IMG/VR virus record: IMGVR_UViG_3300037628_000362
Coordinates: 12,697-76,696 of that record
DNA from: a virus
Direction: 5' to 3' (one strand)
Length of the DNA stretch: 64,000 bases
In this document: positions 1 to 64,000 of the stretch, piece by piece
Layout: the number at the start of each line of letters is the position of its first letter
How positions within the stretch are numbered: the first letter of the stretch is position 1
The notes under the pieces: generated by a model
What the model saw: only the letters and a program-made list of their open reading frames with translations
The model's database searches: none
Told to the model about the DNA's origin: nothing
Position numbers and translations under genes: made by a program

Positions 1-25
1 CAAGAGCGGAATAGCAAAACGCGGG

Positions 26-862
26 ATGTGCCAGCGGCCGGGCGATTGGCGGGAATTTTACACAGGATACTGTACGGCGCTGGGTCCAACCGATGACGTT
101 CTTGTCGATCAGGGAGGACGAAAGCGTAACGGCGTATTGACTGGAATGGATCCGCCGACAGATTGGGTATTCGACGGAGGCGAAGGGTATTACGGGCTGG
201 ACTTAGACGGCACTAATGACAACATCGATTTTACCGGAACAGGATTCGGTAAGGTTGCCACATCGATACCCGGAACATGGTCTATGTTGTTCCGGTTCAA
301 GATGACCTCTTCGGCAGCGACACGGATATTCTCTGGGACCGGGACTGGCGGGACAGCACCGTTTATGTTCATTGGTCTTAATCAAGGCGGGGGCGATCCG
401 GCGACGAGCATTCGGGTTCAGCTTCGAGACACGTCTGGTAATATCCTGTCTGAAAGAACAGGGTCGACGAGTCCTCAAATCAACGACGGAAACGTTCATA
501 GTATGGGGGTCGTGAAGACCAGTAATAGCGCCGGGGGAATCGCGGTCTGTATCGATGGTGTGCCTCAGAGCATGACCAACCTCACCGATACCGGATTTGC
601 CAACCAGCCGAACTGGGATACTGGCATTCGCTTCGGAACAAACTCTGGTGCAACGGTTCAGTTTTTTGCTGGAACTCTATTCGACTTTCGGGTACTGACT
701 CGCGAAGTGTCCGTAAATGAACTGATTGCCTATCATCGCGACTTCAGGGCTACCTACCGTCGGCGACGCACAGTGTTGTCTAGGCCCAGAATTGGCGGAC
801 CATTCCCGCACTATATTCATCGGGCTAATTCCCTAGGCGGAATGCAGGGGCTGGGCCTATGA
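26..862 (+). CDS. LamG/concanavalin A-like jelly-roll virion protein (frame is open to the window edge, so may start upstream)
   Basis: LDLDGTNDNI...INDGNVHSMGVV...VCIDG...FAGTLFDFRVLTREVS pattern typical of LamG_3 domains; lies in the structural operon. Confidence 0.7.
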   Translation: MCQRPGDWREFYTGYCTALGPTDDVLVDQGGRKRNGVLTGMDPPTDWVFDGGEGYYGLDLDGTNDNIDFTGTGFGKVATSIPGTWSMLFRFKMTSSAATRIFSGTGTGGTAPFMFIGLNQGGGDPATSIRVQLRDTSGNILSERTGSTSPQINDGNVHSMGVVKTSNSAGGIAVCIDGVPQSMTNLTDTGFANQPNWDTGIRFGTNSGATVQFFAGTLFDFRVLTREVSVNELIAYHRDFRATYRRRRTVLSRPRIGGPFPHYIHRANSLGGMQGLGL

Positions 863-1590
863 GTCTCATATCGTACACGCACGACCAGGATTCGGTGATA
901 CTACGGGTTAAGATCCTGGATTCCTCCGTCAGCACAGGGGCTGGGAAAACCGGGCTTCTGTTCTCATCTGCCGGTCTCATTATCGGCACGATCGCCGACA
1001 AAGAAGCTACTACGACAGCATATACGCAAGCCGGGAGTACAATTGAGACAATCGTAGCCTTAGGGACCTACTCTCCACCGGCTGCCACTAAGTGCCGGTT
1101 CAAGGAGATTGACGGCACGAACCATCTGGGCGTGTACGAAATTCATTTAGCTGATGCTCGGTTCGCGGTGGCTTCAGCCAAGTCGCTGCTGGTGAGCATT
1201 AGTGGTGCGGCGAATGCGGCCGAGTGCGACGTGCTGATCCCGCTTACACAAACAGACCCGTATGATAATGTACGGGGTGGCATAACTGCATTACCAAATG
1301 CAGCAGCAGATGACGCGTTCGGATTGCCCATCAGCGACGCCGGTGGCCTGGACCTGGATAACATGGTTGCGAATGAGCTTAACGTGACGACTTACGCCGA
1401 GCCATCGTCGGTCCCGGCTGCTACGGCTTCTATTCGGGCGATGGTTCACTGGCTCTTTACTTTGTCTCGCAATAAGGGCACGCAAATATCCACGACAAAG
1501 ACGCTCCGTAATGATGCGGACGGCGCTGACATTGGAACTTCACCGATGAGTTCAGACGGTACGACCTTCACTAGGGGAAAATGGAGCTAG
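859..1590 (+). CDS. Putative virion structural/fibre protein
   Basis: ATGA-coupled to the previous gene; Thr/Ala/Gly-rich; shares LPxAAxDxAxGLPxSDAGGLDxDN with 3162..4736. Confidence 0.6.
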   Translation: MSLISYTHDQDSVILRVKILDSSVSTGAGKTGLLFSSAGLIIGTIADKEATTTAYTQAGSTIETIVALGTYSPPAATKCRFKEIDGTNHLGVYEIHLADARFAVASAKSLLVSISGAANAAECDVLIPLTQTDPYDNVRGGITALPNAAADDAFGLPISDAGGLDLDNMVANELNVTTYAEPSSVPAATASIRAMVHWLFTLSRNKGTQISTTKTLRNDADGADIGTSPMSSDGTTFTRGKWS

Positions 1591-1592
1591 CT

Positions 1593-2939
1593 ATGGCGGA
1601 TAACACTACACTGCCGGGGACAGGAGAAGTCTACGCCGCGTCAGAAAAGACGTTCGGGGGCGTCCTGGCAAAGCACCAACGAGTTGACATAAATTTCTAT
1701 GACGGGCCGTCTTGTGACGCCTTTGGTCGGATTCGTACATCAGATCCAGAAACGATTTTCGACAGCAAGCTTCTCCACGCAGACGATCAATCTCTGCTAT
1801 GGGACGAAGAGCTGATCTCCGGTACGATGGCCACTGCCGCCCCGACTGCCGCCAAGCCGTTTATCGACTTCACTAGCACTAACGTGACCGCAGGACGGAG
1901 AGTCCGGCAAACCTTTCAGAGGTTTAATTACCAACCGGGGCATAGTCAGCTAATTTTAATGACGGGGGTTCTGGAATTGGCTTCCGGCACTAAGACGGGG
2001 TGTGAGCGTAGGTTTGGCCAGTACGACGATGACAACGGAGTATTCTTTGAGAGCGATGCAGGAACGATTGCATTTACCATCCGAACTAACGACACCGGGT
2101 CCCCTGTTGACACTACCGTCGCACAGGCGAGTTGGAGTCTGGATACTCTTGACGGTGGCGCCGACGCCTCGAACCCTTCCGGCCTAACACTGGATGCGAC
2201 AAAGGCACAGATTGTCGTATTCGACTACCAGTGGCTTTCAGTCGGTCGCGTAAGGGTTGGCTTCCAGATCGGCGGAATCACTCATTATGTTCACGCATTT
2301 AATGTCTCAAACACTTTACAAATACCCTGGACTAGTACGCCCAACTTACCGCTGCGATATGAGATTGTCACGACGACATCGAGTGGCGTATGTTCAATGC
2401 GCTGTATCTGTGGTTCCGTGATATCCGAAGGTGGTGTCTCGGATCGCGGAATTGTTCGCTACCGAAGCACGTCTGGCGCGGCGGTAACGAGTGCCGTCGA
2501 GAATACGCTTTATGTCCTAGTGGCGGTTCGGCTTAAAACTACTCATCTAGGAGGTTCTGTCAGGCCGATTTCCGCCAACATATTTATCGAATCCGCCAAT
2601 GAAAAAGTTGAATGGGTGTTGCTCCACGGGGACAAAAACAACCCGCTAACAATCGGCGGATCACTAACCTACGCGGACTTCGCTGAAAGTATTTGCCAGA
2701 CCGCTCTTGGGGCTACGGCCAATACTGTGTCGGGAGGTGTAGAAATTGACGGCGGATATTCGTTCAGCGGATCAGGAGGAGGAGGAGCAGGAGTTGCCGC
2801 CGGAGACACTCATTCGACGCTCCCACTTGGCGCGGCAATCGATGGCACTCGAAGCGAGCTTGTCCTGGCGTTCCGCCCGATCGGAGGAGTGAGCGCAGCA
2901 GATGTCGAAGGTTCCTTGAAGTGGCGGGAGATCACTTAG
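1593..2939 (+). CDS. Putative virion structural protein (beta-rich)
   Basis: DAFGRIRTSDPETIFDSK and RQTFQRFNYQPG motifs recurrent in phage virion proteins; start MADNTT follows GGAG. Confidence 0.6.
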   Translation: MADNTTLPGTGEVYAASEKTFGGVLAKHQRVDINFYDGPSCDAFGRIRTSDPETIFDSKLLHADDQSLLWDEELISGTMATAAPTAAKPFIDFTSTNVTAGRRVRQTFQRFNYQPGHSQLILMTGVLELASGTKTGCERRFGQYDDDNGVFFESDAGTIAFTIRTNDTGSPVDTTVAQASWSLDTLDGGADASNPSGLTLDATKAQIVVFDYQWLSVGRVRVGFQIGGITHYVHAFNVSNTLQIPWTSTPNLPLRYEIVTTTSSGVCSMRCICGSVISEGGVSDRGIVRYRSTSGAAVTSAVENTLYVLVAVRLKTTHLGGSVRPISANIFIESANEKVEWVLLHGDKNNPLTIGGSLTYADFAESICQTALGATANTVSGGVEIDGGYSFSGSGGGGAGVAAGDTHSTLPLGAAIDGTRSELVLAFRPIGGVSAADVEGSLKWREIT

Positions 2940-2940
2940 G

Positions 2941-3162
2941 ATGCCACTTATACCTATATTCGTTCAGAATGCCTTAACAGCCAGCGATAGTCTGTTATTG
3001 TCAGCTTTTAACTTTTGCGATCCATTCGATCATGTTCTTCCTTTTTCGGATGGGACGATCGACAGTGCTGATCGCGCTCACTTATGGGGCATGTATAGTG
3101 GCATAGCTATCTCTGGAGGCATAGTTCCGGTTTGGGCCATTTACGCGGGGGCCAACACCTGA
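2941..3162 (+). CDS. Small hypothetical virion-associated protein
   Basis: Fills the gap exactly, with tight coupling on both sides. Confidence 0.5.
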   Translation: MPLIPIFVQNALTASDSLLLSAFNFCDPFDHVLPFSDGTIDSADRAHLWGMYSGIAISGGIVPVWAIYAGANT

Positions 3163-4736
3163 TGGCTACGCGAGCAGCAGCATTCACGGCGACGTTCTTA
3201 GCTTGGGATACGCTCGCCAATGCGCCGAAAACCGGCGACACGGCAAACATTACACCACGGATTCTCAAAGACGGGACTTCGGCCGCCCTGACAGTCGCTA
3301 CGGTAACTGAAGCCGACGCCACGAATCTCAAGGGGCTGTATAAGGTTGCCGTGAATGCGACCGAAGCTGATTTTGCTCAGATTGTAGTGGGTGGATTTAG
3401 CTCTACGTCAGACGTAGAAATTATCCCCACTACATACCAGATGGAACGGCTTCCTGATGCCGCGCCAGATGAAGCTGGTGGACTTCCGGTCAGTGATGCC
3501 GGCGGGTTAGACATAGACAACCGGATGCTCGACGCCGGGACGGTGACGAATCTTAACACGATCTACGACGGAGTTGAGGGATTTGCCGGGGCTTATGCAG
3601 GTCCGCGGGGGCCAGGCGTCTATTATAACGATGCTGCGGCGAATACGAACACAGTCAACGGAACCGACGGTACTTGGAATAATCATGTTAGCACTCCCGC
3701 TACTGCGAAGACCATTGCCGACAGTCTTGGCATAGATCGTATCTATCTCGTTAAGAATTCGTCTTTCACTGTACCTGCGGCAATGGAGGATTACGAGTTC
3801 TTTGGCATCGGCGAGATGATGGCGAACACAATCGTTCTTAACTCGCAAGATGTAGATAACAGCTACTTCGAGAATGTGTTAATTACAGGAGATCAGGGCG
3901 GTACGGGCCGGATGCAGGCCGAGGGTTGCGTTCTTTTATCTATTACCTCAATGGAGATTACGGCACTTCGACCTATATTGGCCGCGGGCACACTGACGCT
4001 GCGTAATGATTGCGCGTTTGATTTCTGGTCGTCTGCGGTTTCCGGTGGCGGCACTCCCATTATAAACATCGATTCTGTTGCTAACGTAAACACATATTTC
4101 CGACACGGTTCAGGGGGGCTCCAGGTAAATAACGCAGTGGCGACGACCGTCATGTCCGTTGAGACAGATGGACAGCTCATTATAGACGCGACTTGCACGG
4201 GCTTAACAATAGTCCCGCGCGGCAATTTATCGATTACAGATAATGGTACGTCAACGAGTCTGGATCGGGATGCAGCGATTAGCCGAACGGGCCTTCTTGG
4301 CGCGGACAGCACGCTGCCTGCAACAACGTTTTTCTCCGGCGTCACGGACTTAGGAGAATGGCTTGGCCTGATGGCCGGTAAGCAGGTCGGAGATGCCACT
4401 GCACGCACAGAGATACGTGCTACCGGCGCAGGCTCTGGCACCTACGACGAGACGACTGATTCACTGGAGGCCGCACTCGATAGCCAGGACCACGGCGGAA
4501 CCGGTGCCGATGCTGTAACGATCAATCTGGACGCCGCTGGAGACGACTTGGCCGACGCGGACGTTTGGATTTCAAATGACTCTGCCGGCACTAACGTGAT
4601 CGCCGGAACACTCCAGAGTGACAGTAATGGAAACGTGACATTCCAGCTCGACGCCGGGAATACCTACTATTTATGGGTACAGAAGGACGGTGTCAAGTCA
4701 ATCCAGGGCACACAATTTGTAGCCGTAGCGGACTAA
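3162..4736 (+). CDS. Putative tail fibre/spike protein with beta-helix-like middle and C-terminal Ig/carboxypeptidase-regulatory-like domain
   Basis: TGATG overlap start; Thr/Asp/Gly-rich; C-terminal ADADVWI...SDSNGNVTFQLDAGNTYYLWVQKDG. Confidence 0.55.
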   Translation: MATRAAAFTATFLAWDTLANAPKTGDTANITPRILKDGTSAALTVATVTEADATNLKGLYKVAVNATEADFAQIVVGGFSSTSDVEIIPTTYQMERLPDAAPDEAGGLPVSDAGGLDIDNRMLDAGTVTNLNTIYDGVEGFAGAYAGPRGPGVYYNDAAANTNTVNGTDGTWNNHVSTPATAKTIADSLGIDRIYLVKNSSFTVPAAMEDYEFFGIGEMMANTIVLNSQDVDNSYFENVLITGDQGGTGRMQAEGCVLLSITSMEITALRPILAAGTLTLRNDCAFDFWSSAVSGGGTPIINIDSVANVNTYFRHGSGGLQVNNAVATTVMSVETDGQLIIDATCTGLTIVPRGNLSITDNGTSTSLDRDAAISRTGLLGADSTLPATTFFSGVTDLGEWLGLMAGKQVGDATARTEIRATGAGSGTYDETTDSLEAALDSQDHGGTGADAVTINLDAAGDDLADADVWISNDSAGTNVIAGTLQSDSNGNVTFQLDAGNTYYLWVQKDGVKSIQGTQFVAVAD

Positions 4737-4740
4737 AGCC

Positions 4741-5421
4741 ATGACCACAACCCTCGAACTTGATTACGACAGTATCCGCAGGGAACTGGGGCGATTCTTA
4801 TTCGGCGGCACCAACCGAACTCCGTCAAACTGGGACACCACAGAGGCCCAGGACGCCACTGACGTCATCGCCGCCGGCCTCCGGTCTTTCTACTGGCTCA
4901 CGACGGCCACTGAGCTTGGGAACCACTCCTGGTCGTTCCTGCGCCCAGTACGGTCGATCACAACGGCCGCCAGCACAGGGACATACCCCCTGCCGACTGA
5001 CTTCGCCGCGATCATTGGCGACTTCACGTTTGCGGCTTCGAGCAATAAGGGCCGGATCGTGCGGATCGACGACGCGGATATCCGCAGCTTGTACGCCGGT
5101 GCTGAACTCTCCAGGGCCCCGGTATACTATTCGGTGCGGCCAAAGGAAAATCTTGGAGACAGGACGCTCTGGGAGGTCGTGCTTTACCCCGTGCCAGATA
5201 AGGTGTACGAACTCAGCTACCGCAGCGTAATCGAGCCTGCCATGCTCGACCAGGCTAACCCGATCCCTCTTGGTGGGGCCTCGCACGCAGAGACGATCCT
5301 GGAGGCAATCCTGGCCGCAGCAGAGAAGACCATGAAGCCGGAGAGCGGGGAAACCCTCCACCAGCAGAGATTCCTGCAACTTTTGGCGGCCTCTATACAA
5401 AGAGACCAAGAGATTACATAA
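4741..5421 (+). CDS. Head-tail adaptor / tail tubular protein A-like
   Basis: WSFL..., YPLPTDF, LYPVPDKVYELSYR motifs typical of phage adaptor proteins; upstream of the nozzle gene. Confidence 0.65.
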   Translation: MTTTLELDYDSIRRELGRFLFGGTNRTPSNWDTTEAQDATDVIAAGLRSFYWLTTATELGNHSWSFLRPVRSITTAASTGTYPLPTDFAAIIGDFTFAASSNKGRIVRIDDADIRSLYAGAELSRAPVYYSVRPKENLGDRTLWEVVLYPVPDKVYELSYRSVIEPAMLDQANPIPLGGASHAETILEAILAAAEKTMKPESGETLHQQRFLQLLAASIQRDQEIT

Positions 5422-5460
5422 TGGAAAAGTGACACGTTGTCACATTTGAAGGTGAAACTC

Positions 5461-5787
5461 ATGCCATATCCAGTAAAAGACATCGAGCACGGCACTTACG
5501 AGTGGCTGGTACGCGAAATTGCGGGCTATTTATGGGGAAAGTACGACGAAGCCACGCTGGATCACGAGAAGCGCGGAAAGGTTCACTCGATCATCACCAG
5601 CGGGTATCAGCAGTTCCAGAGCCCCCCGCCAATGCCATCCGAGAACGAGCACAAGCCTGCGTCGCCTCCACACCAATGGACTTTCATGCAGCCGCTCGCT
5701 GAAATCGCGCTGGTTCAGGACCAAAAGGAGTACGATCTGCCTGATAATTTCTCGGGTGTAGTCGGTGAATTCACGGTGAGACCATGA
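5461..5787 (+). CDS. N-terminal half of a second adaptor-domain paralog
   Basis: Aligns to the N-half of 4741..5421 (HQWTFMQP/HSWSFLRP; YDLPDNFSGVVGEFT/YPLPTDFAAIIGDFT); SD GAAGGTGA before ATG 5461. Confidence 0.65.
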   Translation: MPYPVKDIEHGTYEWLVREIAGYLWGKYDEATLDHEKRGKVHSIITSGYQQFQSPPPMPSENEHKPASPPHQWTFMQPLAEIALVQDQKEYDLPDNFSGVVGEFTVRP

Positions 5788-7070
5788 TGGTAAACACATT
5801 CTCAACAACCTACGCCTCCGCGGCAATCGTGCCCTCCCCAGGGACCGTGACGGATAAGCATGGCGGCCCGAGTGCCATTGCCATCGTCGATGAGCGGGAG
5901 ATACGTCAACTATCCGCGAACAAGCCCCAGACCGGAACACCGCGGTACTGTGCCCTTCGACCGCTCTTTAGTGATGGCGCGGGCCCACAGAAGTGGGTGG
6001 TCGTATTCTACCCGACACCTAATAAGGACATGGCCGTCGAGTTCCGATACGGAGTTACTCCGCAGCCGCTGTCTGCGGATAATCCGTACCCGATTGGCGG
6101 CCGACAGCACGCCGAGACTCTCTTACAGTCGTGCCTAGCAGTCGCCGAACTACGTGAACAAAAGGAGGCCGGAGCCCAGTCGGCCCGGTTCATGGCAAGC
6201 CTGGCTTCCTCGATCAAGCTCGACTTGGCTACAGCGGCCCCGACCGCCCCCGGGACATGGCCGTTCGAGGATATGCCGGACAGTCTGACAGTCACCAGGG
6301 CGTACCTGAAGCGCCGTGCTGGGCTCCATATGGGCATCGGGGCGAATCAGGGCACCTGGAACCACCACCAGGCCCAGCAGGTCGAACTGGCTGTCCAGAC
6401 CGGCTTGCGTCGTTTTTATACGCCTATTCCATTGCCGGGCGAAAAATCCGCATGGGAGTGGTCATTCTTGTTTCCTGAGGGTAATCTAACGACCGTGACG
6501 GCCAAGGGCGATTACGATCTCCCGGAAGACTTCGCCATGATAGACGGACCAATGACGTATGAGCCCGAATCAAACGTCCTGTACCCAGAGGTCATTCATG
6601 TCGGAGAACACCAATTGCGGTATCGCCGACAGCGTACCCAGGTGAGTAATCGGTCGGAATTGTTCGCGATACGGGTGAAAAACCCTGATGCCGGTACTGG
6701 CACCCGGTATGAGCTGCTTCTCTGGCCGACGCCTGACCAGGAGTACAATATAAAATATCGTTACAAGATTAACCCTGGTTCGCTGTCTGATGATACAGCG
6801 CAGCCGCTCGGCGGGCAACCCCATATGGAATGTGTCATCGCCTCGGTCCTTGCCGCCACAGATGAGATACTAGAGCGCAAGAGCCAATGGGACGCGCGGT
6901 ATTTGCAGTCACTGGCCGCGTCCGTAAGCCACGACAGGAGAGTTAATGCTGCTGGAAGTTACGGCAGGAACGTAGACCGGTCCGACAGGCCATTGCAATT
7001 TAGTATGCCCGATTGGCATGAATGGGACGACAATTTGACCCCGATTAACGGCGTCAGCGGTTACGCCTAG
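5784..7070 (+). CDS. Adaptor paralog: C-terminal half-domain plus one complete adaptor domain
   Basis: FYPTP...NPYPIGGRQHAETLL matches LYPVP...NPIPLGGASHAETIL; then a second full copy (WEWSFL, YDLPEDF, LWPTPD, PLGGQPH). Confidence 0.65.
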   Translation: MMVNTFSTTYASAAIVPSPGTVTDKHGGPSAIAIVDEREIRQLSANKPQTGTPRYCALRPLFSDGAGPQKWVVVFYPTPNKDMAVEFRYGVTPQPLSADNPYPIGGRQHAETLLQSCLAVAELREQKEAGAQSARFMASLASSIKLDLATAAPTAPGTWPFEDMPDSLTVTRAYLKRRAGLHMGIGANQGTWNHHQAQQVELAVQTGLRRFYTPIPLPGEKSAWEWSFLFPEGNLTTVTAKGDYDLPEDFAMIDGPMTYEPESNVLYPEVIHVGEHQLRYRRQRTQVSNRSELFAIRVKNPDAGTGTRYELLLWPTPDQEYNIKYRYKINPGSLSDDTAQPLGGQPHMECVIASVLAATDEILERKSQWDARYLQSLAASVSHDRRVNAAGSYGRNVDRSDRPLQFSMPDWHEWDDNLTPINGVSGYA

Positions 7071-7128
7071 TCGCTTGCAACTCCTGGCGATCCCGTTTAG
7101 AATAACAGAATACCGAAAGGAAGAAAAC

Positions 7129-7497
7129 ATGGCCAATGAAATCACCGTCAGCGTGTCGCTCAATGGCGAGAAAGGCACGAAAAAGGACCGCCGCGCCTTT
7201 GGGGGTTTGCAGTTCGATATGGCTGGAAATAATTTCATCCATCACACACAGTCAATCGGCACATCCGAAGAGGCACTCGTTATGAGCGGAGATGTTACCG
7301 TTCCTGGGTGGGCCGTTTTCTTCAACCACGATGACACGAATTTCGTGGAGATCCGGCCAGCCACTGGGGTTGCCGACCTCGTTACCGTTCCGCCACAAGG
7401 CCCGGCGTTATTTAAGTTTGCATCGGACGCGACTGCGCCTTTCGCAATCGCTGACACTGCGACTTGTGACCTCGAATATTTGATCTTCGAAGCGTAA
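7129..7497 (+). CDS. Putative virion protein
   Basis: SD AAGGAAG; MANEITVSVSL...FFNHDDTNFVEI, beta-rich. Confidence 0.6.
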   Translation: MANEITVSVSLNGEKGTKKDRRAFGGLQFDMAGNNFIHHTQSIGTSEEALVMSGDVTVPGWAVFFNHDDTNFVEIRPATGVADLVTVPPQGPALFKFASDATAPFAIADTATCDLEYLIFEA

Positions 7498-7544
7498 CCA
7501 CTACCTGCGCCACACCTGAGCGCATTACCAAAAAGGAAAACCCT

Positions 7545-8243
7545 ATGTCCTCACCACATGGAATTCTGAAACGACTGCACACCGAGAAAGTCGGCTACAA
7601 GCAACTCGACCCTGGCGACGCTGGAACTATTCAGCCCGATCGCCAGTTCTCATACTTTCCCGTCGTAAGCGGGGCGTCGGGCCAGACCCTCACGCTGGCG
7701 GATCCGGACTTTGCTGGCCAGGTCACAACTGTCGCCATGAAGACCGATGGCGGCGGTGACATTACAATCACAGCCGACTCGGCCTTCGATCAGGTCGGCA
7801 ATACCTCGATTGTGCTAGGTGACGTAGGGGACTCGATTACCCTTGTCGGCATCGAGGACGGCTCAGACCTGGAATGGCGGACTCTGGCACAGCACGGCAT
7901 CGCTATTTCCGTACTGGGATTCACTCTCGACGATGGTGAGAATATCGCCGTTGGCACGTCTACTGGCACTGAGATTGGCACTGCGGCTGCACAGAAGATC
8001 GGCTTCCATGGGGCGACGCCGGTGATCCAAGCTTCAGCAATGACGGCCGGACATGCGACGGTCACTCAAGCCGGGACTGATAGCGGCGACGTGGCGATCC
8101 AGGCCGCGGTGCAGAATACGGGATACGGGTTTGTTGATGCGGCCGAATTCGAGGCGATTGTTGCGATGGTAAGAAATAATAACGTACGGATGCTAGAGGT
8201 AGAGAATATCCTGGAAGGTAAAGGATTCGTCGCGGCAAACTAA
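7545..8243 (+). CDS. Putative capsid decoration/fibre protein
   Basis: SD AAGGAA; GTxTGTxIGTAAxQKIGFHGATPV motif common in phage virion proteins. Confidence 0.6.
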   Translation: MSSPHGILKRLHTEKVGYKQLDPGDAGTIQPDRQFSYFPVVSGASGQTLTLADPDFAGQVTTVAMKTDGGGDITITADSAFDQVGNTSIVLGDVGDSITLVGIEDGSDLEWRTLAQHGIAISVLGFTLDDGENIAVGTSTGTEIGTAAAQKIGFHGATPVIQASAMTAGHATVTQAGTDSGDVAIQAAVQNTGYGFVDAAEFEAIVAMVRNNNVRMLEVENILEGKGFVAAN

Positions 8244-8255
8244 TAACGTCAATTA

Positions 8256-8362
8256 GCCTGAGCGCTGAACCGGGGCCTTGCGGCGAGTGCGCAACTGCCC
8301 GGCAATCAGAACAGGCGGCAGAGGATAATGGATCCGGGCACTCGCCGGGTCCATTCCTTTGT
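8256..8362 (+). ncRNA. Two adjacent hairpins with complementary loops (kissing-loop element)
   Basis: Hairpin 1 8256-8316, loop GCGAGTG; hairpin 2 8327-8355, loop GCACTCG; CGAGTG and CACTCG are reverse complements. Confidence 0.6.
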
Positions 8363-8375
8363 TCAGGAGGCCCGT

Positions 8376-11300
8376 ATGGCCGAAGAAGGCATCAGGATCC
8401 CGTTCCCGGTCAAGGGCCTGGTCGAGAACTACGCTTTTGAGGAGCAGCCCTCGGGAACCACCGTGGACTGCGAGAACGTCCGCGCCTACGATCCAACGAC
8501 AGGCCGCAGCAGGGGCGGACAGCGTGCCGGAACTAAGAACGTTCTCTCTTCAGCGATCGCCGCCGGTGACATTCAGGCGATTTCCAGCGTCACCTATAAT
8601 CCGGCTCAGTCGAACACCCCAGGCACGACGCTGGAGACCCCAGGCAACCTCGTATTCGAGGACATTGCGTTCAAGACCGATGGAACCAAGCTTTATATCC
8701 TCGGAAGTGACGCCACCCTCGTCGAGCAATACACGATCACCGCCTGGGATGTTTCCACTGGATCGGCTGACAGTAAGACGTTCGATGTGTCCAGCGAAGA
8801 AGGCACGCCAACCGGCCTGTTCTTCCGAGATAACGGCTCGAAGATGTTCATCGTCGGTCGGGCGCAGAGTAAGGTGTTTCAATACACCCTGGATACCGCC
8901 TGGGATGTAAGTACGGCTGTTTACGACTCCGTGAGCCTGGATGTATCTGGCCAAGTCAGTACCATTGATGGAATTTTCATCGGATCTTCCGGATTAAGGA
9001 TGTATCTCGTCTCCGGAAGCACAGTTTATCAGTACAGTATGATTACGCCGTGGGATCTAAATACGGCCGACTACGATAATGTGAGCCTCTCTGTCGGGTC
9101 AACCTCGTACGGGCTGTACTTCGAGGATGACGGCACGACGATGTTCGTGGCTCGTTCCACCAGTGTCGCACAATACGCCCTCTCTACGGGCTGGGCCCTG
9201 AGCACGGCCACCGCACTCGGGTCCATTAACGTCAACGAGGACGACTCGATTCGCGGCATAGCGTTCCAGAGCGACGGCACCACCTTTTACTTGGTTGGCA
9301 GCGAGAATGCCAGGATTTACGAGTACGAGTCCAACGCTGCCTGGAACCTTACTGGTTTCTCGACCTCCGGCACGACGGCCGTGTCAACGTTCGCGTTTGG
9401 TGTCGACGACGTGTTTTTTGACGCCAGCGGGTTACGTATGTACGTGGTGTCGTCAGGGGATGCGGCGGTCTACCAGTACGACCTGACCTTAGCATGGGAC
9501 GTGAGTACGGCCAGCTACACTGAGTTGTCGAAGTCTGTGAGTGCCGAGGACACCGCGCCTACCGGGGTATACTTCAAGAGCGATGGCCTGGTAATGTGGA
9601 TCGTCGGCGACACTAATAATACGGTGTACCAGTACACACTCAGTACCGCGTGGGATGTTTCCTCGGCCAGCTATGCTTCCCTGAGCTTCTCTGTGGCGAC
9701 TCAGACGACATCACCGTCCGGGATCTGGATTCAGTCTGACGGTTCGAAGATGTTTGTATCCGGAACGGCTGGTGGACTCGGTGCCGGCATTTACCGTTAT
9801 AGTCTCTCGCCGGTATGGACTTTCAGTACGCCACCGTCGTATGACACTAATACGCTTGCCGTGGCGGGCGCCCACGACATATACATAAAGGGCAATAATG
9901 GCCGCCAAATATATGTCCTAAAAGACGACGGTCTGACGTACTACAATATGTCAACGGGCTTCGATTTGTCCACCGCAACCGAGTTCACTGACATTAAGAT
10001 AGGGAACGCACAAACATATCGCGGACTCTCTTTTAAGGATGACGGGGGTGCCTTCTTTATCGCCGGTGGAACCACCGAATCTATTTACGGCTATACGCTT
10101 GAGAACAATTGGGACATAAGCCTATACGAGAGCAAGTCGCTTGATGTATCGCCTGACGACACCGACCCAGAGGGACTGACATGGGGCGATAGCGGTAATT
10201 CGTTATACGTCATTGGTAATCAAAACAACCGTGTGTATCGATACACTTGCAGTACGGCATATAGCGTAAATACAGCCTCTCTTGACAGTAACGCCAATAC
10301 GACGGCGAGTGGCCATGGCGGAATAGCCTGGAGTGATGACGGGCTTCAAATGTTCTTCACCGAGACAGGGGGCACTACTGTTCAGCAATGGACGAGCACG
10401 CTACCATGGGTATTTGGATTACCAAATAAAAGCAAAGACATCTCTGGTCAGACTAGTACCGCAGCAGACCTGGCATTCGGTGATAGCGGGAAGAAGCTGT
10501 ATATCATTGATGCGACTAAGGTTTACCAATACAACCTCTCTAGTGCGTTTAATATTGACACGGCCACCTACGTCTCAGGCAATGACCTCTCTATCGCCGC
10601 CGCCCAGGACACCGCTGCCACTGGAGTCGCCATAAGCTCCGACGGATTAAAGCTGTTCGTAGTTGGAACGTCTAATGATAAGGTCCACGAGTATACCCTA
10701 ACCACCGCATGGGACTTATCTACCGCCATCTATTCCAACTACTCGTACGATGTGAGTGAGGAGGACGGGACGCCAACTGGCATTACTTTCAAGTCGGACG
10801 GGTCGAAGTTTTACATTTCTGGGACAGGAAATGACGGGGTATTTCAGTACGATACCCGCAATAACTGGAGCACAGCCGTCCATACCGTACTGACTACATT
10901 ACCACTGGATCTCTCGACGCCACTCCGTAGCGACATTACGTTCAAGACTGACGGAGCAAAGGTTTATGTCGTTAGCGCTGGGAGCGGGATTATCGACGAG
11001 TATAACCTTACTACGCCGTGGCTCGCTAGCACTATATCCGCCTCTATAAATAGTCTGAATGTACGATCGGAGGATATTAACCCGTCCGGCGCATTCCTGA
11101 AGGCAACCGACGGTACGGAAATCTACGTGCTCGGAAAAACGAATGCTTCCGTTTACCAGTATCACCTGTCCTCTGGCTGGGATCTGTCATCGGCAGGAGC
11201 CGTTACGGATACCTTTAGTGTAGCGGCCCAGGATGGTTCTCCGGAAGGAATTTTCATCGGAGACTCTGGTACGAAGATGTATATTCTGGGTGGCTCCGGA

Positions 11301-13721
11301 AACCGAGTATATCAATACACCCTCTCGGTGGCCTGGGAATTAAGCACAGCACCGACGTACGCCAATAAAGCGATCTCACTCGCGGCCGTTGAGACATCTG
11401 CGACGGGCATCTACTTCGAGGACGATGGCACGACAATGTTCATCATCGGGCAGGCGACGGGTGCGGTTCATAGATACACCTTGTCTGTTGGCTGGGATGT
11501 GAGTACGGCAACCTACGATGGTCAGGCGATAGATGTCTCTGCCGAGGAAACAGCACCCACTGGTGTAGGTTTCCATTCAGACGGAAGTAAAATGTTCACC
11601 ATCGGGACGGTCGGCACGAAGCTGTATGAGTACGGTCTGTCATCTGTCTGGGACCTTATTGACTTCACAGACGAGTTTACTGACATCGTTGAAACAGTCC
11701 CAACTGGCATTGCCTTCAGTGCGGACGGCCTAGTGCTGTACGTTGTTGGTAGCGACACAGCAAAGGTGCGCCAGTACGACCTCACGACTGCCTTTGATAC
11801 GCAGACTGCCACCTACGACGATCTGTTTGATCTATCCACTGAGGGCACGAACCCTCAAGCCGTCTCTGTCAATGCGGCTGGTACTAGGCTGTTTATCCTG
11901 GATGGCACGAATGCCAGTATTCAGCAATACACGATATCAAGCGGCGATGTCGCTACGGCCAGCGTTGATGCCGCTGACGTTCTGGACGTGTCTGGTGATG
12001 ACATTGCACCAACTGGCATGGTGTTCGGATCGTCCGGCACGAAAATCTATGTCACGGGCCCCACGACTACTGCCACGGTTTACGAGTATACGACAACCGC
12101 CGACGATCTGAGTACCGCTACGGCAACCGGCGAATCAAAGGTTGTCTCAGCCGAAGACACTTCGCCACAGGCTATAGCCCTGAACACCGACGGGACGAAG
12201 ATGTTTGTCCTAGGAAGCCAAAACAATCGCGCCTACGAATACGCACTCGGAACGGCCTATGATCTGAGCGGAACGGTAACGTACAGCAATGCCAATCATT
12301 TCGTCGGAGGTCAGGATACGTCACCCACCGGACTGGCCTTTAATGCCGTCGGGGATCGGATGTTCATGATCGGCACAGTCACCGCTCAAGTCTGGCAGTA
12401 TTCTGTCATAGCCTTCGATTTTACCGCCTTCCGGCTCCGGAGTATCCTGGCGGTTCACGAGGGAGACATCTACCGGGTCGAGTCAGGAACGGCCCTTCTT
12501 GCCGGTGGCGGGAGCGACGCACTAGACGATACGCTCAACGTGTACGTCTATGGCCAGGAGTTCTTTGGTTCGGTCTACTTCGTTGACGGCACAAACTACG
12601 TCGTGCATAACGCGGCCGGGGACACTACATTGACCTGGACTGCAACCGCCGGAACGCTGCCGGTCAATAGCACTGCGACTGCCCGCCTAATCGCCCTATA
12701 CCGTGGCCGACTTGTTCTGTCCGGCGTAGTAGGAGACGATCACAACTGGTTTATGAGCGCCGCGGGAAATGCACTGGACTTCGACTACAGCCCGTCGACC
12801 GTAACACAGACCCAAGCGACATCCGGAAATAACTCTCCGGCGGGCCTCGTCGGGGACGTTATCACTGCCCTAATCCCGGTGACCGACGATCTGCTGCTGT
12901 TCGGATGCGATCACTCGATTTGGAGAATGACTGGCGACCCTATGGCTGGTGGCCAGATCGATCTAGTGAGTGACATAACTGGCATGAGCTTCGGGCGGGC
13001 TTGGTGCAAAGACCCCAGCGGGAGAGTGTACTTCTTTGGCAGGCGGGGCGGCGTCTTCTACACTAACGGGAGTGAGGTAAAGCGGATCAGCTCCCAGGCA
13101 ATTGAGGAGCGGCTCGCGGTTATCGATCTCTCGGATCACCGAGTCGTCATGGTGTGGAACGACAGGTTCATCGGTCTGGACGTGTTCATAAGCCCGAACG
13201 TCGCTGCAAGCTCCACCACCCACTATTTCTACGATGTTCGGAACGAGTCATGGTGGCCGGTGGCGTTCACTGACACGGACCACAATCCCCTTGTGGCGGT
13301 ACTGATGGACGGGGACGACATTGACGATCGTGCCGTCTGGATGGGTGGTAGAGATGGCCAGATCCGCAGTTGGGACGCGACGGCCGACGACGACAACGGC
13401 ACTGCGATCAGCAGTTACGTGGTTTTGGGCCCCATTGGAGCTACTGACAGAGAGTCTATTATCACAGAACTTTCCTGTGTCCTTTCACAAAACAGTGACA
13501 CTGTGCTATACTCGGTTTTAGAGGGGAACTATGCTGAAGTGGCCTCGGCGGCCTCGGCGTCGTTCTCAGGGTCGTTTACGGCCGGCAGAAGCACATTCCA
13601 TTACCCCCGCACGAAGGGGTATTCACAATACGTTAAACTGGAAAACTCGACCCTCAACACCGCATGGGCGATTGAGGAGATTCGGGCAAGGCTGGCTCCG
13701 GCCGGCAGAAGGACATTCTGA
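8376..13721 (+). CDS. Tail nozzle (P22 gp10 / tail tubular B-like) with a large inserted beta-propeller repeat region
   Basis: SD GGAGG at 8366-8370; N-term IPFPVKGL...NVRAYDP..RSRGGQRAG; C-term YRGRLVLSG...WFMSAAG...ITALIP...IWRMTGDP; 25 ~50-aa repeats in between. Confidence 0.75.
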   Translation: MAEEGIRIPFPVKGLVENYAFEEQPSGTTVDCENVRAYDPTTGRSRGGQRAGTKNVLSSAIAAGDIQAISSVTYNPAQSNTPGTTLETPGNLVFEDIAFKTDGTKLYILGSDATLVEQYTITAWDVSTGSADSKTFDVSSEEGTPTGLFFRDNGSKMFIVGRAQSKVFQYTLDTAWDVSTAVYDSVSLDVSGQVSTIDGIFIGSSGLRMYLVSGSTVYQYSMITPWDLNTADYDNVSLSVGSTSYGLYFEDDGTTMFVARSTSVAQYALSTGWALSTATALGSINVNEDDSIRGIAFQSDGTTFYLVGSENARIYEYESNAAWNLTGFSTSGTTAVSTFAFGVDDVFFDASGLRMYVVSSGDAAVYQYDLTLAWDVSTASYTELSKSVSAEDTAPTGVYFKSDGLVMWIVGDTNNTVYQYTLSTAWDVSSASYASLSFSVATQTTSPSGIWIQSDGSKMFVSGTAGGLGAGIYRYSLSPVWTFSTPPSYDTNTLAVAGAHDIYIKGNNGRQIYVLKDDGLTYYNMSTGFDLSTATEFTDIKIGNAQTYRGLSFKDDGGAFFIAGGTTESIYGYTLENNWDISLYESKSLDVSPDDTDPEGLTWGDSGNSLYVIGNQNNRVYRYTCSTAYSVNTASLDSNANTTASGHGGIAWSDDGLQMFFTETGGTTVQQWTSTLPWVFGLPNKSKDISGQTSTAADLAFGDSGKKLYIIDATKVYQYNLSSAFNIDTATYVSGNDLSIAAAQDTAATGVAISSDGLKLFVVGTSNDKVHEYTLTTAWDLSTAIYSNYSYDVSEEDGTPTGITFKSDGSKFYISGTGNDGVFQYDTRNNWSTAVHTVLTTLPLDLSTPLRSDITFKTDGAKVYVVSAGSGIIDEYNLTTPWLASTISASINSLNVRSEDINPSGAFLKATDGTEIYVLGKTNASVYQYHLSSGWDLSSAGAVTDTFSVAAQDGSPEGIFIGDSGTKMYILGGSGNRVYQYTLSVAWELSTAPTYANKAISLAAVETSATGIYFEDDGTTMFIIGQATGAVHRYTLSVGWDVSTATYDGQAIDVSAEETAPTGVGFHSDGSKMFTIGTVGTKLYEYGLSSVWDLIDFTDEFTDIVETVPTGIAFSADGLVLYVVGSDTAKVRQYDLTTAFDTQTATYDDLFDLSTEGTNPQAVSVNAAGTRLFILDGTNASIQQYTISSGDVATASVDAADVLDVSGDDIAPTGMVFGSSGTKIYVTGPTTTATVYEYTTTADDLSTATATGESKVVSAEDTSPQAIALNTDGTKMFVLGSQNNRAYEYALGTAYDLSGTVTYSNANHFVGGQDTSPTGLAFNAVGDRMFMIGTVTAQVWQYSVIAFDFTAFRLRSILAVHEGDIYRVESGTALLAGGGSDALDDTLNVYVYGQEFFGSVYFVDGTNYVVHNAAGDTTLTWTATAGTLPVNSTATARLIALYRGRLVLSGVVGDDHNWFMSAAGNALDFDYSPSTVTQTQATSGNNSPAGLVGDVITALIPVTDDLLLFGCDHSIWRMTGDPMAGGQIDLVSDITGMSFGRAWCKDPSGRVYFFGRRGGVFYTNGSEVKRISSQAIEERLAVIDLSDHRVVMVWNDRFIGLDVFISPNVAASSTTHYFYDVRNESWWPVAFTDTDHNPLVAVLMDGDDIDDRAVWMGGRDGQIRSWDATADDDNGTAISSYVVLGPIGATDRESIITELSCVLSQNSDTVLYSVLEGNYAEVASAASASFSGSFTAGRSTFHYPRTKGYSQYVKLENSTLNTAWAIEEIRARLAPAGRRTF
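8658..12434 (+). repeat. 25 tandem ~50-aa beta-propeller blade repeats
   Basis: Consensus PTGxxFxxDGxKMxxxG...VYQYxLxTAWDVSTAxY, counted 25 times in the translation. Confidence 0.85.
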
Positions 13722-13945
13722 TGAGAATTCCTGAGGAAAATGAAGACCTTACTGGCAAGGTTTGCGTATGCTCGATCGGGCGTCTAGGGCTGGTAGTTGG
13801 CAGGGAAGATATCGGCTGGGGTTTAACGTACGTTGGTTTGGCCCTGGATACACGAGAGTGCAGAACATGGGCTAGCAGACACCCGGTTGTAATCGCCGAT
13901 AACCCCTTCGAGTATTACCGCCGCCTCAAGCCGAAGCAGAAATAG
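13721..13945 (+). CDS. Small hypothetical protein inside the virion operon
   Basis: TGATG coupling with the nozzle gene. Confidence 0.55.
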   Translation: MRIPEENEDLTGKVCVCSIGRLGLVVGREDIGWGLTYVGLALDTRECRTWASRHPVVIADNPFEYYRRLKPKQK

Positions 13946-13957
13946 GAGAACATTCTG

Positions 13958-15025
13958 ATGGCAAAATACTTACAACCGAGCGCGGCCCCGCTATTTCAGG
14001 GCACTGTTGGCGGGGCTGGCCCTACACCGTCTGTCGGGAAGCCGAAGCAATATCAGTACCGTGGCGGAGTCTCGGACCGCGGGACCAACGCGCTGCTTGC
14101 ACAGATGCAACAGGCTTACAATGCCGCCAATACGGCGAACTACGATCGGTACGGGCAGATCCTCGGTGGCTACGACCAGTTAGCCCAGGACACCCAGCAG
14201 CTCGCCGGCACTCAGCGGCAACAGGCTTTACAGCAGCAGGCCGGGGCTGCTCAGAGAACACTGTCTGATTTCGACGTGACCTCGGGGCAGATCGGGCGCG
14301 GATATCAAGATCGTCTGGGCCGGAACCTCGGGTACGTCGAGGATGTGGGTGCGTACGAGCGGGACCGGATCGCCAGGTCATCCCAACAAGGCCAGGCTCG
14401 GGCCGACCAGAGTGCGATCAACCGAGGGCTGTATAATACGACCGTAACTGGGGCCATGCAGCGTGGAGTCCAGTCTGACGCGGCCCAACAGAACCTTGCA
14501 CTTTCCGACCAGTTAGCCAGGATGCGAGCGGATATCGACACTCGACTGTCCGGTGACGCGCTGTCAGCCCAGCAGAGCCAGCAGCAGCAGCGGCTTGGGT
14601 ACATGAGCCAAGCTTCAGGACAGCAGGCCCAGACTCAGCGATTCTACGATGAAATGCTGGGGCGCGTGTCCCAACAGGTCCCGTCCGAACGGCTTCGTTT
14701 CATGGAGGCCAGGACTGACGAGGGGCCCAGCCAGGAATCTATGGCGAATATCATGCTCCAGGCTGGTCAGCAGGAACAGGCCCAAAAGCAGGCTGACCGG
14801 GATCGCTGGCTCGACTGGGCGAAGGTAGGGGTGGCAGGAATTGGCGCTCTCGTACCGGGTGGCGGAGCGATGTCGACGGTGATGCAAGGCATGATGCCGG
14901 GGGCGCAGACGAGGGTCCCGCCGCCATATATGTCGCCGAACGCGATTCCTTCGCCGTCTACTGGCCGTACGCAGCAGTACCGTGGCTACGTTCCTGATTT
15001 CTGGCCCAATACGATGATCGCGTAA
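13958..15025 (+). CDS. Putative DNA ejection/pilot protein
   Basis: Gln/Ala/Gly-rich helical protein with the SAINRGLYNTT motif; position after the nozzle; SD AGGAG. Confidence 0.6.
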   Translation: MAKYLQPSAAPLFQGTVGGAGPTPSVGKPKQYQYRGGVSDRGTNALLAQMQQAYNAANTANYDRYGQILGGYDQLAQDTQQLAGTQRQQALQQQAGAAQRTLSDFDVTSGQIGRGYQDRLGRNLGYVEDVGAYERDRIARSSQQGQARADQSAINRGLYNTTVTGAMQRGVQSDAAQQNLALSDQLARMRADIDTRLSGDALSAQQSQQQQRLGYMSQASGQQAQTQRFYDEMLGRVSQQVPSERLRFMEARTDEGPSQESMANIMLQAGQQEQAQKQADRDRWLDWAKVGVAGIGALVPGGGAMSTVMQGMMPGAQTRVPPPYMSPNAIPSPSTGRTQQYRGYVPDFWPNTMIA

Positions 15026-15093
15026 AGTTTTTGATACTTATGGCACTTATATACTTGACTCATCATATCCGGCAGGCACGAAGGGAACCTTAA

Positions 15094-15351
15094 ATGCCCA
15101 GACGTAAACGCTGTGCTCGGTGTCATCGTATTGTGGTGAAACATTTTCGGCGTACCAAATTACCCGTGACCGTGAAGCGTGATTACGAGATTGGCGAGAT
15201 GGTTGACTTTCAAGCGTGCTCGATCTTTTGCGTGATGTGCCTCCATTCGTTGTCGACTACACTATACGGCGGCACATCGGAAGGCCAGAACGTTCACGTG
15301 CAAGCTTCTTCTTATGAATTTTTCCGAGTTGATGGTCAGCAAGTAGCATAG
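15094..15351 (+). CDS. Hypothetical protein with CxxC pairs
   Basis: CARC...CVMC; SD AAGGGA. Confidence 0.45.
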   Translation: MPRRKRCARCHRIVVKHFRRTKLPVTVKRDYEIGEMVDFQACSIFCVMCLHSLSTTLYGGTSEGQNVHVQASSYEFFRVDGQQVA

Positions 15352-15383
15352 TGAATAATGAGTCAAGTATCTAAGGTTTTGAT

Positions 15384-15965
15384 ATGACGCATCTCTTCGA
15401 GAAACTGCCACTCATCGCTGACACGAAGGTTGACGTGAAGGTGCGCCGGTTCATCGCTGTCCTGCGCCAGGCTATCATCGATGGGGATTTACTTGATGAA
15501 GATGTCACGTACACCGCCGGCGGAATGATTCTCGGCGGGCTTACGGCGGGAGAACTGGTCACATCTGATAGCTCAGGAAAACTGATTTCATCGGACACAG
15601 ACGAGGTTATCGACGATCGGGTGTCTGCGTTAATTCAGGACGGAACGGGCATTACGTGGACTTATGTAGATGCGTCAGACTCCCTAACGGCTGACTTACA
15701 ATCCGCGACGACGGCAACTCTCGGCGGCATTCGGAAAGGGGATGCAGTCGATGATTCTGAGCAATCCGCGATAACGCTGACTGCTGTTACTGATCCTGCC
15801 GACACTCCGGCGTCTGCGGATGCACTGCGGGACGATCTGGTGGCCAATACGATTCCTGACCTCAAGACCAGGGACACTGAACTGGAAACCGCGATTGAGA
15901 CGTTGGCCGGAGAAGTTAACGATCTCCTGTTTGAACTCCGCAGCGGCGGGATTCTGAGTACGTAA
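15384..15965 (+). CDS. Short fibre-like virion protein
   Basis: IDDRVSALIQDGTGITWTYVDA and ATTATLGGIRKG motifs of phage fibres. Confidence 0.6.
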   Translation: MTHLFEKLPLIADTKVDVKVRRFIAVLRQAIIDGDLLDEDVTYTAGGMILGGLTAGELVTSDSSGKLISSDTDEVIDDRVSALIQDGTGITWTYVDASDSLTADLQSATTATLGGIRKGDAVDDSEQSAITLTAVTDPADTPASADALRDDLVANTIPDLKTRDTELETAIETLAGEVNDLLFELRSGGILST

Positions 15966-15982
15966 ACACGAGGGAGTCAATA

Positions 15983-17158
15983 ATGCCGATCACGATCAAG
16001 CACGGGGCCGACCCGGCTCTCCTTGGTAGCCTCGCCTATAGGACAGGCCAGTCTAAGGCCACCACTCAGGGACATGACCAACGCAGCCGTCAGTTCACTG
16101 ACCTGGCGAACATCATCAACCAGACCGTCGAGGGCCGCTCTCGTCGGCAGTACCGCGAGGGTATTCAGGAACGTCAGGACCGGCAGTTCCAATACGGGGT
16201 TTACCGGGACGCGATGGGTCGTGAAGATAAAGAGCGGGCGCGGCAAGACCTGTTCACGAAGGAATCAAACAAGATGTCCGGGGCCCAGTTAAGTGAAATC
16301 TCCGGCCAACTCGCACAGGCCCAGATGTCTGATCGTAAAGACGCCGACAACTGGCGTGCCCGGCTTAAACAACTCAGGGCGACTGCCCTTACTCCAGGGC
16401 AGCTCCGTGAAGGTTACGCCACACTGGCCACCGATCTTGAACGCCTCGGGATCATGCAGCAGATCATCAAGCCATTAACTAAAGACCAGAAATTCGACCA
16501 GACCGTCGTAGAAAGGGATGGAAGACAGTTTGCATTAGGCATGCGCAATGGCGAGCAGACCGTTACGCTGATCCCAGACCCGAAGACCGAGAAGGACGAT
16601 GAATTCCTGAAGGCATTTGAAATAATCCTCAGGCAAAAGGAGCTGGGCTTAAAGGACGGCGAAGTTCTCAATTACGGCGCCGCAGCCAAGGAAACTGCCG
16701 CACTTATGAGGGCAATGGCTATGTTCAAGGAAAGCCTCAAAGGTGGCGTGGAGTCCCAGTCGGCGGCGATCCCGATGCTCAATACGTTATTCCCGAACCT
16801 AGATCAGGCACCGGTAGGCGTGCCGTCGCCGATAATGCCAGATGGCCAAGCTCCGTCGCCACCTGCTACTCAACAGCAGCAAATCGGCCCCCGCCGTGCA
16901 ACGATCAAGAAGAAGCCGGGCGTCCCAGAAGAAATCTCACGGCTTGGAATGTGGAAGAAACGTCTCGATAAGATGTCAGCAAAGATTGCCAAACCGATCG
17001 CGGAAATGAACGTAAAGGAAAAGAAGACATTACGTTCCGACTTAGATATGTTCTTGCGTGAGATAATGGAGTCGGAAGAGGCCGTACAATTAAGCGCAGA
17101 GGAAATGGAGTTAGCCGAGCAAGTCATGGCAATCTATAAGCAGGCGGGGGATCTATAA
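15983..17158 (+). CDS. Putative internal virion/ejection protein
   Basis: Helical, charged; lies between ejection-type genes; SD GAGGGAG. Confidence 0.55.
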   Translation: MPITIKHGADPALLGSLAYRTGQSKATTQGHDQRSRQFTDLANIINQTVEGRSRRQYREGIQERQDRQFQYGVYRDAMGREDKERARQDLFTKESNKMSGAQLSEISGQLAQAQMSDRKDADNWRARLKQLRATALTPGQLREGYATLATDLERLGIMQQIIKPLTKDQKFDQTVVERDGRQFALGMRNGEQTVTLIPDPKTEKDDEFLKAFEIILRQKELGLKDGEVLNYGAAAKETAALMRAMAMFKESLKGGVESQSAAIPMLNTLFPNLDQAPVGVPSPIMPDGQAPSPPATQQQQIGPRRATIKKKPGVPEEISRLGMWKKRLDKMSAKIAKPIAEMNVKEKKTLRSDLDMFLREIMESEEAVQLSAEEMELAEQVMAIYKQAGDL

Positions 17159-17159
17159 T

Positions 17160-20100
17160 ATGGGCCTTGCTGATGACTTTGACGCCTGGAAATCAAAGCC
17201 AGCCGCGACCGACAAGGGCAGTGAAGTACCTATCGATACACTTGTCGAGAAGTTCGAGCGATGGAAAGCCCCGCGGGCCATAAGCGAGCCTCTGCCTGCA
17301 CCACTATCGCCCACTCAACCCGGGCAGCGACCTTTGCCGGAGCCCGGGTTTGCGCCGAAGACCGCGGAGACAGTGCCCGCCGCATCGGCTCAGATTCCGA
17401 GGTCCATGCAACCAGAGCAGCGCACATTAAGCCCGGAGGAACAGCGGCAGTGGATTTCCGATAAAGATAAGCGAGACCGGAAGCTTGCCGAGGAGTACGT
17501 GGCAAGTGTCGTAGAATCAGGCGGAATTTTGCCCGAGGACGATATCTATACTGAACCTGACCCCGGCCCTATTAGTCCGCAGGAACAGGCACAGGCAGTG
17601 CATAGAAACTTGCGAGAAGGATTGCCTGGGTATAAGAACGCTCTTGTCAGAACTATTGGGCAGGGCCTCGCTGGCGCAGGTAGTCAGTTCGCATCGCTGG
17701 CCAGTCGACTAGAAGGCGAAGATGTAAAGGCTGACGAAATAAATCGCCTTAATCAGATGTCCGAGCAAGCTGCCGCAATGGAAGATAAAAACTCTATAAT
17801 CAACAGGAGACTTCTTTCTGGCGGTCGGAGTGCCGTAAATTCCCTGGCGACGATGATTATCGGTAGGGCAGCCGGCCTTCCTGGCATGATCGGGCTATTT
17901 ACTGCTGAGTCAGTAAATCAAGCCATCACTGATGGTCGGGATGCTGGGCTCTCAGGAAGTAAGTTGGTCGCACATGCGGCAACGCAAGGGGCCATTGAGG
18001 GAGTCGTTACGTGGATATTCTCAAAAATTGGTCTCGGTGGCGTTGAATCAAAGCTGGCTTCCCGAGCGATCCTTAGTGCGGGCCTGAAGGAGGCAGCCAA
18101 AAAAACAGGTAAAACTGTCGGCGGCGAATGGACAGAGGAACAGATTATATTATTCGGACAGAGCCTAACGTCCTCCCTCGCTGGCGTACAAGACCCTATG
18201 ACTCTTGTGCATGAGGATGGAAGCTTTCGCGATAAAGACGGAAATTTCACGCCGTACATCGAGTCTGTAATTGACACGTCTGTCGCGGTCTTCATTATGT
18301 CCGGCACTGTCAGTGCCCCAGATATCGCATCCGCTGGAATGCGACAGATTGGTGGCCGGAAGCGTAAACCACTTGGCGAACCAGAAGGAGAAACTGATGT
18401 TTCAGAACCAACTAAAGTCGATGAGCCCGTGGGAGAGGACCCTACTAGTCAGCCAATTACTCCACAAACTCAACTGCCGGATGACGGAACGACAGTGGAA
18501 CGTCCTCCCAGTGAACCTGGAGCAGTCGATGAGCCAGCAGTTATTCCTGACGAAGCCGAGCCTGCCCCGGAAGAAGAAGTACCGGCCGGGGACGGGGAAG
18601 CGGTACTAGAACAAGCCCGGTCACAGCCTGGGGTTTGGACGCGGGTGCCTGCGGGCGCGGCGCCACCCAGCTTGCCGGGCATTGAAATAAAGAAGACGAT
18701 CGACGGTACGTACATTCGTTTCACAGAAGGAGAACCTGATGCCCAAGAAACTCCACCAGAAGTTGTCCCGCCAAGCAGCGAAGAAGGGCTTGAAGGGCAG
18801 CAGCCAGAAGGCGTACGTGTACGGGACGCTGCGGAAGCAGAAGAAGAAGGCCCGGGGAGGGTAATCGGTCCCCAGTTGCCAGCACAACCGGAACCAGAGG
18901 TGCCAGCGGCCGAGGTGCCCCCAGAAGCTCCTGTGAGGTCCGTAGACGAGCCCGAGGTAATCCGGGCAAGGTTTATCGATGATCTGGAACGTGAGGGCGT
19001 GGCTGTCGCACCAGACGGATCAACGGTTAAGATAGTGCCTGATCCGGGCAAAAAGGGCCGTTTTATAGTTGAAACAGCAACGGCCAGCGGAAGTTCCATA
19101 ACGAAAGGCCCATGGAGGGGGTATACGCGCGACCAAGCCATCGAAATCGCCGCCACTGGGATTGATTTCGCTAAATCTCAAGGCGCTGGGCCAGAAGAAG
19201 CAGGGCCGCCTGGTCAGCCATCTCCGCTCGCCGCCGGCGCCATTTCTCAAGAGTTACAGGACATACTTGACGCCGGCAAGCCGGAGAAAATCGTTGTCGA
19301 ACCAACTGAGCCAACCACAGAATTGGCATTTCAGCCTGAAACCCCTGAGAAACCACTAAGTGACACGTTGTCACAACCGGCAGAGACGCCCCTTGAGCCT
19401 GAAAGGAGGACAGAATGGATTGCTGATCGCGGCATGGAACACATAGCGACCGCGGCTGACGGCTCTGAGGTGTACATAAAAGCCGATCCGACGAATGAAG
19501 GCCGGTTTGTAGTGGAAGTCGTCAAAGACGGCATGCGCGAAATAAAGAGAGACCCGAAAGAGGGATATGCCTTTAAGGGATACACTCGCGAAGAGGCCGT
19601 GAAGAGGGCCCACGAAGAGGCTGGTGTTTCAGAAACACCGAAGAAGAAGTCAGTCGGAAAAAAGAAGCCAGTCAAGAAGAAGAAGTTGTCACCGGCTGCT
19701 AAACGGGACGTACGGATCAAGGAATTGCGACGGAAGAAAGAAGACGCCAAAAGGGCCATAGAGAAGACTAAGGAGACTAAGGAAGCGGCAGAGAAGCCCG
19801 TCAAGAAAAAGAAGTCGGACAGTGACGCCGGAAAATCCACGCGGATAGGTGCCACTAGAAAAAAGCGGCTGGGCAGTAAGATCACTCGGTCCTCGCTAGC
19901 CAAGACATTTCCTGGAGCAAAGATAAAGCCAGCCCCTAATGGTTGGCACGTGGAGATCGGCGATTCATTTTTCACAGTCGAGCTGACAGACGAGGTGGCT
20001 CCAGTTGATTGGAAGGCAATAGAGGCTTCTGGCGTAAAGGTGTCGGCAAAGCTGCGAGGCCAGATAGCTGTTGCCGGATCATTTTCGCTGAAATTACCGG

Positions 20101-23100
20101 ACGGGACTAAGCATAGTGGGCTTGGCTTAATTCGCCTACTGAGTGGCCTGGCCGATGAAGCAACCCTACGGCACGAGGCTTTACATCTGGCCCGGCAAGC
20201 TGGACTTCTTGGGGAAGCTGAATGGCAAGCCCTTGTAAAAGAGCACGCGCCGGATTCTAAGGTTCAGGAAATCCAGGAAGAGCGGGTCGCCAATGCTCGT
20301 GAGATCGAGCGTACGGTTCCAAATATTTGGGGTCGGGTGCGGTCATGGCTTCGACGCCTGCTCTCAAGTATAGGAGTAACAGAATATCAGTCTCGTGACA
20401 TCCATCTACTGCTTGGCGAATCTGGATTCTGGCACCGACCGGCAAAACCGCGAGGCGATGTTACCGTAAGGTACCAGCTCCTGAGAGGTCGCCCTGATTT
20501 AGCGAATCCAGCTTACGATCAGCCTGCCCGGGATCTAGTGACCGAGGCAGATGAACAACGCAAACTGGAGGGTAGTCCGGGCGTGCGCTCGGACATTGAG
20601 GTACAGGCGAACGCCGACGCCCGGCTAAAAAATGATTATTCTCGTGAACGGGCCAACTTATTGGCTAAGGGTCGAAGCGGGCGGATGCTAGATGATGTGG
20701 AAACCGTGATAGCTAAGTCGATCGTCAACCGTGAGGCAATGGAGGCGATTCAGTCTGGCGATATTGGACGCAAAGAGGATACTATCGCAATAATTGAGTC
20801 CTACCGGAACACAGGGACCGAACAGGCACGAGCTTTCCGCCAGCGAGTAGATCCAGTTGAGTCCCCGGCCGAGCGAATAGCCAGGGCACTGACTGAGGCA
20901 ATTTTCAGTCCGCCTACTAAACAGCGGAACCGTCGCGACAAAGACCGTAGCAAGGGGAGAAACGAAGAGGCGGATAAGATTAACCGGGACTGGGCCAATA
21001 AATTCGATGAGCTAAAGAAGAGGCTGGCCCTGCTGGGTATCGACATCAATGAACTGCACCGTCTCGGATATTCACGTCGCCAAGCTGCTCGCGCATTACA
21101 GGTGATTTCCCAGGCACGCGCGGACGGGTGGGATAAAGTTTACGAATACTGGCGCAACTCAATACTATCGGCACCTACGACCCAGATGGCCAACCTGACC
21201 GGAAACTTTGGAAACGCCGTATGGTCATTGACTGCGGAACGACTGACCGAAGCGTTAGCGAATTCCGTTATCGGCCGCCCTGAGGGGGCGCAGTTTGGTG
21301 AATACAAGCACATACTAGCAGGACTCCTTCCAGGGCTCTCGCGGGCGTCGCGTAACTTTTTCATTACATTTGACACGGAAACTCCGACGTTCGAGGACCA
21401 ACTTGGACGTGCAGGGAAGTTTCGTATTGAAGACCCTGACACTAAGATTTCTGGTGATAAAGGGCGAACTATTCGGATGCCGCAGCGACTATTACTGGCC
21501 GTGGATGACTTCGCCAAGACATTGTTCGCCACTATGGAAGTTGGAGCTAGGGCCTACAGGATAGCAAAGGACGAAGGGCTTAGTGGCGATAAAATGCGGA
21601 TACGTATGGCCGAGCTAACTGACGATATCGAATCACCGGCATGGGAAGCGGCGTATAATTCCTCGCTAGAAATGGCTTTCCAGCAGAAAGGCACCCAGCT
21701 TGGCCAGAAGATTAAGCGGCAGGTACTGTCGGGGAGAAAGGATGTTCCTGCAATACGGTATGTGCTTCCATTTGTGATTACTCCGATCAATATCTTTGAA
21801 ACCGGCCTCAAAAAATCTCCACTAGGATCGCTCGGCATAGGAATGCGGATGTATCAGAACTACCGGGCAGGGGAGCCAGTTCTAAAGAACACGAGTCGGG
21901 AAGTAGCACAGCAAATATTAGCCTGGGGTTTAGTCTTGCTCTTAATGGGAAACGATGATGATGATCCCTGGATTACTGGCGCTGAGGAGTTAACTGGAGC
22001 ACGCGAGGTAGGCTACCGCACAATTCCGAAACAATCAATAAAGTTCGGTAACACTTGGCACAGTTATCATCGCATTGAACCGTTTGCGACAACACTTGGA
22101 CTTGCCACGGATTGGGTCAACGCGGTTCGTAGTGACGATCCTGGACGACAGTTGAGCACTCCGTTCCGCTCGCTGGTCGGGCAGATGAAGGAAAAGACGT
22201 TTTTGACAGGAGTCGGAGATATCATTAAGGCGTTTGAGGCGGAAGATCCAGAGGAGAAAGCAGCTCAGTGGGCCAGTAATTTCGCGACTAGCTGGGTTCC
22301 GAATATCATTCGCTCGCAAGATCGTGCAATGGATAATTTCTACTATAATCGGCGCGTCTGGGGTAGTGGCAATGATTGGTGGGCTAGTCTCGGAAAACGT
22401 ACACTGCAAAAATCTGAACTGCCACTTAGTATTCAGGAGTACCCAATTTATGATGTTTGGGGTCGCCCAGCCGCCCGTTCCGAAGTTTCTGAATTCCCTG
22501 GAGCAGATTTTCTTTACAGGATGTTCGTTCCCGTGAAGTTGCGACAGGAAGACATTTTCATCGCCGACCGGTTACTGATGAACTACAATAATATGTCACC
22601 AGACGAAGCCCGTTATCCACGGACACCCCGTCCGTATTACCGTAAGGGGCGAGAGACGATTTACATGAGCGATGGTCAGTATGCCGATTATGTTCGCTTG
22701 GCCGGCGAGACAGCCAGTTCCGCACTTGAGTTATTTCCACTGGACCCAGAAAATCCAACTCGAACAGACGTAGATATCATCGGCGATGTAGTATCTGGAT
22801 CACGCCAACGTACGAGGGATCTCCTGGTGAAACACTGGAAGGATAGAGACGGTGATATAAATGATGTTCAGCGTAAGTTGATAGAGTACGCCGACACGCA
22901 GGCAAAAAAGACCGTAAAGAAAATGGCCAAGACTGCCTTACTTGGCTACCGGTATCCAGGGAAAGATAAGGACGAAACGGAGGCCGAGTATAGAGAGCAA
23001 GAACGAGAGTACCTAGAAGCCGCGAAAAACGACCGCGACTGGCTCCGTAAGCACCAAGATAAGCCGGTTGTGAAAGGGGTTCTGTCGAGCACTTGGCGGA

Positions 23101-23201
23101 CAGACAGAGCCAAGCTGCTCGGCTCTAATCTCACGGGGCGCGGACAATCAAGGCAGATCCAACGGAAGAAACGGAACTTGGCTAAAAAATGGCTTGACTG
23201 A
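17160..23201 (+). CDS. Large internal virion (DNA ejection/transfer) protein, 2013 aa
   Basis: Last and largest gene of a podovirus-type virion module; HEALH motif; C-terminal LPFVITPINIF / YHRIEPF / WVPNII motifs of large polyvalent ejection proteins. Confidence 0.7.
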   Translation: MGLADDFDAWKSKPAATDKGSEVPIDTLVEKFERWKAPRAISEPLPAPLSPTQPGQRPLPEPGFAPKTAETVPAASAQIPRSMQPEQRTLSPEEQRQWISDKDKRDRKLAEEYVASVVESGGILPEDDIYTEPDPGPISPQEQAQAVHRNLREGLPGYKNALVRTIGQGLAGAGSQFASLASRLEGEDVKADEINRLNQMSEQAAAMEDKNSIINRRLLSGGRSAVNSLATMIIGRAAGLPGMIGLFTAESVNQAITDGRDAGLSGSKLVAHAATQGAIEGVVTWIFSKIGLGGVESKLASRAILSAGLKEAAKKTGKTVGGEWTEEQIILFGQSLTSSLAGVQDPMTLVHEDGSFRDKDGNFTPYIESVIDTSVAVFIMSGTVSAPDIASAGMRQIGGRKRKPLGEPEGETDVSEPTKVDEPVGEDPTSQPITPQTQLPDDGTTVERPPSEPGAVDEPAVIPDEAEPAPEEEVPAGDGEAVLEQARSQPGVWTRVPAGAAPPSLPGIEIKKTIDGTYIRFTEGEPDAQETPPEVVPPSSEEGLEGQQPEGVRVRDAAEAEEEGPGRVIGPQLPAQPEPEVPAAEVPPEAPVRSVDEPEVIRARFIDDLEREGVAVAPDGSTVKIVPDPGKKGRFIVETATASGSSITKGPWRGYTRDQAIEIAATGIDFAKSQGAGPEEAGPPGQPSPLAAGAISQELQDILDAGKPEKIVVEPTEPTTELAFQPETPEKPLSDTLSQPAETPLEPERRTEWIADRGMEHIATAADGSEVYIKADPTNEGRFVVEVVKDGMREIKRDPKEGYAFKGYTREEAVKRAHEEAGVSETPKKKSVGKKKPVKKKKLSPAAKRDVRIKELRRKKEDAKRAIEKTKETKEAAEKPVKKKKSDSDAGKSTRIGATRKKRLGSKITRSSLAKTFPGAKIKPAPNGWHVEIGDSFFTVELTDEVAPVDWKAIEASGVKVSAKLRGQIAVAGSFSLKLPDGTKHSGLGLIRLLSGLADEATLRHEALHLARQAGLLGEAEWQALVKEHAPDSKVQEIQEERVANAREIERTVPNIWGRVRSWLRRLLSSIGVTEYQSRDIHLLLGESGFWHRPAKPRGDVTVRYQLLRGRPDLANPAYDQPARDLVTEADEQRKLEGSPGVRSDIEVQANADARLKNDYSRERANLLAKGRSGRMLDDVETVIAKSIVNREAMEAIQSGDIGRKEDTIAIIESYRNTGTEQARAFRQRVDPVESPAERIARALTEAIFSPPTKQRNRRDKDRSKGRNEEADKINRDWANKFDELKKRLALLGIDINELHRLGYSRRQAARALQVISQARADGWDKVYEYWRNSILSAPTTQMANLTGNFGNAVWSLTAERLTEALANSVIGRPEGAQFGEYKHILAGLLPGLSRASRNFFITFDTETPTFEDQLGRAGKFRIEDPDTKISGDKGRTIRMPQRLLLAVDDFAKTLFATMEVGARAYRIAKDEGLSGDKMRIRMAELTDDIESPAWEAAYNSSLEMAFQQKGTQLGQKIKRQVLSGRKDVPAIRYVLPFVITPINIFETGLKKSPLGSLGIGMRMYQNYRAGEPVLKNTSREVAQQILAWGLVLLLMGNDDDDPWITGAEELTGAREVGYRTIPKQSIKFGNTWHSYHRIEPFATTLGLATDWVNAVRSDDPGRQLSTPFRSLVGQMKEKTFLTGVGDIIKAFEAEDPEEKAAQWASNFATSWVPNIIRSQDRAMDNFYYNRRVWGSGNDWWASLGKRTLQKSELPLSIQEYPIYDVWGRPAARSEVSEFPGADFLYRMFVPVKLRQEDIFIADRLLMNYNNMSPDEARYPRTPRPYYRKGRETIYMSDGQYADYVRLAGETASSALELFPLDPENPTRTDVDIIGDVVSGSRQRTRDLLVKHWKDRDGDINDVQRKLIEYADTQAKKTVKKMAKTALLGYRYPGKDKDETEAEYREQEREYLEAAKNDRDWLRKHQDKPVVKGVLSSTWRTDRAKLLGSNLTGRGQSRQIQRKKRNLAKKWLD

Positions 23202-23221
23202 TGGCATGCATGAAGTACAGT
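23194..23221 (+). promoter_or_regulatory. Putative sigma70-type promoter
   Basis: TTGACT-N16-TACAGT at the end of the virion module. Confidence 0.4.
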
Positions 23222-23260
23222 GGTAGTATCATCCCGTTAACTTGACCTATGGGATTTCCT

Positions 23261-23521
23261 ATGAAAAAAGCCAAGAACGAAAAAGAAGCGCGGAAAATAC
23301 AGGAGACCTATCAAGGCAAGCCTCATGGCTGGATACAATGGAAGGGCACGGATGTCTGCATGGACATTCACTGCAAATGCGGATATCAAACACATATAGA
23401 TGGCGATTTCGTGTATTCAGTCAAATGCCCAAAATGTGGGACAGTCTATAACTGTAACGGGCATATAGAGTTCATTGAGCTAGAAGAGCCTGAAGAATTT
23501 GTTAGCACGCCCTATCCTTAA
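23261..23521 (+). CDS. Zn-ribbon hypothetical protein
   Basis: WIQWKGTDVCMDIHCKCG...CPKCG. Confidence 0.6.
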   Translation: MKKAKNEKEARKIQETYQGKPHGWIQWKGTDVCMDIHCKCGYQTHIDGDFVYSVKCPKCGTVYNCNGHIEFIELEEPEEFVSTPYP

Positions 23522-23539
23522 CTACGGAGGACATTTGAC

Positions 23540-23959
23540 ATGCTAGACAAGATAAATTGGGACGGCGACCCCGCTGATTACAAGACTCGTGACGGAGCTG
23601 ATATTATCGCGTTTGGTCGTTACGCCCTTCCCTTACCTCGCGGCGAAACTCACTGGGCCGTACCTGTAGGTACTTTCCCGCGGTCCTATTACTTCAATGG
23701 CCTATACGTAAAGAGCGTCGAGCACGGCGTAGACATCATTCTTAAGATAAAGCCAATGCCGTCCTGTGTGGTAGCAGTCGTTGAAGGTACTCTCGGACTT
23801 TTCATTCAGCCACTGTCGTGGATTAGTCCAGCGTATTCCAACAGCACCCGCTATAAATTCCAGGCACAGCGGGTCGGAGATCACTGTGCTTGCTGCAACG
23901 GACATGGCATAATGATCGACGAGGGCCTGATACTCGGCGTGCCGGAACCTGGCGCTTAA
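23540..23959 (+). CDS. Hypothetical protein (N-domain paralogous to the C-domain of 53147..53554)
   Basis: SD GGAGG; TRxGxDI..GR...THWA...YYxNGxY...DII is shared. Confidence 0.65.
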   Translation: MLDKINWDGDPADYKTRDGADIIAFGRYALPLPRGETHWAVPVGTFPRSYYFNGLYVKSVEHGVDIILKIKPMPSCVVAVVEGTLGLFIQPLSWISPAYSNSTRYKFQAQRVGDHCACCNGHGIMIDEGLILGVPEPGA

Positions 23960-23994
23960 TGGAGGATTTCTGCGTAATACAGCAACTATGCCGC

Positions 23995-24033
23995 CCCGTC
24001 ACGAGTCTTCTCTCTGCTCGTGACGGGTTTTTT
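23995..24033 (+). terminator. Rho-independent terminator
   Basis: CCCGTCACGAG / CTCGTGACGGG 11-bp stem followed by TTTTTT. Confidence 0.85.
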
Positions 24034-24115
24034 CTTGCGCCGGCTTGACTTTCTGCCAAGCAAACCTAGTGTTGATTGCACTAGGATATCACCTGTTCTT
24101 TCTTAGGATGTAGCT

Positions 24116-24373
24116 ATGGGCAAAACCGTCAATGATCGTTGCTGGGCGGCTCTCTGGAGATCGCGAAATAAGCTTGACGGAGAAATCAGCCACTTAATGA
24201 CCGTCCACTGCGTTCCCGTGTTATTCAGGACAGCCAGGGCCACAACGGAATGGATCCGGGAGCATTACGGGTACATCGCCACTCGAAAGGATTTACGGGC
24301 GGAGCCGTATGGATGGAGAATGCCGATTCCTGTCCGTGTTGAGATCACCGTAAACTCAGGGAGTAAAAAGTAA
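24116..24373 (+). CDS. Hypothetical phage protein
   Basis: ORF with AGGA SD; coupled to the next gene. Confidence 0.6.
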   Translation: MGKTVNDRCWAALWRSRNKLDGEISHLMTVHCVPVLFRTARATTEWIREHYGYIATRKDLRAEPYGWRMPIPVRVEITVNSGSKK

Positions 24374-24693
24374 TGGCTATTCGACCGGTGAGGGTAAGAA
24401 CGTTCACGCTCAGCATCAATCAGCGCTGGTGGGAATCACCTGGTGGTGTTGATCTCTGCCGTTGCATCCTGGAAAAGTTTGTGGTATTGCCGAAGCATCT
24501 TGAGACTTTGGAAGTTCGGATTTTCCGACAGGCGAAAAAAGGGGCATTCAGGCTTGCTAGCGATTATTGGCGGCAGTGGGGTGTCGACGGTGAACGAATA
24601 GGGTTTATTATGAATGTGGAAGTCTACCTTTCTGAGGTCAGTGAGTATACCCGTAGACCCCTGTACGCTGAAATTTGGTACGACGAACCGTGA
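24373..24693 (+). CDS. Hypothetical protein
   Basis: TAATG coupling. Confidence 0.55.
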   Translation: MAIRPVRVRTFTLSINQRWWESPGGVDLCRCILEKFVVLPKHLETLEVRIFRQAKKGAFRLASDYWRQWGVDGERIGFIMNVEVYLSEVSEYTRRPLYAEIWYDEP

Positions 24694-24729
24694 ACCCAGT
24701 AATAATTTCACTATTTTTGAAAGGTAGAA

Positions 24730-25068
24730 ATGAAAAGATCCTACTCGAACGTGATGTACGTTACGCCACACGATTTTGACTTGGTTGTAAATGGCACCTC
24801 GACTGCGACCACCAGAATCGGAGACCGGCGTAAAATATGGCCAGTCCGGCATCGCCTTGTGATCGTCGATAATACAAAAAATGATCGACGGCTGGAGGCT
24901 GAAATCGTCTATAATGAGTTAATGAATCTTCGAGATGTCTCCAGAACTCAGGCCGGGACCATCGGCGGGTACGGAATTAAAGAACATTACGATGATTTCA
25001 CTTCTATTTACTCTGGTTCTGATGACAGCACTATTTTAAGCCTGGTTGGATTCAGGGTACTGGCGTAG
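24730..25068 (+). CDS. ASCH/PUA-like domain protein
   Basis: FDLVVNGTSTATTRIGD resembles the ASCH GxKxxTxR motif. Confidence 0.45.
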   Translation: MKRSYSNVMYVTPHDFDLVVNGTSTATTRIGDRRKIWPVRHRLVIVDNTKNDRRLEAEIVYNELMNLRDVSRTQAGTIGGYGIKEHYDDFTSIYSGSDDSTILSLVGFRVLA

Positions 25069-25158
25069 GGTAGCTTTTATTCCCCACCCGTGTTATCGTA
25101 GATGTAGAAAGTGACAACGTGTCACATTGCACTTTTCCCCGCAATCGGAGGATGAAAA

Positions 25159-25818
25159 ATGAAGCGCTTTTGGCTGACACTGCTTTTGGTAGGTCTTCTT
25201 TCACACGCCACTCAGGCCGCTCAGGGCTACATCGTCATCGACGGACTCACTCCAGGCCGGCATTACGTGGCCTTCGAGATCGCCGTTGGCTCCGATGGCA
25301 CTGTCACCGCTGTTCCTCTGAAGCAGATTGGCAATATTGCCCTGAAACCCCCTGTTATCGAGATTCCTCCTCCGGACGGGTTCCGTGCATCGATCAAAAA
25401 CCTCGCCGCCGCAGTCCCGGCACACGATCATAAGGACCGGGTGGCGGCGGGGCTCTCGGCCGTCTATATGGCCGTCTCAGCGAAGCTGGGGTCTGGTGAG
25501 ATTACAGCCCAGCAGGGGCTCCAGGCGATCGACGAAGCCAGTGACGTGATTCTGGGGGCCCTTGACTCCACGGATCACTGGACAGAGTTCCGGGCCGGCC
25601 TAAAGGTGGCGATTAACAACCTGGAACTCCAAGAGCCTAATGACCTGGCGATCGCCCTGGTAGTGGCAGCCGAGGTGCTGTCTGGTAATCAGTCGGTTGC
25701 CGACCTTCTGCCCATGATCACCATGTTAATCGACGCTATCGTAGATCCGGATCGTCGCCCGTTTCTTAACATGATCCTAAAAGCTGTAATCTCTATCCTG
25801 CTGGTACGGGGGCTGTAG
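25159..25818 (+). CDS. Secreted/membrane protein (putative lysis cassette)
   Basis: Signal peptide MKRFWLTLLLVGLLSHATQA; hydrophobic C-terminus; SD GGAGG. Confidence 0.6.
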   Translation: MKRFWLTLLLVGLLSHATQAAQGYIVIDGLTPGRHYVAFEIAVGSDGTVTAVPLKQIGNIALKPPVIEIPPPDGFRASIKNLAAAVPAHDHKDRVAAGLSAVYMAVSAKLGSGEITAQQGLQAIDEASDVILGALDSTDHWTEFRAGLKVAINNLELQEPNDLAIALVVAAEVLSGNQSVADLLPMITMLIDAIVDPDRRPFLNMILKAVISILLVRGL

Positions 25819-25820
25819 AG

Positions 25821-26867
25821 ATGAATCCAGTTCAAGAAGCAAAGGCCGGCGGCAACCTAATTGGCATAGGGCTCTGGGATCTCGCAAAACTTCGGGCCAA
25901 CATGGCTCTCGAAGACCCTCGTGCCGGTCCCGAGAAACTACTCGGTACGCCGCCTGCTTGTAAATGCGGATTCCCTGACGCCGGCGACCCAGAGATTGCA
26001 GAGGGCGATGTCGATGTGATCCAGCGGTGCCTCGACTGCGACGAAGAGCATGCCATAGCACTAAAGAAGGCCCATGCTAGCCGTCTGGCCAGAAAGGGGT
26101 CTGGTTCGTGGGGTCACTGCGTAACGGGATATCCAGATTATCACTCGACAACGTACGGAGTGGATATTCTTTCATTTCCGACGCGCTACTTCCGTGAACT
26201 GACTGATAAAGAGAAGAGAAGCCTGTCGTGGCTGGATAGCCCATGGTGGGGCTGGAGTGTCCCAGAGGTCATGGATAGGTTTTCCGGAAAAACAGTCTTA
26301 GACGCCTGCCTGATGATCGGGATCGAGGAGACGTACCGCCGCGTTGGATGCGCTCATGTCCGAGTGGACAGTAAAAAAGAAGCCAGTATCTGGATAAAGG
26401 CCCGACCGATGCCCGGAAGCCAGACCGGCATTGGATGGTTCCCTGAGCCAGGGTGTCGGTCTAAGGTCGAGTTCCATATCGACAGCTTATGGAACCCAAG
26501 AGACTTACACTCTCTGATTTGTCTGTTCGGCCATGAGTGCGGCCACTGTAACGGCCTGGAGCACACGTTCGCTGGTCAGGCTCGACATCACGGCGTCATG
26601 GGCTACGACGACAAGACTCCCTACGAGGGATTCAGTACCGGCCAGGGGGCGCACACGCTTCCGCGGGACCCAAGCCGGGATGTTCTGGAAAGATTTTACA
26701 CGCCATCTACGGTTCCTCCTCTCAACGGGCCCGAGCCTCCACTCACGCAATTGACTCGCAGGCCCAGCGAGGAGGAATTCGACGCACTTCAGAATCGGAT
26801 CGGCCTGGAGCTGGCAGATTTCCGCGGGCAATATTACGGGACAGAGAGCGGCCCGATAATCTGGTAA
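25821..26867 (+). CDS. Metzincin (matrixin/M10-like) metallopeptidase
   Basis: HECGHCNGLEH zinc motif plus Met-turn GVMG. Confidence 0.8.
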   Translation: MNPVQEAKAGGNLIGIGLWDLAKLRANMALEDPRAGPEKLLGTPPACKCGFPDAGDPEIAEGDVDVIQRCLDCDEEHAIALKKAHASRLARKGSGSWGHCVTGYPDYHSTTYGVDILSFPTRYFRELTDKEKRSLSWLDSPWWGWSVPEVMDRFSGKTVLDACLMIGIEETYRRVGCAHVRVDSKKEASIWIKARPMPGSQTGIGWFPEPGCRSKVEFHIDSLWNPRDLHSLICLFGHECGHCNGLEHTFAGQARHHGVMGYDDKTPYEGFSTGQGAHTLPRDPSRDVLERFYTPSTVPPLNGPEPPLTQLTRRPSEEEFDALQNRIGLELADFRGQYYGTESGPIIW

Positions 26868-26889
26868 TAGGAAGTGAGATAACTAAGCC

Positions 26890-27177
26890 ATGCAAGAAAA
26901 GCAACCTATTGGCCCGCGCGAGTTCCAGTGGCATTTTGGATGGTACAGCACTAAGACTCACGCAGTTCATTTCAAGACGGCGGGAAAGGCAAAATATAAT
27001 CAGTCGGTTAGGAGTCTTTGCGGTGCGTTTGTATATCCGTTTTCACCTCCGAGTGGAAAATGGTCCGAGTTTCAGGAGCGAGCACAGGCAAGGAGCCAAG
27101 GTGCTGGTTCGATGTGTAAACATTGCATGAAGCGTGTTTCGGCAATAACGAATGAGCATAAACCAGAGGGGGCATAA
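26890..27177 (+). CDS. Hypothetical Zn-binding protein
   Basis: H...SLCG...CKHC. Confidence 0.5.
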   Translation: MQEKQPIGPREFQWHFGWYSTKTHAVHFKTAGKAKYNQSVRSLCGAFVYPFSPPSGKWSEFQERAQARSQGAGSMCKHCMKRVSAITNEHKPEGA

Positions 27178-27179
27178 AC

Positions 27180-27401
27180 ATGAACCTACACATCGATCTT
27201 GACGCCGCATTAGGCATCGCTGGGCTGGCAATTACAGTCATTGGGGCGTGTCTGGGAGCCTGCTGGATTCTTTGCAAGCGCCTGACTAAACTTTCTGGCT
27301 CAATCGACAAACTCGGTGCCCTACTCGACCTTCGCATCGATAACCTGGAGAAAGAGTTACGGAAGCTCTGGGATATCGTGAACACAAGAAAAGTGAAATA
27401 A
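27180..27401 (+). CDS. Single-TM coiled-coil protein, holin/antiholin-like
   Basis: TM segment AALGIAGLAITVIGACLGACWIL then a coiled-coil tail; SD GAGGGGG. Confidence 0.45.
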   Translation: MNLHIDLDAALGIAGLAITVIGACLGACWILCKRLTKLSGSIDKLGALLDLRIDNLEKELRKLWDIVNTRKVK

Positions 27402-27475
27402 TTCTTGCACTTCCCGAAACACAACCTACGTTTGTTTGTCGTCAAACTATTACTTGACTCATCAACGGAGAAATA

Positions 27476-27964
27476 GTGATGAACGGAAAAGTAAAGCGGT
27501 TCCCGTTGCGGGATATCTTATCTGTCACGACAGGCCGTTTACTGACCAAAGGCAACGGTCCTAGCGACAACGGCATCGGAGCCCTGTATGACTTATTAGG
27601 ACACATGACCGGCGGTTCGCCATTCACACATCAGTTACCGCGGTTCGCCGAAGAGTGTAAGCCCTGGCTGTATCGTTGGTTTCCGGAGCTGGCCGCGGCA
27701 GAATCAGGCTCCGCGATGAAAAGCCTTGATCTTTGGGTCAGCAAAGCCCCGTCGTGCCCGGACGAAGGTGTTAAGATGTGGCTGGCGGAACTCAAAATGA
27801 TGAACCCGGATCTTCAGGACGAGTACGACGTGGGGCAAATTCAGGCCGACGACCACGACACTAGGGACCCGCTCGATGAACTTGTCGCAATGCGCGGGTC
27901 CGACGAAGGAATCTTTCCCGTTCTTGTAAGTCCTAACGAGCCAAGTACGTCAGTCCTAAACTAA
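27476..27964 (+). CDS. Hypothetical phage protein
   Basis: FPLRDILSVTTGRLL...YDLLGHMTG...FTHQLPR, a recurrent phage family; SD GGAG. Confidence 0.65.
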   Translation: MMNGKVKRFPLRDILSVTTGRLLTKGNGPSDNGIGALYDLLGHMTGGSPFTHQLPRFAEECKPWLYRWFPELAAAESGSAMKSLDLWVSKAPSCPDEGVKMWLAELKMMNPDLQDEYDVGQIQADDHDTRDPLDELVAMRGSDEGIFPVLVSPNEPSTSVLN

Positions 27965-27990
27965 AACGCTCACACCAGAGCACCAAGTAG

Positions 27991-28887
27991 ATGAAGTGTA
28001 CAACTGATCTCATTGAGCCAGTAGCCCGTCGTTGGCGTGCTCACGTAAAGGAAGTAATCGAGGGTCTTCCGTTCGCCGATTACTGCGAGATCGTGGCAAT
28101 GAACTCCTCGACGATCGTGGAGGGGATCAACGACGATCACGAACTGTCGATGCATCATCTTCGCCATGCGTGGCTGAATCCGTTAAAGGACACCCCGGCG
28201 CGTAAGTGGGGCAGGATGATGCATACGCTGCTGTTCGAGCCGCATGAGTTCGAGGAGAAGTACGCGATCTGGAACGACGGCCCGAAGGTCGGGCTGGGCT
28301 ACAAGAATTGGAAGCACGAGAACCGTGGTTGCGAGATCATCGGCTGGAAGGAGCAGGTTGATTGCGTCCACGCCGCTGCCGCATTCCTCCAGAATAATAA
28401 GATTCAGGAGATCATCAAGGACTGCGTTCCAGAACTGACGCTCTTGACACCGACAGATGGCATCCAGTGTAAATGCAAGATCGACTGCACTACCACGGAT
28501 CGTAGACTCGTTGACTTCAAGACGACCAGAAGGAAAAGTGCCGCCGGATTCGGGCGGGATTTCTTCGGCTACAAGTACGACATCAAGCTCGGCCTGTACC
28601 GCTACTGGCTCCGGCAGCATTACGAAGGCGACTGGCCGTGCGAAGTCATTACCATGGAGAACGAGCCCCCGTTCTACACTCGCGTCATACCAATACCTCA
28701 CGCCGTCCTGGACCGCGGTGAGGAGATCGGGCTCAAGGTGATCCGTGCATTGCGTGAGGCGATCGACAGTGACTCTTGGCCGGGCTGGGATAACGGAGAG
28801 TACACTGATCTCGTCGTTCCGATCTGGAGTATGCCCGACGATGAAGTTGATTACGAAGGAGTACAGGAGATCAAACATGGAGACTGA
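27991..28887 (+). CDS. PD-(D/E)XK exonuclease, RecE/exonuclease VIII-like (DUF3799-type)
   Basis: GRMMHTLLFEP, CKCKID, LVDFKTT, DSWPG motifs. Confidence 0.8.
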   Translation: MKCTTDLIEPVARRWRAHVKEVIEGLPFADYCEIVAMNSSTIVEGINDDHELSMHHLRHAWLNPLKDTPARKWGRMMHTLLFEPHEFEEKYAIWNDGPKVGLGYKNWKHENRGCEIIGWKEQVDCVHAAAAFLQNNKIQEIIKDCVPELTLLTPTDGIQCKCKIDCTTTDRRLVDFKTTRRKSAAGFGRDFFGYKYDIKLGLYRYWLRQHYEGDWPCEVITMENEPPFYTRVIPIPHAVLDRGEEIGLKVIRALREAIDSDSWPGWDNGEYTDLVVPIWSMPDDEVDYEGVQEIKHGD

Positions 28888-29257
28888 ACAATTCACCGGC
28901 GCATCTTCCGTAATGAAGGGCGATACGCCCTGGCTTGCGTCAGAGGATATTATTGATGCCGGTGACGTGATCGTGGAAATCGAGGGGATTTACCTGCATC
29001 GTGACGCAGTGTTTGATGATGGGCGCAAGGAAGATGTGTACGCCCTGGGTTTCGTGGGTAAAAAGAAACATCTAATCCTGAATGCCACAAACCGCCAGCG
29101 GATAGTAAAATTGACCGGCACAGGTAAAACAGCATCCTGGATCGGTCAAGTGATCGCCCTGTACGTTGAATACGGAATCCGGAAGCCAGGCGGCGTGAAG
29201 GGCGAGACGACGTGCGGGATCAGGATTAGGGAAAAGGTGCCTGTTCAAGAAAAGTGA
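28877..29257 (+). CDS. Putative ssDNA-binding/annealing protein of the recombination module
   Basis: WLASED...KKHLILNATN...WIGQVIALY...GIRIR; adjacent to the RecE-like gene. Confidence 0.5.
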   Translation: METEQFTGASSVMKGDTPWLASEDIIDAGDVIVEIEGIYLHRDAVFDDGRKEDVYALGFVGKKKHLILNATNRQRIVKLTGTGKTASWIGQVIALYVEYGIRKPGGVKGETTCGIRIREKVPVQEK

Positions 29258-29295
29258 CAACGTGTCACATTTGTAAACCTAAAACGGAGGAAACC

Positions 29296-30621
29296 ATGAA
29301 AGTTCTGCGCTACACCGTCCACAATTTGATGCGGATTTCCGATCTCGACCTGGACCTCGAAGGCCGCCACCTGTTCGTGATCGGCGGAAAGAACGGCGAG
29401 GGCAAGACCTCCGCCACTTCCGCTCTCCTAATGGCCCTGTGCGGCCGATCCGGGATGGACTGGCCTGAAGTGGCACTGCGTGAAGGGCAAGATGAAGGAT
29501 GGGTGAAGGTCGAACTGGCCGGCGATGCCGTACTCGAAAATTACACGGTTGAGTTGAACCTCAAACGTCGTCGCGGCGGGACTGTCATTGAGGGCCTGAA
29601 GATGACGGACTCGGACGGCAAAACGCTCACCGGACCTCGTGATATACTGAAACAACTGTACCACAATAGGGCGTTCGATCCACGGGAGTTCGAGACCGCA
29701 CCCAAGAAGGCCCGCCGGGAGTGGCTGATGTCCCTAGCCGGTCTGGACTTCAGCGAGGATAAGGCTAAGCGAAAGCGGATCTTCGATGAGCGAACCGTCG
29801 TCAACCGAGACGTGCATAAGGCCAAGGCCAAGCTGGAGGACATGGCGTTTCACAGTGACGCGCCGGAAAAAGAGGTCTCGTCGTGGGACAGGATGCAGGA
29901 AGTCGATCGGAGGCAGAAGCATAACGCGAAGCTCGACAGCCTGAATGAAAAGTTCGCTGGGTGCCAGCGTAGTATCGAAGAGTCAATGGCAGCCGCCCGT
30001 AGACTCGCCGATGAGATCGAAAAAACCGAGGCCCTTCTTCGTGTCAGGCAGAGTCATTTCAGGTCGAACGCCAGTGAGCAATCGGCACTCCAGGACTCCA
30101 TTGATTCGATCAAGTACGACATAGACCATTTTGTGCAGCTCGATGTTGAGGAGATACGGGACAAGATCAAGACGGACGGTGAGAACAACCAGAAAGTCCG
30201 CGAGAACGTCGTTCGTGCGGCCCAAAAAGAAGAGCTGACCGACCTATCGACAAAAGTGTTCGATCTCACTGATGCTATCCATGCCATCGACGACAAGATT
30301 CAGAACGCCCTGAACGATGCCCAGTTCCCGGTCGCCGGGCTGTCAGTCGACGACGACGGGGTTCTCTGGAATGGTCTACCGTTCGAGCAGGCGTCCCAGA
30401 GCGAGCGGATTGTCGTTTCAGCCAAGATCGGACTGGCGGCCAACCCAGAGCTTCCGCTGCTTGTGACTCAGCATGGCTCGGATCTCGACAGGGATACGCT
30501 CAAGAGCCTGGAGTCGTTCCTGGCGGAAGAAGACGCCCAGATGATCTTAGAGGTCGTGACACGCACAGAGGAGGATGAAGAACTATGCTCGCTGGTCATC
30601 GAGGACGGTAAAGCCAAGTAG
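29296..30621 (+). CDS. SMC/Rad50-like ABC ATPase with coiled coil
   Basis: Walker A GKNGEGKTS, long coiled coil, degenerate signature ASQSER; SD GGAGG. Confidence 0.8.
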   Translation: MKVLRYTVHNLMRISDLDLDLEGRHLFVIGGKNGEGKTSATSALLMALCGRSGMDWPEVALREGQDEGWVKVELAGDAVLENYTVELNLKRRRGGTVIEGLKMTDSDGKTLTGPRDILKQLYHNRAFDPREFETAPKKARREWLMSLAGLDFSEDKAKRKRIFDERTVVNRDVHKAKAKLEDMAFHSDAPEKEVSSWDRMQEVDRRQKHNAKLDSLNEKFAGCQRSIEESMAAARRLADEIEKTEALLRVRQSHFRSNASEQSALQDSIDSIKYDIDHFVQLDVEEIRDKIKTDGENNQKVRENVVRAAQKEELTDLSTKVFDLTDAIHAIDDKIQNALNDAQFPVAGLSVDDDGVLWNGLPFEQASQSERIVVSAKIGLAANPELPLLVTQHGSDLDRDTLKSLESFLAEEDAQMILEVVTRTEEDEELCSLVIEDGKAK

Positions 30622-30651
30622 TTGAAGCCATCTGAGTAGCCAGGCTATAAT
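30622..30651 (+). promoter_or_regulatory. Putative sigma70 promoter for groES and the RNA cluster
   Basis: TTGAAG-N18-TATAAT. Confidence 0.5.
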
Positions 30652-30692
30652 GGAGTCTCATTTCAAACCCTAGTAAAACGGAGGATCTTTTA

Positions 30693-31061
30693 ATGACCGA
30701 CTTGAAAGTAGCAGCGTTCCCGGATGACGGGCCACTCGTTCCACATCCGCTGACCTTGGAGAACCTTCCTATCCCACTCGGCGACTTCGTGCTGATCGAG
30801 CCGATTGACCAGACTGTCTCGGACGGCGGAATCCGGCTGCCAGAGGGCGCAGACATGGGGCCTAACCGCGGCCGTGTCTTGGCTGTTGGCCCAGGGCGAT
30901 GGGAGTTCGGCGCACTGATTGAGCCAAAGGTGGAAAAGGGAGACTTGGTTCTACTGTTGTTCGCCTACGATCGTCCAGCCGAAATCCCGCATAACGGACA
31001 GAAGTTGATTATCATTCGTGAGAGGGCGATCATCGCCAAACTGAACCCAAGGAGCCTGTAA
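30693..31061 (+). CDS. groES: Co-chaperonin GroES (Cpn10)
   Basis: PLGDFVLIEP...GGIRLP...GRVLAVGPG...VEKGDLVL...IIRERAIIA. Confidence 0.9.
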   Translation: MTDLKVAAFPDDGPLVPHPLTLENLPIPLGDFVLIEPIDQTVSDGGIRLPEGADMGPNRGRVLAVGPGRWEFGALIEPKVEKGDLVLLLFAYDRPAEIPHNGQKLIIIRERAIIAKLNPRSL

Positions 31062-31119
31062 AACGGAGATGGTGGCGGGGACGTTTTGCCGTGGTCCCGG
31101 GCTAATACGGGGCAGTTAT

Positions 31120-31207
31120 GGCCAAGCATTATGGTTGTGGATCAGTCGTCACAGGCCGAAGAGGCAGATGATGGATGATTGGCGGGTTCGATTCCTGCCC
31201 TTGGTCC
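31120..31207 (+). ncRNA. tRNA-like RNA A (acceptor plus T-arm, no canonical anticodon loop)
   Basis: GGCCAAG/CTTGGTC acceptor; GGCGGG-TTCGATT-CCTGCC T-arm; extended middle hairpin. Confidence 0.6.
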
Positions 31208-31211
31208 TTAT

Positions 31212-31281
31212 GACCAAGCTCGTGATTGGGTCCACTGTGCCCCGGGCCGTGGATGGCGGGTTCGATTCCTGCCCTTGGTCC
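31212..31281 (+). ncRNA. tRNA-like RNA B
   Basis: GACCAAG/CTTGGTC acceptor; T-arm identical to A; TCCAC/GTGGA stem with a 13-nt loop. Confidence 0.6.
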
Positions 31282-31285
31282 TTGA

Positions 31286-31356
31286 TGTGGGCTAGTGTAA
31301 TGGTAACATACGGGCCTCATACGTCCGTGCTATCGGTTCGACTCCGGTGCCCACCA
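31286..31356 (+). tRNA. tRNA with CAT anticodon (Met or Ile2)
   Basis: Cloverleaf: GTGGGC/GCCCAC, D GTGT/ACAT, anticodon arm CGGGC-CTCATAC-GTCCG, T arm ATCGG-TTCGACT-CCGGT; 1:72 mismatch. Confidence 0.85.
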
Positions 31357-31416
31357 TTTATAAGCACAAACACTAATGAGATCCCTGGCGGCCGGCGGCG
31401 GGGACGTTTTGCCGGT

Positions 31417-31478
31417 GCATACGCCAATGTTCTAAGGCGGGCGATAGAGACTCCAGTTCGATTCCTGGGGCGTATACT
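31417..31478 (+). ncRNA. Degenerate tRNA-like element C
   Basis: GCATACG/CGTATAC acceptor-like pairing and CCAG-TTCGATTC-CTGG T-arm-like hairpin. Confidence 0.35.
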
Positions 31479-31640
31479 AGAACCCGTGAGAAGGCCCTTA
31501 ACCGGATTCTAGTCACTGAAGGTGAGGCTTTGAAATCCAGTAGACTGCTGGGTTCATTTACGCTGGGTAATGACCGTCGCGGGAAGCACCCGCCGCTAAA
31601 TTACCTGGGGCCGTTATTTTACCTCAACCAGGAGGATTTA

Positions 31641-31820
31641 ATGAGATTGGCAGCTATCGAAAAACTTGTCGTCGCGCTGATCGTCGTTATGGTGTTACTG
31701 ATCGCCGGATCCGTGGGATGCTTCGTGTATGTCATCAGTGAAGCCGGTGGCTGTAGGGGAGTTGTAATTGAGGTCGGCAAGGGGATTAAGGACATATCCA
31801 GCGAGATCAATAAGGACTAA
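31641..31820 (+). CDS. Small membrane protein
   Basis: SD AGGAGG; single hydrophobic helix. Confidence 0.6.
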   Translation: MRLAAIEKLVVALIVVMVLLIAGSVGCFVYVISEAGGCRGVVIEVGKGIKDISSEINKD

Positions 31821-31826
31821 CTTATT

Positions 31827-32021
31827 ATGAATAAAAAACAACTTCTAGTGGATGCAATAATTGGGCGTGGCTTCCGGAGCATACAACATTCCGTGGCTAT
31901 GACAGAAGAGGGACTCGCTCGATTCAACGGAAATCAACATAACGAATCTTGGGAATGGAAACGTAATAGCCTTATGGAAATGGAGACGACTCAACTGAAA
32001 GCAATCTACTGCGAGGACTAG
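31827..32021 (+). CDS. Hypothetical protein
   Basis: Fits the operon; AAGGA SD. Confidence 0.5.
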   Translation: MNKKQLLVDAIIGRGFRSIQHSVAMTEEGLARFNGNQHNESWEWKRNSLMEMETTQLKAIYCED

Positions 32022-32022
32022 T

Positions 32023-32790
32023 ATGAAGCTGAATATCGACCCCGATCTTGAGAACTACCTGACTCAGCCTAAGTCGCCAACAGACGACATGCTGACCGCT
32101 CTCATTAAGCGTGACGGTGGAGTAGGCCACGAGCACGCTATCACCGTCTGGGAGGGCAAGGGAGTCATTGTCGACGGGCATCGTCGCTATCGGATCTGCC
32201 AGGAACTCGACCTCCCGTTCGCTGTCGTCGAGCAGAAGTTCAAGGACATCGATCAGGTTAAGTCTGAAATGCGACAGATCCAACTCAGTCGCCGCAACTC
32301 GACTGGCCGCGTACGAGATTCCCTGATGACAGAGGAGCTTGAGTACCAGCGGTCCATGGGAGCCGGAAAAGGGGATTCACTCCAGGCCGTAGCGGATAGT
32401 GTCGGGACGACGACTCGCACCGTTCGCCGAGCCAGTAAGCGCACCGAGGCCGAGAAGAAGCTCCCGCAGGAAGTGTCAGACCGGATCAAGTCCGGCGACC
32501 TGAAGGCGTCCCAAAGGGATGTTATCGCCCTGGCTGCGAAAGACCATACTGAGATCAAGGAAGCAGTTGCTACAGTGGATTCCGGCGACTGTAAGACAAT
32601 CCACGAGGCGCTTCGGCAGATGGACGACACGCCGGAGTTTAATATCAGGCAAGTCAAGTCAGATGCACGGGCGGCGGCTGTCACGCTACTAAAAGCTCTC
32701 GACGCTCTCCAGGAGCTTCAGAGTAGCCCTCGGCACCAGAGCGTAATCCGAAAGGCAAAGAGTATTCTGGAGTGTTTGGATAAGTGGTAA
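32023..32790 (+). CDS. ParB/Srx N-terminal domain protein with HTH
   Basis: ITVW...IVDGHRRYRICQEL (ParB box II), QLSRRN, HTH LQAVADSVGTTTRTVRRA. Confidence 0.8.
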   Translation: MKLNIDPDLENYLTQPKSPTDDMLTALIKRDGGVGHEHAITVWEGKGVIVDGHRRYRICQELDLPFAVVEQKFKDIDQVKSEMRQIQLSRRNSTGRVRDSLMTEELEYQRSMGAGKGDSLQAVADSVGTTTRTVRRASKRTEAEKKLPQEVSDRIKSGDLKASQRDVIALAAKDHTEIKEAVATVDSGDCKTIHEALRQMDDTPEFNIRQVKSDARAAAVTLLKALDALQELQSSPRHQSVIRKAKSILECLDKW

Positions 32791-32811
32791 CTCGAATGAA
32801 AGGAGCAAATA

Positions 32812-33087
32812 ATGGGCGAACCTATTTTCCATAGCCATTTGACTGACGAGCTTCCGCAAGATCATCCACTTGCCAATGAAGATGTATATTGCCAAACACA
32901 CAGATCACTTGGCTGCTGCGACTCCTCTATGCTTCACGCATTTAATAACGAGTGCATGAGGACATGGGTGGAGTTCGCTGACAAAACTGTCTGTGCCGAA
33001 AGCTTTGCGAAGTTTCTTTTACGAGGGAATGGCGTCCTTAGCGACGCTGCCTTTGTATCCTTTGTCTCTAAATATTCTGACAAATAA
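32812..33087 (+). CDS. Hypothetical protein
   Basis: SD AAGGAG. Confidence 0.55.
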   Translation: MGEPIFHSHLTDELPQDHPLANEDVYCQTHRSLGCCDSSMLHAFNNECMRTWVEFADKTVCAESFAKFLLRGNGVLSDAAFVSFVSKYSDK

Positions 33088-33101
33088 CTAAGGAGTAGGA
33101 T

Positions 33102-33500
33102 ATGACGTGCCTCGGCAACTTACTGGTCCCAAGCGAACAACAGTTTGAATCAAGACGAGTATGCGAACTGATCGTGTATTTATTTAAGCGGATCTCAATA
33201 CATCCGCCATATTGGGTGATTGATGCCGCGAACGAATGCTACGGAGACGTCAGGCGGCTCGATGAAGCTACTAAGATTCTCTGCGAAGCTTGCCGCAGTC
33301 TAAATGAAGGCCAGGTCAACGTGTTCATCTACGACGGAAGAAATGCTGGGGCACGTAGATTGGCTGACTGGTGGGATCGACACCAGGAATTGGATCGACG
33401 TAGAGTTGACGAGGAGGAGAAGTCTCGCAATAAGATTCTATTAAGGGCTCGTGCGATCAGAAAATTGACAGTAGAGGAAAGGCAGGCGATAGGTCTGTGA
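33102..33500 (+). CDS. Hypothetical phage protein
   Basis: IYDGRNAGARRLADWWDRHQELD, a recurrent phage motif; SD AAGGAG. Confidence 0.65.
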   Translation: MTCLGNLLVPSEQQFESRRVCELIVYLFKRISIHPPYWVIDAANECYGDVRRLDEATKILCEACRSLNEGQVNVFIYDGRNAGARRLADWWDRHQELDRRRVDEEEKSRNKILLRARAIRKLTVEERQAIGL

Positions 33501-35032
33501 TAACCTTACCAACCCTCTATGACCACCAGGCCACCCAGGTCAACGATGTTCGCAATGCGTTCCGACGCCATAAGGGCGTGATATTATGCGCCCAGACAGG
33601 CGAGGGAAAGACGCGCGAGGCAAAGCACATTATCGGTCTAGGCGTCAACCGCGGGCCATCTAAGGGACAGAGTGGTAACTTCCTGTTTACTGTCCGCCGC
33701 CGTGGTCTGGTCGATAATGCCAGTAATTCATTCAACGAATATCCCGTGCTCCCACACGGCGTCATTATGAGCGGAAAGGAAACATCTTTCGATCGTAATG
33801 TACAAGTGGCGTCGATTGACACGCTTCTTTCGTGGTGGGCAGAGGATGGGCAGTATAGCGGACCGCTCACTTTTGATATGATTTGTTTTGACGAGTGCCA
33901 CGCACATCACTCGAAGCTAGCCACATTTCTGAAGGCCCACAGGACAGAGCGTCGCAGACTGGGCCTTATGCCTGCTTATGTGCTTGGGCTCAGTGCAACT
34001 CCATATGCCAAGGGTCTATGTGATGTATACGGAGAGATCGTTAAAGGGGCGAGGGTTGATTGGTTGATACAAAACGGATTCCTCGTACCCTACCGGTACT
34101 TTGAAGGCACGAAAGGAAAGCTTGATCTCCTAGTTAAGCAGGGAAACGGGTTCACTCGTGACAGTAATTCCGCCGCCATGGGCGGCCTGTCCGGTACTAT
34201 GGTCCGCGACTGGCTCCGGCTTGGCGAAGGGAGACCGACAATCGGGTTCTTTTTGCGGCGTCAGCACGCACGTGATGCCATGGATGAACTTGAAGCGGCT
34301 GGTATTGACACTCGCTACGTTGACGGCGACACTAGCGATACTATCCGGAGGTCCCTGTTTTATGGATTAGGTGAGGGCCACTTTAATTATCTAACAAACG
34401 TCGACGTTGTAGGACGCGGAACAGATATCCCGAGGGTATCCTGTATTCAACTTTGCTTAGGGATTGGCAGCGTTGTTCAATTTCGGCAAAAGATTGGTCG
34501 CGGAAGCCGCGTGCATCCGCTGAAGAAAGATTGCATTGTAATCGATCACGCAGACAATGTACATCGCCTCGGTTACTTTGAAGACGATGTTGACTGGACT
34601 ATCGACGCCACGCGGGATACTGTAAAGGACCATGAGGCCCGCCCTTCTATCACCTGCCCGAAGTGCAAGGCCGTGTACCGAGGCGGGAAATGCCAGATGT
34701 GCGGTTATGAACCAACACAGCGCGAGCGGAAGCAGCAGAAGCTTCAGTTCGACGGCACCGAACTTCAGGAAATCAACCGCAGCACTCACAAACGCGGTGA
34801 GTACAGCCACGAGAAGTTAATGGTATCGAAGCTTTTTATGGCTGGTCGCGCTGGCCTTACATTCAAGGCGGCGGTTGCAATAGCCGGACAAGAGGCTGCT
34901 AAAAAAGGCCAGAAATTCCGAGTGCCACATAAAGTCAAGATAGCCGGCCAAGATTACTACATGCCGGAATACGGCTCGCCAGACGGTGAACGACGAGTCC
35001 GGGCTCTGTTCCCAGTTACAGCGGGGAGATAA
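33497..35032 (+). CDS. Superfamily 2 DEAD/DEAH helicase with Zn finger (RadD-like)
   Basis: AQTGEGKT, DECH, LSATP, QKIGRGSR, CPKC..CQMC. Confidence 0.9.
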   Translation: MITLPTLYDHQATQVNDVRNAFRRHKGVILCAQTGEGKTREAKHIIGLGVNRGPSKGQSGNFLFTVRRRGLVDNASNSFNEYPVLPHGVIMSGKETSFDRNVQVASIDTLLSWWAEDGQYSGPLTFDMICFDECHAHHSKLATFLKAHRTERRRLGLMPAYVLGLSATPYAKGLCDVYGEIVKGARVDWLIQNGFLVPYRYFEGTKGKLDLLVKQGNGFTRDSNSAAMGGLSGTMVRDWLRLGEGRPTIGFFLRRQHARDAMDELEAAGIDTRYVDGDTSDTIRRSLFYGLGEGHFNYLTNVDVVGRGTDIPRVSCIQLCLGIGSVVQFRQKIGRGSRVHPLKKDCIVIDHADNVHRLGYFEDDVDWTIDATRDTVKDHEARPSITCPKCKAVYRGGKCQMCGYEPTQRERKQQKLQFDGTELQEINRSTHKRGEYSHEKLMVSKLFMAGRAGLTFKAAVAIAGQEAAKKGQKFRVPHKVKIAGQDYYMPEYGSPDGERRVRALFPVTAGR

Positions 35033-35033
35033 C

Positions 35034-35444
35034 ATGAAACACTTCAGGATAAAATCACTACGGAACACCATCACAAAGTGGCACAGGAGGCTGACGAGCT
35101 TCGTGGTGACCAGGAAGCGATTCGAGAGTGAGTTGGCTCGACGTGATGGAGCTATCTGTGAGTTAAGAAGTAGATACAAGCGAGAGATTACGGATAGCAT
35201 TAAGACGGCGCAAGCAATTATCAGAAGGTGCTCGCGTATCGACTTTCAACAGCGGGATTGCACTGACACGTACGCAGTCACAGTGTCATTCGACGCAAGA
35301 ATGATGAGTCTCGGCCACCCGGATCAGCGTGAATTAGCAATGATCGCCCAGTGTGTAGGTAGAGACGTGGAGTGTGAAATTTCCCGCTCCAGGTTTATTC
35401 AACCGCCTGAATCGAGACGGGAGCATTCGCGGCTGCGGAGATGA
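35034..35444 (+). CDS. Hypothetical protein
   Basis: SD GGGGAG; fits the operon. Confidence 0.5.
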   Translation: MKHFRIKSLRNTITKWHRRLTSFVVTRKRFESELARRDGAICELRSRYKREITDSIKTAQAIIRRCSRIDFQQRDCTDTYAVTVSFDARMMSLGHPDQRELAMIAQCVGRDVECEISRSRFIQPPESRREHSRLRR

Positions 35445-35445
35445 C

Positions 35446-36345
35446 ATGAGCAACGAAGTATGGCGACAAGCCTCGAAGCGCGAACCGTGCCCGATCTGTG
35501 AGAAGCCAGATTGGTGTTCGCTCACCGGTGTCGAGGGTGCGATCGAAGTGGTCGTTTGTATGCGAGTCGAAAGCGACAAGCAATGCAAAAATGGCGGTTG
35601 GCTGCATCGGCTGCGAGAATCCACTGGCCAGTATTCGCCTCCCCCAGCTAAGCCGAAGACAATCTATGACACCGCCAATGCCGCGGTATCGTCCCTGGAA
35701 GTCAATCGCGGTAAACGTTCGGCCCTGTGGACCTACCACGATATCGACGACGATCCGGTGGGCGTGATCGTGCGATGGGATCGTCCCGACGGCAAAGACA
35801 TCCTCCCAGTGTCCCGCAACGGCATGGGCTGGGTCATCGGCGGCATGACTGAACCGAGGCCCCTTTACTGCCTACCGGACCTAGCCGGAGCGGATCGGGT
35901 GTTTATCTGCGAAGGCGAAAAGGCGGTAGACGCGGCCCGTTCGATCGGGTTGACAGCCACTACATCACCTCACGGTAGCATGAGTGCCGCCAAAGCCGAC
36001 TGGACTCCGTTAGCTGGCAAAGAATGTGTGATCCTGCCTGACAAGGACGAGCCGGGTTATAAGTATGCCGACGATGTGGCAGCGATCCTGAAAACCATGA
36101 AGCCATACCATAAGATCCAGATAGTTCACCTGCCTGGCCTGGGCGAACACGGTGATATAGTAGATTGGTTGGCGGGGCGACCGGATGCCGTCGCAGCTCG
36201 CCGGCAAGTGGAAAGCCTGGTCGCCGACGCCTCTGGTCTAAATGATTCCAGAATAGACCGCATAGTGAGTCTGACTGAAACCGTATTTGATCGGTGCTCG
36301 GAACTAAAGACTCTGGTTGATGAGCTACGTGACGGGGGGGAATAA
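35446..36345 (+). CDS. Primase-like protein (Zn finger plus TOPRIM)
   Basis: REPCPICEKPDWC; VFICEGEKAVDA; ILPDKDEPG; GDIVDW. Confidence 0.85.
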   Translation: MSNEVWRQASKREPCPICEKPDWCSLTGVEGAIEVVVCMRVESDKQCKNGGWLHRLRESTGQYSPPPAKPKTIYDTANAAVSSLEVNRGKRSALWTYHDIDDDPVGVIVRWDRPDGKDILPVSRNGMGWVIGGMTEPRPLYCLPDLAGADRVFICEGEKAVDAARSIGLTATTSPHGSMSAAKADWTPLAGKECVILPDKDEPGYKYADDVAAILKTMKPYHKIQIVHLPGLGEHGDIVDWLAGRPDAVAARRQVESLVADASGLNDSRIDRIVSLTETVFDRCSELKTLVDELRDGGE

Positions 36346-36701
36346 TGGGAAGGGCAGTTGAAAAGCCATTTGCCGGGGGAACGTGGTCAAAGGCCAAGTT
36401 CTTTGGGTTCCTGCGCAGCAACCTACGCAAGACTAGCCGTAAGTTCCCGGCGAAGCGGCAGGCCGAGGAAGCCTGTAGGAGAAAGCTGAAAGTCAAGATC
36501 GGAAACCAAGTATGGGAGTACCAGTGTGCCGGGTGCGGCCACGGGTATAAGCGAAGTGAAGGAAACATGCACCATATCACGTCGGCTGGCAGCCTGAAGT
36601 CGTTCAGGGATCTCCCTGGCTTTGTTAAGCGGCTATTCTGTGAGGCTGACGGGTATCATTTTCTGTGCGAGGAGTGCCATGACAAAATCCACAAAAAGTA
36701 A
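36345..36701 (+). CDS. HNH-like endonuclease
   Basis: YQCAGC...MHHI...RLFCE...LCEECHDKIH. Confidence 0.75.
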   Translation: MGRAVEKPFAGGTWSKAKFFGFLRSNLRKTSRKFPAKRQAEEACRRKLKVKIGNQVWEYQCAGCGHGYKRSEGNMHHITSAGSLKSFRDLPGFVKRLFCEADGYHFLCEECHDKIHKK

Positions 36702-36861
36702 CTTCGAGATCGGCTGGGACGCCTACGCAGCCGGCAAGACGATACTCGACAATCCAAACGAGTATCTCACGCCCAAGTGGGAGTGGCACCGTGACGGATG
36801 GTGGGCAGCGTACGAGTGGCAGCGTAAAACTAGTTTATTCACCAAAAAAAGGAGAAAATGA
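36679..36861 (+). CDS. Small protein with GWxAY..NP...WxxGW motif (Rmf/CrpP-like fold)
   Basis: GWDAYAAG...NPN...WHRDGW; SD GAGGAG. Confidence 0.45.
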   Translation: MTKSTKSNFEIGWDAYAAGKTILDNPNEYLTPKWEWHRDGWWAAYEWQRKTSLFTKKRRK

Positions 36862-36862
36862 A

Positions 36863-37129
36863 ATGCCGGAATACGACAACAATATGAGTGGAGTTCTGCG
36901 CAGGGACGATGCGCCAAAGCGTGAAGGCAAGAAAGATCGGGACTTCAGCGGCTGGTGTGAGATCGATCATACGGAGTATTGGATTAGCGGATGGACAAAG
37001 ACTGCTGGCCCGGAAGCAAAGCAGCCCGGCCGCAAATTCTTCTCGCTATCCTTTGAGCCGAAGAAGGAACAGGCCCAGCAGCAAGCACCGGCCAGCGAAC
37101 CAGGGACTGATGACGACATACCGTTCTAA
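36863..37129 (+). CDS. Putative single-stranded DNA-binding protein
   Basis: OB-like DFSG..EIDHTEYWISGW...FFSLSF and acidic DDDIPF tail. Confidence 0.75.
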   Translation: MPEYDNNMSGVLRRDDAPKREGKKDRDFSGWCEIDHTEYWISGWTKTAGPEAKQPGRKFFSLSFEPKKEQAQQQAPASEPGTDDDIPF

Positions 37130-37264
37130 GGGGAAGTGAAATGAGTGAGAACCATGTCGTCACCGTGACATTCGGGACGTGGCGCCTTCAATCGTATGCA
37201 ACCACCGACAACCTGCCAGATGCCGAGCGGCTACGTATACGCGCACGAAAACAAGGGTACACTG

Positions 37265-37681
37265 ATGCAAAGATCGAGACTCAGAAGGACTTCCGCAAAA
37301 AGACGAGACAGGGAGACGGAAGCGTGGGAGTGGCGCAGCAGGCTAGTGGCTCGTATCGGGAAATGCGAGGCGTGCGGACACAACCTAGTACATCCGTGGC
37401 GGGACAAGCCGCGGCATCTAAGCCTCCTGTGCGTCCACGAGATCGCGTGCGGGCCGTTGCGTCAGAAAGCGATCGACAAGCCATACGCAACGCTAGTGAC
37501 TTGTCATTGGTGCAATTGCGAGAGGATGACCGATCGAACTGAGTGGCCCGAGGCTCGGCAATTGGCCACGCTGAAGCGGTCCAGACCAGATGACTACGAC
37601 TTGGTGGCGTACAACCGCCTAGTAAACCCAAACGCCCCTGAGCGGATAACCCAAGCGGAGGTAGATGAGCATGAAAATTGA
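37265..37681 (+). CDS. HNH-like/Zn-finger protein
   Basis: CEACG...VHEI...TCHWCN. Confidence 0.55.
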   Translation: MQRSRLRRTSAKRRDRETEAWEWRSRLVARIGKCEACGHNLVHPWRDKPRHLSLLCVHEIACGPLRQKAIDKPYATLVTCHWCNCERMTDRTEWPEARQLATLKRSRPDDYDLVAYNRLVNPNAPERITQAEVDEHEN

Positions 37682-37931
37682 AACCGGCGTAATGGTAATG
37701 AAAGACGGGAAGGCGTGGGGGATCGTCTACGAAGATGGCCAAAGTGCCTGCTCTGGATGGATTGATGTTGAATCAGCTCCGATTCACGATCCGAAATACT
37801 GCAAGAAGACAACCGACGTTACCTTTGAGCACAGTCACCACACGACGGAGTTGGAAACGGCAAAACTTGTTGAAGTAAAAAGGATAACGACCGTGGAAAT
37901 TCTCGAACAGAACGATGAGGGAAGTAGCTAA
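37671..37931 (+). CDS. Hypothetical protein
   Basis: SD GGAGG; coupled to the recombinase gene. Confidence 0.55.
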   Translation: MKIETGVMVMKDGKAWGIVYEDGQSACSGWIDVESAPIHDPKYCKKTTDVTFEHSHHTTELETAKLVEVKRITTVEILEQNDEGSS

Positions 37932-38533
37932 TGCCTAGCTTCACCCAATACATGACGCTCAATGAGATCCACACGGTCCTAGAAGACCTCCGCCTGCGGT
38001 CTATCTGGAGCGTATCGTCGGCCGTCAACCGGATCATCGTGCGGCTCTCGCTCGGCGCTGGGCTCCGCTGCATGGAAATCGTTGGCCTCAATGTAGGTGA
38101 TCTCGTTCTCGGTGGAAGTTGCCCGGTCATCAACGTACGTGGCGAGACAGCGAAGGGCGGCAAGCCGAGAAAGGTGCCCTTGTTCTGGGACCGGCAGACA
38201 CTTGCCGACCTGGCTAACTGGCAACGGCACCGCACTGAGGTCATGGGTGCCACGCGTGGAGATCCATTCGTTTGCGGAGTCTGCCAGACAAATCGAGGTG
38301 GCCGGCTGATACGGTCGATGGCGGCAAAGCGATGGAAGACAGCGATTAAGTGTCTGGGGACCGATCGGGTGTCTCAACTGTCGATCCACTGCGGCCGGCA
38401 CAGCTTTGCCTCGCACGCCGTTCGAGCTGGTCGTACACCGGCAGAGTTACGCGACGCCCTGGGCCACGCGAATATCACCACCACTGAAACCTACCTGCAC
38501 TCGATCCCGACTGAGTGTGGGGATTTATTCTGA
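37931..38533 (+). CDS. Tyrosine recombinase (catalytic domain only)
   Basis: R (GLRCME), K (AKGGK), HxxR (HCGRHSF), LGH, Y (TETYLH). Confidence 0.9.
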   Translation: MPSFTQYMTLNEIHTVLEDLRLRSIWSVSSAVNRIIVRLSLGAGLRCMEIVGLNVGDLVLGGSCPVINVRGETAKGGKPRKVPLFWDRQTLADLANWQRHRTEVMGATRGDPFVCGVCQTNRGGRLIRSMAAKRWKTAIKCLGTDRVSQLSIHCGRHSFASHAVRAGRTPAELRDALGHANITTTETYLHSIPTECGDLF

Positions 38534-38545
38534 AGGAGAATCGAT

Positions 38546-39013
38546 ATGAGCGAGAATGACCGGAGTTATTTTGCCACACCACTGGCCGACGTTCCGCCGG
38601 CAATAAATAGCACGTCCTGGTACCCTCCTGTTCACATGGAATCCGGCGACACACAACAGCAGTTCTCGACCGGCGCCGTACGCGACCAGGTAGAAGACAA
38701 GCCTCGGCCTGATCTGATCTCGCCATTCGCAGAAGAGCGGCTAGGTGAGTGGTTGCGCCTCGGCGCAATTAAGTATTCCGAGCGTAATTGGGAAAAGGGG
38801 ATTCCGAACGCTAGGTGCTTCGCGTCATTGAAGCGCCATGTAATGTGGTTCAATCAGGGGGACACGAAAGAAGATCACCTGGCAGCCATTATTTTCAACG
38901 CAATGGCGATCATTCATAATCAAGAGATGATCGATCGTGGAGTCCTGCCGGCGGAACTAGACGACATGCCGAGGTATGTCACGGTCACAGAAGGTTGCGA
39001 GACGCTCAGGTGA
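38546..39013 (+). CDS. dATP/dGTP diphosphohydrolase domain protein (DUF5664-type)
   Basis: FSTGAVRD...KPRPDLI...GAIKYSERNWEKG...SLKRH...EDHLAAIIFNA. Confidence 0.85.
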   Translation: MSENDRSYFATPLADVPPAINSTSWYPPVHMESGDTQQQFSTGAVRDQVEDKPRPDLISPFAEERLGEWLRLGAIKYSERNWEKGIPNARCFASLKRHVMWFNQGDTKEDHLAAIIFNAMAIIHNQEMIDRGVLPAELDDMPRYVTVTEGCETLR

Positions 39014-39307
39014 ATCTATAACCCACTGAGCTTTTGCCTTATATACAGTCGTCAAGCCATTTTCTCGCGAAATTGTGAAATAAGTTCCGTATTTACTCCA
39101 AGTCAGGCTACCCACTTCCTTACGGACTTCAGGCTCCGCGTCATTCGTGACCCAAATCGGTGGCCACGGCTCGGGCTCAGGTCGGCAGACGGGCTTCGTG
39201 ATTGTAATGACGATGAAGTCTCCATGGTCGACGACTTCGTATTCATCTGCCCCAAAGACAGACTCGTCATCATCCTGATTGGTTATTGAAATACGGTACT
39301 TACTCAT
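38957..39307 (-). CDS. Hypothetical protein
   Basis: SD GGAGA after the T-run that ends the upstream RNA. Confidence 0.5.
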   Translation of the reverse strand: MSKYRISITNQDDDESVFGADEYEVVDHGDFIVITITKPVCRPEPEPWPPIWVTNDAEPEVRKEVGSLTWSKYGTYFTISRENGLTTVYKAKAQWVIDSPERLATFCDRDIPRHVV

Positions 39308-39349
39308 TTGCGTGTCTCCAGAAAAAAACGAATGGCGTCAGGGTGGTGG

Positions 39350-39433
39350 TTAGTCGGAATTCTCTTAGTCGGGCTTAGTGATTCGGGTATTCGGATTAGT
39401 CGGATATGAGTGGTTCTGAATTCGGGTATTCGG
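39350..39433 (-). repeat. Array of ~7-8 nt CCGA(A/C)T(A) repeats
   Basis: On +: TTAGTCGG x3, ATTCGGGTATTCGG x2, plus degenerate units. Confidence 0.8.
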
Positions 39434-39467
39434 AGTTCCCCGGCCGTTTAGTGTCCGCCCGGACGAC

Positions 39468-39542
39468 TGGCTTTCGATACTGGATTTGAACCAGTAACAT
39501 CAAGATTGATATTCTTGCGCTCTACCACTGAGCTAATCGAAA
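39468..39542 (-). tRNA. tRNA with anticodon ATC (Asp-like), CCA encoded
   Basis: TTTCGAT/ATCGAAA acceptor, GCTC-AGTGGTA-GAGC D-arm, CAAGA-ATATCAA-TCTTG anticodon arm, ACTGG-TTCAAAT-CCAGT T-arm, G73, CCA. Confidence 0.85.
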
Positions 39543-39634
39543 AAAAACGCAACGGTGAAACCGGTTACACCTACGGCTTTGGGTGCCGTGCGAACCCTTC
39601 ACCCTACGCACGCCATTCTGTATTCTCGGACTCC

Positions 39635-39976
39635 TTATGCTGTGGCCTCAATCTTAGCCTGGGCCTCAACCTTAGCCTGGGCCTCATAAAAATCTGTCGT
39701 CACGATATCTCCAACGTCGATCACCGTTCTCCAGTTGGCCTGTTGGATCGCGGAGTCGACCATCCTCAGTCGCTTGGCGCAGTAGTCGTACTCGCGAGTC
39801 ACTTGCGAGAGTGTCAGCTTCGGAACCTGGGCGACAACGTCATCGATCCCATCTTCAACACGCTGTCGCCTGGCCTTGACCTCGAACAGATCCCGGTCTT
39901 TGATGCTACCGATCTGATCGACCTTTTTCTGAAGTTCCTTGCGTATTAGCAAAGCTTCAGCCAATTTGACATTCAT
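39635..39976 (-). CDS. DIP1984-like coiled-coil protein
   Basis: KLAEALLIRKELQKKV...VDSAIQQANW termini characteristic of the DIP1984 family; SD GAGGAG. Confidence 0.7.
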   Translation of the reverse strand: MNVKLAEALLIRKELQKKVDQIGSIKDRDLFEVKARRQRVEDGIDDVVAQVPKLTLSQVTREYDYCAKRLRMVDSAIQQANWRTVIDVGDIVTTDFYEAQAKVEAQAKIEATA

Positions 39977-40053
39977 CGGGATACTCCTCTATTGGCAGGG
40001 TAATGCGCCGGTAGTATCACCCCTGAGTGGTTATTATGGCGTTCCGGCGCCGC

Positions 40054-40293
40054 CTATGCGGCCTTACGTGGCCGACGTGATTTGAGACGATCGAGGGGAG
40101 CAAAAGCGCCCTCTATGATCTTGGCCTTGAGTGGCTTACATCCGTACTGAGCCATGTACACCAGCACGGATGCTAGGCTTTTTGGATTGACATGGCCGCG
40201 GTGTCGATGCTGCTGGACCGTGTTGACTGTTTGCCCTGTCAAGCGGGCAATTTCACGGTAGTTGTAACCGAATTCGCTGGCATCCCGCGACAT
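40054..40293 (-). CDS. HTH DNA-binding protein
   Basis: YNYREIARLTGQTVNTVQQH; SD GAGGAG. Confidence 0.65.
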   Translation of the reverse strand: MSRDASEFGYNYREIARLTGQTVNTVQQHRHRGHVNPKSLASVLVYMAQYGCKPLKAKIIEGAFAPLDRLKSRRPRKAA

Positions 40294-40351
40294 GTTATCT
40301 CCTCGAAAGAGTTGTGATATTACTATCATCGCCAGTATGACACCGTGTAGT

Positions 40352-40615
40352 TCACTTTTTTTGTTCGCCTTCGACCGGTAATTGGGGCACAGCGGTGTCG
40401 GGTTTCGGCCCGGAAACCGCTGCTATGACATTACCACCCCGATCGACCCACATATCGCTCTCCTGGCCGGCTCCAGGAATGTAGTTGACGTATTCGCCTC
40501 GTCTCCGCCTGATAGTCACTTCCCCAGGGATCATCCTGGCGCCCTTTGCGAGATCGACAGCGTCTTCACTGTCACCTCCGAGCGCTATTGCCATTATCGC
40601 GAGAGGGTCAAGCAT
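40352..40615 (-). CDS. Hypothetical protein
   Basis: SD AAGGA. Confidence 0.5.
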   Translation of the reverse strand: MLDPLAIMAIALGGDSEDAVDLAKGARMIPGEVTIRRRRGEYVNYIPGAGQESDMWVDRGGNVIAAVSGPKPDTAVPQLPVEGEQKK

Positions 40616-40701
40616 GCTTCTTTCCTTCCGTAAGTGTAAGTAAGTAGAACCAGGACAGCGCTGGCAGGCGTGACTCCCGCCAGCGCTGGGTCCGATCCTA
40701 C

Positions 40702-41325
40702 TTACTCTCCAACCGGAGGTAAAGGACGAACACTTTTGCCGACCGCCTCACCAACAGGAGGCAATCTGGTGACAGAGAGGTCGGCAGAGTCAATCGGAAC
40801 AAGGTACGCAGCAGTAGTCGGCTTCGGAATCCGACGCGGGCCGTCCAGCCGCTTTAGGATGGCGTCGAGGGTCTTTTCCAGGTCTCGCAGTTTGCGTTCC
40901 TCGGGCGTCTCATTAGCGGCAGGGGAGCCACATTTCTTCTGCTCCGGCGCCCGCTTGGCCGTCTCGGCATAGGCGTGAGTCGATGCGGACAGATGAATCC
41001 GCGGCGTTGTCTCAAATGGCGTAAGTCCAGGGAGCTTGAGTGACGGCAGCCCAAATCGAATCTCGGGAATCACCACCTCGGCCCCGGCGATTCCCCAGCC
41101 CCTAGTCGGCCCTTCGATCTCACCGTAACGGGCTGCCGGGATGTCGAAAGTTTTGGCCTCACGCTTTTTTGGCTCGGCCTTTTTCTTGCTCTTGACGGCG
41201 CATCCACAAGTAGCTGCCGGACGATCGCAAGACTGCTTGTGCTTCAGCCAAGCGAACCACTCGGCCCCGGCGCGCCCGGTCAATAGCAGGACCGCCGCGG
41301 CAGTGAAAAGGATCGTTCGTTTCAT
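40702..41325 (-). CDS. Secreted protein with signal peptide, Cys/Pro-rich
   Basis: MKRTILFTAAAVLLLTGRAGA; SD GGAGG. Confidence 0.6.
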   Translation of the reverse strand: MKRTILFTAAAVLLLTGRAGAEWFAWLKHKQSCDRPAATCGCAVKSKKKAEPKKREAKTFDIPAARYGEIEGPTRGWGIAGAEVVIPEIRFGLPSLKLPGLTPFETTPRIHLSASTHAYAETAKRAPEQKKCGSPAANETPEERKLRDLEKTLDAILKRLDGPRRIPKPTTAAYLVPIDSADLSVTRLPPVGEAVGKSVRPLPPVGE

Positions 41326-41668
41326 CTTTCTGGCCTCCGTTTGAGATGTGTGAGTAAGACAACCCCAGGCCGAGCTACCGGCCCGTGGCAGTGCTACTCG
41401 CTTGCATTTCATCCAGTACGGCCTGAATTGTACCACCAGTCCATTGACTGTCGTGGTCGTCAGCGAACCAGCCGATCCATTGCGAACCTGACCGCTCAAT
41501 GTACGCTAGCCGTCCACCGAGATTGTATTCCCGGCCATTAGGGCGGGCCCTGCCGTAGAAACGACTCCGCTTTGGCCGACCGTAAGACGTGTGTTTGGTA
41601 CGCCGCTTAGCTGGCCGGGAATTCGCTTCCTGGTCTGCTCGGATTTGCTTGGTCTCCATGGTTTCCTC

Positions 41669-41896
41669 CTACGCATCGAGCATGATATGAACGAACCCGT
41701 CATGCTCGGCACAGGGGTTTCGTTCTGGTTTGCCTGCTAGTGCCTCCGAACCTTCCCGTCGGATCTGCCACCCGTTTTCGGTTCCACAGGGGTTTCGGAG
41801 TTCGGAAAATGTAACGACATCTTCGTCGCTCCAGTGTACAGGAACGCAGACTTGACAGTCCAAGGCTCCACTGTGTGTTACGGCTGGGAGGTTCAT
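41669..41896 (-). CDS. Hypothetical phage protein
   Basis: QVCVP..WSDE...NPCGTENGW...NPC...HIMLDA. Confidence 0.6.
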   Translation of the reverse strand: MNLPAVTHSGALDCQVCVPVHWSDEDVVTFSELRNPCGTENGWQIRREGSEALAGKPERNPCAEHDGFVHIMLDA

Positions 41897-41934
41897 GTTA
41901 CTTCTTATCGGCGATCGGGCCGAGTGACAACATG

Positions 41935-42273
41935 TCATATTGGCTTATTCGGCGGTTCTGTGCCTGATTTGAGTTTTTCTGCGACCACCTCTTTCAACCT
42001 GGCGATCTTTGCTCGGACATTCTTAATATCTGCGTTGGAAAGTTCACCGTATGTAGGCTCGACGCCGAGATCCCGCGCAATCGTAGGTCCTGCACAAATG
42101 TTCGTTACACAGGCTCTTATTGTTTTCGCGATCAACCAAATTGCGCCCAGTATGACGATATTTCTAATGCAGTCTGTCGCGAAATCCTTAGCCAGATACC
42201 AGATGGCGAAGGTGAAAGCCCCGTCCCCTAGCTTATCGAGACTTTCCAGAATCAGCTTCAGTTCGTCAAACAT
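41935..42273 (-). CDS. Hypothetical membrane protein
   Basis: SD AAGGAG; hydrophobic segments. Confidence 0.55.
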   Translation of the reverse strand: MFDELKLILESLDKLGDGAFTFAIWYLAKDFATDCIRNIVILGAIWLIAKTIRACVTNICAGPTIARDLGVEPTYGELSNADIKNVRAKIARLKEVVAEKLKSGTEPPNKPI

Positions 42274-42511
42274 CGTTTTCTCCTTGTTTTGATCGAAATT
42301 TACACGTGTCAATTTCTGCCAATCCGCCGGATTTCAGTGATATCACTCAGCGTCCCCAGGAGCCCGTATTTGGCGTTTCGTGCTCTCAGGGGTCAAATGA
42401 CACCGATAATAGGCCCAGATTGCCAGGAACCGGCCGGCTTGCGACCTGCGAGTTGTGTTAGCGAGGTTTACGGCGTCGGAGCGGCATCGTGTCGTCCGCT
42501 AGGTTAGCGCG

Positions 42512-43078
42512 TTATTCTAGACCATTGACGCCGAATTTCCTTCCTGCCAAGGCTAGAATCTCGTCGCTAAATGCGTCCTGTTCATTCGGGCTGGATAAGT
42601 TATTCACCCAGGACACGGCGCAATCCACCGAGGTTTTGATTTTTTCTCTATCGACACGCTCTCTCATCTCGTCCCCCATTGCTGAGATCAGGGCGAGAGC
42701 TAGGTGATAGGCCCTTTGTGATACTGGGCTTAGATTTTTGGAGTCGCGGCCTTTGCCTTGCTCTGGATTATTCCAGTACATATATCTCACTTCCTTTCTA
42801 ATAATCACGATTCCGAGGAGGTGACATAATTGCCACTCCATGTCATGTCGCTCGAAAAACTCGCCCAACGTGTCGCTGCCGCAACATTCACGGACAAATC
42901 CGTACTTTGGCGGATCCCTGGCGTCATCTGGTAGGTTTCTGGCCCGCCTTAAGGAATCCGCAGCAGCCTTTTTCATCTTCGCAAAGAGATCCTTCACCCA
43001 GTCGTCGCCGCGTGGCGTGGATTCAAAACAAATCCATGTCGGCTTCGGTCGTCGAAAGTAGCCTGTTATCCAGTTCAT
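42512..43078 (-). CDS. Hypothetical protein
   Basis: ATGA coupling to the upstream gene. Confidence 0.5.
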   Translation of the reverse strand: MNWITGYFRRPKPTWICFESTPRGDDWVKDLFAKMKKAAADSLRRARNLPDDARDPPKYGFVRECCGSDTLGEFFERHDMEWQLCHLLGIVIIRKEVRYMYWNNPEQGKGRDSKNLSPVSQRAYHLALALISAMGDEMRERVDREKIKTSVDCAVSWVNNLSSPNEQDAFSDEILALAGRKFGVNGLE

Positions 43079-43353
43079 TTTGGCGGCCTTTTAATCGATA
43101 TCCCGTTGATTATTGAGATGGTGCCCAGCATGACGAACACCCAAGCGGTCCAGTCAGGTGGGCTGATCCAGCGCCGGCCGCCAGTCTCGCCGAAGAGACC
43201 GCCCTGTGTGGGTGCCGGAGGGATCAGGCCGACCTTAGCTACGATCCGCTCGGCGTTCTCGTGCAGCGTGAACGCATCGACAGCGTGTAGCTGAATACCA
43301 AGGATCAGGGCCAGGATTCCGAAGATCAGGAAGTGATTGCGCGAGATATCCAT
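43075..43353 (-). CDS. Two-TM membrane protein resembling a Planctomycetes-conserved hypothetical
   Basis: MDISRNHFLIFG...LGIQ...VDAFTL...PPDWTAW...; SD GAGGT. Confidence 0.6.
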   Translation of the reverse strand: MDISRNHFLIFGILALILGIQLHAVDAFTLHENAERIVAKVGLIPPAPTQGGLFGETGGRRWISPPDWTAWVFVMLGTISIINGISIKRPPK

Positions 43354-43458
43354 ATTCTACCTCAGTGCCAATCGAAAAGAGCCGCGGCCGGCCAGGAAGT
43401 GGAGCTACCGACCGACCGCGGCTCAGCGTCTAACTACCATTGCTATTCATCGGCGATA

Positions 43459-44248
43459 TGACGCGGTGACATCATTGAAAATGCCTACGCAGCGGCGCGC
43501 CTGGCCCGCAAGGCACTTTGCGAATTTTTCCCCAATATCCATATCGGACTAGCCGCCTCAATCTCGATCTGAAGACTCTCGGGCAGTTGCGCATTCGCCG
43601 TGGCCCACTGCGAGATAACTGACAGTAGTACATCGTCTGGAACCTCAGAAAGAGTTCTGCAGAGCAGGGACCGGGAATCTTTGAGTTCTTTATTTTCCAG
43701 CCGCAGATCGTCGAGCTCGCCGACGGTATTTTCTGTTACCAGTAAAAGACGAGCTGACGACACGGCCAGGTCTTTCTCTTTTTGCTTCCGACTCTCCAGG
43801 GCCAGGTTAATTTTTTCCTTCCTCGCTGCAATCCGCTCCATCGCCGCTAATATCGCCTGTTCAACCTCGCCTTGCGTAGGCTGCTCAGAGTCCACGATAA
43901 ATGGTTCGTTTCCCTGACAGCCGCTGGCATTGAGCACGCCGTCGGATGTGAAGTTGAATCCGCCGAGAGGGCCGTAATGTCCGTCGCCATGCTGCAACAG
44001 CGCCCGGCGGATCGGCTCCGACAATCTGGTCACTTCCACTGCCAGATCCACCCTTCTGGGGATATTATTCCCAGTCCTTAATCGTTCGTCATGCACCCAT
44101 TTGTCTGATCGGCAAACCTTGACAGTGATTTCCATCATAACCTCCGTGTAAAGTAGGTGTCCGGGCCAACATAGTGTTGGCCCTGTGTATCCCAGATCGG
44201 CATTCTCAAACGTGACGCGGTGACATCATTGAAAATGCCTACGCAGCG
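43459..44248. repeat. Identical 36-bp direct repeat (43459-43494, 44213-44248) at the 3' ends of tandem paralogs
   Basis: TGACGCGGTGACATCATTGAAAATGCCTACGCAGCG occurs twice. Confidence 0.9.
43485..44138 (-). CDS. Hypothetical protein (paralog 2)
   Basis: MEITVKVCRSDKW..ERLRTGNN..; SD GGAGGT. Confidence 0.7.
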   Translation of the reverse strand: MMEITVKVCRSDKWVHDERLRTGNNIPRRVDLAVEVTRLSEPIRRALLQHGDGHYGPLGGFNFTSDGVLNASGCQGNEPFIVDSEQPTQGEVEQAILAAMERIAARKEKINLALESRKQKEKDLAVSSARLLLVTENTVGELDDLRLENKELKDSRSLLCRTLSEVPDDVLLSVISQWATANAQLPESLQIEIEAASPIWILGKNSQSALRARRAAA

Positions 44249-44874
44249 TTCCTGATCTCCACGGTGCCGAAGACCCATTTTTTCGGCGACGCATCCTCAA
44301 TGATTTGCATAACTTCTTGCTTCGACTTCCCACTGGGATTCGGCACCTTAGAAACCGCGTCCAACTTAACCTCTTTCGGGACGCCGGAAAGGAACTCAGA
44401 AAGGATGTTTCGCTGCTTTTCGATCTCAGCAGCGGCTTCTTCGGCATGGCCTCTGTGCTTTCGTAGAGCATCAAGCTCCTCGGCCAATAAAACGCGAGCC
44501 GTGGCCAGGTCTTCGGCAATCTTCGCCTCGGCGACCTTTGCGCCGAATGCCTTTTCTTTCCTCAGCTCGATTCGCCTGTAGGCGTCGAAGATTGCCCGAT
44601 CAACCTGGCCAGTAGTAGCCTCAATGGCGTCCAGGATGAAATGCTCGATTCCCTGGCCAGCGGTAATGGCGATCCGGTAGTCCTTGTCGTAGTTAAGGCA
44701 ACCGATACTGCGATACTGACCGCCGGATGCTGACAGGAGAATCTGTCGCGAAGGTTCGGTAAGATTCGAGACCTTAACGACCTTTAGATAATCCTTGTTC
44801 GTATTTTCGCTAGTCCTTAAATTTTCCCTCTCAATCCAATCGTCGGTCCGTTGCAGCGTAATCGTGATTTCCAT
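44239..44874 (-). CDS. Hypothetical protein (paralog 1)
   Basis: MEITITLQRTDDW..ENLRTSEN..; SD GGAGG. Confidence 0.7.
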   Translation of the reverse strand: MEITITLQRTDDWIERENLRTSENTNKDYLKVVKVSNLTEPSRQILLSASGGQYRSIGCLNYDKDYRIAITAGQGIEHFILDAIEATTGQVDRAIFDAYRRIELRKEKAFGAKVAEAKIAEDLATARVLLAEELDALRKHRGHAEEAAAEIEKQRNILSEFLSGVPKEVKLDAVSKVPNPSGKSKQEVMQIIEDASPKKWVFGTVEIRNAA

Positions 44875-45042
44875 ATCAATCCTCCAAGAGAGTAGGAATC
44901 GAGGCCGGCGACATGCTAGCCCCTCGATGATAGTATCGGTATCTGCCATGGTGTCACATTACAAAGAGTGCGCATAAAGAACCCCCGGCCAAGCGGTGGA
45001 GCAGGCCGAGGGTTGAAAGGAAGTGACAGTATTTGTTATCGG

Positions 45043-45642
45043 TCAGGTGCCGTCCGGGACTTCAGTCGTTTTGTGATCGGGCTCATCCTCGCCGTTACTG
45101 CGGCTGGTGAATCCGGCGAGATCGGCGGCATTACTAAGATCCTCTGCACAACGATCGCATACGAAAAGCCCTTCGTCATCAGTCACAATCGCGTTCGTCT
45201 GGCCGAGATGGCACCCACATTCGTAACAGTCGACCGGTTCAAATGGTCGGTCGTATATGACTGGCTCATCCGTCTCGATATCAGCGGGGCAGGGCTTTAC
45301 TGGCTCGAGGGCCTTCCGCGCTGCTTCCTCAGTCCGGCGGCGCCTAGTCTCTCGATTCCGCCCTGCTTCATACCCTTCGCCCCAGAATGAAAGCGAGAAT
45401 AAAAACGTCGCCCATGTCCATCCCTGGTCGCGCGGCAGAAGTGCCACGACATCTTCCCGGTCCCTGCTCTGCCCCCGTTCTTTCCAGCCGCCATCCCCGT
45501 CGTCTTCGTCGATGTAGATTCCATGCGGGCCGAGGTGGATCTGGTGACGTGTTTCGCCAGATGACGAATCACGGCAGACGAATATCGCATGGGCATAAAT
45601 CAAGGAATTACTGGCGTCGATAAACGTTACTCCGGCGAACAT
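45043..45642 (-). CDS. Hypothetical protein with C-terminal Zn finger
   Basis: CYECG...CDRC; SD AGGAGG. Confidence 0.55.
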   Translation of the reverse strand: MFAGVTFIDASNSLIYAHAIFVCRDSSSGETRHQIHLGPHGIYIDEDDGDGGWKERGQSRDREDVVALLPRDQGWTWATFLFSLSFWGEGYEAGRNRETRRRRTEEAARKALEPVKPCPADIETDEPVIYDRPFEPVDCYECGCHLGQTNAIVTDDEGLFVCDRCAEDLSNAADLAGFTSRSNGEDEPDHKTTEVPDGT

Positions 45643-45667
45643 CGCTTTCCCTCCTTTTAGTGGTGAT

Positions 45668-45880
45668 TCAAATATCGTCCACTAGCCCAAGCCGCTCTGT
45701 GACGACGCGCACCGTATCTACGATCGACACGTCTGGTTTGTCATCTCCAGAGTGGTTATAAACCCATCGGGACGCGATGTGGCACGCTTCAACCACTAAG
45801 CACATATTGATAGTGGACCGGGCGGCCGCACCGACTAATGCGATGGCTAAGTCGGCAACCTTTTCTTCTGGTGTTTTCAT
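45668..45880 (-). CDS. Hypothetical protein
   Basis: Fits the operon. Confidence 0.5.
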   Translation of the reverse strand: MKTPEEKVADLAIALVGAAARSTINMCLVVEACHIASRWVYNHSGDDKPDVSIVDTVRVVTERLGLVDDI

Positions 45881-45889
45881 GGCATTTTC

Positions 45890-46390
45890 TTACCGTGAGA
45901 GAATAAGGCGAGCCACATCTTGCAGTGTGCCGTCAAGAAGAATCGTTTGTCCCGAGCATGTCCGGCCCCACCAATCCCCGTATTTGTTGCGCAGCAGGGG
46001 TTGGTCTAGCTCGTCCAATTCACGGGCCAGTTGTTCCGAGATGAGCCACCACTCTAACACTTCTTTCGGGTCGAGATCAGAAATTGCGGCCCGGTAATCA
46101 TCTAGGCCAGTAAGATCCTCGTGACCGTCACGGTGGATATCCAAATACTCGCGACATTGCGACACGGTCCAGTCAGACGGATCAGGATGGAGGTTTTCTA
46201 CCTCGTCCCAGGAGAACGCTTCGCCGACCTCGCCGCCGTCCACTAGACAGCCGCCGGCCGCACCTGATAACATCAGTAGGCCATCAACCAGCGAGGACTG
46301 GCAATAATAAACATCGTTTCGTAAGAGTGCTTTGGCCCGCTCTTCTACGTCTTCATCGGTCACGTCTGGTCTGGTTGCTAGTTCGGTCAT
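45890..46390 (-). CDS. Hypothetical early phage protein
   Basis: EVLEWWLIS...WWGRTCSGQ.I.LDG, a recurrent family; SD GGAGGTGA. Confidence 0.7.
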   Translation of the reverse strand: MTELATRPDVTDEDVEERAKALLRNDVYYCQSSLVDGLLMLSGAAGGCLVDGGEVGEAFSWDEVENLHPDPSDWTVSQCREYLDIHRDGHEDLTGLDDYRAAISDLDPKEVLEWWLISEQLARELDELDQPLLRNKYGDWWGRTCSGQTILLDGTLQDVARLILSR

Positions 46391-46456
46391 CTCATCACCT
46401 CCGTTATAGGGAATAGGAACAGGCCAAGGCGGTCAAGTGACAGCCCTGGGCTGTTG

Positions 46457-46693
46457 CTACTTGGCTTGAGCCGCCAGGTATTGCCGTAAGGGCACCTCGC
46501 AGTCCTCGCGGAAAGGTACGTCAAGAAACTCTTTCCTAGTCCAGATATCAGCCGGGACGGTACTCCATACTTTTCTGAATCCTACGCTTCGAGCACGTAG
46601 CCAGTTCTCAATTACCTGTTGTTCTTCATTAGTATCAGGCAGGATATACAGATTATCAAGGCCATTGCCATTCCCGTGTGTGCTGGTTTGCAT
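46457..46693 (-). CDS. Hypothetical early protein
   Basis: SD GGAGGTGA. Confidence 0.65.
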   Translation of the reverse strand: MQTSTHGNGNGLDNLYILPDTNEEQQVIENWLRARSVGFRKVWSTVPADIWTRKEFLDVPFREDCEVPLRQYLAAQAK

Positions 46694-46823
46694 CTCGTCA
46701 CCTCCCTGAGTTAGAAAACATCAAGAACTACTGGCAATATCGGAATTGACAACGTGTCACATTGAGTATTTCGGCTGAAATAGGTCGATTTTTGCCTAAA
46801 ACTGGATTGTCTGGGTCAGGTGC

Positions 46824-46852
46824 TTGCCAGGTCGGGCGCCGTGTGCTATACT
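46824..46852 (+). promoter_or_regulatory. sigma70 promoter with extended -10
   Basis: TTGCCA-N17-TATACT with TG at -15/-14. Confidence 0.7.
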
Positions 46853-46859
46853 GGTGTGA

Positions 46860-47113
46860 ACGACATAGCCCCAGATTGGGCAAGGAGTGAGGGAGCACGA
46901 CGCAACCATAGGCTATTGCCACTCCAGGACGAGCGACCGAGAATCGCGTTCGAGTCCATCGCAGTAGAACAAACCCGAAACCACGGGCGCGACCTTTGCC
47001 AGGTCGAAGAGCCTGAGCGGCGACCGGACGAAGTGTCTGCGGTCGTAAATGGCTGAGTATCGGGAGCCCGAGGGCCGGCGCGTCAAAACCGTCGGCGAGC
47101 GTGCGTGGGCTAT
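46860..47113 (+). ncRNA. Putative ~250-nt multi-hairpin ncRNA
   Basis: Starts just after the promoter; ATAGCCC/GGGCTAT closing stem; at least 5 internal hairpins. Confidence 0.5.
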
Positions 47114-47448
47114 AAATTTCGCGGGTACGGGGGTTGTGCGCTTACAGGTGGCCTATCTAGTCCCAGTTGGTACAAGTGAAACGTTCACCATCTTGATGTG
47201 GCAGCGCACAGTTCACGTATGGTTTAATAGGTTAGCCGAATAGTAGGCGTAACCATAGAAATAGCAAGAACATAGAGAAGGGGCGCAATGAGTTACCTGG
47301 CATCATCGGCACCGGTCTGTCTACTACGAGGGATGACGCTCTTTCCAGTTGCGGTCCGGTTCTTCTAGGCCGTTTTCTATCCTGTCGTCGAATAGAATCT
47401 GCCATGCTTCTACGTGGCTGGCCGTCAATTAACAGCCCGGCCCGGTTA

Positions 47449-47793
47449 CTACGTGGCAGCCAATTCCTTTAGACGTTCCTCGGCCTCCGCTTCCCAGTCT
47501 TCCGCTTCTTCTTCCCTGCCGTACATTTCCAAAAGGCTCTGGATAGCCTCTTGTTCCGTGTCGTAGGCGCTGGTGTCAGTATAATCTAAGTAGCCCGGCG
47601 CCGACAATCGGCACAACCAGCGTACTTGTGGCTCGGGTAGCTCGTCATTGAGTGGCCTACCGCTGAGGTAGTCGGCCAGGCCGGCCGTCGTCTTGACTAG
47701 GCCGGACACGGCAGTTTCGACCACATCGAGCCCTTCGGTCGTCTCGATCTCATAACACTCGCTTTTCCAAACATACGGTTGCATGAACGACAT
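47449..47793 (-). CDS. Hypothetical acidic early protein
   Basis: RLSAPGYLDYTD motif; SD GGAGGTGA. Confidence 0.7.
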   Translation of the reverse strand: MSFMQPYVWKSECYEIETTEGLDVVETAVSGLVKTTAGLADYLSGRPLNDELPEPQVRWLCRLSAPGYLDYTDTSAYDTEQEAIQSLLEMYGREEEAEDWEAEAEERLKELAAT

Positions 47794-47890
47794 TTGTCAC
47801 CTCCATTGTCGTGGTGTATCCTGGGGACCATCCCCACTAATGTCATCGGCCGGATATCCTGACGGTGTGAGATATTCGGGCTGGGCGCAT

Positions 47891-47924
47891 AAAAAACCCC
47901 GGCGCCATGAAGCTGACCGGGGTT
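47891..47924 (-). terminator. Rho-independent terminator
   Basis: CCCCGG/CCGGGG stem; A6 on + gives a U-tract on -. Confidence 0.7.
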
Positions 47925-47930
47925 CTGGGG

Positions 47931-48245
47931 CTAGATATCACATTGTACCGCGCGGCCGGCAGCTAACTCCACGCATGCGATATGTGCCCGGGCGATTCGG
48001 TCGCCTACTCCCGTTGTATCTGGTGCCTGTATCCGAGCCAGCCCGGCCAGTTTATCCAATACGGCAATCATCACTGGGTGTTGGTTCCGTAAATCCGGAC
48101 CGCGGTTTGGCGTCGTGTCGATAAATAAGACAAGGTTTCTTAGTATAGCACGAATATTATCGGTACATTGGACATCAATGGCCCACTGTGCCGCTATCTT
48201 CGTAGCCTCGTCTGCTTCGATATGTATACGTGTCGCGGTTGCCAA
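47931..48245 (-). CDS. Hypothetical early protein
   Basis: TTG start after SD AGGAGGTGA. Confidence 0.6.
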   Translation of the reverse strand: MATATRIHIEADEATKIAAQWAIDVQCTDNIRAILRNLVLFIDTTPNRGPDLRNQHPVMIAVLDKLAGLARIQAPDTTGVGDRIARAHIACVELAAGRAVQCDI

Positions 48246-48447
48246 AAGTCACCTCCTGTTCGAGTTGAGAAAGATCAATATACCGGTTGTATCGACTCAA
48301 TCAGGCCGGCGTCTTGGCCAGAATGCCATAAAACGCGATATTGACGAGAAGGGCCCTGGCTGTCCGTTTATGGCCCTCGGCGCGTTTCGGGTAACATAGT
48401 GAGCCGATATCTGGTCAATTGGGCGTGGCTGGCTGGTGAGTGAGCGC

Positions 48448-48489
48448 AAAAAGCAACCCCAGGGCAACGTTGGGCTGGCCGGGGGTTGT
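48448..48489 (-). terminator. Rho-independent terminator
   Basis: GCAACCCC/GGGGTTGT stem with a U-tract on -. Confidence 0.6.
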
Positions 48490-48493
48490 GAGA

Positions 48494-48793
48494 TCAAACC
48501 GAGGCAAGAGGTATATGCTCGTTTAGCGCAGGGAATTCCTCGTCTTGATGAGCCTCAATAAAATCGTAAGCTTCGGCGATCATGTCGGACGCGGTGCGAT
48601 TACAGCCCTTGCAATCCACCGTTCCGTCGGTGCGTCCACAAAGGCACGGTTGCCACCCCATCCCGCACGCGACACCTGGAAAGTCCCAATCAGAATCGAT
48701 TAAGAGAGTTTCGTCTGCGTAAGGATCGCCGCCCTTCTCTACGATCAAGAAACCGACTGGAGCGTATTTCCTATCGAAGTACACGCTTGCCAT
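48494..48793 (-). CDS. Hypothetical early protein (CxC..TDGTVDC..C)
   Basis: SD GGAGGTGA; DWDFPGVA..GW.PC.C..TDGTVDC. Confidence 0.7.
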   Translation of the reverse strand: MASVYFDRKYAPVGFLIVEKGGDPYADETLLIDSDWDFPGVACGMGWQPCLCGRTDGTVDCKGCNRTASDMIAEAYDFIEAHQDEEFPALNEHIPLASV

Positions 48794-49427
48794 AAAATCA
48801 CCTCCGTTCGAGTTGAGAAAGATCAAATCCGGTTTGTGGCTTCGGTTCGATCGGCCGGCTGAGTCCAGCTATTCCGGCCGGAAGATCGGATTGACCTGAT
48901 GGACCAGCCCCACAAAGCACGTATAGCGGGCAAGGAAGTAAGGGAGGGAGGGAGCTAGGGCGAAGCCCGAGGACAGGCTATGCCATAACGTGCTATGTGG
49001 TAACAGGTTAGGTCAGATCATGGTGTGAAATACGGTGCGGACGGTAGCAACCATGCGATATGAGCCCAGCCCGGCCAGAGTGTAGTCAATGTGATCACAC
49101 GAGATCAAATGTGTAGTCAATGTGATGACACATAGGCACGATCACTACACGCGCCCGCACGCACGCATGTACGCGCATGTATAGTGGCCCTACAGCCCAC
49201 CAATACTGGTCGACTTGGTGTCATATTGACCAGTATGCGTAGAGTATGAGGGTTAGGCATGACGTAACGTGTGGGTAGCACAGGGGTTATGGGTAAGATA
49301 AAACGATAGGGGCCCCATGGGGTCGTCATAATCGATCCACACCCCCCGACCCCGTCTCCGTACGGATGTTAGTTAGCCACCATCTAACTCTGTACCCTAT
49401 TTTGAACCACTACCCCCCGATTATAGC

Positions 49428-50054
49428 CTATCGGATAGTACCGGTCCTGGCGATATCCAGCAGTAGATCACGGAACTCCCGCGGCGTCGCCCCGCGTATC
49501 CTGGTCTTATCTTTCCCGCCAATCATCGCCATAACGCCGATCCTGCGTGCTTTCTCGTATCCGTACCGCTCTAGGGCTTTTGGATGAATCCTCTGTTTTG
49601 CCCTATCCCAGTTAAGCTCCGGACGATCAATGCCAACGACGTACAGCCAAGTCGGTTTCCTGCTTATGTGGCCGTAGTGGCCCTGCTCGACATAGCAAGT
49701 CCACCCGTCGTAATCATCGGCCTCGATCCATCCTTGGCCTATTTTCGGGGGTTTCAGGCCGAAATACTTCCATGCCTTAGAATAGGCCGGGTGCTCTAAA
49801 ACACCGCAGTAGTTACGGATAGCAGTTAAGGCCGAAGAAAAGCAGCCTTCGTCCTCGCCGAGCCTGAATTGGTGTGGTTTCCTAGTGGATCCGTGCCAGA
49901 ATCGACCCCATCTCTTGCATGGTGGATGTGCGATTACAGGGTGTGGACCGGTGTATTTTCTGGCGTCCCTGGACTCATCCCAAGGATCGACATCGGGAAT
50001 CCCGTAGTAGGCACCACCTGAATCAACGAAAAGTGCGACAACTGTTATTTCCAT
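49428..50054 (-). CDS. DNA cytosine methyltransferase-like protein
   Basis: VALFV...DAR.Y...VIAHPPC (PC catalytic-like), VLEHP, SRKPTWLY, ATPREF. Confidence 0.55.
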   Translation of the reverse strand: MEITVVALFVDSGGAYYGIPDVDPWDESRDARKYTGPHPVIAHPPCKRWGRFWHGSTRKPHQFRLGEDEGCFSSALTAIRNYCGVLEHPAYSKAWKYFGLKPPKIGQGWIEADDYDGWTCYVEQGHYGHISRKPTWLYVVGIDRPELNWDRAKQRIHPKALERYGYEKARRIGVMAMIGGKDKTRIRGATPREFRDLLLDIARTGTIR

Positions 50055-50137
50055 ACGTAACTGTAGGTTACGCTATCAAGAACTTCAAGCGGACGGCCAC
50101 CGACCCCCGCACCGTATTTCACACCTATACCCCCATA

Positions 50138-50344
50138 TCAGAGCTTATCGAGTAGTTTCTGCCAGCCACGGTGGCTATCTTCTATCAGCCCTTCTAAAGC
50201 CTCTATTGCGTTCAGTGCCTCCTCTAGGCAGTCTGTCGTGGCGTCCAGGGCCCTTTCGCAGTAATCTCGGCATAACCGGCGACAGCCAAGATTAGCACAC
50301 TCCCGGTTTTCCTTAATCAGCTCTCTGACTCCTTTATACTTCAT
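50138..50344 (-). CDS. Hypothetical protein
   Basis: SD AGGAG. Confidence 0.5.
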   Translation of the reverse strand: MKYKGVRELIKENRECANLGCRRLCRDYCERALDATTDCLEEALNAIEALEGLIEDSHRGWQKLLDKL

Positions 50345-50372
50345 TTCGGTTCTCCTGTTTTGTGACAACGTG

Positions 50373-50576
50373 TCACACGGGCTTTTCCAGCGGTGCTGGC
50401 CGGATCTGCCAAAGCGGCACGGTCAGGATCTTGGTCTCCGTCCCTGGTCCGTATTTACCAAACGCCTTCACATCGGCGTACTCTCCTGATGTGCTGAGCA
50501 CGACGCCAGTGAGCGGATACCCTCTGGCATTCTGGAGGTTGCTGAAAATAACGAGATCGTCTTTTTTAATCATCAT
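50373..50576 (-). CDS. Small SH3/KOW-like hypothetical protein
   Basis: SD AAGGAG; flanked by two inverted 15-bp sites. Confidence 0.5.
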   Translation of the reverse strand: MMIKKDDLVIFSNLQNARGYPLTGVVLSTSGEYADVKAFGKYGPGTETKILTVPLWQIRPAPLEKPV

Positions 50577-50627
50577 GCTCTCCTTTTGTGACACGTTGTC
50601 ACATGCCCATAACTTCCGTGATTTCGA

Positions 50628-50840
50628 TCAGTTTGGCCGCTCAACGCCCCGAAGCAGCCCCGCTGCCCATTGAAGCTTACTGCCGACTTCCTTGATTTTG
50701 GCTGCACTTATCGGAAATACGTGGATCTCCGTGCTGCCGATTTGGAGGATAAGTTTTCTGCCGCCCTCGGGACCGTCGTGCGGGTGGATCGTGGCGCAGA
50801 TATACTCCGGCTTCTCGTCCAGTAGAATTACAGTGGCCAT
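50628..50840 (-). CDS. Hypothetical protein (similar to 57648..57869)
   Basis: LQIGSTEIHVFP..AAKIKEVGSKL vs LHIGQDTVRIWP..PEKIEDLGKKL. Confidence 0.55.
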   Translation of the reverse strand: MATVILLDEKPEYICATIHPHDGPEGGRKLILQIGSTEIHVFPISAAKIKEVGSKLQWAAGLLRGVERPN

Positions 50841-51164
50841 TTTTGGTTCTCCTTATCAACTAGATTTGCAGGTTTTCCTCGTGTCATCCCGAACACTATG
50901 CCCGCTATTTGCGTCAAGTCAAATCGCGCACTAGTGGAAGATCAGATATTTTCATGGACATCCTCTCGGTGAAACTCAATATCAGTCACCTCAATTTCCT
51001 CGGCGACAAACTCTCCTTTACCAGCTTTCACGAGGCGATGTGCGTCATCGGCGCTCTCGGCTGTGATTATGTACTCCTGGATTCCGTGAGCTTCCTTAAC
51101 TGTTCCCGGTACGATATATTCTTTCATCTTTCGTCTCATGGTTCTGGTTAAAAGTGACAATGTG

Positions 51165-51872
51165 TCATCTTGACCTGCTTTCCGGCCGCCAGTTCCAGAC
51201 CGGAGGCTTGCCTGAGATTTCAGGCAGAAATATGCCGTCCGCCTTATCTGGCCGAACCCACTTGGCCATGAAGTCTAGTTTACCATTTCGTTCGACCCGG
51301 TAGATAATCCCCTCTGGTTCGCCATGTCGCCAACGCAGCCGCTCGTGTAGCATTATGGCTGAAAGAGTCGATATCGGACCTCCTATATGGAGGGCGTATG
51401 GGGGCATAGGATGATCCACTCTCGCTGAGAATTCATCGAATGAAACCCTTTTCCCTTCCCGCATGATATCGAATGGGGCCCAGGGCTCTTCCCAGTCGTG
51501 TTCGAGTTTGTAAATGGTTCCGTGGGCTTGGGCAAGCCATTCCCCAACGATCCATTCCCCTTTCTGGAGGATACCCAGGAAGCGATGCTTGTTTTCTTCG
51601 ACCCAATCACGAAATAGGTGGTGTTGTTCAAAAGGGCTCGAATCAGCGAGATAACCGGCCTTAGTGAGGGCCAGAATCTTTCCATCCACTAGTGCGATCG
51701 CCGTACATGACCCATCGAGCTTTTGCTGGACGATTACCCTGTCATGTTTGTCCCGCAGCTTCTCGGTACAGATCCTGGCCTGGCCATGGTGGATGTGATG
51801 GTCTCTTGGTCCTAACCTGGAGTTGGGTAGATGTGGGATCGATCCGTACGCTTTTCTTCCGAGTGGTTTCAT
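51165..51872 (-). CDS. RNA ligase family nucleotidyltransferase (Rnl2-like)
   Basis: Motif I KLDGS, GEW, PFDI, EGIIYR, AKWV. Confidence 0.8.
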   Translation of the reverse strand: MKPLGRKAYGSIPHLPNSRLGPRDHHIHHGQARICTEKLRDKHDRVIVQQKLDGSCTAIALVDGKILALTKAGYLADSSPFEQHHLFRDWVEENKHRFLGILQKGEWIVGEWLAQAHGTIYKLEHDWEEPWAPFDIMREGKRVSFDEFSARVDHPMPPYALHIGGPISTLSAIMLHERLRWRHGEPEGIIYRVERNGKLDFMAKWVRPDKADGIFLPEISGKPPVWNWRPESRSR

Positions 51873-51950
51873 GCTTTATCTCCTCTGTCTATATGCCCCT
51901 CAGCGTCCCCACGGGCTCGAATTTGGCGTTGCGGCGCTATCAGGGTAGTT

Positions 51951-52199
51951 TCAGTAGGCCACCGGCAGATCCTCGCCGCAATATGGTTCTAGTCCCGCCT
52001 CAACGGCTTCTATCCTCGCGACCAGTTCTCGCATCGTGATAGTTTCCGCCGGCGCGATCCCGGAAAGTGCCCGGGCGAGTAACTCGGAAATTGCTGTCGT
52101 TTTCTGGAGTATTCGTCCATCACGCTGGCCCCGTCGCACGTCACGATAAGCCTTCAGTGCACTTTCTTGATCGGAATTCAAGTTGACGGTATGTCTCAT
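51951..52199 (-). CDS. Putative small DNA-binding regulator (RHH-like)
   Basis: HTVNLNSDQESAL...KTTAISELLARAL; SD AAGGAG. Confidence 0.45.
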   Translation of the reverse strand: MRHTVNLNSDQESALKAYRDVRRGQRDGRILQKTTAISELLARALSGIAPAETITMRELVARIEAVEAGLEPYCGEDLPVAY

Positions 52200-52218
52200 A
52201 GTTTTTCTCCTTTTTGCG

Positions 52219-52761
52219 TTATTTAGACCTACGGAAGCGAATCCACCGCGTGATCCTGCGGACTCTGAATATACGCACCAGAAGGAATCGCCCTATTGCC
52301 ATTCCTGTTCGCCATGGCCACGTAGAAATCCGCTTATACAAGAGAAATCTTCGCATCCGAGGCAGGTAACTCAGGAGATCAATTTCCCTTCCGAGAGGGA
52401 TTCCATTTTCGAGGTTAACGACAAGCACTGAAAACGACACGGAACCACGGTGATACTCTTTGAATGCCCACGGCTCGATGCGATCATCATGCACCTTAAC
52501 CGAGGCATTATACGCTGCGGCCGCAACCGTAAAGGCTTCCTGGAGACTCAAGATAGTTCTGTCTGGCAGTGTTTTATGGGAGGATATGTTTTGGCAGGCC
52601 GTCTGCCCGCTAGAAATTACAGGTACGCTGGCAGCCACCCGCCCTCCCCACTTTTTGACCTGTCGCTCCCAATAGGGAAATGTGGCGTGAGTAATGAGGT
52701 AGCGTATCTCGTCGAGTACAACCGATTTAGATAGGGGTTTTCTGGTGTCCTCGTGGGTCAT
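52219..52761 (-). CDS. Hypothetical protein
   Basis: SD GGGAG; 180-aa ORF. Confidence 0.5.
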   Translation of the reverse strand: MTHEDTRKPLSKSVVLDEIRYLITHATFPYWERQVKKWGGRVAASVPVISSGQTACQNISSHKTLPDRTILSLQEAFTVAAAAYNASVKVHDDRIEPWAFKEYHRGSVSFSVLVVNLENGIPLGREIDLLSYLPRMRRFLLYKRISTWPWRTGMAIGRFLLVRIFRVRRITRWIRFRRSK

Positions 52762-53080
52762 TTTATCTTCTCCCTGGAGTGTGATTAGTACGTTCCTACG
52801 CTCGCAACTTCCGTAATCGGGAACTTATGCGGAACGCCAAGATGCGAAAACGACACTTCACCTTCAGAAACCACCAACTGTACAAAATCCGATGGCATAC
52901 CTTCCATGATATGCCCGCCTTTTTTCGCATCCGGCTTATGATGGATCGAGATGACACTGCCGTATTCCAGAGCCTCTTTGATGTCTTCTTTTGTTCTGTA
53001 CAACATATCAATTACCCTTATTCTGGAGGAAATCACGGCCCCGATACAAAACACTACCCCACGAAACCATCCCCGTCAAC

Positions 53081-53108
53081 TTGACAGGACCAGAACGCGA
53101 AGTAGACT
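53081..53108 (+). promoter_or_regulatory. sigma70 promoter of a two-gene + island
   Basis: TTGACA-N16-TAGACT. Confidence 0.6.
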
Positions 53109-53146
53109 TGACTGTCTCATACCAACCTAACCGGAGGAACATCGAA

Positions 53147-53554
53147 ATGCAGCCTTATCAAGAGAGAATGATTGCCGAGAAGTCTGAACTCGACGCGAAG
53201 CTCAAGAGACTGGGTTATTTCATGCGGAGTAGGATCAAACAGTTACCGCCGAACGAGTGGTCGGAACTGGTCCGACAGAGTCGTGTTATGAGAGAATACA
53301 GCGAAATCCTTGGATCTCGAATCAAGAACTTCGGCCCAATAGACTGGAGCTACCCGAGTAAACTCGTAACGCGCAGTGGCCATGATATTCGGGATTGTGG
53401 GAGACTGCCATTACATGGTTCCAGCTCAGAACAAACTCATTGGGCACTCCACTTCGACGAAGATGGCCATCCGTCCCTTGACTTCTACTACGAGAACGGT
53501 ATCTACCACGTCTCTAGGAATAATAGAAGTCAGTACGATATCATCCAGAAGTGA
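53147..53554 (+). CDS. crAss001_48-like helical domain fused to a paralog of the 23540 domain
   Basis: YQERMIAEKSELDAKL..L..F...Q...M.EYSEIL..RI; SD GGAGG. Confidence 0.65.
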   Translation: MQPYQERMIAEKSELDAKLKRLGYFMRSRIKQLPPNEWSELVRQSRVMREYSEILGSRIKNFGPIDWSYPSKLVTRSGHDIRDCGRLPLHGSSSEQTHWALHFDEDGHPSLDFYYENGIYHVSRNNRSQYDIIQK

Positions 53555-53558
53555 TACC

Positions 53559-53861
53559 ATGCCAGATATTTCAAGACGTTCATTCATCTTAGCTTCTTTG
53601 GCAGCGATCCCTGGTGTCCGGGCGCTATTCGGTCCCGCCCAGGTGTGCGAATACAAGTTCAGTGTCCCGGATGCGGATCCGCTTGTGTTTACATCGTATA
53701 CCGACGGCACTCTGCGCGGCCACAGGGGCAATCGAGAAATGCAATCAGAAGACAGCGGCGATGGTTATGTTCTGTTCACCGAAAAGGACAATTCGATCGC
53801 CCGCGTCCGCCTCGAACCTTCTAAGTGCTTACGTGTTGACTGGTTTACGATCTGGGGCTAA
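53559..53861 (+). CDS. Protein with twin-arginine-like signal
   Basis: MPDISRRSFILASLAAIP. Confidence 0.55.
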   Translation: MPDISRRSFILASLAAIPGVRALFGPAQVCEYKFSVPDADPLVFTSYTDGTLRGHRGNREMQSEDSGDGYVLFTEKDNSIARVRLEPSKCLRVDWFTIWG

Positions 53862-54326
53862 CGGTCGAGGTAATTCTCCATAACTGAACGTTTCCCATTC
53901 CGTTTCGTCCCAGTCGCGAGTTTTACGCTCGCATTCAGGGTGTATGTGCATAATAATGAAGCCATCCTCGATGGCTGTTCGGTGCCGATAGGGTTCTCCG
54001 ACCAGGATTGATTCGCCGCACAGTAAACACTCATGCGGCTTACGGGCCTTAATGTCCTTGTCTCTAAGGAGCCCTAGCATGATATGTGAGTTTTTCGGTA
54101 TTACACGTTTTTGTTCAAATGCCTTCGTATAGTCGTTTGTCAGTCCGGCAACACAATCCAGCGCGCGCCAGGACCGGTCAGCCATTTCCTGAAACCAGTC
54201 AGTATCGTCTCGACGGAACTTCTTTATCGCTCTTGATACCTCATTATTAACGAGTGTCAGTATCCGGTGCGTATCATCGAAGCTCCCGGACATAAGTACA
54301 TTCCAGCCGTTCGCATTTGTGTCCAT
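53829..54326 (-). CDS. Hypothetical protein with KARKPHxCxxC Zn finger
   Basis: KARKPHECLLCGE.I..GE.Y...HPEC. Confidence 0.6.
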   Translation of the reverse strand: MDTNANGWNVLMSGSFDDTHRILTLVNNEVSRAIKKFRRDDTDWFQEMADRSWRALDCVAGLTNDYTKAFEQKRVIPKNSHIMLGLLRDKDIKARKPHECLLCGESILVGEPYRHRTAIEDGFIIMHIHPECERKTRDWDETEWETFSYGELPRPLAPDRKPVNT

Positions 54327-54344
54327 AATTTTCCTGTTCTGGAG

Positions 54345-54557
54345 TTATTTAGGCCCACGGAAGCGTTCCCACCGTGCGATCATGTGGTTTGCCAGCTCAT
54401 TGCGTTCCTCTGGCTTCAGGTCCGCTAAGTGAAGGAACTCCCAATCGTATCCGCCGAACACCATTTCCTCGGTCGGCCCGATCCCGATAATCCCGAAATT
54501 CGCACTCCCTTTCCGGCCCGTAGACTCGAAGGTCACGTCATCTCCGTTGATTTTCAT
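54345..54557 (-). CDS. Hypothetical protein
   Basis: SD AGGA. Confidence 0.55.
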   Translation of the reverse strand: MKINGDDVTFESTGRKGSANFGIIGIGPTEEMVFGGYDWEFLHLADLKPEERNELANHMIARWERFRGPK

Positions 54558-54861
54558 GGAGCTTTCCTATTCTGGAGTTATTTAGGCAGGCCATGTAACT
54601 TACCATCGGAATCCTGCGTGAGCCATACGTCACTGAGACACCACGTCCACGGCTTCCACCATATACCCCGGCGTGCTAGAATGGCAGTCACGATCGCCCA
54701 GGTGTCGTCTCGTGGCCTTCCGCAGCCCTCGCAGATAAGATCGCCTGGTTGACCTAATTGGATGTGCCTTCCTATCGGAAGCCAGAACGACCAGCCGCAT
54801 CTCGGGCACACGGCCCGTTTATGCCATCCCGCAGGAAATGGTTCAGTGTGGGTATGGAACA

Positions 54862-55158
54862 TCAGTTTTCTCCTACTGGTTCGTAGGTTATCGGAAAGAT
54901 ATCTGGCTTGCACGGGTATATTTCTCCCTGAACGCCCTGAATGATCCAGTCTCCCCAGGATATAAGTTGCTGGCCCTCTAGCGTCCCGATCGACAGTGTT
55001 CCGCCTTCGCCTTCATCTGTTGGATAGAGTGATCCCTCTGACCCGCGCTCTTTGTCCCAGGCTTGATGAAGCCATTCCGGCCAATCTGTGCCATCTCTAC
55101 GGCGATGGGGCGTCATCTGGAAGGCTTCGACAATGACGGGTCGTTTGCGATATTTCAT
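54862..55158 (-). CDS. Conserved phage protein (YRKxPVxxEA...TLEG...YPCKPDIF family)
   Basis: MKYRKRPVIVEAFQ, IGTLEG, GDWIIQGVQGEIYPCKPDIF. Confidence 0.8.
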   Translation of the reverse strand: MKYRKRPVIVEAFQMTPHRRRDGTDWPEWLHQAWDKERGSEGSLYPTDEGEGGTLSIGTLEGQQLISWGDWIIQGVQGEIYPCKPDIFPITYEPVGEN

Positions 55159-55426
55159 CTTGTATCTCCTGGTAATGGTAGAATGTCGTCAGACACAAGC
55201 GCCCCGGATCGAACTCAGTCTGGTGATATCCCCGCATGCGGCCCTCCATTCAGAGCGGGACTTATCCCAGGAATCAGGCTCTCCTACGGTCTCCACAGAC
55301 CGGAGCAGGCAGTCCGCGGTGATGATCAACTTATTGCGCCGCGAGATCGCTTCTGCGGAAGTAGCTAGAAGGTCGGTGATTTGCTTTATTGCTGATGGCA
55401 TGCTTTCTCCTTTTTAGTGGTCATAA

Positions 55427-55897
55427 CTATATCACCCATGTAAAAATCTTTGAATCGCCTGAGAACTTGGCCGTACTGACATCGTAGGCGGGGTCCAGGT
55501 TAAATTTGAACACGGTTTTATTTTCGCTATCAGGGGCGTACAGCGTCTTACCAGAATCATCGAACGCTATGCCCGTGGGTAACAATGACTTAGCAAACTG
55601 GTCGGTCCATCTCGCTTTCTTATAATGCTTCAGAGTCGAGTTCACGAAGTCGTCGACTTGTTCTGGCATAAGGCGATCCTCGTCATCGATCGGAGGTGTG
55701 CCCCAAAAGCCCACCTTCTGAGTCGTGTCCGTGCCGACCATGATGTTCGCGGCGCCTGTCTGCCCGGCCAGTCGCTCCAGGACATGGTTCACGTGCGCGT
55801 CAACTAACTCAGGCTTGAGCATTCCGCGGTCCGGCCATTGCGAGGGCCTGACTGTGGCGTCTGGCTCGAACGTGCTGAAGGGGATTAGTTCGGTCAT
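55427..55897 (-). CDS. Mosaic protein containing fragments of virion proteins
   Basis: Segments match 7545..8243 and one blade of 8376..13721; SD GAGGA. Confidence 0.7.
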   Translation of the reverse strand: MTELIPFSTFEPDATVRPSQWPDRGMLKPELVDAHVNHVLERLAGQTGAANIMVGTDTTQKVGFWGTPPIDDEDRLMPEQVDDFVNSTLKHYKKARWTDQFAKSLLPTGIAFDDSGKTLYAPDSENKTVFKFNLDPAYDVSTAKFSGDSKIFTWVI

Positions 55898-56041
55898 TTC
55901 TTCCTCTGCGGTCGTTCGATCTTAATGAAATGTCCGTTGCGTAGGATGGCGGCCGGGCACATTATCAAGAACCACGTTCCGAGCCAGACCCAGAACGAAC
56001 TGAAAATGAACTCCAAAACCTCAAGCATCGATATTCTCCTT

Positions 56042-56389
56042 TTAGTCGGGTAGGTCTCGTTTCCGCCTGTTCTTTAGGTCGATGTCGGCACCGCAGTGCT
56101 TACATAGCTTTGTCTTCCTGGCACACTCCAGACAGAGCACGTCGACATTAGTGCTTCCGGATCGGATCATCTCCTCGCAGTGAGCACATTGCCGTTCAGT
56201 CATAGAGGCACCACCAATCCTGGCCGTCTTAAAACAGATGGGGCACTCTTGCACAGCGAGGCGATTTTTGCGGTCAATATCATTGTCGACACGATCTAGG
56301 AATGCGCGTTTCGACTCGATAAGGTGCTTGGACTCGTCGTTTCGTCGCTCGATATATGATCGATCAATTTTCTGTCGGTGTGCTTCCAT
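56042..56389 (-). CDS. Cys-rich Zn-finger protein (paralog of 57984..58349)
   Basis: CPIC..CAHC..LCLECA..LCKHCGADIDL. Confidence 0.7.
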   Translation of the reverse strand: MEAHRQKIDRSYIERRNDESKHLIESKRAFLDRVDNDIDRKNRLAVQECPICFKTARIGGASMTERQCAHCEEMIRSGSTNVDVLCLECARKTKLCKHCGADIDLKNRRKRDLPD

Positions 56390-56660
56390 TTTCGCTCTCC
56401 TGCGGTAAGAAACTTGCTACGATCAACTCCCTGCCTTTCCCGGTTACCCATCCAGACCGAAGGCTTGTTCCGTAATTTATCAGACCTCTGCTGTCCGCGC
56501 GCTCACAGGCCCTGTAACAAACCTTCCAGTGCTCTCCGGTTTCTTCGGCCAGGATCTCGTAGGGCCACTTATGTTCACGCCAATCACTGAGTCCTCTGAG
56601 GGCAAGCGACTTCTCGTAGGCCCGTAACACCTGTAGATCGGATATGTCTTTTCTAGCCAT
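56364..56660 (-). CDS. Winged-helix-like hypothetical protein
   Basis: KDISD..V..AY...GLINYGTSLRSGWVT.KG. Confidence 0.6.
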   Translation of the reverse strand: MARKDISDLQVLRAYEKSLALRGLSDWREHKWPYEILAEETGEHWKVCYRACERADSRGLINYGTSLRSGWVTGKGRELIVASFLPQESENGSTPTEN

Positions 56661-56749
56661 TATGGATTCTCATATAGGAAACATAAAAGGGAGCCCTCCT
56701 TGGCCCCCGGTGGAACCTACTGCCGGGTCTAGCCCGGGGTCAGATCCAT

Positions 56750-57298
56750 TCAGTGCAGCGGAAAGGCGGACACGACTATCTCCGGCTCGAAGTAGACCGG
56801 ACGCGGGTTCCCTTCCTTGTCGATCATCATCAGCCAGGTGGCAGACGATGACGTTGGCATAAACAGCCCATTCGGGTCAGCCTGGGGAAGCGTGCCCATC
56901 TCGAAGCCGACGCGCCCACCATTATAGTCGACAATCTTCTCTGGGTTTGTGAACTGCGCCGAGAACGGTATGCCGTATCCGATGCACTTCCCCACGAAGA
57001 ACAGCTTGCCGTGGTAGTCGCTCTTGATATAGGCGTAGCAAACCAAGTCTTCCTTGTCGCAAAGCTCGTAGATCAGCTTCATTAACTTTCGTTGCTGGTA
57101 GTTGGTTACGTTCGGAAATCCGATCTGCCGGTTTGCCTCGCCCATGGACTTGGCAGTCTGTGCCGCCTGTTGCTGGTCGGCAGTCTGCGTTCCGAATCCA
57201 CACCCAGTAAGGCTTATGGCAGCGAGACCTGCCAGTAAGAGGACTAGCCCTCCGATAAGACACTTTTCACGCAATGTTCCGCTGTACACTACCATCAT
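56750..57298 (-). CDS. Phage lipoprotein
   Basis: Lipobox LTGC; CIGYGIP..QFTNPE, LPQADPNGLF..SSSATW, PVYFEP. Confidence 0.7.
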   Translation of the reverse strand: MMVVYSGTLREKCLIGGLVLLLAGLAAISLTGCGFGTQTADQQQAAQTAKSMGEANRQIGFPNVTNYQQRKLMKLIYELCDKEDLVCYAYIKSDYHGKLFFVGKCIGYGIPFSAQFTNPEKIVDYNGGRVGFEMGTLPQADPNGLFMPTSSSATWLMMIDKEGNPRPVYFEPEIVVSAFPLH

Positions 57299-57633
57299 CA
57301 GTACCCTCGCATTTCTCTAAGGAATTGTTGAAGCCCCAGTGAACGAATCTTAGTCTCGTCGAATTCCGCGAATCGCATCAGGATGACGCCCCTGATCGCT
57401 TGGCGGTCTTCTTCTGATTCGGCGGCATCGTATTCCGCCTTGTACTTGGCGAGATCCTGGATCTTTCCGTGAGTGTAGGATTGTGTCTGCTCGAACACCT
57501 CTCGCCTGACGTTCTCGAACTTCGGTGCGAAGAACTGGAACATCCCAAGTTCGAACAGTCCCGCGGCGAATGCTACCGCCACGAGCGCGGCGAGCCCACT
57601 GAGGGCCGCCAGAAAGATTTTGAACTTCGACAT
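57298..57633 (-). CDS. Membrane-anchored protein partnered with the lipoprotein
   Basis: N-terminal TM; FFAPKFENVRREVFEQTQSY; TGATG coupling. Confidence 0.7.
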   Translation of the reverse strand: MSKFKIFLAALSGLAALVAVAFAAGLFELGMFQFFAPKFENVRREVFEQTQSYTHGKIQDLAKYKAEYDAAESEEDRQAIRGVILMRFAEFDETKIRSLGLQQFLREMRGY

Positions 57634-57647
57634 AGTGATTCTCCTTT

Positions 57648-57869
57648 CTATCGTTTATTTAAGTATTTCCGAAGCTTCTTCGCTGCCGCGATTAGCTTTT
57701 TGCCGAGATCCTCGATCTTCTCTGGATCAGCCGGCCAGATACGGACCGTGTCTTGGCCGATATGTAGCCAGATGACCTTGATGCCCTTACATTCATCGTG
57801 GTCGTCTATCGTGACTCCGTGATAACTGGACCCGTTCGAGTCCATCGCAGTCAGTCGGACTTCAGCCAT
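57648..57869 (-). CDS. Hypothetical protein
   Basis: SD GAGGAG. Confidence 0.55.
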   Translation of the reverse strand: MAEVRLTAMDSNGSSYHGVTIDDHDECKGIKVIWLHIGQDTVRIWPADPEKIEDLGKKLIAAAKKLRKYLNKR

Positions 57870-57983
57870 GTTGATCTCCTCTTACGAACCAGTTACTGCC
57901 ACACGACGCCCGGCCTGGCAAGGACGTTAAACCCTGCCAGCAGTGCCAGGATCAGCAGGGCGACCATGACGTACGGCTCGATG

Positions 57984-58349
57984 TTAATGGCGATTCTCTT
58001 GAGATTCATCTGGTATCTCCCATTCTCTATTATCTAGGTCTAGGTCAATATCAGCACCACATCGCCGGCAGAGAAAAGCCTTGCAAGCGCACTCTAAGCA
58101 GAGCACGCCGTCACTGTGTATTGTGTCAAGACAATGCGCACATTGTCCACCAGCGAACACACTAATCGTCAAGCCCCCAACACTAGCTCCGTAGCGGCAG
58201 ACAACGCAAAGCATCTCGATAAGCCGTGGGAGCTGGTCAGGATCGTTGTCCATATTGGCAATAAACGCCCGCCGCTCCTCGATGATGTCACGGAGCAGCG
58301 TGGTCCTGATCTTAATGTGTTCGTCGTCGATTCTGATTCGTCTTGGCAT
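57984..58349 (-). CDS. Cys-rich Zn-finger protein (paralog of 56042..56389)
   Basis: CVVC..CAHC..LCLECA..LCRRCGADIDL. Confidence 0.65.
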   Translation of the reverse strand: MPRRIRIDDEHIKIRTTLLRDIIEERRAFIANMDNDPDQLPRLIEMLCVVCRYGASVGGLTISVFAGGQCAHCLDTIHSDGVLCLECACKAFLCRRCGADIDLDLDNREWEIPDESQENRH

Positions 58350-58749
58350 GATTTACCTGGTTGGCAGTGAAATGTCAACAACTTCTGTATTTGGGCTGAA
58401 GAACCATACGACGCACGCAATCCAGTGGTAGTTGCTTGTGAACACGACATACTGGCCCCTGACGACAGCGTAGAGTTTTTTCATCTTTGTTCGTCGAGTA
58501 ATTTTCTTCTGGCCTTGGCCTCCGTCATCTTCTCGCATAATAATGCGCTCGCTTTGACCTGCGCCACCGATATTCTGCCGTGCATTTCGCCGCTAGTATG
58601 GGCGAAATCAATCCAGAAGTCGTCATCCCAGTTGGATGGATGCGCGCCGTAGCGGCGCTGATATTCTTTCTCGCATCGGGCTAATTGAGCGAGATACGTT
58701 TCCTTGAGATCACTCAATGTATTTAGCTTGCGCTGAAAGTCTAAGTCTC

Positions 58750-59019
58750 TCATTTTCTGGCCTTCCTGTGTTCTCCGGTGTCGCTGAAGAAGATTCTCTC
58801 GGCATCCACGACGAATCGCTGCACGTCGTAGTCTGGCCAAATGTCATCGTCCGTGTACGCTCCGGAATATGTTATCAGCCAACCCTGGCCCTTGAGGGCA
58901 TCTATTGTCCTTTGCCAATCTCTTCGCTGCCCCGTCACATTGACGCGATCAATCACCTCCCCGCTAGTAGTGCATCCAGCCGGAACGGCCGGCATGGTCT
59001 TTGGGATTTTCCTCTTCAT
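58750..59019 (-). CDS. Hypothetical protein
   Basis: Fits the operon; ATGA coupling downstream. Confidence 0.5.
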   Translation of the reverse strand: MKRKIPKTMPAVPAGCTTSGEVIDRVNVTGQRRDWQRTIDALKGQGWLITYSGAYTDDDIWPDYDVQRFVVDAERIFFSDTGEHRKARK

Positions 59020-59021
59020 AT

Positions 59022-59258
59022 CTAAAGCATAGGTCGCAATTCAAAGCGTGCCGTGCGATCCCGCTTTTTTTCTGCTTTCTCTTGCTCTGATGGCGGAACC
59101 AGCCGGAAAATGCGCCCGTTCTCGCCGGGATACCAGTCTTGTGGCCTGGGCCGAGTGGTTTCGTCGGAACAGCCAACGAGACCGGCCAGTAAGATCGAAA
59201 CCAAAATCCCGCCCATGATGCCGAGGCAGAAGCCAAGCTTTAGTTCTTTGCCTGCCAT
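59022..59258 (-). CDS. Small putative lipoprotein
   Basis: Hydrophobic stretch then LVGC; SD GGAG. Confidence 0.5.
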   Translation of the reverse strand: MAGKELKLGFCLGIMGGILVSILLAGLVGCSDETTRPRPQDWYPGENGRIFRLVPPSEQEKAEKKRDRTARFELRPML

Positions 59259-59439
59259 TTGTAAAAATCTCCGTATAGGGGTTGAAAGGAAAGGTCACGC
59301 GCCAGCCCAAGCTGGCGAATAGTGCTAAGCGAACCCGCTCGGCCATCTTCCACAGATAGCTAGAGGCGTGAAGCATATAAGGAATAGTGAACGCAATGGC
59401 CGATCTTGGGGTCCGGTCATTACGAGACAAAAGCCAGTT

Positions 59440-59471
59440 CTTTCTATGGAGTATATATACTCCATAGAAAG
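59440..59471. repeat. Perfect 32-bp palindrome
   Basis: CTTTCTATGGAGTATATATACTCCATAGAAAG equals its own reverse complement. Confidence 0.95.
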
Positions 59472-59488
59472 GCAAGCAACTACCAGTA

Positions 59489-60259
59489 TCAGGAAACCGT
59501 ACATTCAGCCAAATCGATGGTGGTGTCCAGTGTCATTAATTTACGCCGCACCGCTACCTTAGGCTTAAACTCAGCTAGGCTGGCCTTGAGGTTATCCGTC
59601 AGCTTCTCGCTCTCTGGTGCCAACTCCAGGGCCCTATCTAGGCTGCCGTATTCCTTCAGTAGGGAACTAGCCCGCTTTTCACCGAATCCAGGGCACCCGG
59701 CTATGTTGTCGGACTTGTCGCCGACGAGAATTTGGTGGTCCACCCACTGGTCAGGTCGGAGCCCGGTTTCGATCTTCATCCTTTCGGCGTTGTACCAGTA
59801 GCACTGTACTTTACCACGCTCGGTCTTGAGCGACTTAAGGATGACGACCCGACCTGGTACCAATAGTTGGCGCAGGTCTTTGTCGCCCGAGACAATAACT
59901 GTCTTCCATCGCTCATCCTTGAGCGAATTGACGGCTGACGCGATAATGTCGTCTGCTTCGGTCGCATCGCCCCGGACCAAGACGTTGTGCCCCTCGACGT
60001 GCATGCAGACCGGGGCCCGGGCCAGTGCCAGCCGTAGATCGTTCGGCTTCTCCGGCCTGCCTTGCTTGTACACGTCGTACTCACGGTGACGCCATGTTTC
60101 GCCCTCGCTGTCGAAAATACAGCGGAACTCGTAGAACTTGAAGTGACTGGTGAATACTGCCAGCTTATTCTGGAGCGTAACGACCGGATCGGCCTCTGGG
60201 TTGCCGTAGTAGTCGACGTGGATCTGGTGCGTTGCGTCTATGAGGAATGTATCTTTCAT
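59489..60259 (-). CDS. 5'-3' exonuclease/flap endonuclease (PolA N-domain-like)
   Basis: LIDA, FD, YKQGR, EADDII, SGDKDLRQL, GDKSDNIAGCPGFGEKRA (H3TH). Confidence 0.9.
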   Translation of the reverse strand: MKDTFLIDATHQIHVDYYGNPEADPVVTLQNKLAVFTSHFKFYEFRCIFDSEGETWRHREYDVYKQGRPEKPNDLRLALARAPVCMHVEGHNVLVRGDATEADDIIASAVNSLKDERWKTVIVSGDKDLRQLLVPGRVVILKSLKTERGKVQCYWYNAERMKIETGLRPDQWVDHQILVGDKSDNIAGCPGFGEKRASSLLKEYGSLDRALELAPESEKLTDNLKASLAEFKPKVAVRRKLMTLDTTIDLAECTVS

Positions 60260-60645
60260 GGTCGCTCCGGAGTAATAGGGCCTTGAAATTTACGAACCAC
60301 TAGGCGTTCGCCAGGGATTACAGCAAGGATTCCATCATCGCAAGTCGCGTTAGTGGGAACTCGTAGGGGTGTATCTAATGATGGGTCGAAGCGAACAATC
60401 GACATGACATTTCCGTCTATGATCCATCGGCGACTCTTTCCCTTCCTTGCTATCGGAAGTGATTTGGCCCATTTAATCCTCTGCCGCCAGTCGTAATCAG
60501 CCTCCTGGCTCGCGGAGACTCGGCGGTGTATTTTCCCGTGGCCATCTGGGCAGACCATGCCGCTGATCCCGCGGTGCCGTCGAGATCCACACTTATCGCA
60601 AATGAGCAGTTTTTTTATCTCGCGGTCAGACATTTCAATCATCAT
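60256..60645 (-). CDS. Hypothetical Zn-ribbon protein
   Basis: CDKC...CPDGH; ATGA coupling. Confidence 0.5.
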   Translation of the reverse strand: MMIEMSDREIKKLLICDKCGSRRHRGISGMVCPDGHGKIHRRVSASQEADYDWRQRIKWAKSLPIARKGKSRRWIIDGNVMSIVRFDPSLDTPLRVPTNATCDDGILAVIPGERLVVRKFQGPITPERP

Positions 60646-61889
60646 ACAGCTAGCCCGTCGAATAGTGGATAATGTTCTAGTTTCTTTCTTGGGTGGTTCT
60701 TCTCGCAACGAGGATCTTCCTCGATACGCTTCTTGGCGTGCTCGATGTACTTGGGGTTCAGTTCGATCCCAATCGAGTCACGCTCCATCCAGCGGGCCAC
60801 CTGAAGCGTGGTGCCGATCCCAGCGAAAGGATCCAAGACCGAGCAGGGCGACACTTCCGCTCTACACACGCATACTGGTCTGTATCCGGTGATGACCTTA
60901 TCTACGCCGGCCACCGTGTTTCCACACGAATTCACCCCGCCGCCTTCGTTGTGCGTTGCCGTGTGATCGTTGGGCCGCTCTCGCTTGATCTGCTTAGTCT
61001 CGACCATAGGTGCATACGGCGATAGACAGTTACTACAGCACCCACCGTCGCTTGTGCCGGCTTGAATGCAGCGGCGCACGAGTTCGCTTGGGTAGATTGC
61101 GAAATGTCGCACACTGGATGGTTCCGCTGAGATTGTCCAAACTGAGCGTGGATTACGGGTCTTCGCTGCCACTATATTGACTAGCCCGACCGATCTCCGA
61201 TGGTGTAAATCTCCGTCGCTATAGGCCGTTGCGTTCTTGTGCGTCTTATTACCTGAGGTGCCTCCGACTGCTGGTTCTCGGAACGCCGCGCTGTCCCAGA
61301 AGTAGTCGCCAGTTTTAGCCAGCACGAAGATATATTCGTGTGCCGCTGTGCATCGTCCTTTGCCTTTACGGAGAATGTAGCCATCGTTATCAGAGCAATT
61401 CGGGCAATCTGGCGTATTGCATTTCTCCCACCGAGGGCCGTTAACTGGCTCAGGCATCGGACTCGTCTTGGCCCATACGATCGTTTGACGCCATAACCAG
61501 CCATCGCCGCGGAGTGCTTCGGAAACGCGGTGTGGGATATTGAGGAGTTGGGATGAAGATGCCCTGCGTTTTTTCCCAAGCTGTCCCTTTGCTATATATT
61601 TGCCACCACCTCCATTTCTGCTATTTGAGTACGAGTCTGACAGATTCAGGAACAGCAACCCGCTCGGGTGCAGTACGCGGCGCACTTCCCGGAACACGTC
61701 CACCATCGTCGATACGAACGCCTCTGGAGTTGGCTCACAGCCGATCTCCTGGGCCTTCAGTGGATCATCTTTGTTAAGGTAGGATCTCAGGGCGAAGTAG
61801 GGAGGGCTCGTCACACAGCAATGCACAGAGCTGCTTGGTAGCGTTGGCAGGACTTCCAGGCAGTCACCTGGTAGTATGTCAGCTTTCAT
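60642..61889 (-). CDS. Site-specific DNA methyltransferase, N4-C/N6-A beta class, with Cys-rich insertions
   Basis: GDCLEVL, TSPPY, HFAIYP, VLDPFAGIGTT, GIELNP. Confidence 0.9.
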   Translation of the reverse strand: MKADILPGDCLEVLPTLPSSSVHCCVTSPPYFALRSYLNKDDPLKAQEIGCEPTPEAFVSTMVDVFREVRRVLHPSGLLFLNLSDSYSNSRNGGGGKYIAKGQLGKKRRASSSQLLNIPHRVSEALRGDGWLWRQTIVWAKTSPMPEPVNGPRWEKCNTPDCPNCSDNDGYILRKGKGRCTAAHEYIFVLAKTGDYFWDSAAFREPAVGGTSGNKTHKNATAYSDGDLHHRRSVGLVNIVAAKTRNPRSVWTISAEPSSVRHFAIYPSELVRRCIQAGTSDGGCCSNCLSPYAPMVETKQIKRERPNDHTATHNEGGGVNSCGNTVAGVDKVITGYRPVCVCRAEVSPCSVLDPFAGIGTTLQVARWMERDSIGIELNPKYIEHAKKRIEEDPRCEKNHPRKKLEHYPLFDGLAV

Positions 61890-62204
61890 GTCCGATCGCC
61901 GCTTGGGATATTTGGTTATTCAAGCGTAGCACACGATTCCGTCCCGCCGTTGTGACAACGTGTCACATTTCCATTATTTCGGCAAATCGACCAGTTTTAG
62001 TTGAATTCAGCCGGATTGGAAGCGCTTTCGCCATAGTCGTCAGATTCAGTCCAAACAGTGCTCGCCGAACAACTGTCGTCGGCTAGTGAGCCGCTTTCCT
62101 TCAGCCATTTTTGTGATTCTGGGAAAAATTTCCATTTGAGTCGACCATCCATTTTGCGTAAGCTATTATACAGTCAAACACGAACCATAAGGACTTTTCC
62201 AGAA

Positions 62205-62507
62205 ATGCTCATCTTCGACGAAAACGGCCTGCCCATCGAGTATCAATCACCGTCTGGACCACCATGTAAAGCGGAGTGTCCGGTGGAAAGTGAAGTGGGG
62301 CCGGACTTTCTTATCCCGCCGCCGCCGGCTGTCGCTGTCGCACTTAGTTTCGTCGAGATGTGTAATAACTACACGATTCCGAGGGGATGGGTCATAGGCG
62401 ACCAAGTCGAGTATCTCCATCCCGAGCTTAACCACAAGCAAGAGGCAGCCCTACTCCAGGCTTGCCAGATGCTTGGTGAATACTTCAATAAGGAAAGGAA
62501 AAAATGA
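62205..62507 (+). CDS. Hypothetical protein
   Basis: First gene of the + operon; ATGA coupling. Confidence 0.5.
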   Translation: MLIFDENGLPIEYQSPSGPPCKAECPVESEVGPDFLIPPPPAVAVALSFVEMCNNYTIPRGWVIGDQVEYLHPELNHKQEAALLQACQMLGEYFNKERKK

Positions 62508-63145
62508 CCGACAGCAAGAAACCGCCAACCATAAAGAAAATGTTCGCTGACAGGATGCGCCGCGAGGGAAAAGAAAAAGAGTTCAAGGCCAATATAAGAA
62601 ATAAGATGGCTGAAGAGGATTCCTACTGGAGCCACGCGCAATGGAAGGTGATGCGCGAGATGGGATATCTGGCGAAGGACGAGCGCAAGTTCTACGAAGA
62701 GCATCTCGCCAACGAAGGAAAGACAAAGGCACAGGTCAAACTCAAGGAAGAGCGGGCAGAGATTGTCAAGGAACAGATACAGGAAACATTCGAGCAGGCC
62801 GCCGCGAGCCTGCCTCTGGAGTGCTCTCCGAAAGAAGAGATCGACTGGATACGATCTCACCCGGCAATGGCCCGTCTAAACCGCGATGCAAGCAAGGCCA
62901 AGAATATTGTCATTACGGGCACCGATATACTGAGTGCTCCGCATGGGGTGTGCCCGCGGCAGGGAGCGGCGCTCGCATTGCAGCACTGGGCCAATCACCC
63001 GGATGAATTCTTCAAGATGTTGCTCAATGACCAGAAGAAGAACCTCGATCGCCAGGAAGAAATAGGTGAAGAGGTTGAGACCGAGGCAGATATGTCTGAA
63101 CTCAAGCGTATGCTGAAGGAAGCGCGCGAGGGGCAAACTAAATAA
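62504..63145 (+). CDS. Charged helical protein, possibly terminase small subunit-like
   Basis: Position at the start of the + operon; function assigned by context only. Confidence 0.35.
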   Translation: MTDSKKPPTIKKMFADRMRREGKEKEFKANIRNKMAEEDSYWSHAQWKVMREMGYLAKDERKFYEEHLANEGKTKAQVKLKEERAEIVKEQIQETFEQAAASLPLECSPKEEIDWIRSHPAMARLNRDASKAKNIVITGTDILSAPHGVCPRQGAALALQHWANHPDEFFKMLLNDQKKNLDRQEEIGEEVETEADMSELKRMLKEAREGQTK

Positions 63146-63164
63146 GCAAGTACGGAGGATTATT

Positions 63165-63440
63165 GTGCCTAGGAAGCCAATTGAATGTGAACTAGACGAA
63201 GAGTTATGGCAGGTGCGATTTACCCGCATGAAAAATAACGGGGTTTGCCGCATCCGACAGCGGAAGATTTCTATTAACAGTACATTGCGGGGTCGCGAGC
63301 TACTGGAAAATCTCCTCCATGAAATGCTGCACGCTACTTCATATCATGTCACGGATGAGGATTGGGTCCACCGCACCGCTGAAGAAATGTCCGTAGTTCT
63401 TGACGATCTTGGGTTCCAATGGGAGGACGAAGATGGATAA
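63165..63440 (+). CDS. SprT-like/HEXXH metallopeptidase domain protein
   Basis: GVC...ISIN...LLHEMLHA; SD GGAGG. Confidence 0.7.
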   Translation: MPRKPIECELDEELWQVRFTRMKNNGVCRIRQRKISINSTLRGRELLENLLHEMLHATSYHVTDEDWVHRTAEEMSVVLDDLGFQWEDEDG

Positions 63441-63999
63441 AACCGGCTGCTTGCCGCTGGATTGCGTAGAGACTGTCAGCGGTGTTCACCTGAGCATCAG
63501 GGATCCGGATCCAGCGGATATAAACATCGGTGACATTGCCTATTCGCTCGCTGGTACTTTCCGGTTTAATGCACACACTCGGTACAGCGTAGCACAGCAC
63601 TCAGTAATCGTATCCATGATGGTCCTATACCCGTTGGCTGGCTTGCTCCATGACGGTGACGAGGCGTACACTGGAGACATGATTAAGCCCCTGAAAGTGA
63701 TGCCGTGGGCTAAGGGATTCTGTAAGACAGCGGCGAGAATCCAGGCGGCTGTATGGAAGCGGTTTGGTGTCGACTACACTTCAAACGTTCACGCTAGTGT
63801 AAAGTATGCAGACACCTCGGCCGTTTACTGGGAGTCTCGGCAGTACATGAAGAGATGGCGCGAGTGGAACTGGGGTGACTTCGTTGCTCAGCCACTTCCG
63901 GATAATGTCGTACTAGAAGAACCATGGTCGGCGTTGAAGGCGGAGCATAGGTTCCTTGAAAGATATAAGGAGATTTGCGGTGACGAAAAACCCGCTTGA
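63433..63999 (+). CDS. HD-domain phosphohydrolase (YfdR-like)
   Basis: DIAYSLA..RF..H..YSVAQHS, GLLHDGDEAYTGD, VKYAD. Confidence 0.85.
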   Translation: MDKTGCLPLDCVETVSGVHLSIRDPDPADINIGDIAYSLAGTFRFNAHTRYSVAQHSVIVSMMVLYPLAGLLHDGDEAYTGDMIKPLKVMPWAKGFCKTAARIQAAVWKRFGVDYTSNVHASVKYADTSAVYWESRQYMKRWREWNWGDFVAQPLPDNVVLEEPWSALKAEHRFLERYKEICGDEKPA

Positions 64000-64000
64000 T

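What the first reader, a model, noticed from the sequence alone, without database searches (positions are those of the whole stretch)
39330..39976. DIP1984-like gene plus a nested ~290-nt RNA enclosing a whole tRNA and a CCGA(A/C)UA repeat array: candidate protein-RNA system
Seen: directly after the stop of the DIP1984-like coiled-coil gene (39635..39976, -), the transcript reads GAATGGCGT-GCGT-AGGGTG (39618-39600). This pairs with CACCCT-G-ACGCCATTC (39345-39330), which is followed by a 7-U run. Inside the closing stem are three parts. First, a GGGT/ACCC hairpin. Second, a long inner stem GCCGT-A-GGTGT-AA-CCGG ... CCGG-GCGG-ACACT-AA-ACGGC whose tip carries a complete CCA-ended tRNA (39542-39468). 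Third, an A/C-rich tract of about 10 short units (CCGACUAA x3, CCGAAUACCCGAAU x2, degenerate others) at 39433-39350. Knowledge: DIP1984-family proteins have no established function. Periodic single-stranded repeats are how ring-shaped RNA binders such as TRAP and Hfq are engaged. Large phage ncRNAs such as GOLLD are tRNA-associated. Inference: the protein oligomerises on the repeat tract of its cognate RNA (toxin-antitoxin-like, autoregulatory or scaffold RNP). RNase P/3' processing or host anticodon-nuclease cleavage of the embedded tRNA would open the RNA and could act as a switch or sensor.
Basis: partly seen in the sequence, partly recalled or inferred. Interest (0 to 1): 0.9.

Follow-up and report, generated by a model that had tools for sequence, protein, structure and literature searches.

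The report
Phage protein with partner structured RNA
Right behind a small gene of unknown function, this marine-sediment phage encodes a conserved, knotted ~290-base non-coding RNA with a row of evenly spaced short units and an exchangeable tRNA inside. The same gene-plus-RNA pair recurs in dozens of unrelated phages, so it is probably an undescribed protein-RNA particle whose job is still unknown.

Summary
On the minus strand a 113-aa DIP1984/DUF6847-like gene (39976-39635) is followed by a closed RNA (39618-39322). Its parts are a 9+6-bp end-to-end stem followed by U7, a 5' domain with an H-type pseudoknot, a complete tRNA(AUC), a hairpin, and a 94-nt tract.

Comparative data give 58 non-redundant relatives from phages of 30-62% GC. 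In them the closing stem, the pseudoknot and hairpin P3 are kept by compensatory changes. The tract has a fixed length, no supported pairing, and a CCGA/GA core about every 7.6 nt (about 12 slots).

Gene and RNA are linked in 71 of 78 viral loci, and in three loci the RNA comes before the gene. The tRNA is a variable insert: 19 canonical tRNAs of many anticodons, 13 permuted YrlA-like mimics, 7 with a T arm only, 19 with none. The closest relative has none.

The protein is half of the DIP1984 fold and must dimerise. Canonical bacterial DIP1984 genes also carry their own downstream closed RNA.

No Rfam family or paper describes this element. VIPR and Y RNA are analogues, not relatives. This scan has already noted the same pair on more than 60 other genomes. 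Binding and function remain untested.

The parts
39635..39976 (-). Gene for a 113-aa DIP1984/DUF6847-like protein (helix, beta hairpin, helix). It corresponds to one half of the DIP1984 fold.
   Evidence: ORF. PF20935 27.7 bits and NF038048 35.9 bits. AF2 model. The tandem relatives superpose on 3KDQ.
39322..39618 (-). Whole structured RNA, from the first base of the closing stem to the end of the U run (about 297 nt).
39610..39618 (-). P1a 5' arm, GAAUGGCGU. It starts 16 nt after the stop codon.
   Evidence: Read from the sequence. Inverted repeat I1. Cognate versus non-cognate duplex energies across 58 RNAs.
39600..39609 (-). Conserved GCGU internal loop (39609-39606) and P1b 5' arm AGGGUG (39605-39600).
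   Evidence: GCGU is conserved in alignment A2. The P1b partner is CACCCU at 39345-39340.
39548..39609 (-). 5' domain. P2 is GGGU 39597-39594 with ACCC 39584-39581. The pseudoknot pairs loop ACGGC 39589-39585 with GCCGU 39577-39573. P3 is GGUG 39571-39568 with CACC 39557-39554. It ends with the conserved CGUUGCG.
   Evidence: CM R1 match of 50.1 bits, E 8e-12. Covariation counts on 40 sequences.
39468..39542 (-). Complete cloverleaf tRNA with encoded CCA and the atypical anticodon AUC. It is a lineage-specific insert in the variable middle region.
   Evidence: ARAGORN. Rfam tRNA 66.7 bits. Absent from the closest relative L122. The module varies across the family.
39439..39463 (-). P4 hairpin (UCCGG 39463-39459 with CCGGG 39443-39439) immediately before the tract.
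   Evidence: Local folds of 57 relatives place a hairpin at the same position with different sequences.
39346..39439 (-). Fixed-length periodic tract. It runs GGAACUCCGAAUA ... UCCGACUAACCA, carries 8 CCGA cores here, and has a family period of about 7.6 nt (about 12 slots). It has no supported internal pairing.
   Evidence: nhmmer 51.3 bits, E 5e-15. RNAalifold predicts nothing. The trial helices fail. Lattice and periodogram tests.
39330..39345 (-). P1b 3' arm CACCCU (39345-39340), bulged G (39339) and P1a 3' arm ACGCCAUUC (39338-39330).
39322..39328 (-). U7 run after the closing stem. It probably marks the 3' end or terminator of the RNA.
   Evidence: Read from the sequence. Many relatives also have a U run after P1. 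The consensus terminator scan does not call it, because the loop is about 270 nt.

Best explanation
This is a self-contained two-part module: a small DIP1984-family protein and its cognate ~290-nt structured RNA, which together most likely form a ribonucleoprotein particle.

The RNA is closed by a long stem joining its two ends. That stem also places a U run at the 3' end. Inside are:
- a pseudoknotted 5' 'handle' (P2, pseudoknot, P3, CGUUGCA);
- a permissive middle region;
- a hairpin (P4);
- a fixed-length, unpaired tract of about 95 nt with a CCGA/GA core every ~7.6 nt.

The protein, acting as dimers that recreate the DIP1984 fold, is inferred to line up on this periodic tract.

The tRNA(AUC) in this phage is a passenger inserted in the permissive region. 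It is probably cut out by the host's normal tRNA processing, while the closing stem could keep the two RNA halves together.

Shown: conservation, covariation, periodicity, synteny, the variable nature of the tRNA, and the fold relationship of the protein.

Inferred: protein-RNA binding, stoichiometry and processing.

The particle's biological role is unknown. The early/replication-region context and the near-exclusive phage distribution suggest a role in taking over the host or in conflict with it.
For: 1. Family-wide RNA structure. On 40 sequences the pseudoknot is 83.5% paired with compensatory changes at 5 of 5 pairs. P3 is 86% paired with 6 of 6. The covariation score is 0.62, against 0.22 for shuffles (0 of 500 reach it) and at most 0.16 for slid partners. 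Many G-U pairs fit only this strand as RNA.
2. Closing stem. Cognate flanks pair at a mean of -38.4 kcal/mol, against -22.0 +/- 5.8 for non-cognate flanks, with unrelated sequences in each phage.
3. Tract.
- It is 93-97 nt in about 80 loci with almost no indels.
- No consensus pairing is predicted.
- CCGA positions fit a 7.65-nt lattice (3 of 300 random sets do as well). GA cores give a 7.6-nt periodogram peak (7 of 500 shuffles).
- Between phages with identical proteins the tract is only 58% identical, while the stem and the 5' domain are 87-90% identical. Only the cores and the length are constrained.
4. Linkage.
- 71 of 78 viral loci with the gene carry at least one RNA domain, and 61 carry both.
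- Every genuine hit of a protein-independent DNA pattern scan whose upstream sequence was available had the gene next to it.
- In L012, L123 and L073 the RNA lies upstream of the gene, so it is not merely a 3' UTR.
- No other neighbouring gene is constant.
5. Protein.
- About a third of the 418 family representatives are tandem duplications.
- The tandem form folds at pLDDT 95, and its only PDB match at E <= 0.001 is the DIP1984 structure 3KDQ (E 5e-5, TM 0.76).
- Invariant residues are rich in R, K, N, Q and W.
6. Canonical 150-aa DIP1984 genes in bacteria also have their own downstream closed RNA, with a covarying long-range stem and a T-arm-like hairpin.
Against: - No binding, expression or processing data exist for this RNA.
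- The protein has no recognised RNA-binding domain. As a monomer it looks like a generic helical hairpin.
- The periodicity statistics are moderate (p about 0.01), and the occupied slots differ among phages.
- Tight synteny could also arise from co-transcription alone.
- The RNA could work without the protein, as other large phage RNAs are thought to do.
Confidence: 0.55

Rival explanations
1. The RNA is an autonomous 'ornate' phage RNA, in the manner of GOLLD or ROOL. It works without the DIP1984-like protein, and the gene is simply co-transcribed or regulated by it (3' end formation, stability or autoregulation).
For: The RNA has strong structure of its own. P1 followed by a U run resembles a 3' end or terminator in this window and in many relatives. 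The protein has no known RNA-binding fold. Like GOLLD and ROOL (own knowledge), it is phage-borne and often sits among tRNA genes.
Against: The gene-RNA order is reversed in three lineages with linkage kept. The largest conserved region is an unpaired, fixed-length periodic tract, which is unusual for a self-folding RNA. Bacterial DIP1984 genes keep a different RNA next to them.
Confidence: 0.2
2. A VIPR-like guide complex. Protein protomers hold the fixed CCGA/GA cores, and the bases between them read a nucleic-acid target in a non-contiguous code.
For: VIPR systems are phage-encoded. They pair one small protein with an RNA of 9-16 short repeats plus a pseudoknotted invariable part (bioRxiv 10.64898/2026.04.26.720920). 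Here the inter-core positions diverge about as fast as synonymous sites, while the cores, the length and the handle are kept.
Against: The protein is a helical DIP1984 fold, not an RRM/RAMP. The unit is 7.6 nt, not 5 nt. Several whole units (AAYUCCGAMUA, UCCGACUAACCA) are conserved across very distant phages, which is unlike a programmable guide. No target search was made.
Confidence: 0.08
3. Cleavage or processing of the embedded tRNA opens the RNA and releases or activates the protein, in a toxin-antitoxin-like or anticodon-nuclease-sensing way.
For: In this window the tRNA is complete and sits inside the closed RNA. tRNA or tRNA-like modules are present in 39 of 58 relatives.
Against: 19 of 58 RNAs have no tRNA signature, including the closest relative L122. 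13 have a permuted mimic without an anticodon loop. Anticodons differ widely. The inner stem around the tRNA is not conserved. There is no sign of toxicity-type domains.
Confidence: 0.07
4. A Y-RNA-like tether or decoy. The scaffold presents a tRNA or tRNA mimic to a host tRNA-binding enzyme or nuclease, while the protein occupies the tract.
For: The permuted modules score 28-37 bits on Rfam YrlA, whose gathering score is 69. The bacterial DIP1984-linked RNA always carries a T-arm-like hairpin. Structural neighbours of the monomer include the tRNA-binding coiled-coil arm of seryl-tRNA synthetase, at TM 0.58-0.59, a weak and generic match.
Against: A third of the phage RNAs lack any tRNA-like part. 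There is no Ro60/TROVE gene in this virus record.
Confidence: 0.07
5. A DNA-level element (iterons, arm sites or an attachment site next to the integrase-like gene) rather than an RNA.
For: Short repeats lie about 0.8 kb from a tyrosine-recombinase-like ORF. An unrelated phage has CGACTAAC iterons in both orientations (L091 and L099).
Against: The helices covary with frequent G-U pairs, which would be A-C mismatches on the other strand. The repeats are all in one orientation. The element follows the DIP1984-like gene, not integrases, in other phages.
Confidence: 0.03

Closest known systems
DIP1984 family / Pfam DUF6847 (crystal structure 3KDQ, Corynebacterium diphtheriae; function unknown)
   Same: The N-terminal KLAEAL..R..L helix and the C-terminal LRL.D..IQQ.NW helix are shared. 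Pfam scores just above its cut-off. The tandem phage-type form superposes on 3KDQ (E 5e-5, TM 0.76).
   Different: The window protein is a single ~100-aa unit, about half of the fold. It scores below the NCBIfam cut-off (35.9 against 70). No function is known for any member, so membership explains nothing about mechanism.
VIPR systems (Vipr protein plus vrRNA; bioRxiv 10.64898/2026.04.26.720920 and 10.64898/2026.04.26.720927)
   Same: Both are phage-encoded minimal loci. Each has one small protein and a neighbouring RNA with about 10 short evenly spaced units plus a conserved pseudoknotted part. In VIPR the protomers oligomerise along the repeats.
   Different: Vipr is an RRM/RAMP protein, while this one is a helical DIP1984 fold. 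The VIPR repeat is GGY/NN with a 5-nt period, while this one is a CCGA/GA core with a 7.6-nt period. This RNA is closed end to end and carries a tRNA site. Several of its units are conserved across phages rather than hypervariable.
Bacterial Y RNA / YrlA (Rfam RF02553) with Ro60
   Same: Both RNAs have their 5' and 3' ends paired in a long stem. In 13 of 58 relatives a permuted tRNA mimic (T arm, closed acceptor, D arm) is attached through its anticodon stem.
   Different: Scores reach only 28-37 bits against a gathering score of 69, and there is no YrlA hit in the window. There is no TROVE gene. YrlA has no pseudoknot handle or periodic tract. The window carries a true tRNA, not a mimic.
GOLLD and ROOL large phage RNAs
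   Same: They are phage-borne structured RNAs of unknown function, often beside or around tRNA genes (own knowledge of Weinberg et al. 2009 and 2017). Here tRNAs lie inside the RNA and, in several relatives, directly after it.
   Different: No Rfam match at E <= 10. This RNA is much smaller (220-370 nt) and has an obligate neighbouring protein gene.
TRAP on the trp leader; Csr/Rsm sponge RNAs
   Same: Both use regularly spaced short single-stranded motifs as a platform for a multimeric protein (established knowledge).
   Different: The motif, period, protein fold and genomic logic all differ. This is a resemblance only.
RAGATH-27 (Rfam RF03100), named by earlier notes of this scan for other subfamilies
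   Same: Earlier agents report that it covers the first 86 nt of related RNAs elsewhere (not checked by me).
   Different: There is no match in this window, its whole virus record, 34 related loci, phage T5 or Vibrio phage PS32B.1.

Membership tests
DIP1984 / DUF6847 protein family | Profile score above the curated cut-off | tested here: inconclusive
   Pfam PF20935 scores 27.7 bits against a cut-off of 27, which is just met. NCBIfam NF038048 scores 35.9 bits against 70, which is not met.
DIP1984 / DUF6847 protein family | Same three-dimensional fold as 3KDQ | tested here: met
   The monomer model gives only a weak match (prob 0.72, TM 0.44). The tandem relative P0001 (pLDDT 95) matches 3KDQ at E 5e-5, prob 1.0, TM 0.76, and nothing else in the PDB reaches E <= 0.001.
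tRNA | Cloverleaf scoring above the Rfam gathering score, with acceptor end | tested here: met
   RF00005 scores 66.7 bits against 29. ARAGORN calls it. CCA is encoded.
tRNA | Anticodon and identity set of a normal bacterial decoder | tested here: not met
   The anticodon is AUC, with A32, A34 and A38. Bacterial tRNA-Asp uses GUC (established knowledge). GAU and GAC are both common codons in the window (449 and 554).
YrlA / Y RNA | Covariance-model score of at least 69 bits | tested here: not met
   There is no hit in the window at E <= 10. Relatives score 28-37 bits.
YrlA / Y RNA | Ro60 (TROVE) partner gene | tested here: not met
   PF05731 is absent from the 76.7-kb virus record, which is 77% complete.
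VIPR | Vipr protein with RRM/RAMP fold | tested here: not met
   The models are a helical hairpin plus beta hairpin with the DIP1984 fold.
VIPR | vrRNA of 9-16 GGY/NN units (5-nt period) | tested here: not met
   The core is CCGA/GA and the period is 7.6 nt.
RAGATH-27 (RF03100) | Covariance-model match | tested here: not met
   No match at E <= 1 in G000, T5 or PS32B.1. It does not appear in any cmscan of the window or of 34 loci.
Type III toxin-antitoxin (ToxIN-like) | Tandem, near-identical ~34-36-nt RNA repeats upstream of an endoribonuclease toxin gene | tested here: not met
   The units are 7-8 nt and degenerate. The RNA is usually downstream. The protein has no nuclease family match.
Intrinsic terminator | Short GC-rich hairpin (loop of 3-8 nt) followed by a U run | tested here: not met
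   The scan finds none in 38900-40800. The U7 run follows a stem whose 'loop' is about 270 nt, so termination by P1 is an inference.

The most novel reading that the evidence does not exclude
DIP1984-family proteins and their neighbouring closed RNAs may form a widespread and so far unrecognised class of ribonucleoprotein particles in phages and bacteria. In this class, dimers of a helical-hairpin protein would polymerise in a 7.6-nt register on a GA-core tract, capped by a pseudoknot handle. A permissive loop would display exchangeable tRNAs or tRNA mimics. The particle could act as a new kind of sequence-reading or tRNA-presenting machine in phage-host or phage-phage conflict, with a logic parallel to VIPR and CRISPR but an unrelated origin.
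Probability: 0.15. Interest if true: 0.9.

Novelty: categorically new. Interest (0 to 1): 0.8.

Why it matters
DIP1984/DUF6847 is a solved-structure protein family with no known function. Linking it to a dedicated, strongly covarying RNA partner, in phages and separately in bacteria, gives the first concrete and testable functional hypothesis: that it is the protein half of an RNP.

The RNA is absent from Rfam 15. Its design is unusual: an end-to-end closure, a pseudoknot handle, a length-locked periodic single-stranded tract, and a docking site that accepts whole tRNAs, permuted tRNA mimics or nothing.

After VIPR, a second and unrelated pair of a small protein with a short-repeat RNA in phages would suggest that such particles are a general viral strategy.

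Cultured relatives exist (Vibrio phages PS32B.x on Vibrio crassostreae), so the question can be tested directly.

Tried and rejected
- **Known RNA families.** Rfam 15 at permissive thresholds on the window and 34 related loci gave only tRNA and sub-threshold YrlA. RAGATH-27, suggested by earlier scan notes, gave no match in the window, its virus record, T5 or PS32B.1.
- **Phage T5.** The A3 protein profile finds no homologue in AY543070. T5.067, T5.081 and T5.058 have no DUF6847 match. T5's annotated stable RNAs could not be tied to this family here.
- **Tract hairpins.** Two hairpins that I saw by eye inside the tract (P5, P6) were rejected: 52% paired, the same as shuffles.
- **Pattern-only scan of viral contigs.** About half of the 35 hits were chance matches in coding DNA, or an unrelated iteron array.
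- **Ro60/TROVE partner.** None found.
- **Constant neighbouring genes.** None. The neighbours are DnaB, RecT, Gp157, ParB-N, PadR and portal genes.
- **Fold searches with the monomer model.** Only generic helical hairpins and prefoldin-like topology.
- **Expression.** No RNA holder is listed for this stretch. The only run is a marine-sediment DNA metagenome that may be the source.
- **Other literature.** The 8-nt-period TAGTC arrays of bioRxiv 10.64898/2026.10.21.760802 are a different element: inverted arrays, Chloroflexota, no protein partner. Searches for DUF6847 and DIP1984 returned no paper, and 'septicolysin' returned only plasmid annotation mentions.
Full report
**Source.** The window is part of a 76.7-kb IMG/VR virus record with a CheckV completeness estimate of 77%. 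The only public run that holds the stretch is a marine-sediment DNA metagenome.

**1.

Read on the minus strand, the region contains the following.
- A 113-aa ORF at 39976-39635. It matches Pfam DUF6847 at 27.7 bits (cut-off 27) and NCBIfam DIP1984 at 35.9 bits (cut-off 70).
- Sixteen bases after the stop codon, GAAUGGCGU-GCGU-AGGGUG (39618-39600). It pairs with CACCCU-G-ACGCCAUUC (39345-39330), which is followed by U7. The minimum-free-energy fold contains this closing stem.
- The fold energy of the whole RNA is unremarkable on its own (z = -1.13).
- ARAGORN and Rfam both call a complete tRNA at 39542-39468, with CCA encoded and anticodon AUC, at 66.7 bits.
- The repeats are real: TTAGTCGG three times and ATTCGGGTATTCGGA twice on the plus strand. 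Six of the 32 minus-strand CCGAHUW heptamers in the whole window lie within 100 nt.

**2. Comparative evidence shows a conserved RNA**

- A profile scan of IMG/VR found 78 loci encoding relatives of the protein, in phages with 30-62% GC.
- In almost all of them a long-range stem begins a few bases after the stop codon and closes 220-370 nt later. The stem sequence is different in every lineage.
- Using 58 non-redundant RNAs, cognate 5' and 3' flanks pair at a mean of -38.4 kcal/mol. Non-cognate combinations pair at -22.0 +/- 5.8.
- Just inside the stem lies a conserved 60-nt domain. In order it has GCGU, the P1b strand, hairpin P2 whose loop pairs with the bases after UAAA (an H-type pseudoknot), UAG, hairpin P3, and CGUUGCA.
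- On a 40-sequence alignment the pseudoknot is 83.5% paired, with compensatory changes at all five pairs. P3 is 86% paired, with changes at all six pairs.
- The covariation score is 0.62. Shuffles give 0.22 (0 of 500 reach the observed value), and slid partners give at most 0.16.
- The many G-U pairs fit only an RNA transcribed from this strand.
- A covariance model of this domain (R1) finds the window at 50.1 bits, and finds 65 of the 78 viral loci.
- A hairpin (P4) sits at a constant position before the 3' tract, with different stem sequences in different phages.

**3. The 3' tract**

- The tract aligns across phages almost without gaps. A profile of it finds 80 of about 95 targets, nearly always 93-97 nt long.
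- RNAalifold predicts no consensus pair. Two hairpins that I proposed by eye failed the pair count, at 52% paired, the same as shuffles.
- CCGA occupies columns 7, 15, 37, 45, 61, 68 and 83. These fit a lattice of 7.65 nt, and only 3 of 300 random sets fit as well.
- The more general GA core peaks every 7.6 nt, giving about 12 slots. Only 7 of 500 column shuffles reach that periodogram power.
- Two phages with identical proteins (L020 and L021) are 84% identical in the gene, 87-90% in the stem arms and the 5' domain, but only 58% in the tract. Selection therefore holds the cores and the length, not the bases between them.
- This is what a register-keeping, single-stranded platform for a multimer would look like. 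It is not proof of one.

**4. The tRNA is an exchangeable insert**

- Between the 5' domain and P4 the family has 52-227 nt.
- Of the 58 RNAs:
  - 19 carry a canonical tRNA (Ile GAU/AAU/UAU, Asn, Arg CCU/UCU, Ser, Gln, Leu, Phe, Asp AUC, and one UUA);
  - 13 carry a circularly permuted mimic (T arm, acceptor hairpin closed by a small loop, D arm);
  - 7 carry a T arm only;
  - 19 carry no tRNA signature.
- The permuted modules score 28-37 bits on Rfam YrlA, below its gathering score of 69.
- The closest relative of the window protein (L122, 71% identity, in a Hyphomicrobiaceae MAG contig) has only 67 nt here and no tRNA.
- The window's tRNA(AUC) is therefore a lineage-specific passenger.
- The 'long inner stem' is likewise not conserved. 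Its 5' strand is the pseudoknot strand plus P3.

**5. Gene and RNA travel together**

- 71 of 78 viral loci have at least one RNA domain within about 1.5 kb, and 61 have both.
- The exceptions are truncated contigs or divergent members that still show closing stems or CCGA units.
- A protein-independent DNA pattern scan recovered genuine RNAs only next to the gene. Its other hits were chance matches in coding DNA, plus one unrelated iteron array.
- In L012, L123 and L073 the RNA lies immediately upstream of the gene, with no second gene copy. In a few other loci an extra ORF intervenes. The RNA is thus not simply a 3' UTR.
- Flanking genes vary: DnaB, RecT, Gp157, ParB-N, PadR and portal genes, and in the window an integrase-like ORF, a dATP/dGTP diphosphohydrolase domain and an HTH protein.
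- In bacterial genomes the pair is rare and spread over many phyla: 11 loci in 185,579 species. This fits carriage by phages.
- Cultured carriers are Vibrio phages PS32B.x and 1.264.O. In PS32B.1 (Zobellviridae), the one record I inspected, the RNA lies in an unannotated 300-nt gap and matches the two RNA profiles only weakly.

**6. The protein**

- The monomer model (pLDDT 76) is helix, beta hairpin, helix. Structure searches return only generic helical hairpins, prefoldin beta, and weakly 3KDQ.
- An exhaustive profile search finds 418 cluster representatives. About a third are 200-230-aa tandem duplications.
- Such a tandem protein folds at pLDDT 95.4. Its only PDB match at E <= 0.001 is the DIP1984 crystal structure 3KDQ (E 5e-5, probability 1.0, TM 0.76).
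- The 100-aa phage unit is therefore half of the DIP1984 fold and should act as a dimer.
- Invariant residues include R12, K13, R37, R71, Q78, N81 and W82. They are compatible with nucleic-acid contact, but this is inference only.

**7. A parallel in bacteria**

- Canonical 150-aa DIP1984 genes, found in 7 of 112 genomes of the class containing the Desulfosporosinus hit, are each followed by a conserved ~180-nt element.
- That element has a long-range closing stem with compensatory changes, a T-arm-like GGUUCGAnUCC hairpin, and a conserved 3' GUGAGGGYGGGUAWGGGG.
- It matches neither of my two models nor any Rfam family.
- Coupling between a DIP1984-family gene and a closed RNA thus extends beyond this phage subfamily. 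This strengthens the partnership reading.

**8. Comparison with what is known**

- No Rfam 15 family matches. No paper mentions DUF6847 or DIP1984 in this sense.
- Earlier notes of this scan record the same pair on more than 60 other genomes. They name RAGATH-27 and VIPR as the nearest known things.
- I could not reproduce RAGATH-27 for this subfamily or for T5.
- VIPR is a functional analogue: a small phage protein filament on a short-repeat RNA with a pseudoknotted constant part. Its protein fold, unit and period all differ.
- Y RNA/YrlA shares the end-paired stem and, in some relatives, the permuted tRNA mimic. It lacks the tract and handle, and no Ro60 gene is present here.

**9. Verdict**

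- The best reading (about 0.55) is a cognate RNP. Protein dimers are arrayed on the periodic tract of a closed, pseudoknot-capped RNA, and the RNA's permissive loop has here captured a tRNA.
- The rivals are an autonomous RNA, a VIPR-like guide, a tRNA switch, a Y-RNA-like tether and a DNA element. They are ranked in the Rival explanations section.

Noticed in passing
L140-L146 (bacterial genomes G008-G097), about 20-240 nt after the stop codon of canonical DIP1984 genes: Canonical 150-aa DIP1984 genes in Desulfosporosinus-class bacteria are followed by their own conserved closed RNA. It has a covarying long-range stem, a T-arm-like GGUUCGAnUCC hairpin and a conserved 3' GUGAGGGYGGGUAWGGGG, followed in several of the loci by a terminator-like hairpin. 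It has no Rfam match and no similarity to the phage RNA models.
   Followed up: partly
P0001 and about 40 other representatives; L084:1501-2187: About a third of the phage-type protein family are tandem duplications (200-230 aa). They fold as a compact pseudo-dimer that superposes on the DIP1984 crystal structure.
   Followed up: yes
L012, L123, L073: In three lineages the RNA lies immediately upstream of the gene instead of downstream. In L029/L033, L032, L062, L071 and L044 the RNA starts 200-1000 nt after the gene, so further sequence (in L032 a small ORF) lies between them.
   Followed up: partly
L091 and L099 (IMG/VR contigs 3300017726_002884 and 3300017749_000372): A dense array of (C)CGACTAAC units in both orientations lies in an intergenic region. 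It looks like DNA iterons and is unrelated to the RNA, although it shares the CGACUA core.
   Followed up: no
window 39468-39542: The embedded tRNA has A32, A34 and A38 and anticodon AUC, with an A/U-rich acceptor stem. Several relatives also carry A34 anticodons (AAU, AUG) or UUA. Whether these tRNAs decode at all is open.
   Followed up: partly
L134 (phage T5, AY543070) 7839-8084 and 15849-16567: T5's annotated 'stable RNAs of unknown function' (RNA2, which is tRNA-like, RNAIV and the 719-nt RNAX) lie in its tRNA region downstream of small ORFs. None matched my protein profile, my RNA model or RAGATH-27.
   Followed up: partly
L084:586-855: A group I intron-like match (46.2 bits, just under the gathering score of 50) lies upstream of the tandem DIP1984-like gene in a 170-kb phage contig.
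   Followed up: no
window 37931-38533 and 38546-39013 (+): A 200-aa tyrosine-recombinase catalytic domain without an N-terminal arm-binding part, then a dATP/dGTP diphosphohydrolase N-domain ORF. The second converges on, and overlaps by about 57 nt, the 116-aa ORF that follows the RNA.
   Followed up: no
PMC10690425 (candidate structured RNAs in viruses): [quoted passage not shown] That pattern is what a piece of this RNA family would give. I did not verify it.
   Followed up: no

What the first reader, a model, noticed from the sequence alone, without database searches (positions are those of the whole stretch)
55427..55897. Accessory protein stitched from fragments of the phage's own virion proteins: possible immune decoy
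Seen: this 156-aa gene lies over 40 kb from the structural genes, on the opposite strand. It contains three recognisable pieces. (a) NIMVGTDTTQKVGFWGTPPI matches NIAVGTST...AQKIGFHGATPV of 7545..8243. (b) LPTGIAFDDSGKTLYAPDSENKTVFKFNLDPAYDVSTAKF is one isolated blade matching VPTGIAFSADGLVLYVVGSDTAKVRQYDLTTAFDTQTATY of the nozzle. (c) Two copies of LxPExVDxxVNxxL; the second (PEQVDDFVNSTLKHYKKARWTD) looks to me like a major-capsid N-terminus, which is unverified because the capsid gene is outside the window. Knowledge: several defence systems sense virion proteins (CapRel and Lit sense capsid; Avs senses terminase/portal; DSR2 senses tail tube). Inference: a concatenated-epitope decoy that titrates host sensors, or a dominant-negative assembly inhibitor against related phages.
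Basis: partly seen in the sequence, partly recalled or inferred. Interest (0 to 1): 0.8.

Follow-up and report, generated by a model that had tools for sequence, protein, structure and literature searches.

The report
Orphan gene built from virion-protein pieces
A small gene found only in this uncultured marine-sediment phage carries a faithful copy of the first 24 residues of the phage's major capsid protein, plus one propeller repeat and one short motif from two other particle proteins. It looks like a real mosaic gene and may mimic assembly contacts, but its function is untested.

Summary

**What the ORF is.** The 156-aa ORF at 55427..55897 (-) is intact. It has a Shine-Dalgarno site and an ATGA overlap with the upstream gene. 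Its codon usage matches the phage's long genes.

**The four similarities.**
- Residues 76-99 match residues 3-26 of the major capsid protein (MCP), which is encoded 4.4 kb before the window. A profile built only from relatives' MCP N-termini hits this segment at E 3e-12. All conserved N-arm residues are kept, and 22 nt are identical to the phage's own MCP gene.
- Residues 107-148 are one unit of the 25-fold ~48-aa propeller repeat of the 1797-aa tail protein (E 2e-11).
- Residues 54-70 match a conserved motif of the 232-aa protein's family, weakly (E 1e-3).
- A degenerate second N-arm-like copy lies at residues 22-40 (7 of 2000 shuffles).

**Distribution.** No homologue of the whole protein, or of residues 1-100, was found in billions of proteins. 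Thirteen related phage contigs were searched with the protein, eight of them also with the profiles, and none has such a mosaic.

**Function.** Function is untested. My best guess is an assembly-interface mimic that presents the capsid N-arm helix to that helix's normal partners. A sensor decoy is less likely, and functionless recombination debris is not excluded.

The parts
55427..55897 (-). P0001, a 156-aa orphan ORF and the mosaic gene itself
   Evidence: Codon-usage score is 0.25 bits/codon in frame and negative in the five other frames; long genes score 0.19 +/- 0.08 and spurious nested ORFs at most 0.19. It is the only member of its cluster among 5.8 billion clusters.
55900..55907 (-). 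Shine-Dalgarno-like AGAGGAAG a few bases before the ATG. The ATG overlaps the TGA of the upstream ORF (ATGA).
   Evidence: Read directly from the sequence.
55894..56028 (-). Upstream 44-aa ORF with a hydrophobic helix. Its stop codon overlaps the P0001 start codon.
   Evidence: Its codon-usage score is 0.20.
55775..55834 (-). Residues 22-41: a degenerate first copy of the N-arm-like helix motif (L-x-P-E-x-V-D-x-x-V-N)
   Evidence: Internal alignment score 38, reached by 7 of 2000 shuffles; not detected by the N-arm profile. AF2 places a helix at 29-45, at low confidence.
55688..55750 (-). Residues 50-70: match to the conserved G-T-x-x-x-Q-K-[LIV]-G-F-x-G-x-x-P motif of the 232-aa protein's family
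   Evidence: Profile E about 1e-3 among 478 ORFs, the top hit after the 232-aa protein itself.
55601..55672 (-). Residues 76-99: copy of major capsid protein residues 3-26 (the N-arm helix)
   Evidence: All invariant and near-invariant N-arm columns of the MCP family are kept (L3, P5, Q7, D10, V12, T15, W24, T25, D26).
55639..55660 (-). 22-nt stretch identical to codons 7-14 of the phage's own capsid gene. In the genome the two copies form an inverted repeat about 60 kb apart.
   Evidence: It is among the longest exact repeats in the record. Relatives' capsid genes differ at third codon positions here.
55448..55594 (-). Residues 102-150: a single unit of the ~48-aa propeller-type repeat
   Evidence: 3201 proteins among 1.84 billion representatives match at E<=1e-3; for nearly all of the 150 listed, the best stretch lies in or ends in this segment. 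Weak Pfam SGL and NHL hits below cut-off.
7545..8243 (+). 232-aa virion-module protein (P0002). Its residues 130-160 carry motif (a).
   Evidence: One family member carries a Phage_cement_2 domain.
8328..13721 (+). 1797-aa tail protein (P0003) with 25 tandem propeller-type repeats at residues 109-1372

Best explanation
P0001 is a real, lineage-specific chimeric accessory gene. Its recognisable parts are short contact-type segments of three virion proteins, not whole domains.

Shown:
- The mosaic composition.
- Precise retention of the capsid N-arm, residues 3-26.
- An intact reading frame with normal translation signals.

Inferred:
- The protein acts as an assembly-interface mimic.
- Its N-arm-like helix (residues 78-94) occupies the site that the real capsid N-arm occupies during assembly. 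In solved procapsids that site is the C-terminal helix of the scaffolding protein and neighbouring coat subunits.
- The single propeller unit and the short motif give it further handles on the 1797-aa and 232-aa proteins.

Two outcomes are possible. The protein may be carried into procapsids or virions as a low-copy passenger or joint. Or it may compete with coat protein and disturb capsid assembly, for example that of co-infecting relatives that share the conserved N-arm. I rate the two outcomes about equally likely.
For: - The N-arm copy starts and ends exactly at the conserved N-arm (MCP residues 3-26) and keeps every invariant residue of the family.
- Outside the 22-nt identical core, synonymous sites are saturated (pS 0.92) while pN is 0.38. 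This is what selection on the peptide would produce.
- A conserved C-terminal helix, the usual coat-binding element, is present in the scaffold-like protein encoded just upstream of the MCP and in all relatives.
- In phage 80alpha the scaffold's C-terminal helix binds the coat N-arm helix, and the satellite protein CpmB competes at the same site (PMC5644958).
- P0001 is the only accessory ORF in the genome that matches virion proteins.
- Motif (a) was found in none of the eight related records scanned with profiles, and the propeller repeat in only one of them. P0001's pieces therefore match this phage's own virion repertoire.
- Coding signals are good.
- An independent assembly of the run carries the stretch with no differences.
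Against: - No binding evidence of any kind.
- The gene lies in the minus-strand block with a DNA methylase, a 5'-3' exonuclease and an RNA ligase. That suggests early or middle expression, which is unusual for a virion component.
- A competitor of the conserved N-arm would also hit the phage's own assembly.
- It is a singleton with no relatives, so selection on the gene as a whole is unproven.
- The pN/pS pattern could have been inherited from MCP-to-MCP divergence if the piece was recently captured from another phage's capsid gene.
Confidence: 0.4

Rival explanations
1. The ORF is a functionless or very young chimera. It would be a by-product of illegitimate recombination or gene conversion that joined fragments of structural genes inside the variable accessory region. 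It may be translated but has no selected role.
For: - It is a singleton among 5.8 billion clusters and 1.84 billion representatives.
- It is absent from viral and metagenome contig scans and from 13 related records.
- AF2 finds no confident fold.
- A single propeller unit cannot form a propeller on its own.
- The 22-nt identity shows DNA exchange with the capsid gene.
- About half of the record encodes virion proteins, so three virion-derived pieces are not very improbable by chance.
Against: - The 156-codon frame is intact. Codon usage is above the genome mean in every segment and above all spurious ORFs.
- It has a Shine-Dalgarno site and an ATGA overlap with the upstream gene.
- The flanks of the 22-nt core are saturated at synonymous sites, yet all conserved N-arm residues survive.
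- All pieces are in frame and in sense.
Confidence: 0.3
2. The protein is an immune decoy or sensor blocker. Expressed early, it would display peptides of capsid, tail and decoration proteins. These would occupy host sensors of virion proteins without triggering them.
For: - Its position in the early or accessory block fits.
- Several pieces from different virion proteins in one small protein would suit multi-target titration.
- Many defence sensors recognise the capsid, nozzle and other core virion proteins (bioRxiv 10.64898/2026.01.04.697583).
Against: - Avs7, a structurally characterised MCP sensor, wraps the folded A and P domains and the E-loop over 3,700 square angstroms. P0001 has only the 24-residue N-arm and a single repeat.
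- From general knowledge, binding of the trigger normally activates such sensors, so a mimic would be expected to set them off.
- My two literature searches turned up no phage decoy built from virion-protein fragments; only one candidate paper was opened.
- The host is unknown.
Confidence: 0.12
3. The shared 22-nt sequence is the functional element, as an RNA or DNA site bound by a regulator of capsid-gene expression. The peptide similarity would then be secondary.
For: The perfect 22-nt identity is flanked by saturated divergence. It lies at codons 7-14 of the capsid mRNA, near the translation start.
Against: - The peptide similarity extends well beyond the 22 nt and follows the family's conserved residues.
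- Relatives do not conserve these nucleotides.
- This idea does not explain the propeller unit or motif (a).
- Both copies are sense in their own mRNAs, so they cannot pair with each other.
Confidence: 0.05

Closest known systems
SaPI1 CpmB (satellite capsid-size redirection protein)
   Same: A small accessory protein that copies a short helical assembly-contact segment of a phage morphogenetic protein and competes at the coat N-arm / scaffold interface (PMC5644958).
   Different: CpmB mimics the scaffold's C-terminus and is encoded by a satellite. P0001 copies the other side of that interface, the coat N-arm. It is encoded by the phage itself, carries two further virion-derived pieces, and has no shown activity.
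SaPIbov5 Ccm (capsid protein homologue that redirects assembly)
   Same: An accessory gene derived from a major capsid protein (PMC8569155, abstract seen).
   Different: Ccm is a full-length HK97-fold homologue that co-assembles. P0001 has only residues 3-26 of the fold.
T4 internal proteins with a capsid targeting sequence, and P1 Dar proteins (from my own knowledge; a P1 DarA/Hdf paper was only listed)
   Same: Accessory proteins encoded away from the head genes. A short peptide that binds the assembly core takes them into the head.
   Different: The T4 tag is N-terminal and is removed by the prohead protease. The P0001 motif is internal. No protease was identified here and packaging is not shown.
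Propeller-repeat giant proteins of the SGL / lactonase / NHL type in phages and bacteria
   Same: Residues 107-148 are a typical unit of this repeat.
   Different: Those proteins have 5 to more than 50 units. P0001 has one, which cannot close a propeller alone.

Membership tests
HK97-fold major capsid protein (NCBIfam NF033394 capsid_maj_Podo) | N-arm segment with the family's conserved residues | tested here: met
   A profile of 11 relatives' N-termini hits residues 76-99 at 40 bits, E 3e-12.
HK97-fold major capsid protein (NCBIfam NF033394 capsid_maj_Podo) | E-loop, P domain with spine helix, and A domain | tested here: not met
   Similarity ends at MCP residue 26. There is no NCBIfam hit for P0001. 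P0001 is not a capsid protein.
Beta-propeller repeat proteins (Pfam SGL PF08450 / NHL PF01436 type) | Sequence match to the repeat unit | tested here: met
   Repeat profile E 2e-11. 3201 database proteins match; for nearly all of the 150 listed, the best stretch lies in or ends in this segment.
Beta-propeller repeat proteins (Pfam SGL PF08450 / NHL PF01436 type) | Several tandem units able to close a propeller, and a score above Pfam's gathering cut-off | tested here: not met
   Only one unit is present. SGL scores 17.6 bits against a cut-off of 26.3, and NHL 13.3 against 20.
Family of the 232-aa virion protein (P0002; one member fused to Phage_cement_2) | Conserved junction motif G-T-x-I-G-T-x-x-x-Q-K-L-G-F-x-G-A-T-P-V | tested here: inconclusive
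   There is a 17-residue match at E about 1e-3 among 478 ORFs. It lacks the 8 residues G-T-E-I-G-T-A-A.
Family of the 232-aa virion protein (P0002; one member fused to Phage_cement_2) | N-terminal D-P-G...W-R-V domain and C-terminal T-Q-A-G-T-D-S-G-D-V-A-I-Q domain | tested here: not met
   No similarity outside the motif.
Assembly-interface mimics of the CpmB type | Physical competition with the mimicked protein for its partner in the procapsid | not testable with these tools
This needs biochemistry or cryo-EM.
Anti-defence decoys or sponges | Binding to and neutralisation of a host defence sensor or its signal | not tested
   The host and its defence systems are unknown. P0001 was not scanned against PADLOC or any anti-defence library; the Pfam, PHROGs and NCBIfam scans gave only two weak sub-threshold Pfam hits on the propeller unit.

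The most novel reading that the evidence does not exclude
A phage encodes a small early protein assembled from contact peptides of its own capsid, decoration-like and tail proteins, under selection. It uses this protein as a multi-interface mimic. It would either sabotage particle assembly of co-infecting relatives, blunt host sensors of virion proteins, or ride into the capsid on a borrowed coat N-arm. That would be a way of making accessory genes by recycling interface peptides of structural genes.
Probability: 0.3. Interest if true: 0.85.

Novelty: new variant of a known kind. Interest (0 to 1): 0.55.

Why it matters
If functional, this would be the mirror image of satellite piracy proteins such as CpmB. 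A phage-encoded protein would copy the coat side of the coat-scaffold interface and add handles taken from two other virion proteins. It would show that short interface peptides of structural genes can be recycled into new accessory genes. It also suggests a simple genome-wide screen: look for copies of a capsid N-terminus outside the capsid gene. If it is only debris, it still documents in-frame, sense-oriented shuffling of structural-gene fragments and a gene-conversion patch between genes 60 kb apart in a phage genome.

Tried and rejected
- **Structure prediction.** AF2 on P0001 alone gave mean pLDDT 39, and on the MCP with 12 sequences pLDDT 35. No fold search was worth running.
- **Homologue searches.** These were word-indexed searches on the whole protein and on residues 1-100, the exhaustive HMMER search, phage-record tblastn, and viral and metagenome contig scans. 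They returned only the protein itself or repeat-bearing giants. Only the top 150 of 3201 HMMER hits are visible, so a weak full-length relative below about 93 bits could be hidden.
- **Synteny route.** Neighbouring genes (the 182-aa lipoprotein-like ORF, the 98-aa ORF and the 5'-3' exonuclease) have no relatives in the related contigs or in IMG/VR.
- **Population variation and expression.** One run holds the stretch, probably the source sample. No RNA holder is listed. The contigs show no variants. No dN/dS was possible.
- **Possible fourth piece.** L-I-P-F-S-T near the N-terminus resembles L-I-P-F-G-T in a 177-aa head-module ORF, but E is 5.5 and that ORF has no relatives for a profile. I treat it as chance.
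- **14-nt match.** A 14-nt match to the core at window 39227-39240 lies antisense inside another ORF. I treat it as chance.
- **Blade donated in trans.** The idea was that P0001 completes a propeller of the 1797-aa protein. That protein has 25 detectable units, which does not clearly call for one more. This is untestable here.
- **Parent blade.** No particular blade is the parent: nucleotide identity is 38-56% to all of them.

Full report
**The object.** The window is bases 12,697-76,696 of a 76,696-bp IMG/VR virus record, rated about 77% complete. The one public run that holds it is a marine sediment metagenome.

The ORF at 55427..55897 on the minus strand encodes 156 aa (kept as P0001). An AGAGGAAG Shine-Dalgarno-like site lies a few bases before its ATG. 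The ATG overlaps the TGA of an upstream 44-aa hydrophobic ORF as ATGA.

The gene sits in a tightly packed minus-strand run of small genes, downstream of a terminator-like hairpin at 56708-56689. The same minus-strand block holds a DNA methylase, a 5'-3' exonuclease and an RNA ligase, so it is an early or middle accessory region.

The plus-strand structural module lies far away:
- an SU10-type adaptor at 5784..7070;
- the 232-aa protein at 7545..8243;
- a 1797-aa repeat protein at 8328..13721;
- a 2013-aa internal virion protein.

**Is it a gene?** I trained a codon-usage score on the 24 longest ORFs.
- P0001 scores 0.25 bits per codon in frame, and between -0.18 and -0.61 in the other five frames.
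- The long genes average 0.19 +/- 0.08.
- 24 spurious ORFs nested in long genes reach at most 0.19.
- Every segment of P0001 scores positive.

An independent assembly (Logan) of the run carries the stretch in a 13.4-kb contig with no differences. A local misassembly is therefore unlikely, although this is probably the same sample the record was built from.

**Piece (c), the capsid N-terminus.** A six-frame search of the whole record found a match for residues 75-100 at record 8333-8410 (E 6e-6).

That position is the start of a 347-aa ORF (record 8330-9373, 4.4 kb before the window). It directly follows a 356-aa acidic scaffold-like ORF. It is the major capsid protein (MCP):
- NCBIfam capsid_maj_Podo, E 2.9e-22 over residues 9-345, 79.3 bits against a cut-off of 80.
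- Its nearest ESM Atlas clusters are capsid proteins, including SU10_MCP.

P0001 residues 76-99 align without gaps to MCP residues 3-26, 14 of 24 identical, E 4e-8.

Fifteen related viral contigs have MCPs 52-63% identical. P0001 residues 76-99 hit the MCP N-terminus in 12 of the 13 records that could be searched. A profile of the 11 relatives' N-termini, built without the phage's own MCP, scores the segment at 40 bits, E 3e-12 among the 478 ORFs of the genome.

All invariant or near-invariant columns of the first 26 residues are kept: L3, P5, Q7, D10, V12, T15, W24, T25 and D26. The similarity stops exactly where the N-arm motif ends.

**DNA level.** Codons 80-87 of P0001 and codons 7-14 of the MCP gene share 22 identical nucleotides. 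This is among the longest exact repeats in the record. Relatives' MCP genes differ at third positions in this stretch, so the identity is specific to this genome.

Outside the core, synonymous sites are saturated (pS 0.92, 9.5 of 10.3 sites) while pN is 0.38. The simplest reading is an old copy whose peptide has been kept, plus a recent gene-conversion patch.

There is one caveat. If the piece was captured recently from another phage's MCP gene, the low pN would reflect selection in the MCP context rather than in P0001.

**Piece (b), the propeller unit.** The 1797-aa protein has 25 tandem units of about 48 aa between residues 109 and 1372. A profile of them hits P0001 residues 107-148 at E 2e-11. 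Pfam sees the same region weakly as SGL/NHL, below cut-off.

The repeat family is very large. 3201 of 1.84 billion representative proteins match P0001 at E<=1e-3. The 150 best listed are mostly giants with up to 56 matched stretches, and nearly all match best within or ending in residues 102-150.

No particular blade of the phage's own protein is the parent: nucleotide identity is 38-56% to each.

**Piece (a).** The pairwise match to the 232-aa protein is short, 8 of 17 identical. It scores E 0.24 against the proteome, though it is the next hit after the capsid and propeller proteins.

Thirteen relatives of the 232-aa protein show that the matched stretch is a conserved junction motif of a modular family. 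One member carries a Phage_cement_2 domain. A profile of the motif ranks P0001 first after the 232-aa protein itself, at E about 1e-3, whether or not that protein is in the profile. This is modest support.

**The first copy of the helix motif.** Residues 22-40 align to residues 71-89 with a score reached by 7 of 2000 shuffles. The N-arm profile does not recognise this copy. It is a degenerate duplicate at best.

**Uniqueness.**
- No homologue of the whole protein or of residues 1-100 was found.
- In an all-against-all comparison, P0001 is the only accessory ORF that matches virion proteins.
- I scanned about 290 kb from eight related records with three profiles. The N-arm profile hit only each MCP, motif (a) hit nothing, and the repeat occurred in one record only.

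P0001's pieces therefore match the particular virion repertoire of its own genome, and the sampled relatives have no such mosaic. These records are fragments, so absence is not proven.

**What it may do.** AF2 gave no confident fold. At low confidence it places helices on both N-arm-like segments (29-45 and 78-94), a hairpin on motif (a), and strands in the repeat unit.

All the recognisable pieces are short contact-type elements rather than domains. In HK97-fold phages that have a separate scaffold, the coat N-arm helix is where the scaffold's C-terminal helix docks. The satellite protein CpmB competes at this site in the 80alpha system (PMC5644958).

The scaffold-like protein here, and those of all relatives, end in a conserved helix-like segment after a basic linker. 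I therefore favour an assembly-interface mimic, at confidence 0.4. The N-arm copy would engage the scaffold or coat, with the other two pieces as extra handles. The outcome would be either co-assembly as a passenger or joint, or interference with assembly.

**Alternatives.** The decoy idea is possible but weaker (0.12). Avs7, a structurally characterised MCP sensor, wraps the folded A and P domains and the E-loop (bioRxiv 10.64898/2026.01.04.697583), and P0001 lacks all of them. From general knowledge, trigger binding normally activates such sensors.

A functionless young chimera remains a serious rival (0.3), because the gene is a singleton and nothing shows expression.

**Verdict.** Mimicry of assembly interfaces is a known kind of mechanism, and this would be a new variant of it if functional.

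Noticed in passing
window 5429, 19360, 25111, 29254, 50362, 50588, 61952 and others (record 6258, 18125, 32056, 37807, 41950, 63058, 63284, 74647): A 15-18-nt palindromic word recurs at many sites in the record. It appeared as the main family of repeated 16-mers in my repeat scan. It matches the GTGACA-ACG-TGTCAC sites in earlier notes of this scan.
   Followed up: partly
window 56042..56389 (-) and 57984..58349 (-): Two paralogous small Cys-rich zinc-ribbon-like proteins, 42% identical (E 1e-22), flank the P0001 neighbourhood.
   Followed up: partly
window 56750..57298 (-): A 182-aa ORF with a lipoprotein-type signal ending in L-T-G-C, followed by a 111-aa ORF with an N-terminal membrane helix. 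These are possible surface or exclusion proteins. No family hit.
   Followed up: no
window 43485..44138 (-) and 44239..44949 (-): Adjacent paralogues of 217 and 236 aa, 35% identical (E 1e-29), share a 36-nt exact repeat, the longest in the record. This is another sign of gene conversion in this genome.
   Followed up: no
window 8328..13721 (+): The 1797-aa tail protein has 25 very regular ~48-aa propeller-type repeats. The repeat family has thousands of members, including proteins over 6000 aa with 56 matched units.
   Followed up: partly
window 37931..38533 (+): A 200-aa tyrosine recombinase (Phage_integrase, E 8e-19) sits next to a dATP/dGTP diphosphohydrolase-like gene. This hints at a temperate lifestyle or a site-specific recombination function.
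   Followed up: no
window 54862..55158 (-): A 98-aa ORF whose DNA is 70-82% identical over about 80-160 nt to genes in Mycobacterium, Gordonia and other phages. One of these is annotated 'pgdyg protein'. It is a widely shared small accessory domain.
   Followed up: no
record 7189..8259 (before the window) and relatives L009-L023: The scaffold-like proteins of this phage group share an acidic N-terminal half, a basic S-x-K/R-R-R linker and a conserved C-terminal helix (I-A-N-x-P-E-I...Q-E-E-N-G).
   Followed up: partly
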